Part shown: in pieces, positions 1-64,000 of the stretch | Layout of the letters: the number at the start of each line of letters is the position of its first letter | Numbering within the stretch: position 1 is the stretch's first letter | Origin: Geopsychrobacteraceae bacterium | Lineage (GTDB): Bacteria; Desulfobacterota; Desulfuromonadia; Desulfuromonadales; Geopsychrobacteraceae | Length of the DNA: 64,000 nt | Direction: 5' to 3' | Assembly: GCA_963662315.1 (NCBI GenBank) | Contig: OY759353.1 | Span: 224,001 to 288,000, forward strand | Notes under the pieces: generated by a model | What the model was told of the DNA's origin: nothing | Seen by the model: only the letters and a program-made list of their open reading frames with translations | The model's database searches: none | Made by a program: the position numbers and the translations under genes

Positions 1-1004
1 TGAAGGTAGGTAAAAATCCGCGGCAAAGCGCCATCAACCGCCATGCCGTAAAGAATGCGTGGCAATCCCGCCATCAACGTGTTGATGGTAGCTGCACCGG
101 CAAACAAAAAACCGATTCCGATCCAGATTTTACCAAATGGTCCCATCACTTGATTAGCAAACATCGGAATAGCGTTAGGCGTCTCAAGGAGGTGAACAGT
201 TCCTTGTGGGTCGAGGGGAATATTGATGACCTGCCGGCTGACGGCGGTACCGTAAATAAGCATACAGACACATACTCCAGATAAACCAATAAACATGGCT
301 TTAGGAATATTGCGTGCGGAATCCTTCAGCTCAGGGGCCAAAGGGGTAACGAATTCGGCCCCGACAAACATGAACATCGCCATGCCGACAAAGGACAGCA
401 TGGTATTTAAGTCTGAGCCGACCATGGATGCCCCGAAGATTCCTTCAAGGGGTACTAATGGCGCTTTGATCAGACCGCAGATGCCAAAAATCAGCAGGGT
501 ACTAAACATCCCAAAGGTCAAAATGACCTCGGCCTTACTGAAAACGCTGATACCAAAAAAATTCAGAATAGCGAAAATGATGACGAGTCCGACTCCAACC
601 AGCCACTCGGTTCCTGTCGCTTCCAAGGTATTGTGTAAGGCTTCAAAATTGACCGTAGCCATAATACCGCTGAGGATCGTTTCTGCCGTACCGGCAAAGG
701 CATGCACCAGGACATAAGCAGTGATGGTCCCGGTAATTCCAAAAAAGCGCCCTAAACCGCAGGAAATATAATCGTAAACTGAGCCGGACGTAGGGATGAT
801 GGCGGCCGCTTCCGAAAAGGTCATCGCTTGGCACAGTAGCATTACCAGGGCGATAAGCACCGCGACAACAAAGGTTGAACCACCAAGACTGAAACCGGTG
901 GTCACGGTCAGGATAACCGGGCTGGCCATGATCAGACCAACGGTACTAGCGAGGGCTGTGGGAAAACCGACAACCCCACTTTCAAGATGTTTTTTCAGAT
1001 CCAT
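1..1004 (-). CDS. APC-family amino acid/amine permease (3' end runs off the window)
   Basis: Not in the ORF track. Hand translation from ATG at 1004 (AAGGAG upstream) gives MDLKKHLESGVVGFPTALASTVGLIMASPVILT...FSEAAAIIPTSGSVYDYISCGLGRFFG, the APC signature region, with multiple hydrophobic segments. Confidence 0.85.
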   Translation of the reverse strand, partial: MDLKKHLESGVVGFPTALASTVGLIMASPVILTVTTGFSLGGSTFVVAVLIALVMLLCQAMTFSEAAAIIPTSGSVYDYISCGLGRFFGITGTITAYVLVHAFAGTAETILSGIMATVNFEALHNTLEATGTEWLVGVGLVIIFAILNFFGISVFSKAEVILTFGMFSTLLIFGICGLIKAPLVPLEGIFGASMVGSDLNTMLSFVGMAMFMFVGAEFVTPLAPELKDSARNIPKAMFIGLSGVCVCMLIYGTAVSRQVINIPLDPQGTVHLLETPNAIPMFANQVMGPFGKIWIGIGFLFAGAATINTLMAGLPRILYGMAVDGALPRIFTYL

Positions 1005-1458
1005 ACTCTGCTCCTTAATGGTGAATAAGATCAAATTCATGTTTCTTGACTTACCGCACCTTTGCGGAGCAACTGCAGTCCATATCGTTGACGCAGCATT
1101 ATTCTGTTTTTTGTAATGACCCAAAAATTACTCGTGCTCGGGTCATAATAAGGATTCTGGTCCTTGAATCCCGTTTTTACTCGGCCATTGAAATACGGAG
1201 ATGAAGATTGAGTATTGGAAAAAACGGAACAGTGACTTGGTGGACGCAAAAAAGGGATGTTTTAGATGGATGTGTACTTGTATGCTTTTGTTTAAAAAAT
1301 AGGCACGATAAGGACAAATCATATGCATAAAATGATTACCTACTAAGCAGTGATGACTGGTTTTTCATGAAACTCCAATAGAATCAGAAGGTTGCCTGAT
1401 ATGCTGAAAATAGGCATAAAACTTGCCTATCTATCCGGGCAAGAGATGGAGACATTAT

Positions 1459-2256
1459 ATGGGCAATGTAAAAAATTATCGACCAGCACAGCCATTTTTT
1501 GAGCTGACAACAAAAAATTACGTGTCGCGACTGTCAGCAAGGCAACAACAACTCGCTCAGTACTATAGCTTTGTTATCTCTCCTGAATCGAAGGAATCTA
1601 TCGTTGCTGTCCCCGATGGTAGCATCGACATCGTCTTCCACTGCTCTTCGTCTAAACCCCAGGCTTTGATCTGCGGCTCAGTCAAAAAAGGTAAAAGGAT
1701 CGAGTTTGCCAAAGGTGACCTTTATTTCGGAGCACGTTTTTATCCGGGTATGGCTAATCAGTTGTTGGGGTGTCCGATGGATCAATTTACCGAAAAGGAA
1801 ATAATCCTGAGCGATGTTCAAAAAAAGGCTGATGGGTTAGCTGAAAGGATCTGCTCTGCTAATTCTTTTGACGAAAGGGTGCAGCTCTTCGAACAATTTC
1901 ATCGTAACAGTGAAGAACAGCTTTCTTCTTCAGCATTAGTCAGTTTTATCCTGAAGAAAATCAATGAATGCAATGGAGACATCCGCATTCAAGAGCTAGA
2001 GGAAGAGACCGGCTATTCAACTCGCTATATCAATAGTTGTTTCAAAAAACATGTTGGTATTGCACCGAAACTGTTTTTACGGATTGTGCGCTTTCAACGT
2101 TGTTTCAACAGATTGCGTTCTCAAACGCACAATTTAAACTTTGCGGATTTGGCTCTTGATGCGGGATACTACGACCAGGCTCATTTTATCAACGAATTTA
2201 AAGAATTTTCCCTCTATACGCCAACACAGGCTCATAGTGTGGCCCTTTCTCAGTGA
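1459..2256 (+). CDS. AraC-family transcriptional regulator
   Basis: N-terminal VPDGSIDIVF motif and C-terminal double HTH (LALDAGYYDQAHFINEFK). Divergent from the permease. Start placed at ATG 1459 after GGAG; the ORF opens at 1423. Confidence 0.9.
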   Translation: MGNVKNYRPAQPFFELTTKNYVSRLSARQQQLAQYYSFVISPESKESIVAVPDGSIDIVFHCSSSKPQALICGSVKKGKRIEFAKGDLYFGARFYPGMANQLLGCPMDQFTEKEIILSDVQKKADGLAERICSANSFDERVQLFEQFHRNSEEQLSSSALVSFILKKINECNGDIRIQELEEETGYSTRYINSCFKKHVGIAPKLFLRIVRFQRCFNRLRSQTHNLNFADLALDAGYYDQAHFINEFKEFSLYTPTQAHSVALSQ

Positions 2257-2613
2257 TTTTGTTTTCTCTATAAAAATGATTATGCAGTGTTCAAAACAAG
2301 TCAGCGGTTTTGCTTGTCTGTGGCCCCCGTGTCAGGATTCGCCTGGACCTTGATCGTGTTTATCTGCCCAAGCCAGAGTATGGGATTGAGTGTCTGATTA
2401 GCGGTAGTGGTGCACGATGAAGAGCGCAAGATGCAGAGGTATTTAACGTTGAAGATGAATCTTGCGTCAATCGCCTCGAAACCTGCCTGTCGTTTTTTTT
2501 GCGATGGCTGGTCTGCAAGCAGAGTGCTTGCGGAAGCAGTATGGTTCAGTGTATGAATACTTAACGATTATTTTTTATTAAGCGACGACAACCTCAAAAA
2601 ACGGTGCTACGAA

Positions 2614-3447
2614 ATGAGCGAAGTGAAGGATCTGAGCCAGAAAAAGGTATTTATCATTTCAGACGGAATTGGGCAGAGTGCGCTCAATGTGATCAAGGCC
2701 AGTCTGATTCAGTTTGATGTACCCACCTCGGTGATGCGGGTGTTCTCGCGCATGGACAATATCGACCGCATCAAAATTATCCTTGATCAGGCCCGGGAGG
2801 CCGATGCTTTTGTTGCCTTTACCATTGTCAAGCATGAGATTCGTGATCAGGTGCGGGATATCTGTCGTGAAATGGGGTTGATGTATCATGATATCCTTGG
2901 CCCGCCGATTGACAAGTTGTCGAAATATTTAGATCTTGTCCCAAAAGAGAGTGCCAACCTGCTGCGTCAGGTCGACAGTAAATATTTTGAACGGATTGAC
3001 GCCATTGAATTTACCATGAAGTACGACGATGGCCAGGATGTAAACAAGATATTTGAGGCTGATATTATCATTCTGGGCCTGTCAAGAACGTCTAAAACGC
3101 CAACTTCATACATGCTGGCTCAGCTGGGTTATAAAGTCGTTAATATCCCCCTGATGCTGGAAGTCCCCATCCCTGACGAAGTTTTCCTGGCCGATCCGAA
3201 TCGGGTTGTCTGTCTGATTATGGATTCTGAGGTCCTGCAGAAGATCCGCAATGCACGGGTCAAGCATTATCAGACCCAGAATAGTACCTATACTGATTTA
3301 AGACATATCTTCAACGAGATGGAAATGGTTCATGAACTGGTTAAAAAAAATAAAAAGTGGCATGTTGTTGATACGACCAACAAATCGGTAGAAGAAACGG
3401 CCAGGCAAATTCTTAATATGGTTTTTGGCCAGTCTCACGAAATTTAA
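2614..3447 (+). CDS. ppsR: Pyruvate,phosphate dikinase / PEP synthase regulatory kinase-pyrophosphorylase (DUF299 family)
   Basis: IISDGIGQSA, YFERIDAIEFTMKYDDG and GLSRTSKTPTSY motifs. Confidence 0.9.
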   Translation: MSEVKDLSQKKVFIISDGIGQSALNVIKASLIQFDVPTSVMRVFSRMDNIDRIKIILDQAREADAFVAFTIVKHEIRDQVRDICREMGLMYHDILGPPIDKLSKYLDLVPKESANLLRQVDSKYFERIDAIEFTMKYDDGQDVNKIFEADIIILGLSRTSKTPTSYMLAQLGYKVVNIPLMLEVPIPDEVFLADPNRVVCLIMDSEVLQKIRNARVKHYQTQNSTYTDLRHIFNEMEMVHELVKKNKKWHVVDTTNKSVEETARQILNMVFGQSHEI

Positions 3448-3761
3448 GCCGTCTCGAACTTCTCGCTCCTTATGGTTGGAAGGCTCAATATGTTTTGAAT
3501 CAGTTTCTCCGGCGGGTTGCCAGATTTTCTGCATATTGTAAAACCGGTTTCCCTGGGTCGTATCGCTGTTCCAGCCATAAATTTTTTGACTACTGATGGT
3601 CGCTTGAATAATTCACTACTTTTCGTACACTTAAATGATATGCTTTAGCATTAGAAAGAGTAAAAATGGTGTCCTGAATTTTCTCAATTAATGACCATCC
3701 TCTCTACCTGTCAACAGGCAGGGATGGCGGTTTTTTGAGTCGCAGTGCCAGGAGAATCGCT

Positions 3762-4733
3762 ATGCAACTTCGTCTGATGGGGTTGGTTGTTCTTACTCTG
3801 CTTGTAACCTGTTCCTGTGTTTTCGCATCGGCTGGACAGAACCAGAACCATAAAATTCTCTACGTCGATTCTTATGATGGGGCCTACCCGTGGAGTAACG
3901 GTATTTTCAGAGGGATTCAGGCTGTCCTGGCCGATTTCTCTGATGTTGAGTTGAGATCGTTTCACATGGATACCAAGCGCAAACCTTCCGAAGCCTGGAA
4001 AAAGGAGGTTGCCCGGCAGGCTAGAGACCTTATTGAAGAATGGCAGCCCGAGGTTGTTATCGCTTCTGATGACAACGCCTCCAAGTATTTGATTGTCCCT
4101 TATTATCTGAATAAACGGCTCCCCTTTGTTTTCTGTGGGGTTAACTGGAGCGCAACGGAGTATGGCTTTCCTGCTGCCAATGTGACCGGAATGGTGGAAG
4201 TGCAGCTTATTGATCAGTTGTTGAAACAGTTAAGGATCTACTCGGCTGGTGAGCGCATCGCTTTTATCAAAGGGGATGATCTTTCCGCCAGAAAAGAAGC
4301 GAGCTTTTATGAAGAACGATTTCACCTGAAACTGAAAAAGGTCTTTGTCAAAGACTTTAACGAGTGGCAACAGGAATATCGAAACTTGCAGCAGGATGCT
4401 GATATGATTCTTCTGGGCAACAGCAGCTCAATTGCGGGTTGGGACGCCGATACGGCATATCGCTTTATTCTGGAAAATACCCAGGTACCAAGCGGTAACT
4501 GGGATGACTGGATGGCCCGGTATAGTCTCATCACCCTTGCAAACCGGCCGGAAGAGCAGGGGGAATGGGCAGCACGGACAGCTATGAAGATTGTGGCAGG
4601 CACAGCGCCTGCGGATATTTCGCTGACGACCAATAAAAGAGCGCGGATTATACTGAACATGGAACTGGCCAGGCGGTTGAAGATCAAATTCCCCATCGAT
4701 CTTATTGAGCGTGCAACCTTTACTTCTGAGTGA
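3762..4733 (+). CDS. Periplasmic solute-binding protein (ABC-type binding fold)
   Basis: Signal peptide, ILYVDSY, VIASDDNA, PFVFCGVN, NVTGMVE and EEQGEWAA motifs. Directly upstream of a kinase. Confidence 0.75.
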   Translation: MQLRLMGLVVLTLLVTCSCVFASAGQNQNHKILYVDSYDGAYPWSNGIFRGIQAVLADFSDVELRSFHMDTKRKPSEAWKKEVARQARDLIEEWQPEVVIASDDNASKYLIVPYYLNKRLPFVFCGVNWSATEYGFPAANVTGMVEVQLIDQLLKQLRIYSAGERIAFIKGDDLSARKEASFYEERFHLKLKKVFVKDFNEWQQEYRNLQQDADMILLGNSSSIAGWDADTAYRFILENTQVPSGNWDDWMARYSLITLANRPEEQGEWAARTAMKIVAGTAPADISLTTNKRARIILNMELARRLKIKFPIDLIERATFTSE

Positions 4734-4740
4734 GCTGATA

Positions 4741-7041
4741 ATGCAGATCAACTCAATGCAGGTGAAACTGCCATTGCTGATATTTTTCAGTTTTATGCTG
4801 ACCACGATTCTGGTCATTTTGATCGTTGAGCATAATATGTCTACGGTTATTACCCGCAGTCAGACCAGCGAATATGGGGAAAAGATAGAGATCATTCTGC
4901 GGGCTATTGATAATAAGTACGAGCGTCTACAAAAAACCGGAATGGTCGCTATTTACGAAGAGGATTTTCAGCAGTCGACATTGCGTCAGTTGCGCAGTTC
5001 CTACCGTCAATTTGCTAAATCGGGAGCGACGGTCTTCATCATGAATTCTGATGGTGAGCTGCTGTTACCTGCAAATGCCACATCCTTTCCGGTGGCGCCT
5101 GAAACACTGGCTGCTCAATTGCAGACTGGGGAAGCGGGTAGTGTTGATCTTCTGCAACAGGATGGGCAGCGGATTTGGTGCCATTTTCAAACCTTTGCCC
5201 CTTGGCGCTGGAAAGTAGGGTACCTGATTCCAGATGTTGTCCGAAATCAGATCATCTATCAACTCACCCATGCTTTAGTCGTTGTCTGCGGCTCGATCAC
5301 CCTTGTGGTTGTCTGTATTTTACTCTGGCTGATCAGGCGTCAGCTGTATCCCATCAGACAACTGACAGATATTTCTGCCGAGATGGCCCGGGGAAACCTG
5401 GATAAAAAAATTCACGTTGAACGCCATGACGAAATCGGTCATTTGGCAGATCATTTCAATCAAATGCAGGCGGCTATTGTCGATACAATTGAGTCGCTTA
5501 AGAGCAATGAAAAGAATCTGCAGACAATTCTTAATTCCATTGGCGATGCGGTCATTGCCACTGATGAGAATCACCATATTGTCCATTTCAATCCGGTCGC
5601 AGAGGCGTTGACCGGTTGGTCTAAAGCAGAAGCTATCGACCAACCGCTGGAGAATGTTCTGGTGATCGTCGATCCGAAAACGCACCAGTCCCTGCTGTCC
5701 ACCATTCGTGAAATCGGGACTTCTCCTCATAACATTGAGAAGGATGTGTTGGTTGTTTCGCGAGATCATCAGGAACGGCTGGTGGCCGACTCGGTGGCTC
5801 CAATCCATTTCGAGGGCGAACGGGTGACTGGAGCTGTCTGGGTATTTCGTGACGTTACCGAGGAAAGGGCGCTGCAGGAACAACTGTTTCAGAATCGCAA
5901 AATGGAAACCATCGGTCAGTTAGCAGGTGGGGTTGCCCATGATTTCAATAATATGATTGGTGGAATTTTGGGGGCGGCCGAGCTGCTTAAGATGCGACCG
6001 AGCAGCCAGCAGTCTGAAAAATACGTGGATATGATTATCAGCGCCGGTGAAAGGGCTGCAGGACTGACCTCGAAACTATTAGCTTTTGCCCGTAAACAGA
6101 ATATCAGCTCAACTCCTGTCGATGCCGATCTGTCTTTGCGCAGCGCCCTGGAATTGCTGGAACGGACGATTGATCCTCGGATTCGGATTGTACGCCAGAT
6201 CCATACGGCATCGAGCCGGGTCATCGGAGATTTTACCCAGCTGGAAAATGTTTTTCTCAACCTGCTGATTAATGCCGCCCAAGCCATGCCTGCCGGTGGT
6301 GACCTGACAGTGACAACCAGGGTTACTGAGCTTGACAGTCAATACTGCCGTGCGAGCTCTTTTCCTATTGAACCAGGCACTTTCCTTGAGGTCGAAATCC
6401 GTGATACCGGGTGTGGCATCGCTCGCGAAAATATGCCTCATATATTTGAGCCCTTTTTTACCACGAAACCGCAGGGCAGCGGCACCGGACTTGGCCTGGC
6501 AGAGGTGTTGGGAACCGTTCAATCTCATATGGGTGAGGTTTCGGTCAACAGTGATCCCGGTGTGGGGACCGTATTTACTGTTTTCCTGCCGATTTCCCAA
6601 GTATCGATAACATCCAAGCCCTCCGTGCTCAAACCGTTGTCGGGGGCAGGTAAAATTCTGGTTGTTGATGATGAAGGGGTGATGCGGGTTACCGCCACTG
6701 CGATTCTCATTGAATTGGGCTACCAGGTGTTATCCGCAGATAACGGTAAAGCTGCCATTGAGCTGTTTCGTGATCATCATGAGGACATTGACCTCGTTCT
6801 GCTTGATATGATCATGCCGGAAATGAGTGGGCGTGACTGTTTCTACCAAATGAAACAGATTCAACCTGATGTCCGTATTGTTCTGTCCTCGGGTTTTACC
6901 CGAAGAGAAGAAATTGCAGATCTGCGCGCCAACCAGCTGACCGGATTTATCCGTAAGCCGTATCGGGCTGCCATTTTAAGTCAGGTGGTTGCGGTAGCCT
7001 TGACCGGTAATCTGGGCGAAGATATTTTGTGGGACTCTTGA
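4741..7041 (+). CDS. Hybrid sensor histidine kinase (TM-HAMP-PAS-HisKA-HATPase-REC)
   Basis: HAMP (HDEIGHLADHFN), PAS (SIGDAVIATD), H-box GGVAHDFNN, FEPFFTTK, GTGLGL, receiver LVVDDE...LLDMIMP. Confidence 0.93.
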   Translation: MQINSMQVKLPLLIFFSFMLTTILVILIVEHNMSTVITRSQTSEYGEKIEIILRAIDNKYERLQKTGMVAIYEEDFQQSTLRQLRSSYRQFAKSGATVFIMNSDGELLLPANATSFPVAPETLAAQLQTGEAGSVDLLQQDGQRIWCHFQTFAPWRWKVGYLIPDVVRNQIIYQLTHALVVVCGSITLVVVCILLWLIRRQLYPIRQLTDISAEMARGNLDKKIHVERHDEIGHLADHFNQMQAAIVDTIESLKSNEKNLQTILNSIGDAVIATDENHHIVHFNPVAEALTGWSKAEAIDQPLENVLVIVDPKTHQSLLSTIREIGTSPHNIEKDVLVVSRDHQERLVADSVAPIHFEGERVTGAVWVFRDVTEERALQEQLFQNRKMETIGQLAGGVAHDFNNMIGGILGAAELLKMRPSSQQSEKYVDMIISAGERAAGLTSKLLAFARKQNISSTPVDADLSLRSALELLERTIDPRIRIVRQIHTASSRVIGDFTQLENVFLNLLINAAQAMPAGGDLTVTTRVTELDSQYCRASSFPIEPGTFLEVEIRDTGCGIARENMPHIFEPFFTTKPQGSGTGLGLAEVLGTVQSHMGEVSVNSDPGVGTVFTVFLPISQVSITSKPSVLKPLSGAGKILVVDDEGVMRVTATAILIELGYQVLSADNGKAAIELFRDHHEDIDLVLLDMIMPEMSGRDCFYQMKQIQPDVRIVLSSGFTRREEIADLRANQLTGFIRKPYRAAILSQVVAVALTGNLGEDILWDS

Positions 7042-7295
7042 ACGCGTTACTCGTCCTTTAAATCCATCCCCCCATGAATAGGCGGAATCTGACCTGCCAG
7101 GCAGTGAAGCTTATTAAGCAGTGCCCAAAAGTAACCAATTTTTGATTCAAATTCCATGAGATAGATGCGTAAGAGATTTTTGACCGGAGATCTGAAGTCA
7201 AGAGCATCTCTTATGCTGGATGCACTTAACTAGTAGTGCTGAATTGAAATTGTAAAGAGGGTTAAAGTCTAGGCTCCGGTTGATCCATTGCAGAA

Positions 7296-7335
7296 ATAAC
7301 CAAAAGTTATGGATTTAGCGAGAACATATATTAGC
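7296..7335 (+). promoter_or_regulatory. Operator-like motif copy 1 (LysR-type), upstream of the cyclase pair
   Basis: ATAAC-CAAAA-GTTAT-GGA...TATTAG; dyad fits the T-N11-A LysR box and recurs at 9421, 17591 and 20433. Confidence 0.7.
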
Positions 7336-7410
7336 TTATCGGTATCACCCTCTCTATATTCTGAGAAGAAAACAGAGATGTTAACAATGGAAAAAAGATG
7401 AAGAGAGGGA

Positions 7411-8220
7411 ATGCTTATGCGTACAGTATCCGATCCAGTCACTGGATTACAGTTTTTTGAACTCAGCCATCCTTGGGGGCATGGGGTGCCTTCTTATCCT
7501 GGCCAGGCAGATGTGATTATGCACCGTGCAGTAAAACATGCCCAGCATGGTGTTTTGGCGTGGAAAATCAACACCGTCATGCATACTGGTACCCACATGA
7601 ATGCTCCAATAAATCTGATTCAACGAGGAAAGGATCTCTCTGAGATTCCTGAGGATCGTTTCTTCGGGAATGGAGTTATTTTGAGCATACCAAAAGGATC
7701 TTATGAGGTTATTACTGCAGAAGATCTCAATGCGGCAACGCCGGGGATCCGAAAGGGTGATTTCGTCGTTATCGTTACTGGATGGCACCATAAATATTCA
7801 GATTCTCTCGAATATTTTGGTGAAAGCCCTGGACTTTCTAAGGCTGCGGCAGAGTATCTGGTCGAAATGGAATGTAAGGTTGTTGCCGTTGATACCCAAC
7901 AGATTGACCACCCTCTGGCGACCTCTCTTGGCCCTCACCGCGGTGGTCCGACCATGAAGCGTCTGGCACATTCCTACACTGAAGCGACCGGTATGGACCC
8001 TAAAGTGGAGCATGGTGAGTGGAACGCTGCACACAAAGTCCTTCTTGGTGCTGAAATCCCGACTATCGAACAAGTTGGTGGTGATGTTGATCAGCTGCTT
8101 GGCAAAAGAGCGACCTTTATCGCAGCCCCATGGAAATTCAAAAAAGGGGATGCTTGTCCTGTCCGCTTGGTTGCAATGGTTGATCCTACGGGCACCTGCC
8201 GTATTGATCCCGGTAAATAA
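7411..8220 (+). CDS. Cyclase-family (kynurenine formamidase-like) protein with degenerate metal motif
   Basis: HTGTHMNAPIN in place of HxGTHxDxPxH; FELSHPW start and ACPVRLVA end typical of the family. Confidence 0.85.
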   Translation: MLMRTVSDPVTGLQFFELSHPWGHGVPSYPGQADVIMHRAVKHAQHGVLAWKINTVMHTGTHMNAPINLIQRGKDLSEIPEDRFFGNGVILSIPKGSYEVITAEDLNAATPGIRKGDFVVIVTGWHHKYSDSLEYFGESPGLSKAAAEYLVEMECKVVAVDTQQIDHPLATSLGPHRGGPTMKRLAHSYTEATGMDPKVEHGEWNAAHKVLLGAEIPTIEQVGGDVDQLLGKRATFIAAPWKFKKGDACPVRLVAMVDPTGTCRIDPGK

Positions 8221-8244
8221 AATCACAATCTAAAGGGAAATAAA

Positions 8245-9024
8245 ATGAGCCTTGAAATATACAATTTAAGTCATACTTTTGAGCAGTTCATGCCGGAGTG
8301 GCCCTCTTCTCCGGGGGTTGACATTGATATTAACAAGTTTCACGCCAGGGATGGTGTCTATGAGGTGAAGTGGGAGGGTATTATGCACCGTGGTACCCAT
8401 ATGGATGCCCCACTGCATGTGACTGAAAACACGCCGGATATTACCGGATTTCCATTGTGGCAACTTTGTGGCACCGGAGTCGCAGTCTCTATACCCAAAG
8501 GGAAGTGGGGTGTCATTACGCCGGAAGACCTTGAAGCTGCACAACCTCAGATTCAGCCGGGTGACATCGTTATGATCAATACCGGATTTCATCATAAATG
8601 GGCTGATTGCGATGAGTATTTTGGTCATGGATGTGGTATCAGCGGGGCGGGGGCGCAGTGGCTGGTCGATAAAAAAGTTAAACTTGTTGGTTATGGACAT
8701 CAGGCTAACGACCACCCACTGGCGACCAAGCTGGTTGATCACGGCTTAGGCCCCACCCATCCTCATTTGATTGATGAGTACAAAGCTGAAACCGGACGTG
8801 ATGCGAAAGAGGATTTCCCGCTTTGGGAAGATGCGCACAAAAATCTAATGGTCGGTGGTGGTATTCCTGGTATTGAGAATATCGGTGGTGACCTTGATAA
8901 GGTTACCGGAAAACGGTGCTTTTTTGCGGCGTTCCCGTGGCGCTTTGTTGGTGGTGAGGGTTGTATCGTACGCGTTATCGCTATTGTAGATCCTGATCAG
9001 TCTTTCCGTTTCGAAGGTCTATGA
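8245..9024 (+). CDS. Cyclase-family metal-dependent hydrolase
   Basis: Intact HRGTHMDAPLH motif, GIENIGG, GCIVRVIA; paralogous to the upstream gene. Confidence 0.9.
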   Translation: MSLEIYNLSHTFEQFMPEWPSSPGVDIDINKFHARDGVYEVKWEGIMHRGTHMDAPLHVTENTPDITGFPLWQLCGTGVAVSIPKGKWGVITPEDLEAAQPQIQPGDIVMINTGFHHKWADCDEYFGHGCGISGAGAQWLVDKKVKLVGYGHQANDHPLATKLVDHGLGPTHPHLIDEYKAETGRDAKEDFPLWEDAHKNLMVGGGIPGIENIGGDLDKVTGKRCFFAAFPWRFVGGEGCIVRVIAIVDPDQSFRFEGL

Positions 9025-9061
9025 TTGCTTAAAAGCCCGTTGACAGTGAAAAAATTATAGT

Positions 9062-9086
9062 CAGATCGTGCTCCAAGCACGATCTG
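9062..9086 (+). terminator. Hairpin downstream of the cyclase pair
   Basis: CAGATCGTGCT-CCA-AGCACGATCTG perfect inverted repeat; no strong T tail. Confidence 0.5.
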
Positions 9087-9420
9087 GCCTGTTGAATATA
9101 TAACTTCCTAAAAACTATATAGTGCCTATTAAATAAATAGGTGCTTTTGTAACCTTTTTCCCCTTTTCTCTGGGAGCTTTTCTTGGCTGGGCATAGTTCG
9201 TAGTATTTGAAATATACCGGCCTTCTGGGATGTGTACAGTGTCACTGCAAGCCGTTTTCCCTTTCTGGAGAATCTCTCCTGTTCCTGATCAAGCATAAAT
9301 AATCGCCACTTTTTCTTGGCATGCCAGGCTCCATAAAATTCTATTATATTTTTACCCGAATTATCAATTTCTGTCTTAGTTATGGTGATAATACCATTTA
9401 AATCAAGTAGTTATTTTGCC

Positions 9421-9460
9421 ATAACTATAAGGCATGGAAAACAGGCAAATATGTATTGGT
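9421..9460 (+). promoter_or_regulatory. Operator-like motif copy 2 (degenerate), upstream of the porin operon
   Basis: ATAAC-TATAA-GGCAT-GGA...TATTGG with the same spacing as the other three copies. Confidence 0.55.
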
Positions 9461-9701
9461 CGGGTAATTTGCCTTTCTATATAGTCCGACAACAAGAAGA
9501 CAGAACTGTTTTCTACCTCGAGGTAAAAAGAAAGGCCTTACTTCATGCAAAAGTAGGGCAAGAGTCGCTAGGTCGGATTCTCCTTTGACCATGCTTCTGT
9601 GTTTGGCCGTTTTTGAGAGGCCAATTCTTTACATGGCGACAGAATGTGACCTTAAGAATGAATCCATTAGCCTTTTCCTTATAGACAAGGGAGACTTTAG
9701 G

Positions 9702-11054
9702 GTGAAAAAGATAACATTTCTATTCGTGGGGTTATTACTCTTTACCTCATCATTTTCTTTTTGTCAGAATAATGAAGATTCAGCTTCCCCGGAGCCGTTT
9801 TCTCTGTTTGGTCATTTTTTGGAAGATACTCTTGGAGTCAAGGCCTTTGGTTATTTGAAGGTCGGATACTCCAAAAATGACACCAGCACACATTCAGAGT
9901 CAGCAGGTGGAAGTTCAAATCACCCTGTAGCCGGGCCTTCCGACGAACAGCTGCAATTTAATTCGTTCATTGTTGCACTGAACCGTCCTATCAAATCAAG
10001 TATTATTCCCAGGGCAACTCCCTTGCCAGGGCCAAAACCAGAAGAATTTTCCTGGGGATTTTGGACCGAGGTTCTTTATGGCCGAGATGCGTTACCCGCT
10101 CAAAGTTTTGGGTTTGATGATGACTGGGCAGCAAACAAAACTCCTGATGGCGTGGTTGTTGGAAGTAATAGACAGAATTATTTGGCTATGCCTCAGGCCT
10201 TTGTACAGATTTATGCGCCCTTGTACAAGGGGATGGCTCTCACTGTAGGACGGTTTGGTAGCGGCGTGGGGCATGAGATTCCCTCTAGTTGGCGCCCTTC
10301 GCCAAATGTTTTTTACTCACATACCTACACTTTTCTCTCGCAGCCGGACCAGGTTACAGGCGCTCTTCTTTCGGCGAAGCTCATGGAAAATGGTTTTGGA
10401 ATGCTAGCAGGTGAGTTTGGGGTTGTGAATGGTCGTCAGAATTGGCAGGACAATAATGATGATAAGAGTTTTATCGGAGCTTTACGCTGGCGCAGTTCTG
10501 ATATGTCGACCTGGCTGGATTACAGTTTTATGGTTGGCAATGAACAGAATGATCTGAATAAAATATCAGAACCTCAGATGCCGACATCAAGGGTAATTTC
10601 TCCTCGTGGACAGCTGCGTGAGCACCATTCTCTGTCTTTAACTATGCACCCTGTCTCTAAACTCACCACAACTGCCGAGGTCGTTTACGGTAAACAGCAT
10701 GCCGATGGACGTGCCGACACTATCGATGCGTTAACGGGCCCCTACTATGAAGGGGGATCGTATATGGGAGCATACCTGCAGGTTGTCTATGATCACAGTA
10801 AAACTCTTCGCTACGCAATCAGGGGCGAGCATTTCAGAGATCGCAAAAATGTGGCTTTATTTCCCGTAGCCTCCACGCCAGGAGATTTCAACGCGGTTAC
10901 CGCAGGTGTTCAATGGGATGCCCATCCAAACATTTTGATTCGCCCTGAAATTCGCTATGACTGGCAAACCCATAATGATGGTGTGAATGCCTTTGGAAAC
11001 GGAAGGGATGATAAACAAACTACCGTTTCTGTTGATCTCACACTTTATTTCTAA
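9702..11054 (+). CDS. Outer-membrane beta-barrel protein / putative porin
   Basis: Signal peptide from GTG 9702 (GGAG upstream), amphipathic strands, IRPEIRYDW and C-terminal Phe (DLTLYF). Confidence 0.8.
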   Translation: MKKITFLFVGLLLFTSSFSFCQNNEDSASPEPFSLFGHFLEDTLGVKAFGYLKVGYSKNDTSTHSESAGGSSNHPVAGPSDEQLQFNSFIVALNRPIKSSIIPRATPLPGPKPEEFSWGFWTEVLYGRDALPAQSFGFDDDWAANKTPDGVVVGSNRQNYLAMPQAFVQIYAPLYKGMALTVGRFGSGVGHEIPSSWRPSPNVFYSHTYTFLSQPDQVTGALLSAKLMENGFGMLAGEFGVVNGRQNWQDNNDDKSFIGALRWRSSDMSTWLDYSFMVGNEQNDLNKISEPQMPTSRVISPRGQLREHHSLSLTMHPVSKLTTTAEVVYGKQHADGRADTIDALTGPYYEGGSYMGAYLQVVYDHSKTLRYAIRGEHFRDRKNVALFPVASTPGDFNAVTAGVQWDAHPNILIRPEIRYDWQTHNDGVNAFGNGRDDKQTTVSVDLTLYF

Positions 11055-11132
11055 GTGGAAGCCTCATCGTTCGTCTATGTCGTTCGTTATTGAGAAATCG
11101 AAACCGAGCTTATTGGCTCGAAGGAGATAGTT

Positions 11133-12497
11133 ATGGATAGCGCGCAAAAAATTGTTATAGAGGAAGTTGACGAGGTTGAAGAGCAGGAATTGCTTGAACA
11201 TAATGCTCAACTTCAGAGTGAGAATACAAAGATTAATTTTTCTAAGGGTTGGTTGATTATTTTCTATTGCACAGCGATGTTTTTCCTGCTTATCGGTTTT
11301 TCCATCGACGGGTTGAATATCGTTGCGCCTGCATTTTCCAAGGCTTCTGGTATTGAATACTCAGCCGTTCTGGGTGTTTCTGCCATCGCAGGTTTTGCCG
11401 GGCTGATAGCCTACTTTGTTATTGGCCGGTTAAACATCAGGTTTGGAGCCAGGATCATTTCCGGAGTCTGCCTGATTGGCTCAGGAATCTCATACTATTT
11501 CTGGGGCCATGCAACCAGCCTTGTCGGCTATACCATCTCAATGATCTGTGTCGTCAGTTTTATCAACGGCGCATCCTATATTGCTGGAGGAGCCTTGGTC
11601 GCGCAGTGGTTTCCCAAAAAGAAGGGGTTAGTCAACGGCTTTACGACGATGGGTCACAATATGGGCTCAGCTTTTTATGTGCCTCTTATAGCTTTTTTAA
11701 TCGGCGCATATGGCTATCAGTCCGGAATGAGTATGGCATCCGTTCTTGCTGTTATCCTGGGGATATTCGGTCTGATATTTATCCGGAACATGCCTCAGGA
11801 TAGAGGGATGTTGCCGGACAATGTGACCAAAGAAGTATATGAAAAAGAATATTTTACGGCAGAGGTGGAAGATGAGGATTATGGCTGGACAGTTTCTAAA
11901 CTTCTGAAAACAAAAGAGCTTTGGCTTTGTTCGATCATTGTTGGTTTGAATCAACTGGTGACAACCGGTGTTATGAGTCAACTCGTGGTACGCAACAGTG
12001 GGATTGGTTTTGATATTGCGTTTTGTGTCAAGCTGATGACCGTCTGCGCCGTTATCGGTGTCGCAGGAAGTTACCTGTTTGGTTGGATCGATCAGAAATA
12101 TGGCGTCAAAAGATCGATAATGCTGTTCCTTGGCTGGTATATGCTTGCCTTACTGGTCAATATTACCGATACCAAAATGGGGGTTCTTATTTCCGTTCCC
12201 ATGATTGGTGTGGCTATTGGGGCCGCTGCAAACTTCATTATTTCCTTACCTGCCTCAGTCTTTGGGCGTCATGGGTTCGCAAAGGTCTATTCAGTATATT
12301 TCCCGATTATGAGTGCTGTCCTATTCAGTAACTATATAATCAATGCACTGGCATTAAAGATAGGTGGAAGTCTACGGGGTGCTTACATGGTGTTTGTCGT
12401 CTTTCTCCTGATCAATATTGTGCTGATTAAAGTTTTGAATGTCAGAAAGTATAACCGAGATTATATGACCGAGGAAGAGCTGTTTAAGCATAAATAA
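11133..12497 (+). CDS. MFS transporter
   Basis: About 12 hydrophobic segments, GRLNIRFGAR and GWIDQKYGVK motif-A-like loops, QWFPKKKG. Confidence 0.9.
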   Translation: MDSAQKIVIEEVDEVEEQELLEHNAQLQSENTKINFSKGWLIIFYCTAMFFLLIGFSIDGLNIVAPAFSKASGIEYSAVLGVSAIAGFAGLIAYFVIGRLNIRFGARIISGVCLIGSGISYYFWGHATSLVGYTISMICVVSFINGASYIAGGALVAQWFPKKKGLVNGFTTMGHNMGSAFYVPLIAFLIGAYGYQSGMSMASVLAVILGIFGLIFIRNMPQDRGMLPDNVTKEVYEKEYFTAEVEDEDYGWTVSKLLKTKELWLCSIIVGLNQLVTTGVMSQLVVRNSGIGFDIAFCVKLMTVCAVIGVAGSYLFGWIDQKYGVKRSIMLFLGWYMLALLVNITDTKMGVLISVPMIGVAIGAAANFIISLPASVFGRHGFAKVYSVYFPIMSAVLFSNYIINALALKIGGSLRGAYMVFVVFLLINIVLIKVLNVRKYNRDYMTEEELFKHK

Positions 12498-12554
12498 TTG
12501 ATTCATGGTGATGAGCGTAAATTTCAAAATAATCATTAATTGGAGATGTTAAAA

Positions 12555-13721
12555 ATGACCATATTTGAATATGCCCAAACTCCTCCTGTCATATTTGGTG
12601 TTGGTGCGATCAAAAAATTGGATGAAGAGATCAACAAACTTGGTTGCAAAAAGATTCTTTGCGTTTTCGATGATGGCGTAAAAAAAGCGGGGATCAGTGG
12701 GCAGGTTGAAAAAGTTTTACAGGATGCGGATATTGAGTATCTGGTTTTCGATAATGTTATGGCCGATCCACCAGATACCATGCTGGATGAGATGGGGCTG
12801 GCTGCCAGAGAAGCTGAAATTGATTGTGTTGTCGGGATTGGCGGTGGCTCAAGTATGGACACAGCAAAAGCTATTTCAATTTTGCAAAAGCATGATTTTC
12901 CGATTCGTCAACATCTTAATACCGATGGTCCTCCGTTCACTCTGGCTGGTGGGGTACCGGTTATTCTGGTTCCGACTTCCTCCGGTACCGGTAGCGAAGT
13001 GACTCGGATGTGTATTGTTTCCTATGTTGATATCAATGCCAAAATACCAATTTTCACCTCTGGAACTCTTGCTATTGTTGATCCCGAGCTGAGCAAGAGT
13101 GCGCCGGCTGGAGTCACGGCCAACACTGGCCTCGATGCTTTTGCTCACGCAGCGGAGGCGATTACTGCTAATAACGGTAACCCTTATTCCGAGGTCTTGG
13201 CGATTGAGGCTATAAAACGTATCGCCAAATATCTTCCTGTCGCCTATGCCGATGGAAACAATATCGAAGCCCGCACAGAAATGAGTCTGGCCGCAAACTG
13301 GGCAGGGATCGCTTTTTCCATTACTGATGTTCATATCGGACATGCAAGTGCCGACTCAATTGCGGCCAACTACCACACACCTCATGGCCTCAATTGTGCC
13401 TGGGTCACTCCTTCTGTCCTGCAGCTCGTCGCAACCAAGGTACCGGAGAAGGTAAAACTTATCGGTGAAGCTTTGGGAGTTGATCTGTCCGGCAACGAAA
13501 CCCCAGAAGAGATTGGCAAAAAAACGGCTGATGCTTGCCGCAATCTCATGAAAAGAGTTGGCGTCAAAAGTCTCGAAGAGTGTGAATTTGACAGAAATGT
13601 CATTGTTTCTAAAGGTGCTGCGTATACAGCTAATCACCCTCTGAGATTCAATTGCCCGGTTGAAATTGATGAAGCTGCCGCCTCGTATATACTGAGTTCA
13701 GCCTACGACGACTACAAATAA
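12555..13721 (+). CDS. Iron-containing alcohol dehydrogenase
   Basis: GGGSSMDTAK, PTSSGTGSEVT, GLDAFAHAAE, HIGH...PHG metal ligands. Confidence 0.92.
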   Translation: MTIFEYAQTPPVIFGVGAIKKLDEEINKLGCKKILCVFDDGVKKAGISGQVEKVLQDADIEYLVFDNVMADPPDTMLDEMGLAAREAEIDCVVGIGGGSSMDTAKAISILQKHDFPIRQHLNTDGPPFTLAGGVPVILVPTSSGTGSEVTRMCIVSYVDINAKIPIFTSGTLAIVDPELSKSAPAGVTANTGLDAFAHAAEAITANNGNPYSEVLAIEAIKRIAKYLPVAYADGNNIEARTEMSLAANWAGIAFSITDVHIGHASADSIAANYHTPHGLNCAWVTPSVLQLVATKVPEKVKLIGEALGVDLSGNETPEEIGKKTADACRNLMKRVGVKSLEECEFDRNVIVSKGAAYTANHPLRFNCPVEIDEAAASYILSSAYDDYK

Positions 13722-13791
13722 AGGGGATGGCCGATGACATAGTTGTCGCCATGATCCAGAGTTAAAATTTTTTATATGGATAGGAGAAAAC

Positions 13792-15252
13792 ATGGAATTG
13801 CTCAGTACGTATGGATCTTTCATTAACGGATCATTTGTCGAAAAAACGACAGAAAAAATTATTTCCGATTATAACCCCACAAATGGCGAACTTTTGGCCC
13901 AGCTGATGACCGCGGATGTTGACTGTTTGGAGGATGCCGTCACCAGCTCTCAAAATGCATTAAAAGAATGGCGAAAGACGACCAAAGCCTATAGAGCAAA
14001 AGTACTGAACGAGATGGCTGATATCGTGGATGCGAATGCTTCTTTTCTGGCAGAAATTGAGGCGCGCGACGTTGGCAAACCCATTGGAGAAGCAACAATG
14101 CAAATGGGTATGTGCAGTTCCATGTATCGTTACTTTGCAGCGGCGATTATTGCCGAAGATGATATTCTTGTAAGCCATGATAATGGCAGCATTTCCGCAG
14201 TCGTGCGCGAACCTCTCGGCGTTGTCGGCCTGATTTTGCCATGGAATGCACCGGCCATGCTGCTGTCCTGGAAACTGGCTCCAGCACTGGCAACTGGGAA
14301 TTGTGTCATCATTAAGCCGGCAACCGCGGCTCCTCTGGTAATCCTTGAATTGGCCAGATTGTGGAAGGATGTCATTCCTGCCGGGGTACTGAATGTTCTC
14401 ATTGGCAGCGCCGTAGGTGAACCCATGCTGCACCACCCCGGCATTTCTAAGTTTTCATTTACCGGATCGACAGAAGTCGGAAGTCATATTGGCGAAGTTG
14501 CGGGAAGAAACATTGTCCCCTGTACTTTGGAGCTGGGTGGAAAATCGGCAAATATTATTTTCGAAGATGCCCAGTTGGATCGCGCTTTACAGCTTTCTAT
14601 CCTAGGGGTTTTGGCCTCCAATGGTGAAGTGTGTGTCGCTGGCTCTCGTCTTTTTGTGCATGAGAGCATCTATGATTCCTTTTTGGAAAAATTAAAGGAA
14701 AAGTTCGAATCGATCACTGTTGGCGATCCAACTAAATACGAGACTCAAATGGGACCAGCGGTTAATGAAGGTCAAATGAAGAGTGTTCTCGAGTATATTG
14801 AAATCGGTAAAAGCGAGGGGGCAAGGTTGGTATGTGGTGGTAAGCGCTTAACGGGTGGCGATTATGATAAAGGTTATTTTATTGCTCCGACCATTTTTGC
14901 CGATGTGGATAATACCATGCGAATTGCACGTGAGGAAATCTTTGGACCTGTTTTGACTGTGCTGAAGTTTAAAACAGAAGAAGACGTCATTAAAATGGCT
15001 AATGATTCAGATTATGGGCTTGGAGCCGGGGTTTGGACAACAAATCTTAGTCGTGCCATGAGGGTTTCACGTGCTTTGGACGCTGGTACGGTCTGGGTTA
15101 ATGATTACCTGACCTCAACACCAGGAAATCCTTTTGGTGGCTATAAAAAATCCGGTATCGGTAGAGAGATTCATAAACTTGCGATGCAGTATTACACCAA
15201 TGTCAAAAACATCTGCTTTTGTGGTGACGAAGGTGTTCCGCCAATCTTTTAA
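13792..15252 (+). CDS. NAD(P)-dependent aldehyde dehydrogenase
   Basis: PWNAP, FTGSTEVG, LELGGKS, GEVCVAG (catalytic Cys), EEIFGPV. Confidence 0.95.
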   Translation: MELLSTYGSFINGSFVEKTTEKIISDYNPTNGELLAQLMTADVDCLEDAVTSSQNALKEWRKTTKAYRAKVLNEMADIVDANASFLAEIEARDVGKPIGEATMQMGMCSSMYRYFAAAIIAEDDILVSHDNGSISAVVREPLGVVGLILPWNAPAMLLSWKLAPALATGNCVIIKPATAAPLVILELARLWKDVIPAGVLNVLIGSAVGEPMLHHPGISKFSFTGSTEVGSHIGEVAGRNIVPCTLELGGKSANIIFEDAQLDRALQLSILGVLASNGEVCVAGSRLFVHESIYDSFLEKLKEKFESITVGDPTKYETQMGPAVNEGQMKSVLEYIEIGKSEGARLVCGGKRLTGGDYDKGYFIAPTIFADVDNTMRIAREEIFGPVLTVLKFKTEEDVIKMANDSDYGLGAGVWTTNLSRAMRVSRALDAGTVWVNDYLTSTPGNPFGGYKKSGIGREIHKLAMQYYTNVKNICFCGDEGVPPIF

Positions 15253-15266
15253 ATTGATCTATTTGT

Positions 15267-15300
15267 CGGAGCGCCCTCTCTGTTCCGGGTGGGCGCTCCG
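15267..15300 (+). terminator. Intergenic hairpin between ALDH and thiolase
   Basis: CGGAGCGCCC...GGGCGCTCCG 10-bp stem. Confidence 0.45.
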
Positions 15301-15338
15301 GCCTATTTTGTTCAGGAACGTTTAAGGAATCAATCCAT

Positions 15339-16541
15339 ATGCGTAATGTTGTCATAGTAGAGGCCTGCCGTACTGCGGTAGGTAAATTCGGGGGAACACT
15401 CAAACCACTGCAGGCGGAAGACCTTGCTCTTGCCGTTATGAAGGGGGCACTTGAGCGCAGTGGTTTAGACCCAAAAGAAATCGACGAAGTTGTTATTGGG
15501 CAGTGCCGTCAGTCTTCCGATAGCTCCAATATCGCGCGTGTTGCGGCTTTACGCGCTGGTATTCCTGAAGAGACGCCTGCCAATACCGTTATGTGTGCTT
15601 GTGCTTCCGGCATGCTGGCTGCCAACAATGCCGCCAACTCCATTATGGTTGGACAGAATGATGTTGTCCTTGCCGGCGGTACCGAGCATATGACCAATGG
15701 CATTTTTTATTTAAGCAATGCCCGGTGGGGAGTGGGCACCGGCAGTACCGAATTTAAGGATTGCCTGACCGAGGCGCAATTCACATCGCAGCCGCAGGAC
15801 CTTTATGGTCGATTCAATATGGGGATGACGGCGGAGAATGTCGCCGAGAAGATGGGCATTTCCCGGGAAGATCAGGATGCCTTTGCAGTGCTGTCGCAAG
15901 AGCGAGCAGCGAAAGCAATTGCCGATGGGCGTTTTAAGGATGAAATCATTCCTCTTAGCGTGCCTCAAGGCCGCAAGCAGGATTCTGTTATTTTCGACAC
16001 CGACGAATTTCCTAGGCTTTCATCTCTGGCGGCCCTGGCTAAGTTGAAACCAGCGTTTAAAAAGGATGGTTGTGTCACAGCGGGCAATGCCTCCGGCCGT
16101 AACGATGGCGCTTCCATTTTATTGATGATGGCTGCGGACAAAGCCGCTGCGCTCGGCATGAAGCCGCTGGCCAAAGTTCGTGCCATTGCCGCCGCTGGTG
16201 TTGACCCACGTTATATGGGGATAGGTCCCGTTCCGGCCACCAGAAAGGCTCTACAGATGGCTGGACTTAGCCTGGATGATGTCGAACTTATTGAGCTTAA
16301 TGAGGCCTTCGCAGCCCAGTCTCTTGGCTGCATCCGAGAACTCGGTCTCGATCATAAAATGGATATCATTAATGTCAATGGAGGAGCCATTGCTCTAGGT
16401 CATCCGATTGGTTCTTCTGGTAGCCGGATTATGGTGAGCTTAATCCATGAGATGCGTAAACGGCATTTGAATATAGGCCTGGCCACCCTCTGTATTGCTG
16501 GAGGTATGGGGATGGCTGCTGTCTTGGAGACGACCTGTTAA
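15339..16541 (+). CDS. Acetyl-CoA C-acyltransferase (thiolase)
   Basis: [29 protein letters not shown]. Confidence 0.95.
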
Positions 16542-16623
16542 GAAAAAACAAGGCTAATTGGCCTAACCGTAACGCCAGCGGAAGAACGTTGCCTTTGAAC
16601 AATATACTTATGGGATTCACCGG

Positions 16624-17535
16624 TTATGTTTTTGCTGGTGAATCACTTTCATCAAGAAGATATTCTCTGAGAATGCCGATAAAGCTTTCTACCATCCGTT
16701 TAGGATAGGGCGTGAGACGATAAGAGATACCAGCGGAAGAATCCCAAAAGGTTCCTTTGTGAGGAATTTGGGCTATGTCAAATTTTGCCGCGTCTTCTAG
16801 CATACGTTCAGGTATGTGCGCTAGAAATTTTCCGGTACTAAGAATTTTCATCATGGCTATCGGATTTGTCTCAATTGCCAGGTTCGGAGGCTCAAGTCCG
16901 TTAGCAGAAAAGAAAGATCTGATTCTGCGGTCGCCAACATTGTCTTTGGTCAGGACAACCCAGGGATAAGCTTTGAGCTCCTCGGCGCTGACGGTTTCCT
17001 GCTGCGCTAAGGGGTGATTTACTGAGGCAACAACAACATGCTGAATATTGATTAAGTTTTCAGTCACGATTTCAGAATGACCGGAAAAGTCCAGACTCGT
17101 ACAAGCCAGGTCGATTTTCCCCTCAAGTAACCCCGATTGAATAGTATCAATGACTCCTAGCTCCAATTTAATATGGATATTAGGGTACTGGCTGTGAAAC
17201 TTAGCTAAAACCGGAGGTAGAATAGTTGTCATCCAAACGGGGCCTGCTGCGATCCTCAAGATCCCGGCAATTCCGGTCTGAATGGCTTTGATTTCAGCAA
17301 GAGCGTGACGATACTCCAAATCCATCAAACGCGCCCGCCGGGCAAGAGCTTCTCCTTCCAGGGTCAGGATGACCCCTTTCTGATGCCGTTCAAAAAGAGG
17401 AACACCAATATCTTTTTCAAGTTGCTTAATACTTTTGGTTAGAGCTGGTTGGCTAATGTGCAATGCATCGGCTGCAGCTGTTACGTTATGGTGTTCAGCA
17501 ACCGCCAAAAAGTGTTTCAAGATACGTGACTGCAT
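16624..17535 (-). CDS. LysR-family transcriptional regulator
   Basis: N-terminal wHTH (TAAADALHISQPALTKSIKQLE) and substrate-binding domain. Start placed at ATG 17535; the ORF opens at 17580. Confidence 0.93.
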   Translation of the reverse strand: MQSRILKHFLAVAEHHNVTAAADALHISQPALTKSIKQLEKDIGVPLFERHQKGVILTLEGEALARRARLMDLEYRHALAEIKAIQTGIAGILRIAAGPVWMTTILPPVLAKFHSQYPNIHIKLELGVIDTIQSGLLEGKIDLACTSLDFSGHSEIVTENLINIQHVVVASVNHPLAQQETVSAEELKAYPWVVLTKDNVGDRRIRSFFSANGLEPPNLAIETNPIAMMKILSTGKFLAHIPERMLEDAAKFDIAQIPHKGTFWDSSAGISYRLTPYPKRMVESFIGILREYLLDESDSPAKT

Positions 17536-17590
17536 ATAAACAACCTTGTGTTTTTGGTAAGTAGCTAAAATAATAAACATTCAGTAGTAT

Positions 17591-17630
17591 ATAACAAAAA
17601 GTTATGGATTTGGAGAAAACTTGTATTAGC
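17591..17630 (+). promoter_or_regulatory. Operator-like motif copy 3, in the divergent lysR/thiolase promoter
   Basis: ATAAC-AAAAA-GTTAT-GGA...TATTAG; the classic position for LysR autoregulation. Confidence 0.75.
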
Positions 17631-17714
17631 GCCGAGAAAGTCAATTCTTTAATATTCACAGGGGCATAAAAATGAATCTTACATAGAGAGATCTTAAAAT
17701 AAGTGGATGGGTGT

Positions 17715-18893
17715 ATGAAAGATATCTATATCGTTGGAGCTGTACGGACCGCAGTTGGAAATTTTAGCGGTTCTTTGGCTGGAATGAGTTCCGTGGAGTT
17801 AGGCAAGACCGCTGTTGTGGAAGCATTAAAACGTTCCGGTGTTGCTGCCGATGCCGTCGATGAAGTTATTATGGGCTGTGTGCTGCAATCCGGCAGTGGT
17901 CAGAATGTTGCCCGTCAGGTGCTGATTGCGGCAGGCATCCCGCAGGACAAGTGTGCCCAGACCCTGAATATGGTCTGTGGCTCCGGTTTGCGCACGGTTG
18001 CTGCCGCGGCGCAGGCCATTGCCGCGGGAGACTCAAGACTTGTTGTTGCTGGTGGTAGCGAGAATATGAGCATGGCGAACTACCTGCTGCCCAAAGCCCG
18101 TAACGGTTACCGCATGGGGAATGGCGAGATTGTCGACTCCATGGTTCATGACGGGCTGACGGATATCTTCAATCACTACCATATGGGGATCACCGCCGAG
18201 AACCTGGCAGAAAAGTACGCCTTAAGCCGTGAAGATCAGGATGCTTTTTCGGCGCTCAGCCAGCAACGGGCCGAAGCGGCCATTACGGCGGGTCGGTTCA
18301 AAGACGAGATCGTGCCGGTGCAGATTCCGCAGCGTAAAGGCGATCCTGTTGTTTTTGATACGGATGAATTCCCCCGTTTCGGTACAACCGCTGCATCCCT
18401 CGGCAAACTGCGTCCCGCCTTTAAAAAAGACGGCACCGTTACCGCCGGGAATGCCTCCGGTGTCAATGACGGCGCGGCCGCCATCGTTGTTGCCGGAGCG
18501 GACGCCGTCAGCGCAAAAAACCTGACACCCCTGGCGCGGATCGTCTCCTACGGCTGGCATGGTTGTGATCCGGCCATCATGGGGATCGGCCCGGTCGAAG
18601 CGACGCGGCTGGCCCTGAAAAAAGCCGGTTGGACGGTGGGTGATCTCGACCTGATCGAAGCCAACGAAGCCTTTGCTGCCCAGTCGTTGTCGGTGATGAA
18701 AGAACTGGAGCTTGATCCGGCCATCACCAACGTCAATGGCGGCGCCATCGCCCTTGGCCATCCCATCGGGGCCTCCGGAGCCCGGATCCTGACCACGCTG
18801 CTGTACGAAATGCAAAAGCGCGATGCCAAGAAAGGTCTGGCGACCTTGTGTATTGGTGGCGGCATGGGCATCGCCATGTGCGTAGAACGCTAA
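17715..18893 (+). CDS. atoB: Acetyl-CoA acetyltransferase (thiolase II, AtoB/Thl-like)
   Basis: [28 protein letters not shown]; co-transcribed with CoA transferase subunits. Confidence 0.9.
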
Positions 18894-18904
18894 GGGAGAT
18901 CATC

Positions 18905-19603
18905 ATGAACAAAGAAGTGACAATCGTCGAGGCCATGACGCATATCAAAAGCGGCATGACCATCATGAGTAATGGTTTTATGGGGGTCAAAAGCCCCGAA
19001 ACCATTATCGACGCCATGGTCGAACAGGGGATTAGCGACATCACCCTGATCTCCACCGACACCGCCGTACCGGGTGTCGCCACGGGGAAGTTGATCGGCA
19101 ACAAGCGGGTAAAAAAACTCTATGCCTCCCATATTGGTCTCAATCCCGAATCGGGCGCTCAGATGAATGCCGGGGAGATGGAGGTTGAACTGGTACCGCA
19201 AGGCACCCTGGCCGAGCGGATCCGCTGCGGGGGGGCCGGTCTCGGCGGCGTTCTGACCCCGACGGGAATCGGGACCGAAGTTGAAAAGGGGAAACAGAAA
19301 CTGACCGTGGGCGGCACAGAGTATTTGCTGGAACTGCCGCTGCATGCCGATGTCGCCATCATCAAAGGGACCATCTGCGATCGGGCCGGAAACGTCTTTT
19401 ACCGTGGCACCTCCAAAAACTTCAGCCTCGTCATGGCGATGGCAGCCGATTACGTCATCGTCGAAGCGGACAAGATCGTCGAAGTGGGAGAGCTTGGCCC
19501 CGAACAGATCATGACCCCCGGAGTGTTTGTCGATGCCGTCGTGCTGTCGGAGCCACAATACCGGATAGCTGAAGAGAAACTGCAGGAGGTCCTCCATGGC
19601 TGA
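18905..19603 (+). CDS. atoD: 3-oxoacid (acetoacetate) CoA-transferase subunit A
   Basis: PQGTLAERIRCGGAGLGGVLTPTG signature; ATG 18905 after GGGAG. Confidence 0.9.
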   Translation: MNKEVTIVEAMTHIKSGMTIMSNGFMGVKSPETIIDAMVEQGISDITLISTDTAVPGVATGKLIGNKRVKKLYASHIGLNPESGAQMNAGEMEVELVPQGTLAERIRCGGAGLGGVLTPTGIGTEVEKGKQKLTVGGTEYLLELPLHADVAIIKGTICDRAGNVFYRGTSKNFSLVMAMAADYVIVEADKIVEVGELGPEQIMTPGVFVDAVVLSEPQYRIAEEKLQEVLHG

Positions 19604-20231
19604 GCTGAGCGATAAAGAGATCATTGCCAAACGCGCCGCGCAGGAACTGCAAGACGGCGACGTGATCAACCTGGGCATCGGACTGCCGACCCTGGTTTCC
19701 AACTATGTCCCGGACGGGGTGCACATCACCCTGCATGCCGAAAACGGTATCCTCGGGATGGGTCCCCTATGCGCGCCCGGAGAAGAAGACAGCGACATCA
19801 TCAATGCCGGTAACCAGCACGTACATATCCTGACCGGAGCGAGCTTCTTTGACAGCGCCACCTCCTTCGCCATCATCCGTGGCGGTCATGTTGATGTGAC
19901 GATTTTAGGAGCCCTGCAGGTCGACCAGCAGGGGAATATCGCCAGTCACGTTGTGCCGGGTAAAATGGTGCCGGGGATGGGAGGAGCGATGGATCTGGTG
20001 GCCGGAGCCAAGAAGGTCATTGTCGCCATGCAGCATACGGCAAAAGGGACTCCCAAGATCATGAAGCAGTGCACCCTGCCGCTGACCGGGGTGACATGCG
20101 TCGACATGATCATTACCGAAAAGGCCGTTTTTGAAGTGACAGACAAAGGGCTTGAACTAAAAGAGATCATGCCCGGCTCCTCCTTGGAGGATATTCAGCA
20201 GTTCACTGAAGCAGACATTGTACTTGAGTAG
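19596..20231 (+). CDS. atoA: 3-oxoacid (acetoacetate) CoA-transferase subunit B
   Basis: INLGIGLPT, AENG (catalytic Glu), GMGGAMDL; overlaps subunit A. Confidence 0.9.
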   Translation: MAELSDKEIIAKRAAQELQDGDVINLGIGLPTLVSNYVPDGVHITLHAENGILGMGPLCAPGEEDSDIINAGNQHVHILTGASFFDSATSFAIIRGGHVDVTILGALQVDQQGNIASHVVPGKMVPGMGGAMDLVAGAKKVIVAMQHTAKGTPKIMKQCTLPLTGVTCVDMIITEKAVFEVTDKGLELKEIMPGSSLEDIQQFTEADIVLE

Positions 20232-20432
20232 ATCTCTCTGCTAATTGTTCCCAACCCAAAAGGTTATTTCCGTAAGAAGGAATTCTTTTGGGTTGTTTTC
20301 CCTATGGCCCCTGTGGGGCCATTTTGCTTTCTTCCTTTTTAAAGACTGCCTCTTGTTGCCTGTCAAACTCAATGCCCTGTGTTTTATCCAGCGCCGATCC
20401 GTAACATATTGAAAAATATGTAGATAATTTCC

Positions 20433-20472
20433 ATAACCAAAAGATATGGACTTGGTGGAAAGTTGTATTAGT
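20433..20472 (+). promoter_or_regulatory. Operator-like motif copy 4, upstream of the cupin-HAD-BKACE-SDR operon
   Basis: ATAAC-CAAAA-GATAT-GGA...TATTAG with the same spacing. Confidence 0.7.
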
Positions 20473-20587
20473 CATCAACAAAATGGTTGGATAAATTCTT
20501 TTTATAAAAGATTTGAATACTTAAAGATCGTTTTAAGGTTGTGAATTTTTGTTGTCAGATTTTATCAAATCTAGAAAAGAGGAACCA

Positions 20588-20917
20588 ATGATAACAGTCA
20601 AAGCAGATCAGGGACAGATATATGACGCACCTAAGCATAGTGGTGTCTTTGGTCTTCAGAAAATTACTGAAGCTGATACTGAGCGAGTTACGGTCAATTA
20701 TTCGATTTTCTTACCAGATGGCGGGGCGGAATTGTGTTCTTCTCCAAAGGAACGAATTTACTACATTGTCAGTGGGAGCATGAAAGTCACTGGTGACAGT
20801 GAAGAACACATTCTGGAGACTGGGGATATGATTTACATCGCTCCTGGTGAAAAGCGTGAAGTGACACTGCTTGGTCACAAAGCCTGTGAATCTTTGGTGT
20901 TTATCGTTACCCCCTGA
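20588..20917 (+). CDS. Cupin-domain protein
   Basis: ERIYYIVSGSM...LETGDMIYIAPGEKR cupin barrel motifs; the usual His ligands are not evident. Confidence 0.8.
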   Translation: MITVKADQGQIYDAPKHSGVFGLQKITEADTERVTVNYSIFLPDGGAELCSSPKERIYYIVSGSMKVTGDSEEHILETGDMIYIAPGEKREVTLLGHKACESLVFIVTP

Positions 20918-20927
20918 AAGGTTGTAG

Positions 20928-21905
20928 GTGAAAACAATGAACACTTCTGAGATCAACACCATCGCCGTTTTGGGGGCCGGGACCATGGGCGTCGGAATTG
21001 CTCAATCTTTCGCGCAAGCTGGCTTTGAAGTCCATCTTTACGATATTAATTCCCGGGCTCTTGCGGCTGCTCATGGGCTGGTTCGGGCCAATCTTGAAAC
21101 TCTGGAAAAACACGGTTTAAGTCAAAGAGATGAAAGAGAAAGGATAATTAACCGAATTCTTTGTTTCGATGACTTGGAACACGCCGTAAAAGGGGTTGAG
21201 CTGGTTACCGAATGTGTATTTGAAAAGAAGGAAATCAAACAAGAGGTTTTCGTAAAATTGGATGAGTATTGTTCTGCTGACACGATTTTTGCCAGCAATA
21301 CGTCCTATTTAAATATCTTCGAGGTCGTTCCTCCCGCACGACAAGAACAAACGGTCATCAGCCACTGGTTTGCGCCACCCCACATTATTCCTCTGGTAGA
21401 AATAGTCAAAGGTGAAAAATCGAGCCGCGAAACTGTTGAGTGTGTCAAAAGTTTACTTGAGAAAGTCGGGAAGACACCAATAGTTATGAATCGTTTCGTG
21501 CCTGGCTTTGCCATCAACAGGATTCTACGCATTCTTGGCCGGGAGATTTTCTTCCTGCTCGATAATGGTTATATGACGGCGGCCGATCTGGATAAAGCCG
21601 TCAAAGCGAGTATTGCGCCCCGGATGATGGTCCTTGGCCTGGTGCAGCGTTATGATTTTACCGGTCTTGATCTTAGTGCTGGGAATCTAAAAAATCCTGA
21701 TTATTTAGAACCTCCTATTGATAATAGTCCCAAAAGCTTACTTGATCTTGTTGATGCTGGAGATCTGGGTTTTAAAACCGGCCGCGGTTTCTACGACTAC
21801 ACTCAGAAGGCCCCAGTTGAGATTCTTGCTGATCGCGATGATAGTCTGATACGGATTCTTTTGGCCGGGCGTGAAACTAAACCGGTTGGGGACGCTAGAG
21901 ATTGA
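20928..21905 (+). CDS. 3-hydroxyacyl-CoA dehydrogenase family protein
   Basis: GAGTMGVGIA, ASNTS, HWFAPPHIIPLVE, GFAINRI, GFKTGRGFYDY. Confidence 0.92.
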   Translation: MKTMNTSEINTIAVLGAGTMGVGIAQSFAQAGFEVHLYDINSRALAAAHGLVRANLETLEKHGLSQRDERERIINRILCFDDLEHAVKGVELVTECVFEKKEIKQEVFVKLDEYCSADTIFASNTSYLNIFEVVPPARQEQTVISHWFAPPHIIPLVEIVKGEKSSRETVECVKSLLEKVGKTPIVMNRFVPGFAINRILRILGREIFFLLDNGYMTAADLDKAVKASIAPRMMVLGLVQRYDFTGLDLSAGNLKNPDYLEPPIDNSPKSLLDLVDAGDLGFKTGRGFYDYTQKAPVEILADRDDSLIRILLAGRETKPVGDARD

Positions 21906-21947
21906 GGCACAAATGTCCATAAATCACCATTTGTTAAGGAGATAGAT

Positions 21948-22796
21948 ATGTACGCAAAACTACCGAAAGATAAAGTGATTATTACCGTAGCCCAGACCGG
22001 CGCTCTGGTAACCAAAGCGATGAATCCAAACGTGCCTGAGCAGCCTGAAGAAATCATCAAATCGGCCGAAGAATGTCGTGAAGCGGGTGCTGCTGTTGTT
22101 CATATTCATGCGCGTGATAAAGATGGTCAGAATACCTCTGATCCGGTCATCTTTAAACAGATCAAAGATGGTATCCGCGCCAAGACCGATCTGGTCATTC
22201 AGTTCAGCACTGGTGGCGGACCTAATCTGACCCAGGAACAGCGCATTGAATGCCTCGATGCGGAGCCTGAACTGGCCTCGTTAAACATGGGTACCATGAT
22301 GCGCACCAGTGGTCAGTATAAAGGGGTTGCCTGGTCCAACATGCCGGATGAAATTGAGTATTATCTGCAGCGCATGATGGATAAAGGGATCAAGCCGGAA
22401 ATGGAAATTTACAACCTGGCCATGTTCCGTGAAGTCAATGACCTGATCAAAAAAGGTCTGGTCAAGCCCCCTTTTTATATCAATCTGGTGCTTGGTATGC
22501 GCTATCAGGGAGCCTGCGATTCAACGCCAAAGATTCTCACGACTTTACTGGATCATATGCCGGACGGTGCATATTTCAATAGCACCAATATTGGTCCTGC
22601 TCAGAACCCCATGTCAACCATGGCAATGATCATGGGCGGTGGTATCCGTGTAGGTTTGGAAGACAACATCTATTACAGCAAAGGGCGACTGGCCACGAAC
22701 GTTGAACTGGTACAGCGAGCCGTGCGGATTGCGCGTGAACTTGGTAAAGAGCCGGCGACACCGGATGAAGCGCGCGAAATATTGGGAATCGGTTAA
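21948..22796 (+). CDS. Beta-keto acid cleavage enzyme (BKACE / Kce / DUF849 family)
   Basis: IITVAQTGA, GAAVVHIHAR, STGG, PEMEIYN, RVGLEDNIY. Confidence 0.92.
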   Translation: MYAKLPKDKVIITVAQTGALVTKAMNPNVPEQPEEIIKSAEECREAGAAVVHIHARDKDGQNTSDPVIFKQIKDGIRAKTDLVIQFSTGGGPNLTQEQRIECLDAEPELASLNMGTMMRTSGQYKGVAWSNMPDEIEYYLQRMMDKGIKPEMEIYNLAMFREVNDLIKKGLVKPPFYINLVLGMRYQGACDSTPKILTTLLDHMPDGAYFNSTNIGPAQNPMSTMAMIMGGGIRVGLEDNIYYSKGRLATNVELVQRAVRIARELGKEPATPDEAREILGIG

Positions 22797-22821
22797 TATA
22801 TGCCTGACAGTGGGGAAAAAA

Positions 22822-23595
22822 ATGATTAAGAAAAATATTTTCAGTCTTGAAGGTAAAAATGCAGTTGTCATTGGTGGCGCTGGAGGAATTGGTCAAGGTA
22901 TTGCCCTTGGAATGAGTGAGGCGGGAGCCAGACTGATTCTGGCTAGTCGGAACATCAAAGCCTTGGAAGAAACCGCGCAGGGAATCAAGATGGCCACAAG
23001 CAACCCTGTTGATGTCTGTGTGGTTGATGTTTCCAGTGAAAAAAGTATGGATGAACTGGTTTCCTTTTCTGAACAGACCTTTGGTCGTATTGATATCCTC
23101 GTCAATGCCAGCGGTTTGAACATTAAAAACAGCGCCTTCGAATACCCGATGGAAGACTTTGACACCATCTTTTCCGTCAATGTCAAAGGGACGATGGTGG
23201 CTTGTAAAAAATTTGGCAAGATAATGAAAGAACAGGGTGGTGGCAGCATTATCAATCTGTCATCGGTGCGTGGAATTCGTGGTTACGGAGGTGGTAACTC
23301 CGCTTATTGTGCAACAAAAGGTGCTGTAGAGTTAATGACCAAAGCGCTGGCGATTGAGTTTGCACCATACAATATCCGGGTCAATGCGCTGGGACCGGCA
23401 TTAGTTATTACTCCGGGGACGGTGCATATCAAAAACAACCCTGAATTAGCGGAAAAATACCGGTCTATTGTCCCTCTTGGCCGCATTGGTGAAGCTGAAG
23501 ATATGGTCGGTGCGACGGTGTTTATGGCATCAGATGCAGCATCTTTTGTGACAGGGCAGACCATATTTGTCGATGGTGGACTTACTGCCAGTTAA
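22822..23595 (+). CDS. Short-chain dehydrogenase/reductase (KduD/gluconate 5-dehydrogenase-like)
   Basis: GGAGGIG, YCATKG, VTGQTIFVDGG. Confidence 0.9.
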   Translation: MIKKNIFSLEGKNAVVIGGAGGIGQGIALGMSEAGARLILASRNIKALEETAQGIKMATSNPVDVCVVDVSSEKSMDELVSFSEQTFGRIDILVNASGLNIKNSAFEYPMEDFDTIFSVNVKGTMVACKKFGKIMKEQGGGSIINLSSVRGIRGYGGGNSAYCATKGAVELMTKALAIEFAPYNIRVNALGPALVITPGTVHIKNNPELAEKYRSIVPLGRIGEAEDMVGATVFMASDAASFVTGQTIFVDGGLTAS

Positions 23596-23825
23596 TGGAA
23601 TGTTTTAAAGTTTTTCAACTTCGGTAGCACGAGGTGGGCTAACTGATTGCCGGCGCAGGGCAGAGCCCCTGTGTCGGCCTCATTAACCGAGAGAATAAGG
23701 CTCTAAGTGGATTGTTCCCCCATTTCATATGATTACGGAAAGGAATCAGTGTTGTGATTGTGGTTGTTTGAAAAAAAAGAAATTCTCATCTCTGCAAAGA
23801 TTCTAAAACGGACAGGAGTGATTAT

Positions 23826-24803
23826 ATGAAGTTTCCTGAATCTAGGCCGCGTCGTTTACGTCAAAATAAATTTCTTAGAAATATGGTGCGGGAAACGCAC
23901 TTGCGTACGGACGATCTGATCTATCCGCTCTTCGCAATCTTTGGGAAAGATGTCAGGATAGAAGTTCCATCGATGCCAGGAATCTTCCAACAGTCCATTG
24001 AGCATGTTGTTGCAGAGGCAAAAGAGGTAAATGAGCTTGGTATTCCAGGCGTGATTTTGTTCGGCATCCCGGAAGAGAAAGATTCTCTCGGCAGGGGAGC
24101 TTATGCCGAAAACGGGATTGTTCAGGAAACTATTCGGGCCATAAAAGCAGTGGTTCCCGAATTGCTGATAGTGACTGACGTCTGCTTATGTGAATACACC
24201 TCCCATGGTCATTGCGGCATCTTGAAAGGTAATCAGGTTGATAATGACGTCACTTTGGAATTGCTCAGCGCAACAGCCTTATCCCATGTTCAGGCCGGAG
24301 CGGATATTGTTGCTCCATCGGATATGATGGATGGAAGGGTTGCCTCTATTCGCCAATGCCTGGACCGGTATGGCTATCAGAATGCGCCGATCATGAGTTA
24401 TGCCGTGAAGTATTCCAGTGCATTTTATGGCCCCTTTCGCCATGCTGCGGATAGTACGCCCCAGTTCGGTGATAGAAGTTCTTATCAGATGGACTCGGCC
24501 AACCGCCGGGAAGCCTTGAGGGAGGCGGCCCTTGATGTTGATGAGTGTGCTGATTTTCTCATGGTGAAGCCTGCTTTGGCATATCTCGATATTTTACGTG
24601 ACCTAAAAGAGCAGTTTCATCTCCCACTTGTTACGTACAATGTCTCAGGCGAATATTCCATGCTCAAAGCTGCTGCCGAAAAAGGGTGGATTGATGGAAA
24701 TCTTGCTATGATGGAAAGCCTTCTTGCCATGAAGCGGGCTGGTGCAGATGTAATAATTACCTACCACGCAAAAGAGGCTGCTCGTTTATTGAATTCAAAG
24801 TAG
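23826..24803 (+). CDS. hemB: Porphobilinogen synthase (ALA dehydratase), Zn-type
   Basis: RPRRLR, DVCLCEYTSHGHC, SDMMDGRV, FYGPFR, MVKPA, YNVSGEY. Confidence 0.96.
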   Translation: MKFPESRPRRLRQNKFLRNMVRETHLRTDDLIYPLFAIFGKDVRIEVPSMPGIFQQSIEHVVAEAKEVNELGIPGVILFGIPEEKDSLGRGAYAENGIVQETIRAIKAVVPELLIVTDVCLCEYTSHGHCGILKGNQVDNDVTLELLSATALSHVQAGADIVAPSDMMDGRVASIRQCLDRYGYQNAPIMSYAVKYSSAFYGPFRHAADSTPQFGDRSSYQMDSANRREALREAALDVDECADFLMVKPALAYLDILRDLKEQFHLPLVTYNVSGEYSMLKAAAEKGWIDGNLAMMESLLAMKRAGADVIITYHAKEAARLLNSK

Positions 24804-25037
24804 TCGTTAATCATTCCTCTATGATCCAAACTATTGAGGTTGAAGAGTTGCAGAGGGCCCACAAATAAAGTTATAGCTGGCCAGTGAGTTTCGTATGGGC
24901 GTTGTTACATTTGAGACGTTGCTCAAAGACGTTCATAACGCAATCAAAACGGTAGATGAATTAATGGATACCGTGAAAAATCGTAATAAAGATAGTATTG
25001 CCCATAAAATTTTGTAAGTTCTTACCGGATAAGAGGA

Positions 25038-25070
25038 GCAAAGCCGTAGGAAACACTCCGGCGGCTTTGC
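25038..25070 (-). terminator. Hairpin between convergent hemB and rhlE
   Basis: GCAAAGCCGT...GCGGCTTTGC inverted repeat. Confidence 0.55.
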
Positions 25071-25144
25071 CGTTTTGCCAGTTTTTTTGCCAGGCGAACT
25101 AGACGTCTGCAATAATGAATGAAAGCCCGATTGGTCCCGGTTCG

Positions 25145-26461
25145 TTATCCGTTGGCGGTGGACACTTGAATATCTGCAGGTTTATTCCCTTTATAACGCT
25201 GATTCCGCTGGTTACGGTTGTTGCGGTTCCCCAGCGACTTGGGGCTTCCCGGCTTACGGTTTCTACGATCTTTTTTACCGGTGGGGGCGGACTTTTCAGC
25301 TCGGGCCGGCTCTGCAACCTGGCTCGATGCGGAGACAAACCCGGGGATCGTTATTCTTGGCAACGGACGCTTCAGCAGTTTTTCAATATCATTCAGCAAC
25401 TTCTGTTCATCACCTGAGACCAGAGAAATGGCTTCTCCTTTGCACCCCGCACGACCAGTACGGCCGATACGGTGGACATAGTCCTCGGAGACATTGGGTA
25501 ACTCGAAGTTTACCACCTGAGGGAGTTGTTCGATATCAATGCCACGCGCAGCGATATCGGTGGCAACCAGAACCCGCACGGTGCCTTTTTTAAAATCATC
25601 AAGAGCTTTGGTGCGCGCGCCCTGGCTTTTATTGCCGTGAATCGCAGTGCTGCTGATCCCATCCTTGCCAAGTTGTTCAGCCAGGCGGTTTGCGCCGTGT
25701 TTGGTGCGGGTGAAGACCAGAACCTGATTCCAGTTATTGGTTGTAATCAACTGGGAGAGCAGGGCGCGTTTTTGCGCCTTCTCGACCAGATGGACAGACT
25801 GGCTTACTCCTTCGGCCGTGGTATTCTGACGCGAAACTTCAACCACTGAAGGCTTATTGAGCAGCCTATCGGCCAGTTGCTTTATTGCGCTTGAGAACGT
25901 GGCAGAAAATAGCAGGGTCTGGCGTTGTTTTGGCAGCAGTGCCAGTATTTTTCTGATATCACGGATAAATCCCATGTCGAGCATCCGGTCGGCCTCATCC
26001 AGTACTAGAATTTCAATCTGGCTTAAATCCAGAGTTTTTTGATTGATGTGATCCAGCAGCCGTCCCGGAGTTGCGACCAGGATATCGACACCTTTATTGA
26101 GGATCTTGATCTGTGGACGGATGCCGACCCCACCAAAAATGATCGTTGACCGTAGCGGTAAATATTTGCTGTAAGCACACACATTTTCACCAACCTGAGC
26201 TGCAAGTTCCCGGGTTGGGGTAAGGATTAACGCACGTACCGGACGCTTGCTTTTGACAGGCTGAGTCGCCTCTAAACGTTGCAGTAGCGGCAAGGTAAAT
26301 CCTGCTGTTTTGCCGGTGCCTGTCTGGGCCGCAGCCAGGAGATCGCCACCATTGAGCACAACGGGGATCGCCTGGGTTTGGATAGGGGTAGGTTTGCTGT
26401 AGCCTTGTTCGGATACAGCACGAAGCAGTTCGGTCGAGAGACCGAGGTCGTTAAAAGTCAT
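25145..26461 (-). CDS. rhlE: DEAD-box RNA helicase (RhlE-like)
   Basis: [36 protein letters not shown], basic tail. Start placed at ATG 26461 (MTFNDLGL). Confidence 0.92.
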
Positions 26462-26662
26462 GAATGAATATGAACTCCGAAAGTGGAACCGGCCCATCCG
26501 ATGAGTCAACAAAGGAACGGTCTGTAGGCTGGAAATTCTTGAGGGTGTCAGGGGAATCGCTAAAAGAAACTACCAGGAACACTTACGTGCCGACCGATGG
26601 GCACCGAGAATTAATGCATAATAAAGAACCTGTTCTTTAAATGCAAGACATATTGATTTTAT

Positions 26663-26800
26663 TTAGGTTTGCTCAGTATCTTCAGGCTCAGAAGGTTGTA
26701 AGCCCTGTTCATTTTTGCGATTTTTTTTCTCTTCCTTTTTGGCTTTTTTGGCTATTTCTTTTTGCCGTTTTTCAAATCCGTAATTTGTTTTTCTTGCCAT
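26663..26800 (-). CDS. Small Lys/Glu-rich protein (45 aa)
   Basis: Hand translation MARKTNYGFEKRQKEIAKKAKKEEKKNRKNEQGLQPSEPEDTEQT; AAGGA upstream; same strand as flanking csp and rhlE. Below the ORF-track cutoff. Confidence 0.7.
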   Translation of the reverse strand: MARKTNYGFEKRQKEIAKKAKKEEKKNRKNEQGLQPSEPEDTEQT

Positions 26801-26876
26801 TCGACGATCCTTTTGATTTGTTTTTTAGCCATTGCCAGGCGGGGAGATGAGCACTGAGGTGAATACAATGCGAATA

Positions 26877-26911
26877 AAAAAAGGCCTCGCAATAAATACG
26901 AGACCTTTTTT
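26877..26911 (-). terminator. Intrinsic terminator downstream of csp
   Basis: AAAAAAGGCCTCG...CGAGACCTTTTTT imperfect stem with A/T tracts on both sides. Confidence 0.65.
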
Positions 26912-26930
26912 GAAATCAACAAATCCTGGG

Positions 26931-27131
26931 TTAAATCTTACGCACGTTTGCTGATTGGGGGCCTTTTTGGCCCTGGGTAACCTCAAAGCTTACGCGGTCG
27001 CCTTCACCGAGAGATTTAAACCCGTCACCCTGAATTTGGGAAAAGTGAACGAATACGTCAGCTCCATTATCCTGTTCGATAAAACCAAAGCCCTTTGAAT
27101 CGTTAAACCACTTCACTGTACCTTCTGCCAT
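26931..27131 (-). CDS. cspA: Cold-shock protein (66 aa)
   Basis: [18 protein letters not shown]...DVFVHFS (RNP1/RNP2). Confidence 0.95.
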
Positions 27132-27704
27132 TCTTTTCTCCATGTTCCTTAAGGAACCTGATTTGTTGTGTAAATATATTCTGCAGAAACGAAAAAACCA
27201 CATGCCCAATAGGGCCTGTGGTTTCAACCCAAATCGATACTTTTCAATCTGGGCGGCAGAAAAACTACACAAACTTTCTTAAGTTGTTGAAGCCTAACAT
27301 GATCAACTCAGAAATAGCAACCTTTAAATGCTTATAAAATAAAAAGAATTGTATTCGGTTTAGTTTTGAGAGCGTAATTCAACAAAATTTGCTTGGATTC
27401 TTGTGGTCCGGAAGCCTTTAACTTGGGTGCCAAAATGTAAACAATAAGCCTTTTCTCTAATTTTTATCTGGTATCTTTTGTTCTCGACTCCATGTAGTAT
27501 ATATCAAATATCCCTCGACATTCCTCTCTTGCATTTCCCATTCTTCACTTCTTTCGGAGATATTTTTACGGATTGGCGTGCTGAATGTTTCAATCGTATC
27601 TAGATATCAAGATGCGAAATTTCTATCACTTGCCCTGTAGACTCCGGCTATCTCCCTGGTTTTTATTGGACATTTGCTGCTGTTTCAGCAAAAGGAGTTA
27701 TGCT

Positions 27705-28130
27705 GTGTCTAAAACCGCTTTATCGGTTGGTAGCCAAATTGAAGTTCGTTGTCCCCGCTGTCGTAAAAATCGAGACCATGAAATCCTCTCTATGAAGGAT
27801 GGTCATGCAGATAAAGTTCAATGCACCCTTTGTAATCATCAGCGCAAATATCGGCCACCAGCGGTTCAGAAAACGGTTGAAGAAAGGTTGCTCATTAAAA
27901 ACACAGAAGCCAGACGGAGCCAAAATGCAACTCAGCGCAAACAATGGGAGACTTTGAGTCAAAGCATGGACCGCACTAAAGCTCTCCATTATTCCATGGC
28001 CGAGACATATAAAAGCAAAACTATTGTAGATCACCCGGTTTTTGGTCTTGGCCAAGTACAGCGTGTCCTTGGTTCTCAAAAGGTTGAGATACTCTTTGAG
28101 GATGGCGTCAAGATAATGCGTTGTAAATAA
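27705..28130 (+). CDS. Hypothetical protein with Zn-ribbon
   Basis: CPRC...CTLC and C-terminal HPVFGLGQV; GTG start after AAGGAG. Confidence 0.7.
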   Translation: MSKTALSVGSQIEVRCPRCRKNRDHEILSMKDGHADKVQCTLCNHQRKYRPPAVQKTVEERLLIKNTEARRSQNATQRKQWETLSQSMDRTKALHYSMAETYKSKTIVDHPVFGLGQVQRVLGSQKVEILFEDGVKIMRCK

Positions 28131-28187
28131 ACTGTTAATGTATGAATCCCTTTGCGGGATGAACCCATCCAAAAGGAATAATTTACA

Positions 28188-28400
28188 ATGGCCATTTGCG
28201 AACAATGTAAAGACTTGGCGGATAAAAAAAACCGTACCAAACCCCACGAACTGTTGAGAAAAATCGATGAAGCCCGGATTTTTGTCGGGGCTGGTTCTCG
28301 AGGATACGAAGAACAGGATTACCAGTGTCTGAAATGCCAGGCAAAGTTTACCTGCAGTACGGATAAAAATGATCTGCCCTGGACCCTGTGGCAAGGGTGA
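28188..28400 (+). CDS. Small Cys-containing hypothetical protein
   Basis: CEQC...CLKC; AAGGA upstream. Confidence 0.7.
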   Translation: MAICEQCKDLADKKNRTKPHELLRKIDEARIFVGAGSRGYEEQDYQCLKCQAKFTCSTDKNDLPWTLWQG

Positions 28401-28739
28401 TTCATCATTTTTAGTAAAATATTCCGGGGGGAGGGAGCGCAGGTTGAGAATAGGGAGGGCATAGATCCAAGCAGGAGATGCCGTTCTTAAATCAGAGCGC
28501 GGGTCACCGACGGATATTGAAGCCGCAGGGAGAATGCTCCCCGCGTATGGCTGTTTTTCGTTTCATGGCCAATAATAAAGGTTTAGCTCCTGAGATATCT
28601 CAATGGGAAACCGATGGAATCCTGTCGGTTGGAAGAGTCACGCGAAGCGGTCGTACTCAAACGAAATGGTCTCCGAGAACCCGGCGTGATTCATTCAATC
28701 CTTCTGAGCATTGAGCATGCCTATTCAATAAGAAGCCAT

Positions 28740-29543
28740 TCACGTTGCCCTTTGCCCACTGCCTTTCAAATATGCGAGTAAAGGTTTCATCCCTATAATC
28801 GTCAATACCGCGGTCGCAACTGCAAACCCGATTAACGTTCCCCGAATTACACCGTATCGAGGATAGGCCAAGGATACCGTCAGGGAGTAGGCGATTACGG
28901 ACCACAGTCCGTAGGGGAAATTTTTAAGGAGAATTTGTGCCGTCTCAGGTCCATGCTTCCGATGTAACAGGAACACCAGTGGGAAAAGAGCTACAGGGAA
29001 CGCAGAAAAGATCCCGGCCCAACCAGGACCCAGGATAAACGCAATCTCAGTCACGAAAAGAACGAGTGACGCTGTGAATATCAGTCTTCCGGTTACCATA
29101 CGGACAGACCAGGCCTGAGAAACAACGGTCTGTGTGACCTTGATCCCACGAAACAGGATGCAAAATAGTATCGTAGCGGTTATGGCGAGGATCAGAGCGG
29201 TCAGCCTGGTCGGATTTGTTTGACTAACCACGAAGGCCGGCACAAAATACCCGGCAATAGCCGTCATAGAGGTCACCACCAAAGATGCATTTCTCTGTGT
29301 CATTCGGTAATAGGTGTAAGCAAAGCACTGTGTTGCAAGCAGCCCGCAGAGATTGAATATTGCCGAGTCTGCGGCGAACTGGGAGCCATATTCAAGACCG
29401 TAAAAATGCAGAATTATCGCGGTGCCTATGGGATAGCCCGATAACAGTCCTGCCAGTCTGGTACTGAATTTCTCGGCAATGAATGACAGTCCGAGAACTG
29501 CCAACATCGTGATGCTGATTTTGTAAAGCAGTAATGCCGTCAT
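28740..29543 (-). CDS. Polytopic membrane protein of unknown function
   Basis: About 8 hydrophobic segments with an internal repeat (LAGLLSGYP / WAGIFSAFP); GAGG upstream. Confidence 0.75.
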   Translation of the reverse strand: MTALLLYKISITMLAVLGLSFIAEKFSTRLAGLLSGYPIGTAIILHFYGLEYGSQFAADSAIFNLCGLLATQCFAYTYYRMTQRNASLVVTSMTAIAGYFVPAFVVSQTNPTRLTALILAITATILFCILFRGIKVTQTVVSQAWSVRMVTGRLIFTASLVLFVTEIAFILGPGWAGIFSAFPVALFPLVFLLHRKHGPETAQILLKNFPYGLWSVIAYSLTVSLAYPRYGVIRGTLIGFAVATAVLTIIGMKPLLAYLKGSGQRAT

Positions 29544-29911
29544 GAATATGACCTCGATATTTCTTCGATAACGCGCATGTCAGCGCTTCTCAGGGGGATC
29601 AAAGATCGCAACATCCACTTTAGGTCTTTGTCAGAAGAATGGATGATGTTAATGGGATCACCTTACTTCGACTCGTTCAATAATCAGCATTTAACATGTT
29701 GTTCGGAAGTTTGGAACATTTTTAATTATCGGCAGTTATATAGGCGAAGGGGAGCTCTTGTTTCGGCCTTTCCGACAAGTTGCTTGTTTGCCCGTTTCGC
29801 GATAATATTCAGAAACATAAAACACGAGCCCAATACCAATGCCAGCCTTTATCCTGCGCTGGATGGCAGAGCTTGTAGGTTTTTGAACTGTTTAATTTAA
29901 TAAGAGGACCC

Positions 29912-30418
29912 ATGCCAAAAGATAACATTAAAGACTCACTTGAAATCCGAACAATGACTATTGATGACCTGGCAAGAGTTTTTCACCTGGGAGAACAACT
30001 CTTCACCTCCGACTTTTCACCCAGTATGTATCGAACCTGGGATGAGTACGAAATTACTACCATGTTCAATTCCGACAGTGAGCTGTGCCTGGTTGCGGAA
30101 CTGGACGGCAAGGTATGTGGGTTTGCCCTCGGCACCACGGTAGAAAAACATCATTCTTCGTGGAAATATGGCTATCTGGTCTGGATTGGTGTCCAGCCCG
30201 GTTTGCATAAAAGCGGAGTCGGTGCCGAGTTATTCAACGCCATTAAAGAACGCATGACCGAACAGGGAGTCAGGATGATGTTGATTGATACTGACGCCGA
30301 TAATAAACAGGGGATAAATTTTTTCAAAAAACAGGGCTTTGACAATATCCAGCAGCATGTTTATATGACCTTGAATATGTCGAAAAAATCCAAAAAACGG
30401 AAGCGGGCTAAATCATGA
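29912..30418 (+). CDS. GNAT-family N-acetyltransferase
   Basis: VQPGLHKSGVGAEL acetyl-CoA loop, NKQGINFFKKQGF. Confidence 0.88.
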   Translation: MPKDNIKDSLEIRTMTIDDLARVFHLGEQLFTSDFSPSMYRTWDEYEITTMFNSDSELCLVAELDGKVCGFALGTTVEKHHSSWKYGYLVWIGVQPGLHKSGVGAELFNAIKERMTEQGVRMMLIDTDADNKQGINFFKKQGFDNIQQHVYMTLNMSKKSKKRKRAKS

Positions 30419-31569
30419 AAGGCTCATTGGAACAGGTCTGGAACGCCATTGATGTACCGCGTTTGCAGCGCATGCTGATCGAAATGATTGATATCTATTC
30501 CCCCTCTGGAAAAGAGGAGGATATCCAGCTTTACCTAGAAGAAATTCTGGCGACAGCAGGCATCTCGGTGCAACGTCAGGAGGTTGAAGAAGAGCGCTTC
30601 AATCTGGTCGCACGGATGGGAGCAGAACCGACGCAACTGTTTTTTGTCGGCCACGTCGACACAGTAACCGCCTGGGATATCGATAAATATGCTGCTGTTG
30701 AGGAATGGGGGATTGTGCGGGGGCTTGGCAGTGCCGACATGAAAGGGGGGTGTGCTGCCATGGTCGAGGCCTGGTTGTCCCTGGCGACACTGCCTGAAGA
30801 TCAACGTCCCTCAGTCGGGTTGTTGCTGGTTGTCGGGGAAGAAGAGAACGGTGACGGCAGTATGCGCTTTTTGGAGAACGAATGCCCTCCTTGGGTGGTC
30901 ATCGGTGAACCGACTTCGATGCTACCGGCCTTTTGCCATTTCGGTTATATGGAGGTGGGATTGACAACCCAGGGGCGGCGTATCCATTCGTCTTTGCCGG
31001 AATTGGGGCACAATGCCATCGAATCGATGCTGCGGGTTCTGCTGCAAATTGAAAGAGCTGCCATTTCTAAACAGGATGACGAAGACAAACTGGTCTATTC
31101 CATTCGAGAAATGAGCTCTTCCCGGGCTGGTTTTGTTGTTCCTGATCGGTGTGAGACCATGATTGATCTGCATTTGCCCCCCGAAACAGATCCCGTCCTG
31201 ATCCGTTTGAAACTGGAAAAGATTTTCGAGAAAACTCGTGCCACGATCAAGGACCTGCATCTTGACGTCTCCTTTGCCTTTGAATCGGGAGGGTATCAGC
31301 TGCCGCGCAAAAACCCCCTGGCGTATACTCTTGAAGATGTCTTCCCGCGCATGAATCTGCCTTTGGAATTTGTACCGTTTCGGTCCCATTCAGATGGTAA
31401 CCTGTTTTATCGGGCTGGCAGCAAACCACTTATTCTGGGTCCCGGTTCGCTGGAAACCGCCCACACGGCTGAAGAACAGACCAGCTTTGCTGAGGTTGAA
31501 GCCGCTGCGAGAGTTTATGCCGCTCTGGCGCTGGGATTTGAGGCCGCTTCAGTAGCTTTGAAGAGATAA
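30415..31569 (+). CDS. M20-family metallopeptidase/deacylase (ArgE/DapE-like)
   Basis: GHVDTV, GLGSADMKGG, GEEE, IGEPT, AHTAEE; ATGA overlap with the GNAT gene. Confidence 0.9.
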   Translation: MKGSLEQVWNAIDVPRLQRMLIEMIDIYSPSGKEEDIQLYLEEILATAGISVQRQEVEEERFNLVARMGAEPTQLFFVGHVDTVTAWDIDKYAAVEEWGIVRGLGSADMKGGCAAMVEAWLSLATLPEDQRPSVGLLLVVGEEENGDGSMRFLENECPPWVVIGEPTSMLPAFCHFGYMEVGLTTQGRRIHSSLPELGHNAIESMLRVLLQIERAAISKQDDEDKLVYSIREMSSSRAGFVVPDRCETMIDLHLPPETDPVLIRLKLEKIFEKTRATIKDLHLDVSFAFESGGYQLPRKNPLAYTLEDVFPRMNLPLEFVPFRSHSDGNLFYRAGSKPLILGPGSLETAHTAEEQTSFAEVEAAARVYAALALGFEAASVALKR

Positions 31570-31604
31570 GCTTTTATTTTTCAGATTCAGGAGGCAGAAG
31601 CGTA

Positions 31605-31640
31605 TAAGGGCGACAACGGGTTTCGTAGTTGTCGCCCTTA
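31605..31640. terminator. Hairpin between convergent genes
   Basis: TAAGGGCGACAAC...GTTGTCGCCCTTA 13-bp perfect stem. Confidence 0.65.
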
Positions 31641-31648
31641 AAGAGGTT

Positions 31649-32809
31649 CTAGGAGAGTCTGTTTTTGAAATCCTCGTAACCAAATGACTTGACCAGTTCT
31701 ATGTTGCCATTGGTTTGAGCATAATAGATCGATGGCAATTTGACCCCGTTGAAGGTATTGGTCTTAACCATCGAGTAAATGGCCATATCGAGAAAAATCA
31801 GATGGTCCCCTTCGTTCAGCGGGCGGTCAAAGGAATAATCCCCGATTACGTCTCCTGCCAGGCATGAAAGTCCACCCAGGCGGTAAGTGTAGGTTTTTTC
31901 TCCTGGCAGCCCGGCGCCAATGATCTCTGGGCGATACGGCATTTCCAGGACGTCGGGCATATGATCCGTTGCTGAAACATTGAGGATGGCATTCTGAACG
32001 TCGTGGTTGAGCGTGATATCGAGTACACGTGCTACTAACACCCCGGCATTAAGGGCAACGGCCTCACCGGGTTCCAGATAAACGGTCAGATGCGGGTGGC
32101 GGTTTCGGAAATCAGTTATCAGCTGAACCAGTCTGTTAATATCATAGCCCGGACGTGTTATGTGGTGTCCCCCGCCGAAATTGACCCAGGACAACTGATC
32201 AAGGTATGGGCCAAAGTTTTTTTCAAAAGCGGCCAGAGTGCGCTCCAGAGAATCGCTGTCGTCTTGGCAAAGGGTGTGAAAATGAAGCCCACTTATTCCT
32301 TTTAAATAGTCCGATTCAAATTTATCAGCCGTTATCCCCAACCGGGAACCACGGGCGCACGGATCGTAAATTTCTACAGTCGTCTCACTCCATTCCGGGT
32401 TGCAGCGCAGGCCAAATTCAAGCTTCGGGTTCAGTTCTTTGGCCAGGGCCCCGAATTTCCGCCATTGGGAAAATGAATTGAAGACCAGGTGATCGCTGAT
32501 CGGCGCGACTTCTCGAATATCCTCTTCGCCAAACGCGGTGGCAAATACGTGGACCTCTCCGGGGAATAATTCGCGCGCCAGCATCGCTTCATGGGGGCCA
32601 CTCGAACATGTCCCTTTGAGGGTTTGACTTAACAAAGGAAAGCAGCGGTGCATACTGAAGGCTTTTTGGGCCAGCAGAATTTTGGCTCCGGACCGGTCCA
32701 TGACTTGTTGCAAAATAGCCAGGTTATGTTTAAGCGCTTCCTCAAAGACGACAAAAGCCGGACTTTTAATGTTCTGCAAATCGATTTTAACGGCGAGTTG
32801 TTTATCCAT
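31649..32809 (-). CDS. nspC: Carboxynorspermidine decarboxylase
   Basis: LAQKAF, YDPCARGSRLG, GLHFH, NFGGGHH, CLAGDVIGDY, MVKTNTFNG. Confidence 0.93.
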   Translation of the reverse strand: MDKQLAVKIDLQNIKSPAFVVFEEALKHNLAILQQVMDRSGAKILLAQKAFSMHRCFPLLSQTLKGTCSSGPHEAMLARELFPGEVHVFATAFGEEDIREVAPISDHLVFNSFSQWRKFGALAKELNPKLEFGLRCNPEWSETTVEIYDPCARGSRLGITADKFESDYLKGISGLHFHTLCQDDSDSLERTLAAFEKNFGPYLDQLSWVNFGGGHHITRPGYDINRLVQLITDFRNRHPHLTVYLEPGEAVALNAGVLVARVLDITLNHDVQNAILNVSATDHMPDVLEMPYRPEIIGAGLPGEKTYTYRLGGLSCLAGDVIGDYSFDRPLNEGDHLIFLDMAIYSMVKTNTFNGVKLPSIYYAQTNGNIELVKSFGYEDFKNRLS

Positions 32810-32885
32810 TGCTATTTACTTAATCTTTCTGTGTAGTAGCTGGGCCTGCTGTTGAGGCAGGCCCAGAGGTGCTCATGCTCGGTTT

Positions 32886-34079
32886 TCAATCAAAACCATT
32901 GATAAAAACTTCCTTCCAGGGCAGGCCAAGACGATTTAAATCTGCCATAAAAGGATCAGGATCAAATTGTTCAACGTTAAACACTCCCGCCCCTGTCCAG
33001 GCGCCATCGGCGATCTGTTTCGCGCCAACAACGGCAGGTACGCCGGCAGTATAGGAGATCGCCTGGGATTGAACTTCAGCAAAACAGGCCTGGTGATCGG
33101 AGATATTATAGACAAAGTATTTCCGTGGTTTTCCATCTTTGATTCCCGAGACGACGACGCCAATGCAGGTATGCCCTTTGGTTTTAGGGCCCAATGATCC
33201 TGGATCGGGAAGCAGCGCTTTCAGGAACTGGAGGGGAATAATGCTCTGACCGTTAAATTCAATGGGTTCAATACCGGTCATGCCAACATTTTGCAACACC
33301 TCAAGGTGTTTGAGATAGTTTTGGGAAAAACTCATCCAAAAACGGGCCTTGCGTAAACCCGGAACAAATTTGACCAGAGATTCAAGTTCTTCATGGTACA
33401 TCAGGTAGATATCCAGGGTGCCCAGGTCTTCGGGCATGGTGTATTCCTGTTTTACCGACATTGGCTCAATTTCAACCCATTGGCCATTTTCCCAGTAGCG
33501 TCCTTTGGCCGTTACTTCTCGAATATTGATTTCTGGATTGAAATTGGTGGCAAAAGGCAGGCCGTGGCTTCCGGCATTACAATCGATAATGTCAAGTTCA
33601 TGAATTTCATCGAAATGATGCTTCAATGCATACATGGTCATAACACTGGTAACACCAGGGTCAAAACCGCTGCCAAGCAGTGCCATGAGACCTTTTTCCT
33701 TGAACCTGTCGTGATAAGCCCACTGCCATTTGTATTCAAAATGAGCCGTGTCCGGTGGCTCGTAATTGGCTGTATCCAGGTAGTTCACTCCGGTCGCCAG
33801 GCAGGCTTCCATCAAATTCAAATCCTGATAAGGTAAAGCAAGATTGATTAATAAATCAGGTTTAACGTTGTTGATCAGTTCAACTGTTTCTGCGATGTTA
33901 TCAGCATCGACCTGAGCTGTATTGATTTTTCGCGGCAGAAGACTGGCGATATGGTCACACTTTGATTTCGTTCGACTGGCTAGGGTGATTTCTGTAAATA
34001 CTTCAGGAAGCATGGCGCATTTCCAGGTAGTTACTTGGCTGACACCGCCGGCGCCGATAATTAATAATTTAATCCCCAT
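32886..34079 (-). CDS. Carboxynorspermidine dehydrogenase (saccharopine dehydrogenase family)
   Basis: IIGAGGV, ALPYQDL, YLDTANYE, GFDPGVT, NFNPEINIRE; directly upstream of nspC. Confidence 0.92.
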   Translation of the reverse strand: MGIKLLIIGAGGVSQVTTWKCAMLPEVFTEITLASRTKSKCDHIASLLPRKINTAQVDADNIAETVELINNVKPDLLINLALPYQDLNLMEACLATGVNYLDTANYEPPDTAHFEYKWQWAYHDRFKEKGLMALLGSGFDPGVTSVMTMYALKHHFDEIHELDIIDCNAGSHGLPFATNFNPEINIREVTAKGRYWENGQWVEIEPMSVKQEYTMPEDLGTLDIYLMYHEELESLVKFVPGLRKARFWMSFSQNYLKHLEVLQNVGMTGIEPIEFNGQSIIPLQFLKALLPDPGSLGPKTKGHTCIGVVVSGIKDGKPRKYFVYNISDHQACFAEVQSQAISYTAGVPAVVGAKQIADGAWTGAGVFNVEQFDPDPFMADLNRLGLPWKEVFINGFD

Positions 34080-34417
34080 TTTTTAGAACCTTTCTTAAAA
34101 AAAACTGGCAAATTCAAAATGGCCAGAACTCGCTTCCCCCCCAAAAAAAATCACTCTCAAAATTAAACCAAACGCGTACTATACGAAATTATCTAGACAA
34201 TAATCTAGCAAATAGTTGCGTGTTTGGTGGAGGTTTTGATTTATCTCTGTCATCGGGGGCGAAGAGGCTATTTTATTCTCATTGACAGGGGAAGAAAAAT
34301 CGAAAAAGGGGGGACCGAATGTCGTGATGTAACAAAGAGAGTTCTTCATGATGTTGGCAAAGAACAGGCCCTGCACAAAGGCGCAGGACCTGAAGTGTGT
34401 TGAAAGTGACGCTGAGC

Positions 34418-35416
34418 CTAGCAGGCGTCGTTGATCTGCAGATAAACCAGGGTCTGGTTCAACAACTGATAAGCAATTTCACCGAATGTTATGGGGCCGA
34501 CAAAATCTGCTGTTTTGTTTCCTTCAAGATTGGAGTACAGATAGTTCAGAATGCAGTTGCATGAGAACGCAACACTTTGTCCACTCAAGTGATTTTCTTT
34601 CAGTTGCTTGGCAAAGTCGGCGGCGTAATCTGTGACTGGCCTTGCGACTTTGTAACGGACACCGCTGAAAACGGGTGCATAGAAAAGCACATCACCACCA
34701 GGAGTAACATCCTGAAAGCTGATGTTCACCAGAGCACCGTAGTAGTCTGCAACCAGGGGTAACTTGGTATCAATGCTATTTTTTGTCAGGTAGTCGGAAA
34801 AATTTTCCCTGACGCCATCGATCATTACATCAGTGCAGCTGAAGCCGTCCTTTTCAAAGGTCAGGGTGTCGCCATCACCTTGCTCAAACAGATTGATAAT
34901 ACCGACGTCGGCCGCTTTCCCCTGTGGCAGTTGCACATGCATGACAATCGCATTATCGGTATAGCTGGAACCGTTTTCACCGTTATACACTTTTGGCTGT
35001 TGCTGGCCGAGATCGTCAAGGTGGACACCGGAAATCCAGCCCAGTAACGGCTGACAGCCAAAGTTTTTGTAGTTTGGTGCATTTAGCGCAAAAGATGTAT
35101 GGGCAGTACTTGAAGCTGGAATATTAATAAAACTGAATCCTGTGGCCCCCGAATCTGAATAGACCGTACCCAGAGAGTCCTTTGAGTAGGCTTTGATCGA
35201 CGTTTTTGCCGAAATGGCAGAAATGTCGGTCACGAAGATTTTTTCTTTAGTTGTCTCGCCACCCGCTTCGGGGCCAACAAAGTAAGGAATGGTCCCGCCA
35301 ATCCAATTTCCTTGGGGGAGTTGTTGAAGCAGGTTGTCGTCTCCGGCAATCAGAAGTGTTTTTCCGGCTTTAATAAGGTCTGCTGCCGTTGCGCAGTTAA
35401 CAAGTGATTGTTGCAT
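34418..35416 (-). CDS. Conserved hypothetical protein, FIST-like (recalled as DUF6976 family)
   Basis: LIAGD...GNWIGGTIPYF, FSCNCILNYLY, GPITFGEIAYQLLNQT; the C-terminus parallels FIST_C (SC...GE...QT). Confidence 0.7.
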   Translation of the reverse strand: MQQSLVNCATAADLIKAGKTLLIAGDDNLLQQLPQGNWIGGTIPYFVGPEAGGETTKEKIFVTDISAISAKTSIKAYSKDSLGTVYSDSGATGFSFINIPASSTAHTSFALNAPNYKNFGCQPLLGWISGVHLDDLGQQQPKVYNGENGSSYTDNAIVMHVQLPQGKAADVGIINLFEQGDGDTLTFEKDGFSCTDVMIDGVRENFSDYLTKNSIDTKLPLVADYYGALVNISFQDVTPGGDVLFYAPVFSGVRYKVARPVTDYAADFAKQLKENHLSGQSVAFSCNCILNYLYSNLEGNKTADFVGPITFGEIAYQLLNQTLVYLQINDAC

Positions 35417-35428
35417 TATATATATCTC

Positions 35429-35695
35429 CTATCCGAAAATTGTTTTCATGTCTTCTTTGGCTGATGGAACCGCAATGTTCTGTGAATACAGGGTATGTAA
35501 CTCATCAATAGCTGCAGCAATGGCCTGCGGATCATTGGCCGACCGGATCAGCCTGCCGAGCATAATCTTAGCGGCGAGAAATTTCAGGGCATAGGTTTGC
35601 TGACCGGTAACGATAGCTGCCCACTTCGGGTTGGTTTTTGCTGGGACAATCATGGTTGTGATCTCCTCTGTCATAGAGTCTGTCATCGTTGCCAT
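35429..35695 (-). CDS. Small hypothetical protein
   Basis: ORF ends 12 nt upstream of the next gene on the same strand; the start codon is uncertain. Confidence 0.6.
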   Translation of the reverse strand: MATMTDSMTEEITTMIVPAKTNPKWAAIVTGQQTYALKFLAAKIMLGRLIRSANDPQAIAAAIDELHTLYSQNIAVPSAKEDMKTIFG

Positions 35696-36020
35696 CTGAA
35701 CATGCTTGGTCAGATGTGTTTCGAATATATGTTAAATATGAAGTTTTTTGCATGTGGTAAAAAGACTATGCTGTTAGTGGATAATTATTTGCCATTTTTA
35801 ATATACCAGTGTTTTGTTTCTGGATAAAGAGAGTTGTCCTGTTTATAATGTTAGAATGCTAACTCATTGAAAGCAGATTTCAAAAACCGCTTACGCTGCG
35901 GCTGGGGAGATTTGAGGCTATTTGTGTTGCGGAAAAGCTGTTCTGCTCTGTCGTCACCTGTCCTTATACAGTGTATTTGAAGACGCTTTTTCTTATTTTC
36001 TGAGGTGAGAATTATTACCA

Positions 36021-36890
36021 ATGATCATTCCTGATATTATTGCGACTCAGAATCCTTTTATCTCCATGGAATTTTTCCCGCCACGGAGCGCCGATCACCT
36101 GACAACTTTTTCTGCAGTTGTCTCATGTCTGTGCCAGCAGAAACCCGATTTCTTTACGGTGACTTTTGGTGCCGGCGGCTCGACGAAGGTTGGGACTTAC
36201 CAGACTGTAAAGCAGTTGCTGACCGATACTGACGTTCCGACGGTTGCGCACCTTGCTGGAGCAGGTCTTGGTCCGGAAGATCTGTGTCAGATTCTAGATC
36301 AGTATCAGGACCTGGGGGTGAAAAATATATTCGTGGTCCGTGGCGATGCTGCTAAAGATGGTTCTTTTGCTTTTCATCCGCAAGGCTTTCCCTATGCTAG
36401 CGATCTGATCGCCTTTATCCGTGAACGCTACGATTTTACTATCGGATGTGCCGGTTATCCTGAGGGGCATGTTTCGGCCCCGAGTTACGAGCGTGATATA
36501 GAGTATCTGCAGCAAAAGGTTGAAAGCGGCGGGGATTACATCCTGACCCAATATTTTCATGACAATGAGTTCTTTTTCCGGTTTGTTGAGCAGTGCCGGA
36601 GCTGCGGGATAACGGTTCCCATTATTCCCGGGATTATGCCGGTCTATTCTTTGGAGTTAACACAAAGGCTATCAGTTATGTGTGGAGCTTCTATTCCCAA
36701 GGAGCTTCAACGTGGCTTGCGTGACGCTGACGCGGACACCGCGCAGCAGTTTGGAATTGCTTTTGCCCTCAAGCAGTGTAAAGAGTTGCTGCAATATGGT
36801 GTTGCCGGACTTCATTTTTATACGATGAATCGAAGCACTGCTATCAGCGCTATCATGGCGGCGTTGCGTCAGGATGGTTTAATTCTTTAA
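36021..36890 (+). CDS. metF: Methylenetetrahydrofolate reductase
   Basis: SMEFFPPR, VTFGAGGST, RGD, AGYPEGH, TQYFHD, GLHFYTMN. Confidence 0.93.
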   Translation: MIIPDIIATQNPFISMEFFPPRSADHLTTFSAVVSCLCQQKPDFFTVTFGAGGSTKVGTYQTVKQLLTDTDVPTVAHLAGAGLGPEDLCQILDQYQDLGVKNIFVVRGDAAKDGSFAFHPQGFPYASDLIAFIRERYDFTIGCAGYPEGHVSAPSYERDIEYLQQKVESGGDYILTQYFHDNEFFFRFVEQCRSCGITVPIIPGIMPVYSLELTQRLSVMCGASIPKELQRGLRDADADTAQQFGIAFALKQCKELLQYGVAGLHFYTMNRSTAISAIMAALRQDGLIL

Positions 36891-36983
36891 TATTTGAAAT
36901 CTTTATTGTTGTTCTTTGAGTATTCAAAGGATGTGTTACGATTAATTATTATTTAATTGATTTTGAATATTGGGAGTTGATGA

Positions 36984-37832
36984 ATGGAATTGCTGAAAAA
37001 CTTCCTCCTCATTATGGGCATTCTGCTGCTGTCTGCTTCTCTATGGCCAATTCGCAAAACAATCGCTTCAATTCCTCATGGTCGCATCCGCAATTTATGG
37101 CGCGCTTTAATCTACCTGATCTGTTTTTTTATTATCGGTTATTCTTATTATTATGTCTGTTACGGTGGTATCTATCGCCACTTCGAAGATCTCCTGGTTC
37201 CGGTTGTTTTCTTTTGGGGAGCCGTCTTCGTTTTCCTGGTGTGTTTGCTCTCGCTGCAGACGGCTAAAAATTTTCGTCGAATTTTTATTCTGGAGCAGGA
37301 AAACTCCACCGATTCTCTGACCGGAGTTTATAATCGTCGTTATTTTGACCGCCGACTTCATGAAGAATTCAGTCGTTCTAAGCGCTATAACGAGCCATTC
37401 TCAATGATTATGATCGATGTTGATCATTTTAAACGCATAAATGATCATTGGGGGCACCAGATTGGGGACCTGGTCCTTCGACGTTTCGCGGAACGCATCA
37501 AAATCAGTCTGCGGGAATCTGATGTCCTGTGCCGCTATGGTGGCGAAGAGCTGGGTTTGTTACTACCGCACACTCCTCTTGATGCCGCTCTGGCACTGGC
37601 TGAAAAACTGCGGTGCAAAGTTGCTGCCAGCGAATTGTTAACCACGGCTGAAGCTGAAGGGCTAGGGGCCATTCAGGTGACGGTCAGTCTTGGTGTTGCC
37701 AGTTTGCTGCCTGATATCTCTTCACCCGCGCAGCTTCTCGGTGTGGCCGATAAGGCCCTGTATTTTGCTAAACAGGCAGGGCGTAATTGTATCAAATCGT
37801 GTAAAGAATTGATTGATGGCGGGAACTGCTAG
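36984..37832 (+). CDS. Membrane-anchored diguanylate cyclase
   Basis: Three N-terminal TM segments, DSLTGVYNRR, DVDHFK, RESD I-site, RYGGEEL. Confidence 0.92.
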   Translation: MELLKNFLLIMGILLLSASLWPIRKTIASIPHGRIRNLWRALIYLICFFIIGYSYYYVCYGGIYRHFEDLLVPVVFFWGAVFVFLVCLLSLQTAKNFRRIFILEQENSTDSLTGVYNRRYFDRRLHEEFSRSKRYNEPFSMIMIDVDHFKRINDHWGHQIGDLVLRRFAERIKISLRESDVLCRYGGEELGLLLPHTPLDAALALAEKLRCKVAASELLTTAEAEGLGAIQVTVSLGVASLLPDISSPAQLLGVADKALYFAKQAGRNCIKSCKELIDGGNC

Positions 37833-38266
37833 CTGTTTTTTTTCCTCTCTTCAGCGCTGTTCGCGTTGTCCCTCTGTCGTTATTGCTTACTTTGGACCTT
37901 TTCCGCGCCCTTGCAGAGGTTATTCGTCCTGCCAGATCTGGTGGGTCAACACATTACAGACGGTCAGTGAATAGCCATAAACCGCGCCGGTATCAACATT
38001 GATGCGCCCTGGTTCAAAGCATGGTTTCCCCTGGGTTGGCTGGTGTCCCACGATATGGATTTCACCATTTTCTCCTGGTGGCGAATTGCGCTCCCAGAGC
38101 AGAATATAAGGGTCCTGCTCCCCAGGGGGGGGATATGTCGCGCTCGTCTATTTTTTCCCTTATTCAGAGAAGAAGAGTTTTTTATTCTCTGCCTTTGACG
38201 TATTCTTGTCGAGCTCATAAAATTCATTAAAATCTTTCTTGTTCAAAATGAAAAGGGTTCCAGTCT

Positions 38267-39445
38267 ATGTTTTTGGATTATATTGCCTTGTTAAGGGAAA
38301 TCAGCTTTTTCGATATACTCGATATCTTGTGCTCTTCCGCAATTATCTGGTTTCTGCTGACCATTTTCCGTTCGCGTCGAACCTGGAAACTTGGGGCCGG
38401 ACTGGTCAGTTACGGGTTGGTGCTGCTGCTGGCCAATCAGCTGGAGTTCACCTTGACGGTTCGGGTTCTGCAGGGGCTGTCTGTTGTGGTTATCCTGATT
38501 GTCGTCGTCATCTATCAACAGGAAATCAGACGGGTCCTGGATGATTTGGGAGCCGTTATCTTCCGCTGGTGGAGAAAACCGGCATCAAGGTCCAAAGAAA
38601 GTACCGAACTGCTTATCAATCTGCTCTACGAGCTTTCTGAGCGCAGTTGGGGGGCATTGATTGTCCTGCCGGGAGAAATAGCTCTGGATCCTCTGATTAC
38701 CGAAGGGTTTTTACTCAACGGGCAGGTTAGCAGGCCATTGCTTCTAAGTTTGTTTGATCCGGGTTCTCCAGGTCATGATGGGGCCGTCGTTATGCGTGGC
38801 GACCGGGTGGAACGCTTTGGCAGCCGCTTGCCCCTGACCGAGCGGGACGAGCCACTGAACCAGAAAGGTACGCGTCATGCGGCTGCGCTTGGCCTGGCTG
38901 AAAAATGTGACGCCCTGATCCTGGTCGTTTCCGAGGAAAGTGGCGCGATTTCTATTGCCTACGAAGGGGAGTTAACGCGAATTGTTGATCGTACGACCCT
39001 CAAACAGGAACTGACTGATTATAGCGGGGATCTGGAAGCCAAAAGAAGTCACCGGGCGGCGTGGCGTTCTTGGTTGCGTCTGACTTTGCGGATGGTTGTT
39101 TCGCTTGTTGTCACGGCAATTTTCTGGGTATTTCTGGTTCCAGGGTCCGCAGTGGTTACAAATGTCTTTGAGGTTCCAATCGACGTTCAGAATGTCCCGG
39201 CAGGGTTTAGCTTTGATTCTGTCTCGCCACCTGTTGCTGAAGTGGTTTTACGCGCTGAGCGCAGGGAACTGTTCAATCTCAAGAAGGAATCTCTGGTGAT
39301 CTCCCTGGATGGCACACTTACTGGCCTGGGGCGCCAGACGTATCCATTAAACAGTTCGCAGTTGGTATTACCGCCCGATGTCGATGTTGAAAGGATAAGC
39401 CCGGCAACGGTCAAGGTTTTGGTCAATAAAGATCAACAGCCATAG
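38267..39445 (+). CDS. Diadenylate cyclase (CdaA-type) fused to a C-terminal YbbR/CdaR-like domain
   Basis: Three TM segments, YQQEIRR, GHDGAVV, GTRHAAALG, VVSEESG, then a TM and VPIDVQNVP...ISPATVKV. Confidence 0.82.
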   Translation: MFLDYIALLREISFFDILDILCSSAIIWFLLTIFRSRRTWKLGAGLVSYGLVLLLANQLEFTLTVRVLQGLSVVVILIVVVIYQQEIRRVLDDLGAVIFRWWRKPASRSKESTELLINLLYELSERSWGALIVLPGEIALDPLITEGFLLNGQVSRPLLLSLFDPGSPGHDGAVVMRGDRVERFGSRLPLTERDEPLNQKGTRHAAALGLAEKCDALILVVSEESGAISIAYEGELTRIVDRTTLKQELTDYSGDLEAKRSHRAAWRSWLRLTLRMVVSLVVTAIFWVFLVPGSAVVTNVFEVPIDVQNVPAGFSFDSVSPPVAEVVLRAERRELFNLKKESLVISLDGTLTGLGRQTYPLNSSQLVLPPDVDVERISPATVKVLVNKDQQP

Positions 39446-39581
39446 CGTTTACCAGCAGAGCACGTATCGCCCGCAGCACATAGGCAAGCAGGGTCCTCTC
39501 ATCGGTTGACGGTCCTCAGGTCTTTTGCTGGGGCGTTACCTGCGGTTGACATGCGTCTCTAGGGGAAAAGTTAGGTCTTTG

Positions 39582-40751
39582 CTACGACGTTACGCACCCT
39601 TTAAGAACCGTTTTCAGATCCTCTGCAGATAAGCGGGCCGGGTTGTTCTTATTACCAGATTCCTCAGCAATTATCATTATATCTTCATCGGTTAGATTGA
39701 TACCTTTAAATTGATTCAGAACTGTTTCACGCTGTAACCACTCAAGGTGATTGATCAGGGCAACAGCACCCTCCCTGGCCTTTTTGTAGTGGTGCTTGGT
39801 TAACAGAGAGGCTGCGTGGCTCATTTTTTCAAGAGCGGGGTCACTGTTGTCCAATTTATCAAGAGTCATTTTCATCATTGGAGCCAGCAGAACCCCGCAA
39901 ATTTCTCCATGGGGCAGGGAATGGTACCCTCCGAACACTCCGGCCACGCCATGGACTGTCCCCAGACCGGCATTGGCCAGGGTCAGACCAGATACGTATG
40001 CGGCATAGGCCATATCGGCGCGGCAGTCGACATTATTCGCCATACTATTGCACACTGCGGGAAATGAACGGGACAAACGCTCCAGGCCACTGAGCGCAAG
40101 GGCGTCGGTCAATGGTGTTGCCACAGTAGAAAAATAGGATTCCAACAGCTGAGATAAGGCATCCATCCCCGCGGCCGCGGTCACCTGTGCGGGACAATGA
40201 ACCATCAGCTCGGGATCGATCAGTGCGATCTCCGGAATATAGCTGTCGTGACGAAGGGAGGCTTTGAACCCCTGGGGGCCGATTTCAGACAGCACGGCAT
40301 TTTTTGTCGCTTCGCTGCCTGTACCTGAAGTTGTTGGTACGGCAATGAACGGAATCCGTCTCGGTTCCGGTGTCTTATGCCCAACCTTTTCAAGGTAATC
40401 CTTGACCGATCCGGGCATGGTCAGTATGGCAGCGACCGCTTTACCGGTATCAATAACACTGCCTCCTCCGATGCTTACGACGCAGTCGGGCAACTGGTCC
40501 CGGTAGTTATTAACAATTGCATCAACCGTTGCAGGGGACGGCTCGCCGCTGATAGTTGCGATGGACCAGTCAATATTGTTGTCTTTGAAACTCTGGCAGA
40601 TGGTTTGCCAATGGCCGGATCGTTCCAGAGACTTCGTCCCTTTCAGGACCAGGATTGATCGTCCAAAACTGAGAATGTGCCGCGGTAAATGGGCAATATG
40701 GCCGGGACCAAAGTCGAGCACCGCGGGGCTGAAGAACTGGAAAGATTGCAT
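39582..40751 (-). CDS. Iron-containing alcohol dehydrogenase
   Basis: GGGSVIDTGK, PTTSGTGSEATKNAV, GLGTVHG...PHG; ATG 40751 after AAGGAG. Confidence 0.9.
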   Translation of the reverse strand: MQSFQFFSPAVLDFGPGHIAHLPRHILSFGRSILVLKGTKSLERSGHWQTICQSFKDNNIDWSIATISGEPSPATVDAIVNNYRDQLPDCVVSIGGGSVIDTGKAVAAILTMPGSVKDYLEKVGHKTPEPRRIPFIAVPTTSGTGSEATKNAVLSEIGPQGFKASLRHDSYIPEIALIDPELMVHCPAQVTAAAGMDALSQLLESYFSTVATPLTDALALSGLERLSRSFPAVCNSMANNVDCRADMAYAAYVSGLTLANAGLGTVHGVAGVFGGYHSLPHGEICGVLLAPMMKMTLDKLDNSDPALEKMSHAASLLTKHHYKKAREGAVALINHLEWLQRETVLNQFKGINLTDEDIMIIAEESGNKNNPARLSAEDLKTVLKGCVTS

Positions 40752-40979
40752 GGGAATTCTCCTTCGTTTTTTTGTAGACGATGTGAAGGAGAGTGTCAAT
40801 TTGTCATTAATTAAACCGGCAACAATTGTGGAGTCAGCACTTTTGGAGTGTTTCAATAAAAACCTAAAACCTCGGCGGGTCACGGCCCGCCAGCCGGTTT
40901 AGGGCACGACACCGCAATTTGGGTGTTTGTAACTTAGTGTTTTTGTTTATTCACTGTTTTAAGTTGGTAACGGCCGATG

Positions 40980-41014
40980 TGTCGGTGAGTTCTGCCAGGC
41001 AAAGCTCACCGACA
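40980..41014 (-). terminator. Hairpin downstream of the 41029-41661 gene
   Basis: TGTCGGTGAG...CTCACCGACA stem. Confidence 0.5.
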
Positions 41015-41028
41015 TGTCGCACTTTAAA

Positions 41029-41661
41029 CTAGGCCAGTTCTGCGTTTTTGATATGCAACTTTTGACTGAGTGCTGAAGCGTAATTTTTAAACGCACTGTT
41101 GCGTTTGACCAGCAGTGAACGCAAATAGCCGATGCCGCTACCGACTATAAACAATGGCAGCATAATGGCGGGCGCCAGATACAGAGTCAGCATAATCGCT
41201 TCATGTACCTGTCTGTGCTGAACACCACTAATATTGTAGAAAAATGCCACCATGGCAACGAAGAACAGGCTCCAGACCGTGACCCATGGGTAGAGTTGGG
41301 CCCGCATTGAGCTGCTATTGGTCGTTGTTTGCCGGGTGTTGTGGTTCAGGGAACTGAAATAGGACCCCCGGTGGTTTTTACCATGGGTCAGCAGGAATAG
41401 TGTCAACTTCTGACCATTGTTTCCGATCGCGTCCATGTCGTGCAGTTCAATTTTGTCCTGTTCCCCTTGCAGCTGCAATTTCTGCTGACGATTCATATGA
41501 AAAGGGTAGTGGTCCAGTTCCGGAACCCGGATATGGCGACCACTGTTCGGAGCAATGTAGATCATATCTTCACTGAACTCGATATGATCGATAATGCCGG
41601 AGTTATCAAAAATTTCGTATTTCAGGCCTAACGCTTTACCTTCTGCAATTTTCTTTTTCAT
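41029..41661 (-). CDS. Hypothetical membrane protein
   Basis: 210-aa ORF with two C-terminal hydrophobic segments. Confidence 0.6.
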   Translation of the reverse strand: MKKKIAEGKALGLKYEIFDNSGIIDHIEFSEDMIYIAPNSGRHIRVPELDHYPFHMNRQQKLQLQGEQDKIELHDMDAIGNNGQKLTLFLLTHGKNHRGSYFSSLNHNTRQTTTNSSSMRAQLYPWVTVWSLFFVAMVAFFYNISGVQHRQVHEAIMLTLYLAPAIMLPLFIVGSGIGYLRSLLVKRNSAFKNYASALSQKLHIKNAELA

Positions 41662-42309
41662 GGTTTTACTTTCTCAATGACTTTGTGATGTTGAACAATA
41701 TCTGCAGCAACAGAAAGCAGGGAAATAGTATCCCGTTGTTTCTGTTGAACTCAGCTCCAATAATGGGATTGTATGCCTGCCGAGGAAAAAAATGCAATAG
41801 CGATTCGTGAAAAAAAGTCGTTCTAAATCAAGTAGATAGGCCTGTTCTGCTGAGTCGAAACAATGGTTTGGAATTGGCCTGTCCATATATGGAAATGAGC
41901 GGTTTGGCTGCGGATTGAGCATTTTAGAGATTTGGCGAGCAAAATTATGTTTTCAGATTGTTTTGAGAGTGTCTATCTTGCTGTAATTGAGTGACTATTT
42001 TTGATTATGAAAAAAAATAAATATAATAATCAGTTATATTTTTTCTAAACCTCTGGTTGTTCTTAAATGTGGGGAATTTAAGAATTTTAAATGTTTGTGA
42101 AGTTTTGTGACGATGATTATTCTTGATTAATTGTTGGGTCGGGTGCAGGATTAATCTCTCGTAGAGAAGGGGGGCTCTTCGATTGGCTTTATATCTTGAG
42201 TTATGCATCCCATCATCATCCTTTCTCTTCGTCGTGCCATTCTATCTTCATCTGTTGATCGTTTTTGACTCTGCAGGGGTCCCTGTTAAATGAAAAGAGA
42301 GGTGTATCT

Positions 42310-44394
42310 ATGTCTGTTTTATTGCGCTTTATAGTTGTCGGTTTTCTCCTTGGCTTATGCTCCTGCAGTGGGGGTGGTTCAGGTGCGTCTGGGACGGGTA
42401 GTCATGATCCGATCATTACTTTGAACGGCAATGCTATTGTGACCGTCAATGTCGGCAGCAGTTACGTTGATGACGGGGCGACGGCGCAAGATGATGAAGA
42501 TGGCGATCTGACAAGTGCTATCTTGACGACATCAACTGTCGATACGGCAACAGCCGGTTCCTATTCCGTTACTTATGAGGTGAGCGATAGTGATGGCCAT
42601 ACAGTCAGTGCTGTGCGGACTATTTTTGTGTTGGCCAGCAGTGTTGATGCTTATGCTGTTGACTGGTTAGACCAGTTCAGTTTACCGGCACAGGATGCCG
42701 ATGGCTGGTCGCTTCTGACTCCCTCTGTCGATTCCCGAATTATCTATGTTTCCAGCAGTGAAGGCGACGATGCCAATGCGGTTATCTATGCTCCTGATGA
42801 TGCTGTTATTGGTGCGGATGTGTTTCATCCTGAGGGACGCGTCATGGCTTACAGCTCAATCGCTGCGGCTGTGGCCCAAATGCGTGAAGGGTATCCTGAT
42901 TACGTCTTATTAAAGCGAGGAGACAGCTGGTCTCTGGATACCGATATCAGCCTGGTCCGCAAGGGGCGGTCAGCTAGGGAACGACAGGTTCTTGGTGCCT
43001 ATGGTGATCTTTCCAGCCCACGACCACTGGTGTTAAATGCCGGTTTGGTTATGAATAAGAGTGGTTATATTGCTGTCGTCGGTCTGCACCTTTGTGATGA
43101 TGAGCGCAATCCCGGATCAAGCCAGTTCGTCGGTTTTGATCATGTTTCCAACAGCAGTGGCATTGGTGCGACAGTGTATTCTAATGTCGGTGGGATACTG
43201 ATTGAGGACTGCTGGTTTGAATGGTTTGGTGGTAATGCGATTCAAAGCTGGGCCTTCGATGATAAAGGGAACATGTTGGACATCCCTGATATTATTGTCA
43301 GGCGGAATATCTTTAATAATAACTACTCAACCTCATCCCATTCTCAAGGGCTGTATTCCAATCTGATTTCCATACTGGTTGAAGAGAATATCTTTGATCA
43401 TAATGGTTGGTATAAGCAGGGGCAATCCAATGCCCAGGCTCAAGGAATGGCCACCATGTTTAACCACAATACCTACTTTTCCGGGACCAGAAATACCATT
43501 ATGCGCAACAATATTTTTCTGCGTTCCTCCAGTATCCAAAACAAGTTTACCTCCAACACCAGTGACGGGATCAACAAGATCGCTGCGCAAAATATTCTTG
43601 TCGAAAACAACTTCTACGCCGAGGGAGAAATCGGTATCAGTCTGGGCGGGAACTCGGATCAGAATAATGGGCCACGCTGGGATAATATTGTTGTGGTCAA
43701 TAACGTCATGACCGCCATTGGGCGCAGCTTCCCGACCAACCGGACACTCGGCTGGGGAATTGATGTGAACGACTGGCGGACTGGGCTGGTGTCCGGCAAC
43801 TTGTTGACAAGCTGGGGTGAGGCAGGTGTTTACACCAATACGTATGGTTTCAACGTTGTCGGTCACACAACGGATACCCTGTTCAGTGACAATATTGCTT
43901 ACAACATTGTCAGCGAGGGAAGCCTGATGTCTTTTTCTGATGGTGATGTCAATGGTGCCATGGACCGCATTACGCTGCGTAACAATGAAATCGCCGCTCT
44001 GACAAATACACGTGGGCGACTGGTCAGCTACAGCATGATTCCGCAAACTCAGGATTTTGGTGATAACTATTACTATTTCGCCAAGAGCGATGATCAGTGG
44101 TTTGATATTTCCGGTGCGCGCACCGACTTTGCCGAGTTTGCTGATGTCAGCGAAGATACCACCTCTGTGCTTGAATTGCGTCACTATGTTGACCCCGATC
44201 GAAGTATCGGGACGTTTCTGAATGATATGGGTTATAGCAGCGAGATCCCGGTGGCCGCTGACGAAATTCCCGATCTGCTTGCTGTTCTCAAACAACAGCG
44301 CAAAGGGCATTGGGATAAAGCCCTAACCGCACAAAGCCTGAATGACTATTTCCGTGAAGGGTTTTGTATTGCTGGCAATAGTGACTGTCGCTGA
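42310..44394 (+). CDS. Lipoprotein with Ig-like (DUF5011-like) domain and right-handed beta-helix
   Basis: Lipobox-like LCSC followed by a Gly/Ser linker, PIITLNG...DGATAQDDEDGDLT...YEVSDSDG, and repeated I/LVENNxF turns. Confidence 0.75.
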   Translation: MSVLLRFIVVGFLLGLCSCSGGGSGASGTGSHDPIITLNGNAIVTVNVGSSYVDDGATAQDDEDGDLTSAILTTSTVDTATAGSYSVTYEVSDSDGHTVSAVRTIFVLASSVDAYAVDWLDQFSLPAQDADGWSLLTPSVDSRIIYVSSSEGDDANAVIYAPDDAVIGADVFHPEGRVMAYSSIAAAVAQMREGYPDYVLLKRGDSWSLDTDISLVRKGRSARERQVLGAYGDLSSPRPLVLNAGLVMNKSGYIAVVGLHLCDDERNPGSSQFVGFDHVSNSSGIGATVYSNVGGILIEDCWFEWFGGNAIQSWAFDDKGNMLDIPDIIVRRNIFNNNYSTSSHSQGLYSNLISILVEENIFDHNGWYKQGQSNAQAQGMATMFNHNTYFSGTRNTIMRNNIFLRSSSIQNKFTSNTSDGINKIAAQNILVENNFYAEGEIGISLGGNSDQNNGPRWDNIVVVNNVMTAIGRSFPTNRTLGWGIDVNDWRTGLVSGNLLTSWGEAGVYTNTYGFNVVGHTTDTLFSDNIAYNIVSEGSLMSFSDGDVNGAMDRITLRNNEIAALTNTRGRLVSYSMIPQTQDFGDNYYYFAKSDDQWFDISGARTDFAEFADVSEDTTSVLELRHYVDPDRSIGTFLNDMGYSSEIPVAADEIPDLLAVLKQQRKGHWDKALTAQSLNDYFREGFCIAGNSDCR

Positions 44395-44441
44395 GGGGGC
44401 AGGGGCCCGCCAGTTTTAAGATGATTGAAAAAGGAAAACGG

Positions 44442-45965
44442 CTACATGACCGCCCCGATATACCATGGCACAAACTCAGAATCCCCAATCCCAAGCAACT
44501 CACTTTTGGTCTTTTGCCCCGAAGCCGTTGCCAGAATATACTCAAAAATCTCCTCACCCATGGCCTCAAGGGAAACCCCGGAATCGATCATGGTGCCGCA
44601 GTTGATATCCATATCTTCTTCCATCAGGTTGAAGGTGCGGCTGTTGGAACTTAGTTTGATGGACGGGGTTGGTTTACAGCCGAAAGCGGAACCGGCGCCG
44701 GTGGAGAAGCAGACAACATTGGCACCGCTGGCAACTTCGCCGGTGATGGAGCAGGGATCGTAACCGGGGCTGTCCATCAGAACCAGGCCGCTGGTTGTAA
44801 TCGGTTCGGCGTAGTGGACGACATCGACCAGATCCGATGTTCCTCCTTTGGAGACCGCCCCCAGGGATTTCTCCAGAATCGTCGTCAGCCCTCCGGCCTT
44901 GTTGCCGGGAGAGGGGTTGTTATTCATCTCGCCGCCGTTGCGCTTGGTGTAATCTTCCCACCAGTGAATCCGTTCAATCAGCTTTGCAGCGACCTCAGGG
45001 GTGACGGCACGGCGGGTGAGCAAGTGCTCAGCGCCGTAGATTTCCGATGTCTCGGCCAGAATGGCCGTTCCACCATGGCGCACGACCAGGTCCGCAGCTG
45101 CACCCATGGCCGGGTTGGCGGTTATGCCGGAATAGGCGTCGCTGCCACCGCATTGCAGGGCTACTTTTAAGTGACTGGCCGCGACCGATTGGCGCTGAAT
45201 CGCGTTGGCTGTCGGCAGCATTGCCTTGATGCAGTCAATACCTGCAGCAATCGCTTTACTGGTTCCGCCGCTATCCTGGATGTTCAGGTGACGAATCAGT
45301 GGAGTGCCATTTTGTTCTAGAGATTCAAGGACATTTTTAAGCTGAAAAACCTCGCAACCCAGCCCAACCAGCACAACCCCGAAAAAATTGGGATGCTGCA
45401 GGTAGCCCCTGAAGGTGCGCATGATCGTGTCATAACCATCACCACTGTTGGCCATGGCACAGCCGGTGTTGTGCACCAGGGGAACAATTCCGTCGATATT
45501 TGGAAAAGCAGCCAGACTGTCGTTAGTGAAATGAGCTGCTATGCGGCGACAGACCGTCGCGGAGCAGTTGACGGTTGACAGCACACCAATATAGTTACGT
45601 GTGGCAACCCTCCCATCGGATCTTACTATGCCCTGAAACGTGGCGCGTTGTTCAGGTGGCAGCACCGACAGATGGCGTAAGTCTGTTGCGACCTCATAAT
45701 CGCGTTTAAAATCATGCACCTCACAGTTGTGGACATGAACATGGGCTCCCGGTGCTATCGCTGTACTGGCGAAGCCGATCACCTGGCTGTATTTGTAAAT
45801 GGCTTCTCCGGCGGCAATAGCTCGGGTTGCCAGTTTATGTCCAGCCGGGATGTCGTTCAGAGTCGTGACCTGCTCTGCTGTGACCAGGGTTCCAGCGCTT
45901 AGGGCGTCGGTGGCAACAACCACATTGTCTGTACTGTGAAGACGTATGATCTGGGGTTTTGACAT
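44442..45965 (-). CDS. UxaA/GarD-family sugar-acid dehydratase with N-terminal SAF domain
   Basis: DNVVVA, IPAGHKLA, HVHVHN, GRVATRNY, GLGCE, CGGSDAYSGITANP, GGLTTILEKSLG. Confidence 0.9.
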   Translation of the reverse strand: MSKPQIIRLHSTDNVVVATDALSAGTLVTAEQVTTLNDIPAGHKLATRAIAAGEAIYKYSQVIGFASTAIAPGAHVHVHNCEVHDFKRDYEVATDLRHLSVLPPEQRATFQGIVRSDGRVATRNYIGVLSTVNCSATVCRRIAAHFTNDSLAAFPNIDGIVPLVHNTGCAMANSGDGYDTIMRTFRGYLQHPNFFGVVLVGLGCEVFQLKNVLESLEQNGTPLIRHLNIQDSGGTSKAIAAGIDCIKAMLPTANAIQRQSVAASHLKVALQCGGSDAYSGITANPAMGAAADLVVRHGGTAILAETSEIYGAEHLLTRRAVTPEVAAKLIERIHWWEDYTKRNGGEMNNNPSPGNKAGGLTTILEKSLGAVSKGGTSDLVDVVHYAEPITTSGLVLMDSPGYDPCSITGEVASGANVVCFSTGAGSAFGCKPTPSIKLSSNSRTFNLMEEDMDINCGTMIDSGVSLEAMGEEIFEYILATASGQKTKSELLGIGDSEFVPWYIGAVM

Positions 45966-46027
45966 GTGATTCCTCTACAGTCGGGCAGGGACCATTTATC
46001 CTGGATTCCCTGCTAGAAAGTTAAACT

Positions 46028-47392
46028 CTAACGATAGATCAGGTTGGGCAGCCACATAGAGAACTGTGGAATAAAAGTAATCAGCAGTAAGACCAGCACC
46101 AGCGGGATCAGAAACGGCATTGTTGCTCTGGTACAGCGTTCAAAAGGAACACCGGAAACCCGTGACAGCACGTAAAGGACCATCCCGACTGGCGGGGTCA
46201 GCAGCCCGATCATCAGATTCAGGACGATGATAACACCAAAGTGAACCGGGTCGATACCGACCTGGGTGGCAACCGGCAGCATAACCGGAACCAGAATGGT
46301 GATGGCGGCAATGGTTTCCATGAAGAAGCCGACGATAAACAGGATCACGTTGAGGATCAGTAACACCAGGATCGGATTGTCGGTCAGGGACGTGACCATG
46401 TTGACAAAATGTTCCGTCACCCGGTTACTGGTCAGAATCCAGGCAAAGATTGATGCCCCCGCAACGATCAGCAGGATAATGGCGGTTGTTTCAATGGTCT
46501 CCATCGATACTTTGATAAAGCGTCGCAAGTTCAAGGTACGGTACCAGATCAGCCCCAGGAACAGTGCCCAGGCAACAGCGGCGGCAGCTGCTTCGGTGGG
46601 GGTGACCGCACCACTTAATATTCCTCCGACAATAATGACCGGTGTCATCAGGGACATAAAGGCACGCTTGAAGGTCTCCCATAAAACTTTAAAAGAGAAT
46701 GATGCGTCGCGCGGATAGTTACGGCGGCGCGAATACCACCAGACCATGGCCATCAGGGCCAGGGCCATAAGAATGCCGGGAACAAAGCCGGCCGCGAACA
46801 GCTGGCCAATGGACGCCGAGGCCATAACGCCGTAAATAACCATCGGTAGTGACGGAGGAATGATCGGTCCGATGGTTGAGGAGGCCGCAGTGACGCCGAC
46901 GGAAAAGTCGACATCGTATCCGGCATCGCGCATCGCTTTAATCTCAATGGTTCCCAGACCACCGGCATCAGCGACCGCCGCACCGGACATGCCGGCAAAA
47001 ATAACTGATGCGCCGATATTGACATGACCAAGTCCGCCGGGCATCCAGCCAACACAGGCGGTGGCAAATGCAAAAATGCGGTTGGTGATGCCGACGGCAT
47101 TCATCAAAGATCCGGCCAGAATGAAAAAGGGGACGGCCAATAGGGGAAAACTGTCAATGCCGTTGATCATGCGGTGGGCGACGACGACATCAGGCACCTT
47201 GCCGGTCACCAGGACAAACAGCAGGGACGAGCCTCCCAGGGCCAGAGCGACCGGGACGCCGGTGATCAGAAACAGAAAGACCGAGGCAAACAGAAAAGCA
47301 ATAGGCATTCCGGCACATGCCAGGGCGATGGTACACAGGGCAGCCAGAACGATCAAGAAGGCATTAAATTTGAGGCCAGGACGTTTGGACAC
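46028..47392 (-). CDS. dctM: TRAP transporter large permease
   Basis: LLAVPFFILAG, GMSGAAVADA, GPIIPPS, TPTEA, TPPVG. Confidence 0.93.
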   Translation of the reverse strand: MSKRPGLKFNAFLIVLAALCTIALACAGMPIAFLFASVFLFLITGVPVALALGGSSLLFVLVTGKVPDVVVAHRMINGIDSFPLLAVPFFILAGSLMNAVGITNRIFAFATACVGWMPGGLGHVNIGASVIFAGMSGAAVADAGGLGTIEIKAMRDAGYDVDFSVGVTAASSTIGPIIPPSLPMVIYGVMASASIGQLFAAGFVPGILMALALMAMVWWYSRRRNYPRDASFSFKVLWETFKRAFMSLMTPVIIVGGILSGAVTPTEAAAAAVAWALFLGLIWYRTLNLRRFIKVSMETIETTAIILLIVAGASIFAWILTSNRVTEHFVNMVTSLTDNPILVLLILNVILFIVGFFMETIAAITILVPVMLPVATQVGIDPVHFGVIIVLNLMIGLLTPPVGMVLYVLSRVSGVPFERCTRATMPFLIPLVLVLLLITFIPQFSMWLPNLIYR

Positions 47393-47407
47393 CGGTTCCT
47401 CCTTCTG

Positions 47408-47977
47408 TCAGTCAGTTGGTGGGTGAAGGACATGTTCAGCATGTTCCAGGCTCATACGACTGCCACCCTGGCGGATGTGTTTGACCAGAACCTGAAGTGC
47501 CCTGATGGTCATGGCTATCAGGCAGATAGCAACCATGTAGTACATGGCGCTTTTCGGAAATTCGATAGAAACCATCATCTGGCGGGTTTTGCCGGCCAGC
47601 TTAAAGCAGATGTAGGCGAGCGCGCCAAAAAAGGCGACACGGCCGACATCGGCACAATAGGTGAGGAACGCCCCGAATTTTGGCGGAATGAAACGAAACA
47701 GGAATTCAACCATGATGTGGGTATTTTTACGCACTGCCATAATCGAACCGATAAATCCGACGGAGATCAGCAGGTAACGGGCAATCTCTTCGGTCCAGCC
47801 GATAGAATCATCAAGCACATAACGGGAAAAGAACTGGATAAAGATATCCAGAGCCAGAACCCAGAAAACAATGAAAACCACATAGTCCTCCATGCCGAAG
47901 GATTTCCAGTCGATGGGAGCGTCCAGTTCATCATCCAGCGAACTGGCATCAAAGGAGGTTTTGTCGGGCTCGGTCAT
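47408..47977 (-). CDS. dctQ: TRAP transporter small permease
   Basis: FSRYVLDDSIGWTEEIARY...HIMVE; four TM segments. Confidence 0.92.
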   Translation of the reverse strand: MTEPDKTSFDASSLDDELDAPIDWKSFGMEDYVVFIVFWVLALDIFIQFFSRYVLDDSIGWTEEIARYLLISVGFIGSIMAVRKNTHIMVEFLFRFIPPKFGAFLTYCADVGRVAFFGALAYICFKLAGKTRQMMVSIEFPKSAMYYMVAICLIAMTIRALQVLVKHIRQGGSRMSLEHAEHVLHPPTD

Positions 47978-48130
47978 CTTAAGTCCTCTCTTGCTTGCCT
48001 AAGGTGAACAGCACAGGGCGTCGGAAAAATGTTCCAACACCCTGCTACAGCTTTTCAGATTAGGAACGAGCAAATTTTTCTTGTCGCAGCCCCGCAGGTG
48101 AAGTCACCACGGCGGGAAAGATCCCGAAAC

Positions 48131-49114
48131 TTATAATGCCTGCAGACGATCCCAGATATCTTTCGGCCAGGGCACTTCTTTGGGGTGACTGTCGTAATAA
48201 GCAGCGGTCGCTTTCTGCATAGCGGCAACATCAACTTTCTGATTGACAATGTTCCCCTGTTGTTCAAACCAGCTGACCAGTGATTTTTCTTTTCCTTCAA
48301 CTTCAGCGGTGCAGCTGTTGGCAGCTTCCATCAGGACGTCAAAAAACAACTTCTGGTCGGTATCGTTCAGGCGGTCCCACAGTGGGCCACCAATGACCAG
48401 CAGCAGACTGTCGGTGATATGGCCAGTCAGGTTGATGTATTTCTGAACTTCATAGAACTTTTTAGCCTGAATGGTGGGCAGAGGGTTTTCCTGGGCGTCA
48501 ACGGTTCCCTGTTGCAGGGCCAGGTAGACTTCAGCAAAGGCAATAGGGGTCGGGTTGGCACCGGTCGCTTTCGGAAAAATGGTATACGCAGGAGCATTTG
48601 GAACGCGGATTTTCAGACCCTTCATGTCCGCAGGGGTGCTGACTTCTTTTTTCGAGGTGACGTGGCGCTGGCCGTAGTAGGTTGCGGTGACAACTTTATG
48701 CCCCGATGCTTTTTCGTAGCCGGAAGCCAGGTCACGGAACAGATCGCTCTTCATGAAGGCTTTCCAGTGATCAAGGCTGCGAAACACATACGGATAACCG
48801 GCAATGGAGATGGGGCCGAAGGTCCGCCCGGCAAACTGATTGCCGGTGTAAATGATATCAACGGTACCTAACGACAGACCCTCATTGATATCAACTTCTT
48901 TGCCTAAGGAAGAGGCGGGGAATACTTCGATTTCGTACTTTCCACCAGAGCGTTTTTTTACCTCGTCAGCAGCCCATAGGGCCCACTTGTGGTAGGGCTG
49001 GCTGACTTCGTACACGTGAGCCCACTTCAGTTTTTCAGCAGCAACTGCGGTAGACGCGGTCAGGGTTGAGACGGCAATGACAAGCAGCAACAGCAAAGTG
49101 AAACGTCTTTTCAT
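48131..49114 (-). CDS. dctP: TRAP transporter solute-binding protein
   Basis: Signal peptide, DMKGLKIRVP (carboxylate-binding Arg), EVYLALQQGTVDAQENP. Confidence 0.93.
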   Translation of the reverse strand: MKRRFTLLLLLVIAVSTLTASTAVAAEKLKWAHVYEVSQPYHKWALWAADEVKKRSGGKYEIEVFPASSLGKEVDINEGLSLGTVDIIYTGNQFAGRTFGPISIAGYPYVFRSLDHWKAFMKSDLFRDLASGYEKASGHKVVTATYYGQRHVTSKKEVSTPADMKGLKIRVPNAPAYTIFPKATGANPTPIAFAEVYLALQQGTVDAQENPLPTIQAKKFYEVQKYINLTGHITDSLLLVIGGPLWDRLNDTDQKLFFDVLMEAANSCTAEVEGKEKSLVSWFEQQGNIVNQKVDVAAMQKATAAYYDSHPKEVPWPKDIWDRLQAL

Positions 49115-49492
49115 CTTACCTCTCCTCTTCTGGTATAGTGTGTTTTTCTATGCAGCTCCTTAGTGCCTCGTCATGAGGCTGTGAATATTGGTTGTGAATG
49201 CTAATTGATCTAAAAAATAATGGTTTATATTCATATCGCTTAGATGAAGCTTTTTAATTATTAATCTTAGTGAGCGCTTGTCAATCGAAGATAACGTAGT
49301 TTTAAATTTTGTTAGGTGTTTGTTTCATGTTGTGGAACGAATCGTATGATGTCGAACAGTTCAAAGCGTGGTTGCCTGAACTTGAGGTAAGCGTGGAGGT
49401 CGGAATAAGATGAAATCTCCGCAGGTGAACATTTACCAGGGTGCGAAGATCTCGATTGGCACGGCAGCGTATCCTGTTATAAAAGGAACGAT

Positions 49493-50074
49493 ATGGAACA
49501 TACGCCTTTAGCCCATCTTTTACAGCAGGTCCACCAATGCCGACAATGTGAGAGCGCCTTGCCTTTAGGAGCCAATCCGGTGCTGCAGGCCGGCACCGGA
49601 GCGCGCTTGCTTATTATCGGACAGGCACCGGGGACCAGAGTTCATTACAGTTCAATGCCGTGGAATGATCCGAGTGGCGAGCGGCTCAGGGACTGGCTGA
49701 TCATGGACAAGTCCAGGTTTTACAACCCCGAGCAGGTTGCTATTGTTCCCATGGGCTTCTGTTATCCCGGCAAAGGATCGTCCGGTGATCTGCCGCCTCG
49801 TCCTGAATGTGCACCAACGTGGCATCAGCAACTGCTGGCGTTATTGCCTGATATCGAATTGACTCTGCTGATTGGCCAGTATGCTCAGAAAAACTATTTA
49901 TCAGGTGTACCTGGCTCCGTGACTGAAACGGTGCGCAGCTGGCAGCGCTGGGCACCTGGATATTTCCCCTTACCCCATCCCTCACCACGCAACACCTTAT
50001 GGTTGCAGAGGAACCCCTGGTTTACAGAGGAGGTGCTGCCTGCGCTAAGGGCGCGAATCGGTAGCATGTGGTGA
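49493..50074 (+). CDS. Uracil-DNA glycosylase superfamily protein
   Basis: IIGQAPG, WNDPSGERLRDW, GFCYPG, DLPPRPEC, LPHPSPRN. Confidence 0.88.
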   Translation: MEHTPLAHLLQQVHQCRQCESALPLGANPVLQAGTGARLLIIGQAPGTRVHYSSMPWNDPSGERLRDWLIMDKSRFYNPEQVAIVPMGFCYPGKGSSGDLPPRPECAPTWHQQLLALLPDIELTLLIGQYAQKNYLSGVPGSVTETVRSWQRWAPGYFPLPHPSPRNTLWLQRNPWFTEEVLPALRARIGSMW

Positions 50075-50164
50075 ATATTTCTGTGAGCGTTGGACGACTG
50101 ATGGCTTCTGAAAAGAGGGGCTTGATTGTTTGCGATAGGTACTTAAATTAAAAAAGCCTGGGTC

Positions 50165-50678
50165 GCCGGGTCCCGGCCCGGCAGCCCACGCTGCTGTCGC
50201 AGCTAATGGGCAAGAGCGCTAGTTGAGAGACAGGCTGCCGTGGGTCTATCGGTTTTCGTTACTAAACCCATCATCAATAAATAATACGGTTCTGGCCATC
50301 AGGCGGGGGTGAGCCGTCAGGCCGGCTGGTAAATTGCTGGTTGTCTCTTGGTGCCCAACGACGCCCGAACACGGACATATTAAAGAGGGCTTTTTGTGCT
50401 TACTATTTTTAGCCTGATTGTGAAAAATAGTAAGGCGCAGTGTGGGGGCGCGACCCCGTGACTTTGATATGGTTTTGACCGTTTCGTTCCAATCAATAAA
50501 GTCTTAAGGTCGCCGGGTCCCGGCCCGGCAGCCGGGTTCATTTTTCCCAGCGATGGAAAAACGAACCAAAAAGATCTTTGAAGGTCAAACACACTGACGA
50601 TAGGTGTATGGGACTACGTTTCAACGTTACAGGGTGAAATTAACCGGCAGCCCACGCTGCTGACGCAGCTAACGGGCA
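50165..50678 (+). repeat. Structured repeat element, cluster 1: internally deleted copy (50165-50459), linker, 5' partial copy (50512-50678)
   Basis: Long blocks identical to the 60.6-63.0 kb array, e.g. GCCGGGTCCCGGCCCGGCAGCCGGGTTCATTTTTCCCAGCGATGGAAAAACGAACCAAAAAGATC. Confidence 0.95.
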
Positions 50679-50749
50679 GGTTTTATTAGGGGAGAATTGT
50701 GACTTTTGGCTTTCTGTTGCTGCGTGTTACTTAAGTCTTTAAGTATTCA

Positions 50750-51235
50750 CTATTTAATTTTCAGTTCATCCCGTAGCGCTCTTCTTGCCGCTTTATCAAC
50801 CAAGCGAAAGATCTGATCGGGCAAAGTCCGTTGCGCCGCTGGGAGGTGTCCGCACCGTTTACAGAACTCCAGCTGATAGTTATCCAGTTGCTCGAAAAAT
50901 TCCCGATAGAGATCAGCATTATTCAGCGGTCGCCCCAGGCGTGAGCAAAAATGTTTTTCCTCTAGACTCCGGCGGCGTTGTGGCAGTTCGCAGATGGTTT
51001 GGGAATCGCAGTGGATGGTCAGTTGGGCTCCAGGGGGAACGAATTCCTGTAGTGCCCAGAGCAGAGTCTGCATTTCCAGTCGGGCCGCAGTGGTTTGCGC
51101 AAAAGGTTTGACGCGAATCTGACTGATCATGTCTTCTAGAGATGTCTGGTCCGAACTGATCAGCAGGCAGGCGCCGTAGCCGATACCGGTTGTGGGGTCG
51201 GCGCTACCGTCACAGAAGAGTTGCAGTTCTGCCAT
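50750..51235 (-). CDS. Ribonuclease HI-like protein
   Basis: FCDGS, RLEMQ, HCDSQ, NADLY, GH, LVDKAA: the four acidic catalytic positions appear present. Confidence 0.8.
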   Translation of the reverse strand: MAELQLFCDGSADPTTGIGYGACLLISSDQTSLEDMISQIRVKPFAQTTAARLEMQTLLWALQEFVPPGAQLTIHCDSQTICELPQRRRSLEEKHFCSRLGRPLNNADLYREFFEQLDNYQLEFCKRCGHLPAAQRTLPDQIFRLVDKAARRALRDELKIK

Positions 51236-51251
51236 GGTGGTCTGCTGATGA

Positions 51252-51479
51252 TCAGTCGGGGTGATTGCGGAAGGCGATGTACAGATCTTCGACCTGACGC
51301 CTGGCCCAGGGGGTACGGCGCAGAAATTTCAGGCTTGATTTGACCGATGGGTCGTTATTGAAACAGCGGATCTGGATGATTTGCCCCAGTTCTTCCCAGC
51401 CGTAGTAGTCAGAAAGATCGGTGACAATGCGTTCCAAGGTGATACCGTGCAACGGGTCTTTGTTTTGTTGGTCGGCCAT
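51252..51479 (-). CDS. Small DNA-binding protein, VF530/DUF2132-like
   Basis: DPLHGITLE...YGWEELG...[27 protein letters not shown] family pattern. Confidence 0.85.
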
Positions 51480-51617
51480 GCGTGGTGAATCCTTTTTGGG
51501 TAAGTGTCGCTGGAGTTTAGGTGGTTTTTTGGGTTGGATGCAAGGGTAAAACGGCAATGGGCGTGGGTTGGACGTTTCAGTGTGGTTCTATTGATTCATC
51601 AAGACAACATCAAGACC

Positions 51618-52248
51618 GCCGGGTCCCGGCCCTGCAGCCGGGTTCATTTTTCCCAGCGATGGAAAAACGAACCAAAAAGATCTTTGAAGGTCAAACACAC
51701 TGACGATAGGTGTATGGGACTACGTTTCAACGTTACAGGGTGAAATTAACCGGCAGCCCACGCTGCTTCGCAGCTAACGGGCAAGAGTGCTTGTTGATAG
51801 GTATACTGTCCTGGGTCTATCGGTTTTCGTTATTAACCCATCATCAATAAATAATGCGGTTCTGGCCATCAGGCGCGATTTGAGCCGTCAGGCCGGCTGG
51901 TTAATTGCTGGTTGTCTCTTTGTGTCCAACGACGCCCGAACACGGACATATAAAAAGGGCTTTTTGTGCTTACTATTTTTAGCCTGATTGTGAAAAATAG
52001 TAAGGCACAGTGTGGGGGCGCAACCCCACGACTTTGATATGATTTTGACTGTTTCATTTCAATCAATAAAGTCTTAAGACCGCCGGGTCCCGGCCCGGCA
52101 GCCGGGTTCATTTTTCCCAGCGATGGAAAAACGAACCAAAAAGATCTTGTAAGGTCAAGGTAACTGACGATAGCTGTGTTGGACTACGTTTGAACATTGC
52201 AGGGTGCAACTAACTGGCAGCCCACGCTGCTATCGCAGCTAACGGGCA
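51618..52248 (+). repeat. Structured repeat element, cluster 2: full copy (51618-52029), linker, 5' partial copy (52082-52248)
   Basis: Same conserved blocks as clusters 1 and 3; start-to-start distance 464 bp. Confidence 0.95.
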
Positions 52249-52352
52249 AAGGGCTGTAGAGGAGAATTATTGTGCTGCTGGCTTTACGGGTTGTTGCTAC
52301 TGAATGCTTAATAGTATTAACTAGTTAAAGAGATGTTTTAAACGGACAAGTA

Positions 52353-52380
52353 GAGCGCCTCTGGTGCGTCAGAGGCGCTC
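52353..52380 (-). terminator. Hairpin downstream of the rhodanese remnant
   Basis: GAGCGCCTCTG...CAGAGGCGCTC 11-bp perfect stem. Confidence 0.55.
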
Positions 52381-52397
52381 TGCTTGCCATAGTTTAC

Positions 52398-52732
52398 TTA
52401 GTGTTTCTTCTCAAAGGTATAGCTGCCATCAGCCTTCACAATAATGGTAGCGTCCAGATACTGCAGGTTGCTTTTGTTGCCATAGTCGGTATCCAGAATC
52501 GCATAGAAAGCACCACCGGCACGGCTGCCAGTTGCACAGTGGAGGGCGATGCGGCCCTCTTTGGCCAGTTTATTCAGGTTTTGAGGCAGAAGCGGCTTGG
52601 GAATATTGACGGCACGTGGCCTTCTTCAAACTTAACGGCAGGACGCGCATCAATCAGCTGGAATGACTTATTCTGCTCCAGTGTTTCTGTCACCTGTGTC
52701 GCACCGGCAAACTCTTTTCTGAACAGCTCCAT
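52398..52732 (-). pseudogene. Frameshifted rhodanese-domain remnant
   Basis: FQLIDARPAVKFEEGHVP in one frame continues in another as AVNIPKPLLPQNLNKLAKEGRIALHCATGSRAGGAFY...FEKKH*; frameshift near 52612. Confidence 0.75.
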
Positions 52733-52740
52733 CACTTCCT

Positions 52741-52941
52741 GAGCGTCTCGGTGAACTTCCTGCGGACAAGATTATTGTCACCACCTGTCCGCATAAGGAT
52801 CGGGCGATTATTGCCATGACCTACCTGCGCTCTAAAGGGATTGCCGCGCGTTATTTAACCGACGGGCTGCTTGGGCTGCTGGCCAATCTGAGAGGCGATG
52901 ATGCCAAGTATTTTCTGGAGATGTATAAGCAGAACAAATAG
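52741..52941 (+). pseudogene. 3' remnant of a second rhodanese/sulfurtransferase gene
   Basis: ERLGELPADKIIVTTCPHKDRAIIAMTYLRSKGIAARYLTDGLLG...NK*; the N-terminal half of the domain is missing. Confidence 0.7.
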
Positions 52942-52944
52942 CTG

Positions 52945-54735
52945 TCATTCCTGCTTTGCATTGTTTTGAAATACCGCACCTTCAATGCGGTTTCTGCCAT
53001 TGTTTTTGGCTTTGTAAAGCAGAGCGTCACATGCATTGAGCAGCTCTTCGGCTTGAACTTCCTGTGCACCGGTCAGGGTCAATACGCCGATACTCACAGT
53101 CACATGATCTGAAACTTTCGAGCCTTTATGGGGAAAGGCCAGGGTTTCAATCCCGCACCGAACCTGTTCTGCCAGTGCCAGGGCATCTTGATGCTCAGTT
53201 GCCGGCAGGATACAGACAAATTCTTCACCACCATAGCGGGCGACCGTGTCCGTTGGGCGCTTAAGTGTTTTTGCAAAGACCAGCGCTGTGGCCCGAAGAC
53301 AGTCATCTCCGTGTAAATGGCCATAGATGTCATTGAATTGTTTAAAGTAATCTATGTCCACCAAAAACAGCGAGAGCGGCGCCCCGGACCGGTTTTGACG
53401 TTTAATTTCACTGGTGAAGGTTTCATCAAAAAGGCGCCGGTTCACCAGACCGGTCAGCGAATCTTTGCTGGCCAATTTGGCCAGTTCCCGGTTCATGGTT
53501 TCGATTTCGCGCGTTGACGTGTCAATCAGGCGGTGCAGGGCGCGCATGGTACGGAACTGCCGTGATTCTTCCAATTTGGGATCATACTTTTCTGAGTCTG
53601 ATGCCGCTTCAGGATCTCCTTCGGAGAGGGACAAAACGGTCATCGTCTGGCTGAAGAAATACGGCTTTCCGGATTTATGACTGAAATATTCGCCGTAGCA
53701 GAAGAACCCGCAGGCCGGTGCAAGGTCTTCCAGCGATGACAGTTCCACCGTAATATCTGCGCCCAGGATCCACTTCCGGGAGACACAGGAGTAGATGAAA
53801 ATCGATTGCGGATTGTAGGCGCGCACCTCTTCATTGATCAGCTGAGAGCCAATCGCCAGCAGTCCGGCGTGGCAGAAGCCGAAGCGTAACTGTTCCCCGG
53901 GATAGAAGTCGTGGATATAATGAAACGATCCATCCTCGTTGACGCCCGTAGCATGGATCGCCATGGGAATACCGTCGCGTTCGATAATCAGGGGAAAATC
54001 GGCAGCGGACAAAGGCAGGCCGTCAGCAACTTCCTGCCCCAGATAGTGGGCGTAAATGTCATAGGGGGACATGTCGTCAATGGAATAGACGACCGGTCCC
54101 TGGGCTTCGGTGATGGTCAGTTTTTTGCCGATGGGAACCCAGCTCAGGTTGTAGGCGTTATCCGCTCTGAGTGCCTTGCCGGATAATGATGCTGTTGCAA
54201 CCCCGTGTTCGGTCAGTCCGTGCTGAGTGAACACAAAAGTTATCGCGCCTTTACCGTTATCTCCAGCCTGTCCGCCGGCAATGATGGCACTACCGCTGCG
54301 GGAATGGATGGCATCCAGCAGTGGTTCGCCATTGATTGTGTGCTTGTTCTTGAGCCCGCAGCCGAGCACGATAAGCGCTTTGGTATCAGGCTGGCACAGC
54401 GTATCTCCGATGTCCTGCCCGGCGCGCACCAGATCATCATTTTGGGTGACAAGGTGGGAGCAGACACGCGAGTGTTCAAACAGCGAAATGCTGATCAGAA
54501 TCTGTCCGTCCAGAGAGAGGGCAGCGATAATCTCACCAGCGGTGCTGGTTCCGATCAGGGGTACGCCGGGAAAACATTGGGTGATGTGTGAGACAAGCTC
54601 AAGAACGACAGCTTGATCCTGTTCGCCACTGAAGATCTGAATCAGAACCTGGTCCGGGGGGTAAGAAAGCACCTGATCCTTCACGGCGCTCAGATCGGCA
54701 TAATCGTTATAGACGATATTGATAGTTTTGATCAT
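52945..54735 (-). CDS. FIST-domain diguanylate cyclase
   Basis: GTSTAGEI, AGGQAGD, YSCVSR, GFFCYGE (FIST N/C), then DSLTGLVNRR, RPTD I-site, RYGGEEF. Confidence 0.92.
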   Translation of the reverse strand: MIKTINIVYNDYADLSAVKDQVLSYPPDQVLIQIFSGEQDQAVVLELVSHITQCFPGVPLIGTSTAGEIIAALSLDGQILISISLFEHSRVCSHLVTQNDDLVRAGQDIGDTLCQPDTKALIVLGCGLKNKHTINGEPLLDAIHSRSGSAIIAGGQAGDNGKGAITFVFTQHGLTEHGVATASLSGKALRADNAYNLSWVPIGKKLTITEAQGPVVYSIDDMSPYDIYAHYLGQEVADGLPLSAADFPLIIERDGIPMAIHATGVNEDGSFHYIHDFYPGEQLRFGFCHAGLLAIGSQLINEEVRAYNPQSIFIYSCVSRKWILGADITVELSSLEDLAPACGFFCYGEYFSHKSGKPYFFSQTMTVLSLSEGDPEAASDSEKYDPKLEESRQFRTMRALHRLIDTSTREIETMNRELAKLASKDSLTGLVNRRLFDETFTSEIKRQNRSGAPLSLFLVDIDYFKQFNDIYGHLHGDDCLRATALVFAKTLKRPTDTVARYGGEEFVCILPATEHQDALALAEQVRCGIETLAFPHKGSKVSDHVTVSIGVLTLTGAQEVQAEELLNACDALLYKAKNNGRNRIEGAVFQNNAKQE

Positions 54736-54936
54736 AGGCGCTCATGTCTTTGCCGGTTAAGTTGTGAGTATGCTATTCATCTGCACGATCTTGAGTATAC
54801 CAAGTGCGTCAATATTCACGCAGCGCCCCCTCCACGAATCTGCCTTCCCCCCGGGTCGAGCTGATAAGTGAATTCCGATCAGTATGTGATAGGTTGGATT
54901 TTAATTCAACACAAAGGAAGGTATTGACCGATAACC

Positions 54937-56136
54937 CTATTCAGATCTTAAGGCATCGATAGGGTCAAGACGTGCCGCCCGCCAGGCTGGCCACACGCCG
55001 GCAAGCAGGCCGATGAGGATCGCCAGCCCTTCGGCAATGAGCAGGTATTCCAGGCGCGGGATGAACGGCAACGCCGGGATCGCCAGGTGCAGCGCGGCAA
55101 GCCCGGCCAGACCTAAGAGCATACCGGTGAGTCCCCCTAGCGCCCCAAGAATAGCTGCTTCGGCCAGGAACAGTTGCAGGATGAGCCCCGGTGTGGCACC
55201 AAGGGCGGTCAGTAGCCCGATCTCGGTTCGGCGTTCGGCGATAGCGATGGTCATCAAGGTGAGGATGCCGACCCCGCCGGTGAACAGGGCGATGCCACCC
55301 AGGGCACCAATGGCAAAAGTCAGGATATTCAAGACCTTGTTCAGTGAGGCGAGCATCTGGTCCTGTGATTCAACGGTGAAATCCTCCGATCCGTGGCGCT
55401 CATTCAGGCGGCGCGATAAGCGTTTGACCATGGTCGCGGAACTCTGCTCGGGTGCATAGAGAATGTCGATCTCCATTAAACCGTCGCGGTTGAACAGCTG
55501 CAGGGCCAGGGCGGTGGGAATGTAAACGGCGTCGTCAATATCGAAGCCGAGGATCTGCCCCTTAGGAGCCAGCACGCCGACGACCCGAAAACTGAGGCCA
55601 CCAATGCGGACCTTTTTACCCAGCGGGTTGGCCTGGTCAAACAGTGCGCGCGCCAGGGTATGCCCGAGCATAACCACTGGTCGCGGGGCAATCAGGTCAT
55701 CTTCCGGCAGAAATCTGCCCCGCGCCATGTCCATGGTCCACACTTTTCTAGCGCCTGAATCAGCGCCAATGGCCAGGGTGCGGCGCGAGCGTCCGGCATA
55801 TTCAGCAGTAAGGTTGCCGCTGACCACCGGGGTCATGGCGACGACTCCCGGTACGGTTTTCAGACTTTGGGCATCTTCCAGGGTTAGCGGTCGCTGCGTG
55901 TCAATAATGCTGATGGAAAACCCGGTGGTATTGGCTTTGCCCGGAACGATGGCAATCAGGTGGGTACCGAACTGGGTAAACTGGTGGACCAGATAACGCT
56001 GCAGCCCGGCGCCCAGGCCGGTAAGCATGACCACCGCTGCAATACCGACGGCAATGGCGAGCATGGTCAGCAGCGAACGCAGTCGTTCGGCGGCAAGGGT
56101 ACGCAGGGTGAAGCGGCTCAGGTCGACAGGGCGCAT
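54937..56136 (-). CDS. MacB/FtsX-family ABC permease
   Basis: LRSLLTMLAIAVGIAAVV, ERRTEIGLLTALGA, PAWRAARLDPIDALRSE. Confidence 0.92.
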   Translation of the reverse strand: MRPVDLSRFTLRTLAAERLRSLLTMLAIAVGIAAVVMLTGLGAGLQRYLVHQFTQFGTHLIAIVPGKANTTGFSISIIDTQRPLTLEDAQSLKTVPGVVAMTPVVSGNLTAEYAGRSRRTLAIGADSGARKVWTMDMARGRFLPEDDLIAPRPVVMLGHTLARALFDQANPLGKKVRIGGLSFRVVGVLAPKGQILGFDIDDAVYIPTALALQLFNRDGLMEIDILYAPEQSSATMVKRLSRRLNERHGSEDFTVESQDQMLASLNKVLNILTFAIGALGGIALFTGGVGILTLMTIAIAERRTEIGLLTALGATPGLILQLFLAEAAILGALGGLTGMLLGLAGLAALHLAIPALPFIPRLEYLLIAEGLAILIGLLAGVWPAWRAARLDPIDALRSE

Positions 56137-56138
56137 AG

Positions 56139-57347
56139 TCAGGCTCCTTTTAACGCCTGCACCGGATCCAGTCGTGCCGCACGGCGGGCCGGCAGCCAGC
56201 CGAACAGCAAGCCTGCACCAAAAGCGGTTCCGGCCGCCGCAAGGTAGGCCCAAAACGGGGTCACGACCGGAAAACTGGGATAGATGCTGGCCAAGAGCAG
56301 GACGCCAGCGCGACCGAGAAGCGTGCCGACACTGGCGCCAAGGGCACTGACCAGCAGGGCTTCGAGCAGAAACAGGCGCAGGATAACCACTCGTGGTGCG
56401 CCGAGTGCCATCAACAGACCAACCTCACTGCGTCGTTGACTGACGCTCACCAGCATGACGTTCATGATAATGATTCCGGCGACCACCAGGCTGATCGCGG
56501 CAATGCCGGCCACACTCAAGGTCAGGACACTGAAAATCTGATCAAAGGTGGACAGGACCGCATCCTGCGTGACCAGGGTGAAATCCTCTTCCCCCTGATG
56601 CAGGCCGATCAGTACCCGTCGTGCCGCTTCCTTGACGCCAGGCAAGTGGTTGCGACTGTCAGCCTGGATCAGGATGCGGAACAGGGCCGGGTTGTCAAAC
56701 AGGGCCTGGGCACTGGCGACCGGAATGATGGCCGCTTCATCAAGATTCTGCCCCAATGAAGTGCCCTGTTTACCCAGAATGCCGACAACCCGGAAACGCC
56801 GGTCTCCGAGCCGCAGCCACTGGCCCAAGGGGGACTGGTTCCTGAATAACTCATGGGCCAGCGTCGTGCCGATGACGGTGACGGCCTGCGCTTGGTTCAG
56901 ATCGCCGGGGGGCAAGAATTCGCCACGTCCTATAGACAGATTTCGGGTTTGTTGCAGGCTGGTATCGGAACCGATCAGGGTGGTCTGGCGGGTGTGTGAC
57001 GCGTGACTGATGTCGATGATGCCGATCGAGACCGGAGACACCGCCTCAACATGGGGCAGGCGGCGCAGAGCTTCAACATCACGCAGGGTGAGGTCCCGTT
57101 CTGTTTCGAATATCAATCCGGGGGGACCGCCGCTGCGCTCGGTTTTTCCCGGCAGAACAATCAACAAGTCGCTCCCCAGCTGAGAAAATTCACTCAGAAT
57201 ATATTGTCTGGCCCCCTCGCCAAGAGCGGTCAGCAAAACCACTGCTATAACACCGATGGCCGCAGCCAGAATGACCAGAGCGGTCCGCAGCCTGGCACTG
57301 AGCAGTGAATGCCAGGCAAAACCGAGGTGGTCACGCAGGAGCATCAT
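56139..57347 (-). CDS. MacB/FtsX-family ABC permease
   Basis: GIIIMNVMLVSVSQRRSEVGL, PARRAARLDPVQAL. Confidence 0.92.
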   Translation of the reverse strand: MMLLRDHLGFAWHSLLSARLRTALVILAAAIGVIAVVLLTALGEGARQYILSEFSQLGSDLLIVLPGKTERSGGPPGLIFETERDLTLRDVEALRRLPHVEAVSPVSIGIIDISHASHTRQTTLIGSDTSLQQTRNLSIGRGEFLPPGDLNQAQAVTVIGTTLAHELFRNQSPLGQWLRLGDRRFRVVGILGKQGTSLGQNLDEAAIIPVASAQALFDNPALFRILIQADSRNHLPGVKEAARRVLIGLHQGEEDFTLVTQDAVLSTFDQIFSVLTLSVAGIAAISLVVAGIIIMNVMLVSVSQRRSEVGLLMALGAPRVVILRLFLLEALLVSALGASVGTLLGRAGVLLLASIYPSFPVVTPFWAYLAAAGTAFGAGLLFGWLPARRAARLDPVQALKGA

Positions 57348-58018
57348 GGGTGACGATCCTCGGTGATGCGGCCATCATGCAGCTTGATGGCGCGTGGTGC
57401 CCGCGCACCGATCTCCGGGTCATGAGTAACGACAATCAGGGTGATCCCTTCCGTATTGAGCTTTTCGAGCAGGTCAATAACTTCTGCCCCTGAACGGCTG
57501 TCGAGGTTGCCGGTTGGTTCGTCCGCTAACAGCAGTGGCGGGCGCAGTACTGTGGCGCGGGCTATGGCAACCCGCTGGCACTGCCCGCCGGACAGTTGGT
57601 TGGGGCGGTGATGGGCACGTTCGCTGAGACCTACGGAGATTAAGGCCTGTTCCACTTTAGCGCGGCGTTCGTTGGCCGATATCCCAGACAGGACCAGCGG
57701 CAGAGCGACATTATCATAGGCCGACAGGCGAGCCAGCAGGTGAAAAGACTGAAAAACAAACCCGATGCGGGTGCTGCGCAGGCTGGCACGCTGGTCTTCA
57801 TTCAGATTCTGCGTGTCATGCCCTTCAAGCGAATAAATGCCGAGCGTCGGGCGATCAAGAAGACCGAGGATATTCAGTAGGGTCGATTTGCCGGAACCTG
57901 ACGGGCCCATCAGGGAAATATACTCGCCTGCGTCAATGTGCAGATTAACCTCGGCCAGGGCGTGAACATCGCTGTCTCCGACCCGGTAAAAACGGGAAAG
58001 ATCCTTCAGCTCGATCAT
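57344..58018 (-). CDS. ABC ATP-binding protein (MacB/LolD type)
   Basis: [38 protein letters not shown]. Confidence 0.95.
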
Positions 58019-59181
58019 TGCCCCGCTCCGTCAGTGGCTGCCGCAGCCACAGCTTCTTTGGCCGTTACGCCGGCCGCAACACCTTCGTCATCAAAATTGA
58101 GCACAATCCGCTCACCTGGCTGTACCCCTTGCGTCACTTCGGTCCAGCGCCAGTTGGCCAGCCCTGTGGTGACCGGGCGCCTTGAGATCAGCCCCGTAGC
58201 GGGATCAAAGATCAGTACGGCATGATCTTCCATGAGAGTTTCGCTGGGCAGGCGTATGACATTGGTGCGCTGATCAAGAATGATTTCGGCATCGGCGCTA
58301 TAGCCCGGAAGCAGCTCAGTTGAGGCGGATGTGTCAACCAAAGCCAGTTCCACGGTAACGAAACGGGCCTGTTTCTCTTTATCTTCGACATAAGCGCCGA
58401 TGCGTCTGACGCGGGCCTCAAGCAGTTGACCACGAAAGGCATCCAGAGAGACGCGGGCCGGCATGTCAATACGCACGGCTGCTGCATCGACTTCGTCAAT
58501 CGGGGCTTCAACATAAATGCAGCCATATTCAACCAGATCGACAGTCGGTGGGGTGGCGATGCCGGGTGGCGACGGGGTGGTAATCTCGAACAACTCACCG
58601 TTCAGCTCGGCGATGATGCCATTAAACGGCGCGCGCACGATGGTGCGGTCGAGTTGAGCGTCGAGTACGGCGAAACGGGCCCTGGTCATGGCGACCTGGG
58701 CCTGACTGGCCTGGCATTGGGCGTGCTGGCTCATTGCCTGGGACTGGGCTTTGTCGGCGCTTTCGGCGGAGACCAACCCTTCCGGGAGCAGATTGTTCTG
58801 GCGGGTTGCTTCACGCTTGGCCTGGCTCGCCAGAGTACAGGCTGCCTGAGCCTGTGCTTGCGCGACTTGCAGTTCCTTTTCGGTCAGGGCACGGTTGGCT
58901 TTGATATCGTCATTCCACAGCTCAACCAGGGTATCCCCCTGTTTAACCTGGGCCCCTTTGTGGAAGGGGAGGCGAATGATCTGGCCACTGATGGAAGGGG
59001 AGAGCTTGGCGCGCCGACACGCGGTTACCGTACCGGCCCGGGTATTGCTGGCGGTTGCCTCAACGGTGCCCCGCTCTACGCTGTACAGGCGAACATAGAC
59101 TGGCTTAGGCCGCTGTATCCACCACCACAAGGACGCGCTGGCAATAATAAAAACACAGATCCAAAGAGTGCGTTTTAGCAT
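58015..59181 (-). CDS. Periplasmic adaptor (MacA/HlyD-type membrane fusion protein)
   Basis: N-terminal TM, lipoyl-like halves (KGAQVKQGDTL; RAPFNGII) around a coiled coil. Confidence 0.9.
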   Translation of the reverse strand: MLKRTLWICVFIIASASLWWWIQRPKPVYVRLYSVERGTVEATASNTRAGTVTACRRAKLSPSISGQIIRLPFHKGAQVKQGDTLVELWNDDIKANRALTEKELQVAQAQAQAACTLASQAKREATRQNNLLPEGLVSAESADKAQSQAMSQHAQCQASQAQVAMTRARFAVLDAQLDRTIVRAPFNGIIAELNGELFEITTPSPPGIATPPTVDLVEYGCIYVEAPIDEVDAAAVRIDMPARVSLDAFRGQLLEARVRRIGAYVEDKEKQARFVTVELALVDTSASTELLPGYSADAEIILDQRTNVIRLPSETLMEDHAVLIFDPATGLISRRPVTTGLANWRWTEVTQGVQPGERIVLNFDDEGVAAGVTAKEAVAAAATDGAGQ

Positions 59182-59470
59182 GACCTGACTCCTGGGGAAC
59201 AGGTGTTGTGTAATGCTGTATCTGTCTTAAAGAATACCACATCACTCAAACAGCGGGTTTCGCGATCTGCGTTGTCAGGCGCGCTGATCGCATACTCGCT
59301 ACCCTGGACCATAACAACTCTTATTCTTTGGATCTTATTAAGGATTTACCGTGTTTGATATATTTAGCTTTACGTGAAAATTAGAATTCTATATTGACAC
59401 GAAATTAGATTAAGCCAATAATGTTTTTGTCGTATGTCAACGCGCTAACATTTTTGCCACGGGTTCAGAG

Positions 59471-60526
59471 GTGATGGGAACAAAGTTCAATTCTGAAGAG
59501 AACTCACAGGATACTTTTCCAGACGCATATGAGCAGATGAAGCAAATGCTGCTTGAGCAGGAAGAAACGATCAAAGCTCTTGAACAGGCGGTTGGCGATG
59601 CCGGCAACCAGCAGTTGACAGCTGAATTTGAAAGTCTGGAAATGCATCAGATCCTTTCAGCAACGGCTGATCCGATCTGGGCCGTTCGTGATGATGGTAT
59701 TGTTATCCGCGCCAATCAGGCCATGCTGGATTTGCTGGGCAAAGATGAGTTCGAGGTTATCGGACAGCGCTGCTCAGATCTGATCAATTTTAGCTGTTGT
59801 CAAGGGGAGGATTGTCCCCTTAAAAACATTAAAAAACGGCAAAGGCATGAAATCGAGCTGTTTTTTAATGGTGAATACTACAGTCTGCTCTCTTCTCCTC
59901 TGATCACCATTGTGGGTACCGAAGCTGTCGTTGGTCATTTCAGAAATATCACCTTTCGTAAACAGACTGAGCAGCAGCTTGAAATGTTGAATAAAAAACT
60001 CGCTGCCGCAGCAAATATTGACGGGCTGACCCAGATTGCCAATCGGCGCTCTTTTAATGAAACTTTTGAGCGCGAATGGTTGCGCCATAAGCGTAATAAA
60101 ATGACTCTGTCGCTGGTCCTGATCGATATCGACTTCTTTAAAAAATATAATGATTACTATGGTCATTCCTCTGGGGATGATTGCCTTATCAAGGTAGCTT
60201 CCGCCTTACAGTCTGCCGTGAAACGGCCAGTCGATCTGGCCGCAAGGTATGGCGGTGAGGAATTTGTTGTGCTGCTGCCGGAAACGCCGATAGAAGGGGC
60301 CATTTGTGTCGCCGAGCGTATTGCAGAGGCTATCGCCGCGCTGCGTATTGAGCATCATGAATCAGAGGTTTTTGACCATGTGACGGTCAGCCAGGGGGCG
60401 GCTTCAATTGATCCTGATGGCGAGCTGAAAGCAGTCAGGCTGATTGAGATGGCTGATGAGGCTCTGTATGCGGCAAAAGAGCGCGGGCGGAATTGTTATG
60501 TGGATTATCATACGCTTAACCCTTGA
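59471..60526 (+). CDS. PAS-domain diguanylate cyclase
   Basis: PAS (IRANQAMLDLLG), DGLTQIANRR, RPVD I-site, RYGGEEF. Confidence 0.92.
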   Translation: MMGTKFNSEENSQDTFPDAYEQMKQMLLEQEETIKALEQAVGDAGNQQLTAEFESLEMHQILSATADPIWAVRDDGIVIRANQAMLDLLGKDEFEVIGQRCSDLINFSCCQGEDCPLKNIKKRQRHEIELFFNGEYYSLLSSPLITIVGTEAVVGHFRNITFRKQTEQQLEMLNKKLAAAANIDGLTQIANRRSFNETFEREWLRHKRNKMTLSLVLIDIDFFKKYNDYYGHSSGDDCLIKVASALQSAVKRPVDLAARYGGEEFVVLLPETPIEGAICVAERIAEAIAALRIEHHESEVFDHVTVSQGAASIDPDGELKAVRLIEMADEALYAAKERGRNCYVDYHTLNP

Positions 60527-60583
60527 GTTTTTGATTTCTCCTGTGTGCGATTGCGCTCATCACATCTTCTCTTCTTAGTTTAA

Positions 60584-60625
60584 AAAAACAATACTGCCGG
60601 GTCCTTGCCCGGCAGTATTGTTTTT
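60584..60625. terminator. Bidirectional terminator-like hairpin at the left edge of the array
   Basis: AAAAACAATACTGCCGGG-TCCTTG-CCCGGCAGTATTGTTTTT, 18-bp perfect stem. Confidence 0.8.
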
Positions 60626-60633
60626 CACTACTA

Positions 60634-63001
60634 AAACCCATCATCCATCAATAATGCGGTTCTGGCCATCAGGCGGGTTTGAGCCGTCAGGCCGGTCAGT
60701 CAATTGCTGGTTGCCTCTTGACGAACAACGACGCCCGAACACGGACATATGAAAAGGGCTTTTTGTGCTTACTATTTTTAGCCTGATTGTGAAAAATAGT
60801 AAGGCGCAGTGCGTGGGCGCGACCCCGTGACTTTGCTTGTCTCATTCCATCAATAAAGTCTTAAAACCACCGGGTCCCGGCCCGGCAGCCGGGTTCATTT
60901 TTCCCAGCGATGGAAAAACGAACCAAAAAGATCTTGCAAGGTCAAGGTAACTGACGATAGTCGTGTGGGACTACGTTTCAACGTTGCGAGGTGGAATGAA
61001 CCGGAAGCCCACGCTGCTGTCGCAGCTAACGGGCAAAAGGCGCTAGTTGATTGGCGGACTGCTGTGGGTCTATCGATTTTCGCTCCTAAACCCATCATCA
61101 ATAAATAATACGGTTCTGGCCATCAGGCGGGGGTGAGCCGTCAGGCCGGTCAGTCAATTTCTGGCTGTTTCTTGAAAAACAACGACGCCCGAACACGGAC
61201 ATATTAAAGAGGGCTTTTTGTGCTTACTATTTTTAGCCTGATTGTGAAAAATAGTAAGGCGCAGTGCGGGGGCGCAACACCGCGACTTTGCTTGTTTCTT
61301 TCAAATCATAAAAGACAAAGTCGCCGGGTCCCGGCCCGGCAGCCGGGTTCATTTTTCCCAGCGATGGAAAAACGAACCAAAAAGATCTTGTAAGGTCAAG
61401 GTAACTGACGATAGCTGTGTTGGGCTACGTTTGAACGTTGCAGGATGCAACTAACTGGCAGCCCACGCTGCTTCGCAGCTAACGGGCAAAAGGCGTTAGC
61501 TGATTGGCGGACTGCTGTGGGTCTATCGATTTTCGCTCCTAAACCCATCATCTATCAATAATGCGGTTCTGGCCATCAGGCGGGTTTGAGCCGTCAGGCC
61601 GGCTGGTCAATTTCTGGTTGCTTCTTGACGCACAACGACGCCCGAACACGGACATATTAAAGAGGGCTTTTTGTGCTTACTATTTTTAGCTTGATTGTGA
61701 AAAATAGTAAGGCGCAGTGCGGGGGCGCAACACCGCGACTTTGCATGTTTCTTTCAAATCATAAAAGACAAAGTCGCCGGGTCCCGGCCCGGCAGCCGGG
61801 TTCATTTTTCCCAGCGATGGAAAAACGAACCAAAAAGATCTTGTAAGGTCAAGTACACTGACGATAGCTGTGTTGGACTACGTTTGAACGTTGCAGAATG
61901 TACAATTAAGCGGCAGCCCACGCTGCTGTCGCAGCTAATGGGCAAGGGCGTTAGCTGGAAGACGAAGCATAGAGTTTCTATCGGTTTTCGCTCCTAAACC
62001 CATCATCAATAAATAATACGGTTCTGGCCATCAGGCGTGATCTGAGCCGTCAGGCCGGCTGTTCAATTTCTGGCTGTTTCTTGAAAAACAACGACGCCCG
62101 AACACGGACATATTAAAGAGGGCTTTTTGTGCTTACTATTTTTAGCTTGATTGTGAAAAATAGTAAGGCGCAGTACGGGGGCGCGACCCCGTGACTTTGC
62201 TTGTCTCATTCCATCAATAAAGTTTTAAGACCGCCGGGTCCCGGCCCGGCAGCCGGGTTCATTTTTCCCAGCGATGGAAAAACGAACCAAAAAGATCTTG
62301 TAAGGTCAAGGTAACTGACGATAGCTGTGTTGGACTACGTTTGAACATTGCAGGATGCAATTAAGCGGCAGCCCACGCTGCTGTCGCAGCTAACGGGCAA
62401 AAGGCGCTAGTTGATTGGCGGACTGCTGTGGGTCTATCGATTTTCGCTCCTAAACCCATCATCAATAAATAATACGGTTCTGGCCATCAGGCGTGATCTG
62501 AGCCGTCAGGCCGGCTGGTCAATTTCTGGTTGCTTCTTGACGCACAACGACGCCCGAACACGGACATATTAAAGAGGGCTTTTTGTGCTTACTATTTTTA
62601 GCTTGATTGTGAAAAATAGTAAGGCGCAGTGCGGGGGCGCGACCCCGTGACTTTGTTTGTCTCATTCCATCAATAAAGTCTTAAGACCGCCGGGTCCCGG
62701 CCCGGCAGCCGGGTTCATTTTTCCCAGCGATGGAAAAACGAACCAAAAAGATCTTTGAAGGTCAAGGTAACTGACGATAACAGTGAAGGGCTACGTTTGA
62801 ACGTTGCGAGGTGGAATGAACCGGCAGCCCACGCTGCTTCGCAGCTAACGGGCAAGGACGTTAGTTGGAAGACGAAGTATAGAGTTTCTATCGATTTTCG
62901 CTCCTAAACCCACCATCAATAAATAATACGGTCCTGGCCATCAGGCGGGTTTGAGCCGTCAGGCCGGCCATTCAATTGCTGGTTGCCTCTTAAATCACAA
63001 C
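60634..63001 (+). repeat. Tandem array of the structured element, ~455-bp period, about 5.2 units
   Basis: The CCGGGTCCCGGCCCGGC anchor recurs at 60870, 61324, 61777, 62234 and 62690 (periods 454, 453, 457, 456). No conserved long ORF. Confidence 0.97.
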
Positions 63002-63119
63002 AAAACCTAAGCGTGACCGCTTCCGGCAGGAAAAATTAAATGCTGAAAATATTGATAAACAAAGGTACTTTAATTGAGTATTCAATAATCAGCTGTGAAA
63101 ACCAAAAAGGAGTAGCATA

Positions 63120-63803
63120 TTGGCTCTGGACACACACAAGTATTATGCTGCAATTACCGGAGATGTGATCAACTCTTCTGCATTTAATGATAGCAATCGC
63201 GATCTGCTGCATGATTCCATCCAGAAAGTAGGTGCAGAGGTTTACAAGTTTTTCCCAGGGTTTCAGGTCGGGGATCTCTCTATCTTTCGGGGGGACAGTA
63301 TTCAATTTTTGCTTTCTGACCCAGTTGTCTCATTGCGTGTCGCACTGTTTTTCCGTGCCGCCTTTAAAGCGATCCTTCCGAAGCAGAAGGTTGATATGCG
63401 ATTGTCCATCGGGATAGGCACTGTCAGTTTTCTTCCCTCAACTGATCAAGGAGGTGCCGATGGGGAAGCGTACAGATTGTCAGGCGCCTCTTTGGATAAG
63501 CTTTCTGCAAAAGAGACCATGGCCATAAATGTTTCCAGTGAATGGGGAACAGATCTGCAGCGCAGGGCATTTCAGACAATCGCTGTTCTGCTTGGTTTTC
63601 AGGCCGGTGGCTGGACCAGTAAACAGGCGCTGGCAGTTAAATGGGGGATTTTGAATAAAACCCAAGAAGAAATCAGCCGACTCTGGCCTGAAACAGTGTC
63701 CAGGCAGGCCATTGCCAAAAACCTGGATGCGGCCGGCTTCTTTGCCGTTGAGCAGGGTTTGAGGTTTTTTGAGGAGAATAAATTTAACACTTGGCAACCT
63801 TGA
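63120..63803 (+). CDS. SatD-family protein
   Basis: YAAITGDVINSS, FRGDSIQ, RLSIGIG, DGEAYRLSG and a C-terminal HTH-like TQEEIS...VSRQAIAKNL; TTG start after AAGGAG. Confidence 0.78.
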   Translation: MALDTHKYYAAITGDVINSSAFNDSNRDLLHDSIQKVGAEVYKFFPGFQVGDLSIFRGDSIQFLLSDPVVSLRVALFFRAAFKAILPKQKVDMRLSIGIGTVSFLPSTDQGGADGEAYRLSGASLDKLSAKETMAINVSSEWGTDLQRRAFQTIAVLLGFQAGGWTSKQALAVKWGILNKTQEEISRLWPETVSRQAIAKNLDAAGFFAVEQGLRFFEENKFNTWQP

Positions 63804-63881
63804 AAGGTTGCTATTGATGAATGCAACCGCTTGGGGTTGCGTTATTGCTGTGCCGTTGAGGTCAGGCAATGAGGGGGGGAT

Positions 63882-64000
63882 GTGCAATTTCTAAATATAG
63901 CAATAGCTTTGGTTGCGGGGCACTTGCTCGGTGATTTTTGCTTGCAAAGCAATCTCATGGTTGCCAATAAAAAACATGTTGGCGTGCTTTTTATCCATGC
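63882..64000 (+). CDS. DUF3307-like membrane protein (5' part, truncated by the window end)
   Basis: GTG 63882 after GAGGGGG gives MQFLNIAIALVAGHLLGDFCLQSNLMVANKKHVGVLFIH; AxHLLGDFxLQ is the family's N-terminal motif. Confidence 0.75.
   Translation, partial: MQFLNIAIALVAGHLLGDFCLQSNLMVANKKHVGVLFIH

Follow-up and report, generated by a model that had tools for sequence, protein, structure and literature searches.

The 455-base tandem repeats in this window (the whole stretch of 64,000 nucleotides that was analysed) consist of a single folded module of about 190 nt (M), arranged in pairs, tail to tail, on opposite DNA strands. The repeated element E (about 385 nt) contains M twice in inverted orientation, as arm B on the plus strand and as arm A on the minus strand, and the 3' ends of the two arms face each other across a linker of 24-42 nt. 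Judging from sequence comparison, arms A and B are two diverged copies of one structured module in a convergent tail-to-tail pair. On its own strand, each M is modelled as a structured 5' domain, an H-type pseudoknot, a GC-rich hairpin and a U-rich tract, in that order. We tentatively suggest, at somewhat below even confidence, that M is a selfish intergenic module which works as folded RNA, forming a structured terminator or 3'-end unit.

Layout of the repeats

The repeats form two arrays. In array 2 (60631..62856) each element is made of arm B on the plus strand, the linker and arm A on the minus strand, and the elements are separated by spacers of 45-70 nt. Array 1 is interrupted, with an RNase H-like gene and a VF530 gene sitting between two A arms (50750..51557, minus strand). 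It also holds a mini form of arm A (50158..50227), in which the GC hairpin is fused directly to the terminal stem GCCC..GGGC and about 126 nt are missing; a second, independent copy of this form lies elsewhere in the same genome. Cores were located with model R1, a covariance model built from B cores alone. The arm B core contains the pseudoknot, a 14-bp AU-rich hairpin (HX) and a GC hairpin (H5).

60622-62991: array 2, tandem repeat (TRF: period 456, 5.2 copies, 89% matches)
60631-61037, 61085-61490, 61538-61946, 61993-62401, 62449-62856: the five complete elements E of array 2 (covariance-model matches and unit coordinates)
62856..63010, plus strand: truncated final unit of array 2, spacer and 5' part of arm B (nhmmer match, genome 286856-287010, query positions 2-157)
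about 50145-52250: array 1, interrupted
50158..50227, minus strand: mini form of arm A (weak R1 match, 15.8 bits)
50261..50680: first complete element E of array 1
50750-51235, minus strand: RNase H-like gene (Pfam PF00075, E 5e-8)
51252-51557, minus strand: VF530 DNA-binding protein gene (Pfam PF09905, E 1e-33)
51611..52250: second part of array 1, a lone arm A, then a complete element E (51831-52250)
60748-60835, 61203-61290, 61656-61743, 62112-62199, 62568-62655, 50379-50466, 51949-52036, plus strand: arm B cores
60862-60939, 61316-61393, 61769-61846, 62226-62303, minus strand: arm A cores, first four (R1)
62682-62759, 50505-50582, 51611-51688, 52075-52152, minus strand: arm A cores, other four (R1)

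Inverted homology of the two arms

The core has a two-fold pseudo-symmetry, and the two arms are homologous in inverted orientation. R1 finds seven copies on the plus strand of the window and eight full-length copies on the minus strand. The arm B cores score 96-105 bits, all on the plus strand, and the arm A cores 38-45 bits (E 1e-7 to 3e-9) over the full model length, all on the minus strand. When the arm B profile was compared with 57 arm A sequences, it gave 46 matches, every one of them on the opposite strand (best E 1e-13). These matches cover almost the full length and concern only the reverse complement of A.

A strand-specific fold with a pseudoknot

The compensatory and G-U changes between copies that a sequence-only reading had reported are real. 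Of the core-helix cells in 124 distinct copies, drawn from several genomes, 97.3% are paired, a percentage inflated by the fitting of alignments A4 and A5 to the model helices, from which the pseudoknot is exempt. Shuffled controls reach 78.6 +/- 0.4% (0/500 attain 97.3%) and slid partners 42-55%. Both sides change in 17 of the 21 core pairs, with 389 compensatory cells, and double changes occur in 15 of the 23 RNAalifold pairs of the A half. The coordinates reported for the last stem are exact, namely GTGGGG/CCCCAC at 52012-52029, ACGGGG/CCCCGT at 62175-62192, GCGGGG/CCCCGT at 62631-62648, GTGGGG/CCCCGT at 50442-50459 and GCGG../..CCGC at 61266-61283. The pairing of TGTGC with GCGCA (GCACA near 52006) is likewise seen in the sequence, as are the variable loops of GTCA..TGAC and GCTGC..GCAGC. 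The loops of the last stem had been called GNRA; they are loops of 5-6 nt (GCGCGA, GCGCAA, CGCAA), and since no closing pair surrounds GCGA or GCAA they are not canonical GNRA tetraloops.

In the H-type pseudoknot, the 14-bp AU-rich hairpin pairs through the 5' side of its loop with five upstream nucleotides. The five pseudoknot pairs are 93-95% paired and both sides change in all five; one of them occurs as UA (41), GC (31), AU (23) and CG (18). Because the model does not contain the pseudoknot, these pairs owe nothing to the fitting of the alignment.

The wobble pairs reveal which strand folds. Read on the plus strand, arm B (82 distinct rows) has 1476 Watson-Crick, 158 G-U, 9 A-C and 50 other cells. 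Read on the minus strand, arm A (42 distinct rows) has 754, 101, 2 and 8, respectively, and its G-U positions become C-A mismatches when read on the plus strand. A strand-wise mutation bias cannot explain this pattern, since the two arms, separated by 24-42 nt of one DNA molecule, are skewed in opposite directions. A U-G pair at the base of HX is kept in 110 of 124 distinct rows; among other genera and species, all 37 distinct copies (17 loci) have it as well. Two conserved mismatches from earlier column counts run against the strand-specific pattern: a C-A in stem B-H3 (14/23 distinct rows) and another within the 5' domain, in a region outside the model.

Selection on an intrastrand fold, rather than on a symmetric double-stranded cruciform, is strongly supported. 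To this extent the earlier proposal of a strand-specific fold in RNA or single-stranded DNA (ssDNA) holds, with G-U far in excess of A-C and a covarying pseudoknot behind it. Its argument from plus-strand G-T pairs is borne out for arm B, to which the last stem and TGTGC/GCGCA belong; it fails for arm A, the home of GTCA..TGAC and GCTGC..GCAGC, where the wobbles are on the minus strand. The folds thus lie on opposite strands in the two arms and do not make up one plus-strand structure. The excess of wobbles cannot tell RNA from ssDNA, because folded ssDNA also tolerates G-T pairs.

Terminator-like ends

Both arms end in a GC hairpin with a loop of 5-6 nt, followed by a U-rich tract. Over 134 distinct copies, the 15 nt past the hairpin on the sense strand are 57% T and 11% A. 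Each arm therefore has the GC-rich stem-loop and immediate U-tract of an intrinsic terminator, as predicted from its sequence. Two examples are as follows.

62174..62193, plus strand: H5 hairpin of arm B (the last stem above), then ACTTTGCTTG...; terminator-like
61775..61794, minus strand: H5-equivalent of arm A, GCCGGG CCGGGA CCCGGC, then ACTTTGTCTT; terminator-like

A consensus scan of 60400-63200 found 23 terminator-like sites, including H5 on the plus strand and its counterpart on the minus strand, versus 3.8 +/- 1.9 in shuffles. Sigma-70-like promoters are not enriched in the array (3 versus 2.8 +/- 2.0 expected), so its interior units would rarely be transcribed, which makes RNA-level selection on every copy doubtful. 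No open reading frame of at least 15 aa is conserved across subfamilies on either strand.

Genome organisation and distribution

The genome holds 118 cores, 58 on the plus strand and 60 on the minus strand, and the elements, which are extragenic, occupy at least 49 loci. Orientation alternates strictly: the 74 adjacent core pairs comprise 39 tail-to-tail (gaps of 24-42 nt), 35 head-to-head and none on the same strand. B and A arms also occur singly. Using crude ORF calls, we find 8 of the 10 B-only copies downstream of an ORF in the same orientation, five of them within 60 nt. At 52 loci, the left flanking gene is co-oriented in 32, the right one is convergent in 26, and both hold in 15, which agrees only weakly with a bidirectional terminator.

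Presence is polymorphic. One locus is filled in this genome, carries arm B alone in G067, is empty in G068, G069 and G071, and in G066 spans about 170 nt with the element absent. There the ancestral terminator hairpin persists beside the inserted element, which is therefore dispensable at that site. In this sole comparison of a filled with an empty site, the element's ends are ambiguous, as is a possible 5-bp duplication.

The family extends throughout the order, with R1 matching 128 of 151 genomes and 57 of 64 genera (E <= 1e-5). Outside the order, a sample of the phylum was scanned together with the window's own genome (n=151); that genome alone matches at E <= 1e-8, against 0/150 of the others. 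We found no earlier description of a high-copy, order-wide module such as M, and Rfam 15 gives no match in the window at gathering score.

A proposed mode of action

The folded form of M would be RNA. Whichever side a transcript came from, it would run into an M in sense orientation, the structured domain would be copied into RNA, and termination would then take place inside the linker. A single M may thus serve as a self-contained cassette, a structured terminator or 3' end, with the pair acting in both directions. As a family, the modules would be selfish repeats of intergenic DNA that gain copies by insertion and through tandem duplication of whole inverted pairs. The homology of the inverted arms, the strand specificity of the wobbles, the covarying pseudoknot, the resemblance of the ends to terminators, the alternating orientation, the polymorphism and the range across the order are observed; RNA as the folding molecule, actual termination and the way in which copies spread are inferred.

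A serious rival, although we consider it unlikely, is an ssDNA element of the REP/BIME/REPIN kind, in which an HUH transposase (RAYT-like Y1) or a different recombinase would recognise the hairpins and pseudoknot as ssDNA, on one strand in arm A and on the other in arm B. Recognition would then drive copying, so that the structure would be selected for mobility and not for a function in RNA. The copies are indeed extragenic, numerous and polymorphic between species, their alternation is BIME-like, and they are GC-rich imperfect palindromes in inverted pairs with short linkers. This genome also has 12 Y1_Tnp matches, and four near-identical 226-aa genes that adjoin elements score 76.9 bits on NF047646 (REP-associated tyrosine transposase; cut-off 80) and 18.3 bits on IS200. 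However, linkage to the RAYT-like gene is not conserved: of 12 loci surrounding its homologues, strong element matches were found only at the two of this genome, and just one of the ten loci in relatives has a match, weak and at the edge. By our own reading across two tables, M is carried by 13 of 17 genomes of the order without a RAYT match (E <= 1e-10), one of them with at least 29 copies, and 17 of the 20 listed M-negative genomes have RAYT matches. The GC hairpins are not free REPs, as 59/62 and 43/59 pattern matches fall inside elements. The arms lack detailed complementarity, which means that no long REPIN hairpin is preserved between them, and the U-rich tract after the hairpin on both sense strands has no obvious role in ssDNA.

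It is also possible, but rather improbable, that every M is a gene for an sRNA of about 190 nt with its own promoter, acting in trans, for example by binding to other RNAs or to a protein; a head-to-head pair would in that case be two divergent genes. Conservation of sequence, loops and the invariant U-G pair throughout the order fits a multicopy family of this kind, and a pseudoknot followed by a terminator is a usual bacterial sRNA build. Among 11 loci taken from other genomes of the order, 6 have isolated head-to-head pairs; this genome and G068 both carry an array upstream of a SatD-like gene. Against it, no promoter is conserved, and the scan found promoters at the rate expected by chance. 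Upstream of arm B the subfamilies are entirely different in sequence; in some copies an intron reaches up to the first bases of the module, and in two subfamilies the spacer carries a small terminator-like hairpin instead. Copy number varies from few to more than 70 among congeners, and no conserved partner gene was found.

The sequence-only reading, a single plus-strand structured RNA over the whole unit of about 455 nt, possibly self-cleaving, is now very hard to sustain. Arm B does fold on the plus strand and the whole unit has a z-score of -2.9 there, but the minus strand is at least equal (-3.7), and the 101 G-U cells of arm A become mismatches on the plus strand, which largely refutes it. 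The plus strand also has a terminator-like hairpin with a U-tract in mid-unit, and B and A are found singly. Self-cleavage gains no support from Rfam 15, which at E <= 1 has no ribozyme in 50000-63200, its sole match being a chance miRNA (E 0.65). A palindrome or cruciform in double-stranded DNA to which a dimeric protein binds (a nucleoid or partition site, for instance) is disfavoured and scarcely credible, for despite the pseudo-symmetry of the core it requires pairing on both strands, whereas the wobbles here are mismatches on the other strand, in the opposite sense for each arm, and a covarying pseudoknot is meaningless in double-stranded DNA.

Comparison with known systems

Integron attC sites share a strand-specific fold, a structure conserved beyond sequence, and arrays with gene cassettes between sites. 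They carry R''/R' core sites, measure 57-141 nt, fold on the bottom strand only and form arrays beside intI. This genome has an integron (IntI at genome 2835995-2836939), and its true attC is a different sequence of about 75 nt. The elements are not attC sites: their loci, at least 49, are far from intI, their arms fold on opposite strands, and they have no R''/R' core sites. PATEs and omega-RNAs derived from IS200/IS605 have their end hairpins on the same strand, with TnpA or TnpB as partner; this identity too was rejected, the arms here being on opposite strands, and the TnpB family PF07282 has no match in the genome. Multicopy sRNAs and the LDR repeats of Escherichia coli (type I toxin-antitoxin) resemble the arrays in their tandem units of several hundred nucleotides and their structured RNAs with terminators. 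M differs in having no conserved promoter and no conserved small ORF on either strand; a type I toxin-antitoxin repeat, which calls for a conserved small hydrophobic ORF, was rejected.

Correia/NEMIS (Neisseria), ERIC (enterobacterial) and BOX (pneumococcal; boxA, repeated boxB, boxC) repeats are intergenic and modular with inverted symmetry, fold as RNA upon co-transcription, and can affect mRNA ends. Element E is likewise intergenic, modular and of inverted symmetry. Structured MITE-like repeats of this sort are listed in a table of PMC3184786. E differs from them in that it has no clear terminal inverted repeats at its exact ends and no clear target-site duplication, and its arms fold independently, each with a pseudoknot, and not against each other. 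The inverted homology of its two arms extends over their entire length. No parent IS was found.

REP, BIME and REPIN-RAYT systems are alike in being extragenic, high-copy, GC-rich imperfect palindromes, often at gene 3' ends, that alternate in clusters with two kinds of linker; the structure of one strand matters in both, and RAYT-like genes are present in this genome. A REP is a hairpin of 20-40 nt, whereas M is some 190 nt long and includes a 5' domain and a pseudoknot that covaries, its hairpins lie within elements rather than as many free copies, and RAYT adjacency is confined to this genome. REPs are usually specific to a species or genus; the sequence of M is conserved across the whole order.

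Intrinsic terminators, including bidirectional ones, share with each arm the GC-rich stem and sense-strand U-tract, here facing each other. What sets M apart from them is the conserved structured sequence of about 150 nt upstream, pseudoknot included, and its repetition as an order-wide family.

An inverted pair of one folded module

The repeats form a high-copy, order-specific family of modules of about 190 nt with a pseudoknotted fold that is selected on one strand. These modules almost always occur as inverted pairs and end in a terminator-like hairpin. The window covers bases 224001-288000 of a 4.71-Mb single-contig genome (GC 48.9%) and holds two clusters:

60622-62991: array 2, a clean tandem array (period 456, 5.2 copies, 89% matches)
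about 50145-52250: array 1, the same repeat, split by two minus-strand genes
50750-51557, minus strand: RNase H-like gene and VF530 DNA-binding protein gene, exactly between two A arms

The two genes behave like a cargo cassette within array 1. All stems and coordinates quoted in the sequence-only reading proved exact on re-check.

The complete element is about 385 nt long and consists of two halves, arm B and arm A, each of which is also found alone. A profile of arm B gives 46 matches among 57 sequences of arm A, all 46 on the minus strand (best E 1e-13) and spanning nearly the whole length. Arm A is, by sequence, an inverted copy of arm B. Since it matches on the opposite strand only, the element can be read as a plus-strand module, a linker and a minus-strand module, the 3' ends of the ~190-nt modules being face-to-face. 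A long-range 5'-3' helix closing the whole element had inconsistent registers by eye in the alignment, and the idea was dropped once arm A proved to be an inverted copy. The covariance model R1, whose only input was 51 B cores and which has 88 positions and 21 pairs, finds seven copies on the plus strand of the window at 96-105 bits and eight full-length copies on the minus strand at 38-45 bits.

The same arrangement holds throughout the genome. A core HMM recovers 118 cores, 58 on the plus strand and 60 on the minus strand, with 13 of them solitary. The 74 adjacent pairs are either tail-to-tail (39, with gaps of 24-42 nt) or head-to-head (35, with 160-289 nt between cores), and none is same-strand. 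A single repeat unit gives 93 genome matches with nhmmer, and a profile search gives 146 in 49 loci, both strands counted. No conserved ORF was found on either strand of the element, and a small-peptide (type I toxin) reading was rejected for this reason.

Two shorter forms were also seen. In a "mini" arm, present at window 50158-50227 and at genome C1:2423159 (minus strand), the GC hairpin is fused straight to the terminal GCCC..GGGC stem through a repeated GGCAGCC junction. The two copies are independent and their inner stems differ, which suggests a naturally short form more than a chance deletion. A hairpin similar to that of arm A, GGCGGGTCACGGCCCGCC followed by AGCC, is at window 40854-40895 (67% to the reference copy); it adjoins an Fe-alcohol dehydrogenase gene and has no R1 match.

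Covariation, pseudoknot and strand

Pairing was assessed in 124 distinct copies, drawn from this genome and its relatives, after alignment to R1, with every copy taken in its own sense. Standard pairs fill 97.3% of cells, a value inflated by the fitting of the alignments to the model, as compared with 78.6 +/- 0.4% in shuffles (0 of 500 as high) and 42-55% with slid partners. Double-sided changes affect 17 of the 21 pairs and total 389 cells. The pseudoknot, which lies outside the model, is made of five pairs between the upstream GGGC-N stretch and the first loop bases of the big hairpin. These are 93-95% paired and all five change on both sides, one of them showing all four Watson-Crick types (UA 41, GC 31, AU 23, CG 18). 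Overall pairing is 97.8% in 37 distinct copies from other genera and species, taken from 17 loci, two of which had supplied seed sequences. Two U-G pairs are common to both arms, one at the base of the long hairpin and one at the base of the GC hairpin; the first is present in 37/37 and the second in 28/37 of these outside copies.

Pair types in each arm, read on its own strand
Arm B, plus strand: 82 distinct rows; Watson-Crick 1476, G-U 158, A-C 9, other 50
Arm A, minus strand: 42 distinct rows; Watson-Crick 754, G-U 101, A-C 2, other 8

Motif-anchored counts on MAFFT alignments of arm B agree for the GC hairpin H5 (GT 29, AC 3), for H1 (12 and 4) and for the pseudoknot (9 and 2), whereas stem B-H3 is contrary (GT 13, AC 22, including a conserved C-A). 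Folding of the single hairpins on both strands with RNAfold places B mostly on plus and A mostly on minus, a result confounded by G+T skew (54.4% on the plus strand in B, 45.7% in A). A strand-wise mutation bias cannot explain the wobble pattern, since the arms lie about 30 nt apart on one DNA with their wobbles on opposite strands. This opposite skew is a clean internal control: genomic repeats alone suffice to show selection on structure that is specific to one strand. Judged from these pair counts, selection in each arm favors folding of the arm's own strand. The strand-specific fold proposed in the sequence-only reading stands for each arm, and the minus-strand wobbles of arm A largely rule out the single plus-strand RNA proposed with it.

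Terminator-like ends and upstream sequence

In 134 distinct copies, the 15 nt after the GC hairpin, read on the sense strand, consist of 57% T and 11% A. Scanned with a consensus, the interval 60400-63200 has 23 terminator-like sites where shuffles have 3.8 +/- 1.9; among the 23 are, on the plus strand, the hairpin that the earlier reading had called the last stem and, on the minus strand, its counterpart. Promoter-like sites in the same interval are at chance (3 versus 2.8 +/- 2.0). Upstream of arm B the sequence is wholly different between subfamilies, and in some copies unrelated intron sequence reaches the first bases of the module.

Spread and distribution

One orthologous intergenic site is polymorphic: it holds the full element here and only arm B in the congeneric genome G067, and it is empty in G068, G069 and G071 (gaps of 51-63 nt), with about 170 nt lacking the element in G066. 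An ancestral terminator hairpin beside the site is kept in all compared genomes. Copy number varies strongly across seven genomes of the genus. By crude ORF calls, a co-oriented ORF precedes 8 of 10 B-only copies, and the orientation of flanking genes is weakly biased over 52 loci (32/52 left, 26/52 right). An array lies upstream of a SatD-like gene both here and in G068. Here this gene (window 63120-63803, plus strand, downstream of array 2) has a weak Pfam match of 22.5 bits, below cut-off. It is followed beyond the window end by a membrane-protein ORF (genome 287882-288592), and a solitary GC hairpin lies after both, at genome 288617.

Of the 151 genomes sampled from the order (Desulfuromonadales as the genome collection defines it), 128 have R1 matches, as do 57 of 64 genera; some genomes have at least 29, and the total is above 1,500. 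In a second set of 151 genomes, sampled from the remainder of the phylum, R1 matched none but the window's own genome. At 11 loci in other genomes of the order, inverted core pairs recur, six head-to-head and three tail-to-tail. An exact 18-mer motif scan returned 55 stretches, 10 of them from two assemblies titled "Geopsychrobacteraceae bacterium"; the other 45, from unrelated taxa, are taken for chance matches. Plasmid and phage collections gave no match to the element.

Candidate movers and neighbouring mobile systems

The genome has 12 PF01797 matches to RAYT-like Y1 genes, and four near-identical copies of a 226-aa form (76.9 bits on NF047646, cut-off 80) adjoin elements. Among RAYT-homologue loci in relatives, 1 of 10 has an element match, which is weak and at the edge. 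A comparison of two genome tables shows that 13 of 17 genomes of the order without a RAYT match still carry the module, and that 17 of the 20 module-free genomes among those listed have RAYT matches. The link between RAYT and the element does not hold outside this genome.

A TnpB/omega-RNA reading was rejected, there being no TnpB in the genome. An integron attC reading was rejected as well, since the true attC sites of the genome are a different sequence, ATCAACCGG...CCGGTTAT. The integron integrase (TIGR02249, 480.7 bits versus a cut-off of 265) comes with a cassette array, and more attC clusters lie far from it, around 4.23-4.38 Mb. Seven IS110-family genes are present; the bridge-RNA idea was set aside, as those near 291290 and 4201365-4208623 do not adjoin complete elements. 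Seven loci carry one to three element copies, antisense, inside ORF-less group II intron derivatives (Rfam RF02001 matches up to 132 bits, with maturase C-terminal fragments), and attC sites house some of these introns. Intron and element seem to have spread together as one composite, so that hitch-hiking would account for part of the element copy number. Positions on the genome contig C1 are:

2835995-2836939, minus strand: integron integrase
2840672, 2844761, 2846204, 2848604, 4230306, 4231251, 4244190, 4382000: attC-like sites
291290-292318, plus strand, and 4201365-4202393, 4203396-4204424, 4207595-4208623, minus strand: identical IS110-family transposase genes (342 aa)
near 1038255, 1040419, 1042546, 2848519, 2916949, 4230222, 4381913: intron-borne elements (loci L123 and L143)

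Three of the identical IS110 genes are within the region of the putative toxin cassettes, where lone A arms are numerous. Such cassettes, at least nine in all, encode proteins sharing the N-terminus MRLVAARDIT... with variable C-termini, and are followed by differing small ORFs. Examples are:

locus L125:2663-3799, minus strand
genome 4205504-4206673, 4209805-4210935, 4211995-4213098, 3854426-3855475, 3863642-3864781

One C-terminus matches the bacterial EndoU nuclease PF14436, and the cassettes resemble an array of polymorphic toxin and immunity genes. Wherever the start of a cassette gene was examined, a promoter-like TTGACT-N16-TATCCT precedes it, and a lone A arm is found further upstream, 165-177 nt from the start.

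What the module may be

Four features make RNA, in our judgement, the more likely folded molecule: a U-tract on the sense strand of either arm, U-G pairs that do not vary, a pseudoknot, and deep conservation of the sequence. Our tentative preference is for a cis-acting terminator or 3'-end module whose fold would be in the RNA, a reading to which we give somewhat less than an even chance. A REP/BIME-like mechanism acting on single-stranded DNA is a serious rival, if an unlikely one: it is favored by the alternating clusters, the presence/absence polymorphism and the absence of promoters. That the modules are independent small RNAs seems to us improbable.

More doubtful still, the module could be an unrecognised structured-RNA class of one order, marked by a pseudoknot with an invariant U-G pair and by its own terminator. 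The boldest version is that it would multiply through an RNA intermediate copied by reverse transcriptase, as a bacterial SINE-like element; the genomes of the order have many reverse transcriptases. Alternatively it might have a conserved cellular role, for example as a protein-binding or termination-control RNA, which would account for the order-wide sequence conservation.

Significance and relation to known repeats

If the account of a pseudoknotted, terminator-ended module is true, then its copies per genome number from tens to over 100 across a whole bacterial order, almost always in inverted pairs. Metal and sulfur reducers of environmental importance belong to this order. The module would add a large new family to RNA databases and to genome annotation: its arrays are unannotated at present, and they break assemblies. 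It would also offer a natural setting in which to follow the spread and the tolerance of a structured element whose folds lie on opposite strands, as well as candidate portable bidirectional terminators.

Rfam 15 gave no match to the element at gathering score or at E of 1 or below. Literature searches on Geobacter and Desulfuromonadales repeats, small RNAs, RNA motifs and structured intergenic repeats gave no description of it. Three Desulfuromonadales/Geobacter genome papers place unnamed "multicopy nucleotide sequences" in their PDF supplements (PMC3543383, PMC2700814, PMC2996986), so the element may have been listed earlier as raw repeats. We class it among the structured intergenic repeat families. 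It differs from them in its covarying pseudoknot, in paired arms that fold on opposite strands and in its order-wide conservation, three features that, as far as we have checked, are unreported for those families.

Follow-up and report, generated by a model that had tools for sequence, protein, structure and literature searches.

What kind of element is the non-coding, hairpin-dense repeat that lies head to tail near one end of a 64,000-nucleotide stretch of DNA from a Geopsychrobacteraceae bacterium (contig OY759353.1; this whole stretch is called the window below, and position 1 is its first letter)? The original prediction described about 5.2 tandem units of ~455 bp. Tandem Repeats Finder reports a single array that bears this out, spanning positions 60622-62991 with a period of 456, 5.2 copies, 89% matches, 1% indels and a score of 3619. 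The absence of a conserved open reading frame (ORF) from the unit also holds. The ORFs inside the array code for 50-68 amino acids and differ between subfamilies of the repeat, whose loop lengths differ by 4-6 nucleotides and thereby shift the reading frame. Two ORFs of 57 codons at 61220 and 61673, each preceded by a GAGGG motif, were set aside for this reason. A short ORF adjoining some arrays seemed conserved in two loci and is broken by a one-nucleotide indel in a third; the conserved feature at these places is a DNA palindrome.

The concern that the array is an assembly artefact can be answered in part. At its edges (60200-60672 and 62939-63300), contigs from four public sequencing runs enter from both flanks with zero differences, and copy-specific pieces of 83-144 nucleotides are matched exactly by short-read contigs from public runs. 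Read depth over the array is many-fold higher than over the flanks. None of the short-read contigs from the four runs bridges the whole array, and the figure of 5.2 copies is that of the assembly and is unconfirmed.

The 455-bp unit is not a single element. It is composed of two distant homologues of a module of ~170-205 nucleotides, hereafter E, placed in opposite orientations. Its order is type A (E on the minus strand), linker1 (44 or 70-74 nucleotides), type B (E on the plus strand) and linker2 (7-19 nucleotides), and the full copies listed in the original prediction (60869-61283 and so on) correspond to A, linker1 and B. In nhmmer searches, the B profile matches A sites over their full length on the opposite strand, and a covariance model trained on type B modules only (R1) likewise recognizes the A sites in reverse orientation, with scores of 29-73 bits. 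An alignment of the two types reveals an architecture common to both, and each module ends in its own terminator-like hairpin, with the 3' ends facing linker2. The earlier statement that all copies lie on the same strand is correct for the 455-bp unit, but within the unit there are two inverted homologous halves. Because of register shifts, MAFFT and RNAalifold recover only 21 pairs from pooled A and B modules, and a hand-placed structure and covariance model were used instead. The short ORF and palindrome mentioned above adjoin terminal type A modules.

In the nhmmer map, the window array is a run of 11 modules in which B and A alternate, with B at both ends. The five full type B copies, all on the plus strand, are located at 60656-60857 (196 bits with nhmmer, 185.5 bits with R1), 61111-61316 (R1, 197.8 bits), 61563-61769 (R1, 197.1 bits), 62019-62221 (R1, 200 bits) and 62475-62677 (R1, 201.3 bits), and the last module is a truncated type B at 62929-63015 on the same strand, which covers profile positions 2-88. 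The five type A copies, with E on the minus strand, occupy 60870-61036 (163 bits on the plus strand with the A profile), 61324-61489 (R1 match at 61299-61493 on the minus strand, 45.9 bits), 61777-61945 (R1 match at 61752-61949 on the minus strand, 42.6 bits), 62234-62400 and 62690-62855. A second cluster at 50179-52249, detected by both nhmmer and R1, contains about 2.5 units. It begins with an A fragment (50179-50213), a B module (50287-50502) and an A module (50513-50678), continues with a two-gene insert, and ends with A (51619-51784), B (51856-52072) and A (52083-52249).

Each E module consists of a lineage-variable 5' domain (P1-P4) and a 3' core that is conserved throughout the order. 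From 5' to 3', the predicted core starts with a short strand, a, and the U-rich loop L1. Next comes P5, an A/U-rich hairpin of 12 bp with a loop that pairs with a, followed by two interleaved GC stems, H1 and H2, and finally by a tail rich in U. In the third type B copy, chosen as the representative, the structure placed on our alignment and the covariation of each helix assign 61569-61617 of the plus strand to the 5' domain, with P1 at 61569-61574/61597-61602, P2 at 61579-61581/61590-61592 and P3 at 61603-61606/61614-61617. The P4 hairpin follows at 61640-61653 and has five positions, the second of which is an unpaired C.A, and a four-nucleotide loop.

Evidence for covariation is extensive. 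Changes on both sides are seen in 33 of the 40 modelled pairs. Paired cells amount to 88.6% versus 72.0% in shuffles and 39-48% with the partner slid, and the covariation score is 0.351 versus 0.118, with 0 of 500 shuffles reaching the higher value; these alignments were fitted to the structure model, which biases the pairing figures in its favor. H2 is 95.6% paired, and H1, which is absent from the model, is 90.9% paired versus 69.9% when shuffled. The stems named in the original prediction are all present, and each corresponds to a covarying helix. In paired columns there are 292 G-U cells versus 76 A-C cells, and the consensus fold favors the plus strand for type B (-89.6 versus -77.6) and the minus strand for type A (-82.0 versus -76.7). 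On this comparative evidence, the predicted fold of E is well supported and strand-specific.

The core has the characteristics predicted for a pseudoknot that might include a triple helix. In the representative module this region spans 61664-61711 on the plus strand, with strand a at 61664-61668, L1 at 61669-61675, the loop strand a' at 61688-61692, and P5, which is 99% paired, at 61676-61687/61700-61711. The best a-a' helix averages 4.51 versus 3.70±0.09 with permuted partners, and a-a' forms a compensatory series across families. The length of the L1 U-run correlates with that of the P5 A-run (r=0.83, n=65, from a handful of independent subfamilies and with kinship ignored). A C precedes the U-run in 18 of the 21 rows with a G before the A-run, compared with 8 of the 21 rows with a C at that place. 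The best parallel run of U.A and C.G matches scores 5.17 with a module's own partner, 4.54±0.06 with permuted partners and 3.43±0.10 with shuffled L1. By class, a parallel third strand fits better in 14 cases, worse in 9 and equally well in 35.

Thus, U-rich L1 tracks the P5 A/G run as expected of a major-groove triple helix, for which E is a candidate. As in known triple-helix H-type pseudoknots, the predicted architecture has interleaved covarying stems, namely stem 1 (a-a') and stem 2 (P5), and a U-rich loop 1 whose pyrimidines match, and may run parallel to, the purine strand of stem 2. Covariation between U-run and A-run is likewise a property of this topology, which is also comparable to that of telomerase RNA and ENE elements. 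E differs from such RNAs in having no Rfam match, a stem 2 of 12 bp, and a second, GC-rich knot followed by a terminator-like tail. The L3 loop of the a-a'/P5 pseudoknot is only 2-7 nucleotides and the loops of the H1/H2 knot are very short; the two knots could be alternative folds that do not form simultaneously.

The 3' end of E resembles a transcription terminator. In the representative module, the two interleaved GC stems occupy 61712-61737 on the plus strand (H1 at 61712-61715/61725-61728, H2 at 61718-61722/61733-61737), and the U-rich tail 3' of H2 extends from 61738 to 61760. Equivalent sites at 60812, 62174 and 62630 were flagged as terminator-like. Altogether, 23 such sites are located between 60500 and 63150, at module 3' ends, versus 3.5±2.2 expected from shuffles, and their GC-rich hairpins followed by U-tracts are as predicted for intrinsic (Rho-independent) terminators. 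At 64 of 98 array ends, the outermost E points in the same direction as its neighboring ORF (p=0.003); with duplicate flanks removed, the figure is 58 of 91 (p=0.011). With crude ORF calls, 13 of the 49 arrays in the genome lie between divergent genes, which equals the chance expectation and does not fit a pure 3'-end element. The genes that flank arrays show no relation to each other, and downstream of many modules there is no gene at all. An RNase H-like gene that adjoins arrays in three species was considered as a partner of E, and simple synteny explains its position. Array orientation is independent of the replichores (origin at ~3.0 Mb, terminus at ~0.75 Mb).

The genome holds about 130 copies of E in its 49 arrays, with 66 matches on the plus strand and 65 on the minus strand. 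Arrays range from 1 to 11 modules, and both solo modules and odd numbers of modules occur. Inverted neighbors are present in 9 of 9 loci examined from other genera. Within Desulfuromonadales, the covariance model finds matches in 123 of 151 genomes, representing 56 of 64 genera and 26 of 27 families, and it finds none in 150 genomes of the same phylum outside the order. Arrays occupy the same intergenic positions in a species with only 67% DNA identity in the orthologue of the gene downstream of the array. In trees, loci interleave within subfamilies. Young subfamilies are found at many scattered loci, solo copies of older date have diverged, and three arrays (44, 45 and 47) mix subfamilies. 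The scatter of young subfamilies and the mixed arrays suggest that units spread and land beside existing units. This route of array growth, with unequal recombination altering copy number, is partly shown.

Known families do not account for E. Rfam 15 gives no match at the gathering threshold across the window, and its nine weak matches at E<=10 are to unrelated families (best E 0.8). Nor is E a CRISPR, short REP, attC, tRNA or rRNA sequence, none of which the original prediction could match to the unit. The triple-helix riboswitches SAM-II, SAM-V and preQ1-II are likewise without an Rfam match, and the copy number of E, the frequent lack of a downstream gene and the unrelated flanking genes make for a poor fit to a riboswitch. 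A group II intron identity was also rejected. No unit of the window array has such a match, and Rfam group-II-D1D4 matches adjoin arrays on the minus strand, with a single fragment (L036:16405-16512) overlapping the last ~40 nucleotides of the final type B module of an array in the chromosomal integron.

The organization of E, by comparison, is familiar. The BIMEs, REP doublets and REPINs of gamma-proteobacteria, like E, are intergenic and very abundant, alternate in orientation with few linker types, and form variable tandem clusters, and the sites of both persist over long periods. The array in the window is a BIME-like cluster of structured intergenic modules whose family is specific to one order. 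Other repeats dispersed through intergenic DNA, ~100-200 nucleotides long, likewise have predicted RNA folds that are conserved and are built as mosaics or from modules; these are bcr1 in the Bacillus cereus group, ERIC, BOX, and Correia/NIME in Neisseria. E is restricted to another order, and neither terminal inverted repeats nor target duplications could be seen in it. To our knowledge, pseudoknot or triple-helix signals have never been reported for those four families.

The individual module is quite different from a REP. A REP is a single hairpin of 20-40 bp with a GTAG or CGTC tag, whereas E has 170-205 nucleotides, at least seven helices and two knot-like motifs; its H2 is a 6-bp GC stem, and no such tag or tail was seen by eye. 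In contrast to RAYT-associated REPs, E neither flanks nor depends on Y1 genes. A REPIN is reported to be formed by two REPs in inverted orientation around a spacer (PMC3337134), and REPs have been proposed to act in termination and mRNA stabilization (PMC3733652). REPs are reported mainly from between unidirectional and convergent ORFs, whereas E is found between divergent genes at the chance rate given above.

A relative of E is present in Pelobacter carbinolicus, presumably a member of the same order as the source organism. It appears in a 2012 supplement to the genome paper of that species as the 'multicopy nucleotide sequences' Pcar_R1001-R1028 (PMC3543383, Additional file 2), comprising 28 rows of ~230 nucleotides, some of them in tandem. 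The core follows the same order as in E. Strand a is followed by an L1 rich in U and C, then by an A/G-rich hairpin of 12-13 bp with a loop complementary to strand a; a double hairpin of GC pairs and a tail rich in T complete it. In the published alignment, L1 sequences UUUCUCU, UUUUUCU and UUUUCU accompany AAAGAGA, AAAAAGA and AAAAGA, respectively. The 5' domain differs from that of E and is GC-rich, and the tandem copies Pcar_R1001-R1004 lie on one strand with a ~308-nucleotide period, whereas E modules alternate. Passages of that paper on 'multicopy' sequences give alignment and locations only and propose no structure or function. Other multicopy families are reported in the Geobacter metallireducens genome paper, and a paper on intrastrand triplexes (PMC4666352) concerns a G/C-rich motif. 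The suggestion that the repeat is undescribed therefore stands in that no account of the fold was found in the literature searched, some of it in excerpt, and fails in that a related family was already on record, uninterpreted.

We favor the explanation that E is a cis-acting RNA module serving in termination or in the protection of 3' ends, and that the array is a BIME-like cluster of it; to this we assign a probability of roughly 45%. E would act as RNA, in cis, on the strand that folds, and would be transcribed together with neighboring genes or next to them. H2 and the U-rich tail would stop transcription. L1 would lie in the major groove of the a-a'/P5 pseudoknot as U.A-U and C.G-C triples and, together with the H1/H2 knot, create a compact 3' end. 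Such an end could protect the RNA from 3' exonucleases, insulate neighboring genes, or do both, and inverted pairs of E would extend the effect to both directions. A bolder version, which we consider doubtful though worth stating, is that E is without precedent in bacteria, being a dispersed RNA module that propagates itself and has a triple-helix pseudoknot core fused to a knotted terminator. It would serve as a portable 3'-end cap that ends transcription and guards RNA termini, in the way that ENE-type triple helices act on viral, long non-coding and transposon RNAs in eukaryotes, and would have been kept throughout the history of the order at tens to more than 100 copies per genome.

An unlikely competitor holds that each E is an independent small-RNA gene of ~200 nucleotides. 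A, linker1 and B would then constitute a divergent pair with back-to-back promoters in the 70-74-nucleotide linker and with a terminator for each gene, and the RNAs would act in trans, for instance through a conserved P3 loop or a protein partner. The strand-specific fold and the separate terminators suit this explanation, linker1 at 70-74 nucleotides is about long enough for two such promoters, and arrays are found in every kind of intergenic region. Moreover, ~40 nucleotides upstream of type B are conserved in three species and end in TATCAATAAT 2-3 nucleotides before the module. However, consensus promoters do not exceed chance (two sigma-70 sites versus 3.1 expected), and no sigma-54 spacing was seen by eye in the flanks of arrays. 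Many modules are directly preceded by a small hairpin and a T-run. The lack of a consistent promoter counts against our favored explanation as well. Eleven linkers have just 44 nucleotides and are made of this terminator-like hairpin, and old solo copies carry it directly upstream in place of a promoter-like stretch. The bias toward co-orientation with genes would be unexpected for autonomous genes, and we know of no small-RNA family whose numbers approach ~130 copies per genome.

We also judge it improbable, to a similar degree, that E is a selfish element at the DNA level. In this case E would be a non-autonomous REPIN- or MITE-like sequence whose folded single strand is recognized by an HUH Y1 transposase, an IS110-type enzyme, an integron integrase or another enzyme, with the structure serving mobility. 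The distribution of subfamilies described above is as expected for such an element, and the inverted pairs resemble REP doublets. Arrays occur both within the chromosomal integron and in islands where IS elements, Y1 genes and remnants of group II introns are also found. A strand-specific fold suits single-stranded DNA as well, and the G-U strand bias and a T.A-T triplex could be equally compatible with DNA instead of RNA.

Co-occurrence with HUH/Y1 genes, raised in the original prediction, failed as a clue. The Y1 genes near arrays (76-86 bits on NF047646) are flanked by their own unrelated 23-bp inverted ends and have varied insertion points. In addition, 12 of the 14 Y1-negative genomes of the order still carry E, which led us to reject HUH/Y1 (RAYT) as the mobilizer, and one of these genomes (G188) has 117 E matches and no Y1 candidate. 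The TnpB domain PF07282 has no match in the 99.9% complete genome, and Rfam gives no HEARO or IS605-type match in the window, so a TnpB guide RNA or a non-autonomous IS200/IS605 element was likewise discarded. With respect to a MITE, A and B are long, diverged inverted arms, and no A...B pair encloses a gene. No target duplications or terminal inverted repeats were seen at the 49 array ends, and plasmid and phage collections hold no E match in a distant-mode blastn search. A DNA element would also leave the U-rich tail and the co-orientation with genes without a role, and would have to contend with the same intergenic sites being filled in a species as distant as the one noted above.

Two further explanations are very improbable. 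The original prediction proposed one structured RNA of ~410-455 nucleotides transcribed as a head-to-tail concatemer, or a rolling-circle unit. This accords with the regular tandem period, and the unit is indeed hairpin-dense, non-coding and multicopy. However, the functional unit is not ~410-455 nucleotides but two opposed ~200-nucleotide modules, each with its own terminator-like 3' end, which also occur solo and in odd numbers, and no HUH dependence was found; read-through of the array would alternate sense and antisense modules, making a concatemer or rolling-circle product unlikely. The units are equally unlikely to be integron cassettes that lack an ORF, or attC sites of excessive size, which an integron integrase has duplicated: the genome does carry a true integrase (TIGR02249, 480.7 bits versus a cut-off of 265), and one B-A-B-A-B array sits among its cassettes, immediately behind an attC-like site, but most arrays lie far from the integron, E modules alternate in orientation whereas attC sites within one array (57-141 bp) share a single one, and the unit boundaries show by eye no paired cores (R'' ending in AAC, R' starting with GTT) like the xxCTAAC and GTTAGxx of the integron's canonical attC of ~105 bp.

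Most repeats dispersed through intergenic DNA are short hairpins, and the case for their function is made from where they lie. E is unlike these in being a module of ~200 nucleotides for which comparison supports seven helices, a pair of knot-like motifs and, possibly, a triple helix in the major groove. If E does act as RNA, it would be a terminator or RNA-stability module that is natural, compact and probably portable, and a rare bacterial triple helix outside of riboswitches. If it acts instead as DNA, it would have a route of spreading in which the REP-linked HUH enzymes are not needed. Either way, the family merits an Rfam covariance model, with which annotators of Desulfuromonadales could mask about 130 loci in each genome where spurious small ORFs are now called.

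Tandem Repeats Finder reports one array at 60622-62991, with a period of 456, 5.2 copies and 89% matches. This agrees with the original prediction of a head-to-tail array of a ~455-bp, hairpin-dense, non-coding unit, and the stems named there are present in the array sequence. The array ORFs are 50-68 aa long and are not retained from one subfamily to another, since the loops differ by 4-6 nt in length, consistent with the predicted absence of a conserved ORF. The Rfam search that had been suggested matched no family at gathering score across the whole window, and at E<=10 the array gave nine weak matches, all to unrelated families. An assembly artefact had also been considered. Contigs from four public runs enter the array from both flanks with no differences, and copy-specific pieces are also present. 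Therefore, the array is not an obvious artefact, but its length rests on the assembly because none of the contigs from these runs bridges it.

The unit had been viewed as a single element, and this part of the prediction does not hold. In the 4.71-Mb genome, BLAST with the 455-bp unit returned 94 pieces grouped into 28 clusters, often with the two halves of the unit apart. Profiles of the half-units (A, unit positions 1-170; B, positions 241-450) located 60 A and 66 B modules. Type A sites are matched over their whole length by the B profile on the opposite strand, B aligned to reverse-complemented A gives one common architecture, and R1, a covariance model from type B only, scores type A sites at 29-73 bits on the opposite strand. 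A joint A+B profile found 131 modules, 66 on the plus strand and 65 on the minus strand. These sequence comparisons show that a single module of ~170-205 nt, termed E, occurs twice in the unit, once in each orientation. The layout is A (E read on the minus strand), linker1 (44 nt in 11 cases or 70-74 nt in 22 cases), B (E read on the plus strand) and linker2 (7-19 nt). The genome carries 49 arrays, each with 1 to 11 modules.

R1 was built after helices had been placed on 31 aligned type B modules, which came from five species. In the R1 alignment of 96 matches (19 sources; 13 genomes, including that of the window), 88.6% of cells are paired versus 72.0% when shuffled and 39-48% after sliding the partner, both sides vary in 33 of 40 pairs, and the covariation score is 0.351 versus 0.118 when shuffled, although fitting of the alignment to the model biases these figures in its favour. 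H1, a helix outside the model, is 90.9% paired versus 69.9% shuffled and 19-61% slid. Paired columns contain 292 G-U cells versus 76 A-C cells, and consensus folding prefers the plus strand for B and the minus strand for A. Therefore, the structure is that of a single strand, either RNA or single-stranded DNA. The fold of E is real and strand-specific.

The part of E that is conserved beyond the genus is the 3' ~80-100 nt. From 5' to 3', this core includes a 5-6-nt strand (a), a U-rich segment (L1), a 12-bp A/U-rich hairpin (P5), the interleaved GC stems H1 and H2, and a U-rich tail. Strand a is matched by a complementary stretch, a', at the start of the P5 loop, and the two vary in compensatory series across families (e.g. 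GGGCU/AGCCU, GGGCG/CGCCC, GGCCA/UGGCC, AAGCCA/UGGCUU), and the mean best a-a' helix is 4.51 versus 3.70+-0.09 with permuted partners. Together, a-a' and P5 are predicted to give an H-type pseudoknot, and L1 would then have to follow the P5 major groove, parallel to the purine strand. U-run length in L1 correlates with A-run length in the P5 purine strand (r=0.83, n=65; U-run/A-run pairs 5/5 x23, 4/4 x15, 3/3 x7), and a C precedes the U-run where a G precedes the A-run in 18 of 21 rows. The best parallel U.A or C.G run is 5.17 for an element's own partner, versus 4.54+-0.06 when partners are permuted and 3.43+-0.10 when L1 is shuffled (71 unique rows, 13 genomes), and these triple-helix signals rest on a small number of independent lineages. 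Parallel orientation of the third strand is better in 14 classes, worse in 9 and tied in 35.

In the part of the Pelobacter carbinolicus genome paper covered here, published rows set L1 against the purine strand as UUUCUCU/AAAGAGA, UUUUUCU/AAAAAGA and UUUUCU/AAAAGA (PMC3543383). This mirror relation is what a pyrimidine-motif triple helix would need. The paired motifs could be alternative rather than simultaneous folds, given that some loops are short. H2 and the tail scan as an intrinsic terminator, with 23 sites in the array versus 3.5 expected. The core resembles triple-helix H-type pseudoknots, as far as the portions of their descriptions covered here extend, but E matches none of their models.

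Of 151 genomes sampled from the order (Desulfuromonadales), R1 matches 123, in 56 of 64 genera and in 26 of 27 families, and for many of them the match count is a lower bound. None of 150 genomes elsewhere in the phylum was matched, which also serves as a negative control for R1, and plasmid and phage collections gave no E match. Inverted neighbours occur in all nine loci drawn from other genera, other families carry arrays with a ~500-560-nt period, and P. carbinolicus has some tandem copies on one strand. In a congener with a gene DNA identity of only ~67%, arrays occupy the intergenic positions seen in the window, following the UDG gene and preceding the SatD-like gene. A sister family of E was printed in 2012 as the 'multicopy nucleotide sequences' Pcar_R1001-R1028, which carry no interpretation in the part of the paper covered (PMC3543383). 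Therefore, the repeat itself is not unseen, and 'undescribed' can be kept only for the inverted-homologue anatomy, order-wide distribution, covariation-supported knots and triple-helix signal, which were not found in the literature searched; further relatives may be listed in the Geobacter supplements and Pelobacter Table S1.

Trees of A and B modules include old, diverged copies that are mostly solo, and young subfamilies dispersed across numerous loci. Subfamilies are mixed within arrays 44, 45 and 47. Thus, units spread and come to lie next to units already in place, and their number changes locally.

Several genes near the arrays were considered as partners. The genome has 12 HUH Y1 genes that resemble REP-associated transposases, several of them beside arrays. 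Four copies of a 745-bp element (98-99% identical), at 3853031-3853775, 3855988-3856732, 3859634-3860319 and 3420170-3420913 of sequence C1 of the genome (G000), each carry such a gene between perfect 23-bp inverted ends and are inserted at differing points in or next to E arrays. One further Y1 copy has different ends. Of the 151 genomes of the order, 137 have Y1, and E is present in 12 of the 14 without it; one genome with no Y1 candidate has 117 E matches. The separate ends, varied insertion points and Y1-negative genomes argue against Y1 as the partner of E, and the proposed HUH/Y1 association is not supported. TnpB was not found in the genome. The array layout is like that of BIME or REPIN clusters in the portions of the sources covered, but E differs in the defining features of unit size, tag and RAYT association.

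At one locus of the same genome (L036), a B-A-B-A-B array at 15376-16446 lies inside an integron cassette array. The cassettes extend rightwards of a chromosomal integron integrase (G000:C1:2835995-2836939; L036 3992-4954, minus strand; TIGR02249, 480.7 bits) and have ~105-bp attC sites with cores xxCTAAC / GTTAGxx. By eye, E lacks the paired core sites of real attC, and it was rejected as such a site. A 347-aa ORF that by eye is IS110-family transposase-like (L036 7455-8498, minus strand) is inserted in an attC site, and its 330-bp flank (6919-7244) recurs 6.9 kb away at 13776-14102 with 99% identity and without the gene, resembling a deletion derivative. Minus-strand fragments of group II introns (Rfam group-II-D1D4-3, -1) and of reverse-transcriptase-like ORFs are found where E arrays end (L036 16405-16512 and 17667-17834; L037, a second locus, 1439-1734; G000:C1:1039065-1039421). 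One fragment overlaps the 3' end of a terminal E module, and there is no group II match inside the window-array units.

Other sequences adjoin the modules. In the window, a two-gene insert at 50750-51557 (minus strand), coding for RNase_H (PF00075, 33.6 bits) and VF530 (PF09905, 115 bits), takes the place of linker1, B and linker2 between two type A modules. An RNase H-like gene also adjoins E arrays in two congeners, which looks like synteny. Seven paralogous ORFs in G000:C1 (3854426-3855475, 3857662-3858798, 3863642-3864781, 4205504-4206673, 4209805-4210935 and 4211995-4213098, minus strand; 3991904-3992920, plus strand) share an N-terminal ~150-230 aa and are unrelated at the C-terminus; behind four of them lies a small ORF, which varies from locus to locus. 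The series resembles, by eye, polymorphic toxin / immunity cassettes. At six of these loci the start codon is 185-186 nt from a type A module. A conserved ~90-nt flank right of terminal type A modules (window 50680-50780, 52250-52340 and five other loci of the genome) holds the near-palindrome TTAACTAGTTAA / TATTCACTATTTAA, preceded by AGGAGAATT. Many type B modules have a small hairpin, AAAATGCC-N4-GGCATTTTT, directly on the 5' side (e.g. L036 15776-15801), with a 2-nt gap to the module in the 44-nt linker and in old solo copies; the window subfamily has, in its place, a conserved segment whose last bases are TATCAATAAT. In one congener (G042, loci L067/L068), the octamer GGTCCTTG occurs in runs of 4-7 copies directly 5' of several type A modules. 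Two window repeats are unrelated to E: a 23-nt tandem repeat of 2.8 copies at 26708-26772, and a three-copy 40-nt dispersed repeat with 75-100% identity at 7296-7335, 17591-17630 and 20433-20472.

The terminal E lies on the strand of the adjacent ORF at 64 of 98 array ends (p=0.003) and, once duplicate flanks are removed, at 58 of 91 (p=0.011), a modest bias based on crude ORF calls. This co-orientation, together with the strand specificity of the fold and a 3' end resembling a terminator, points to a cis-acting module at the RNA level. We therefore tentatively favour, at a probability of about 0.45, a reading of E as a candidate RNA terminator or stability module. However, arrays lie between divergent genes as often as expected by chance (13 of 49), and no consistent promoter was found at the modules. 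That the modules are instead independent small RNAs seems unlikely. Every structural signal of E could equally serve single-stranded DNA, and a DNA-level mobile element is likewise a doubtful reading; no autonomous version of E was found, no A...B pair encloses a gene, and no target duplications were seen at array ends. The remaining readings are each very improbable. As an RNA terminator or stability module, E would stop transcription and would form a protected 3' end.
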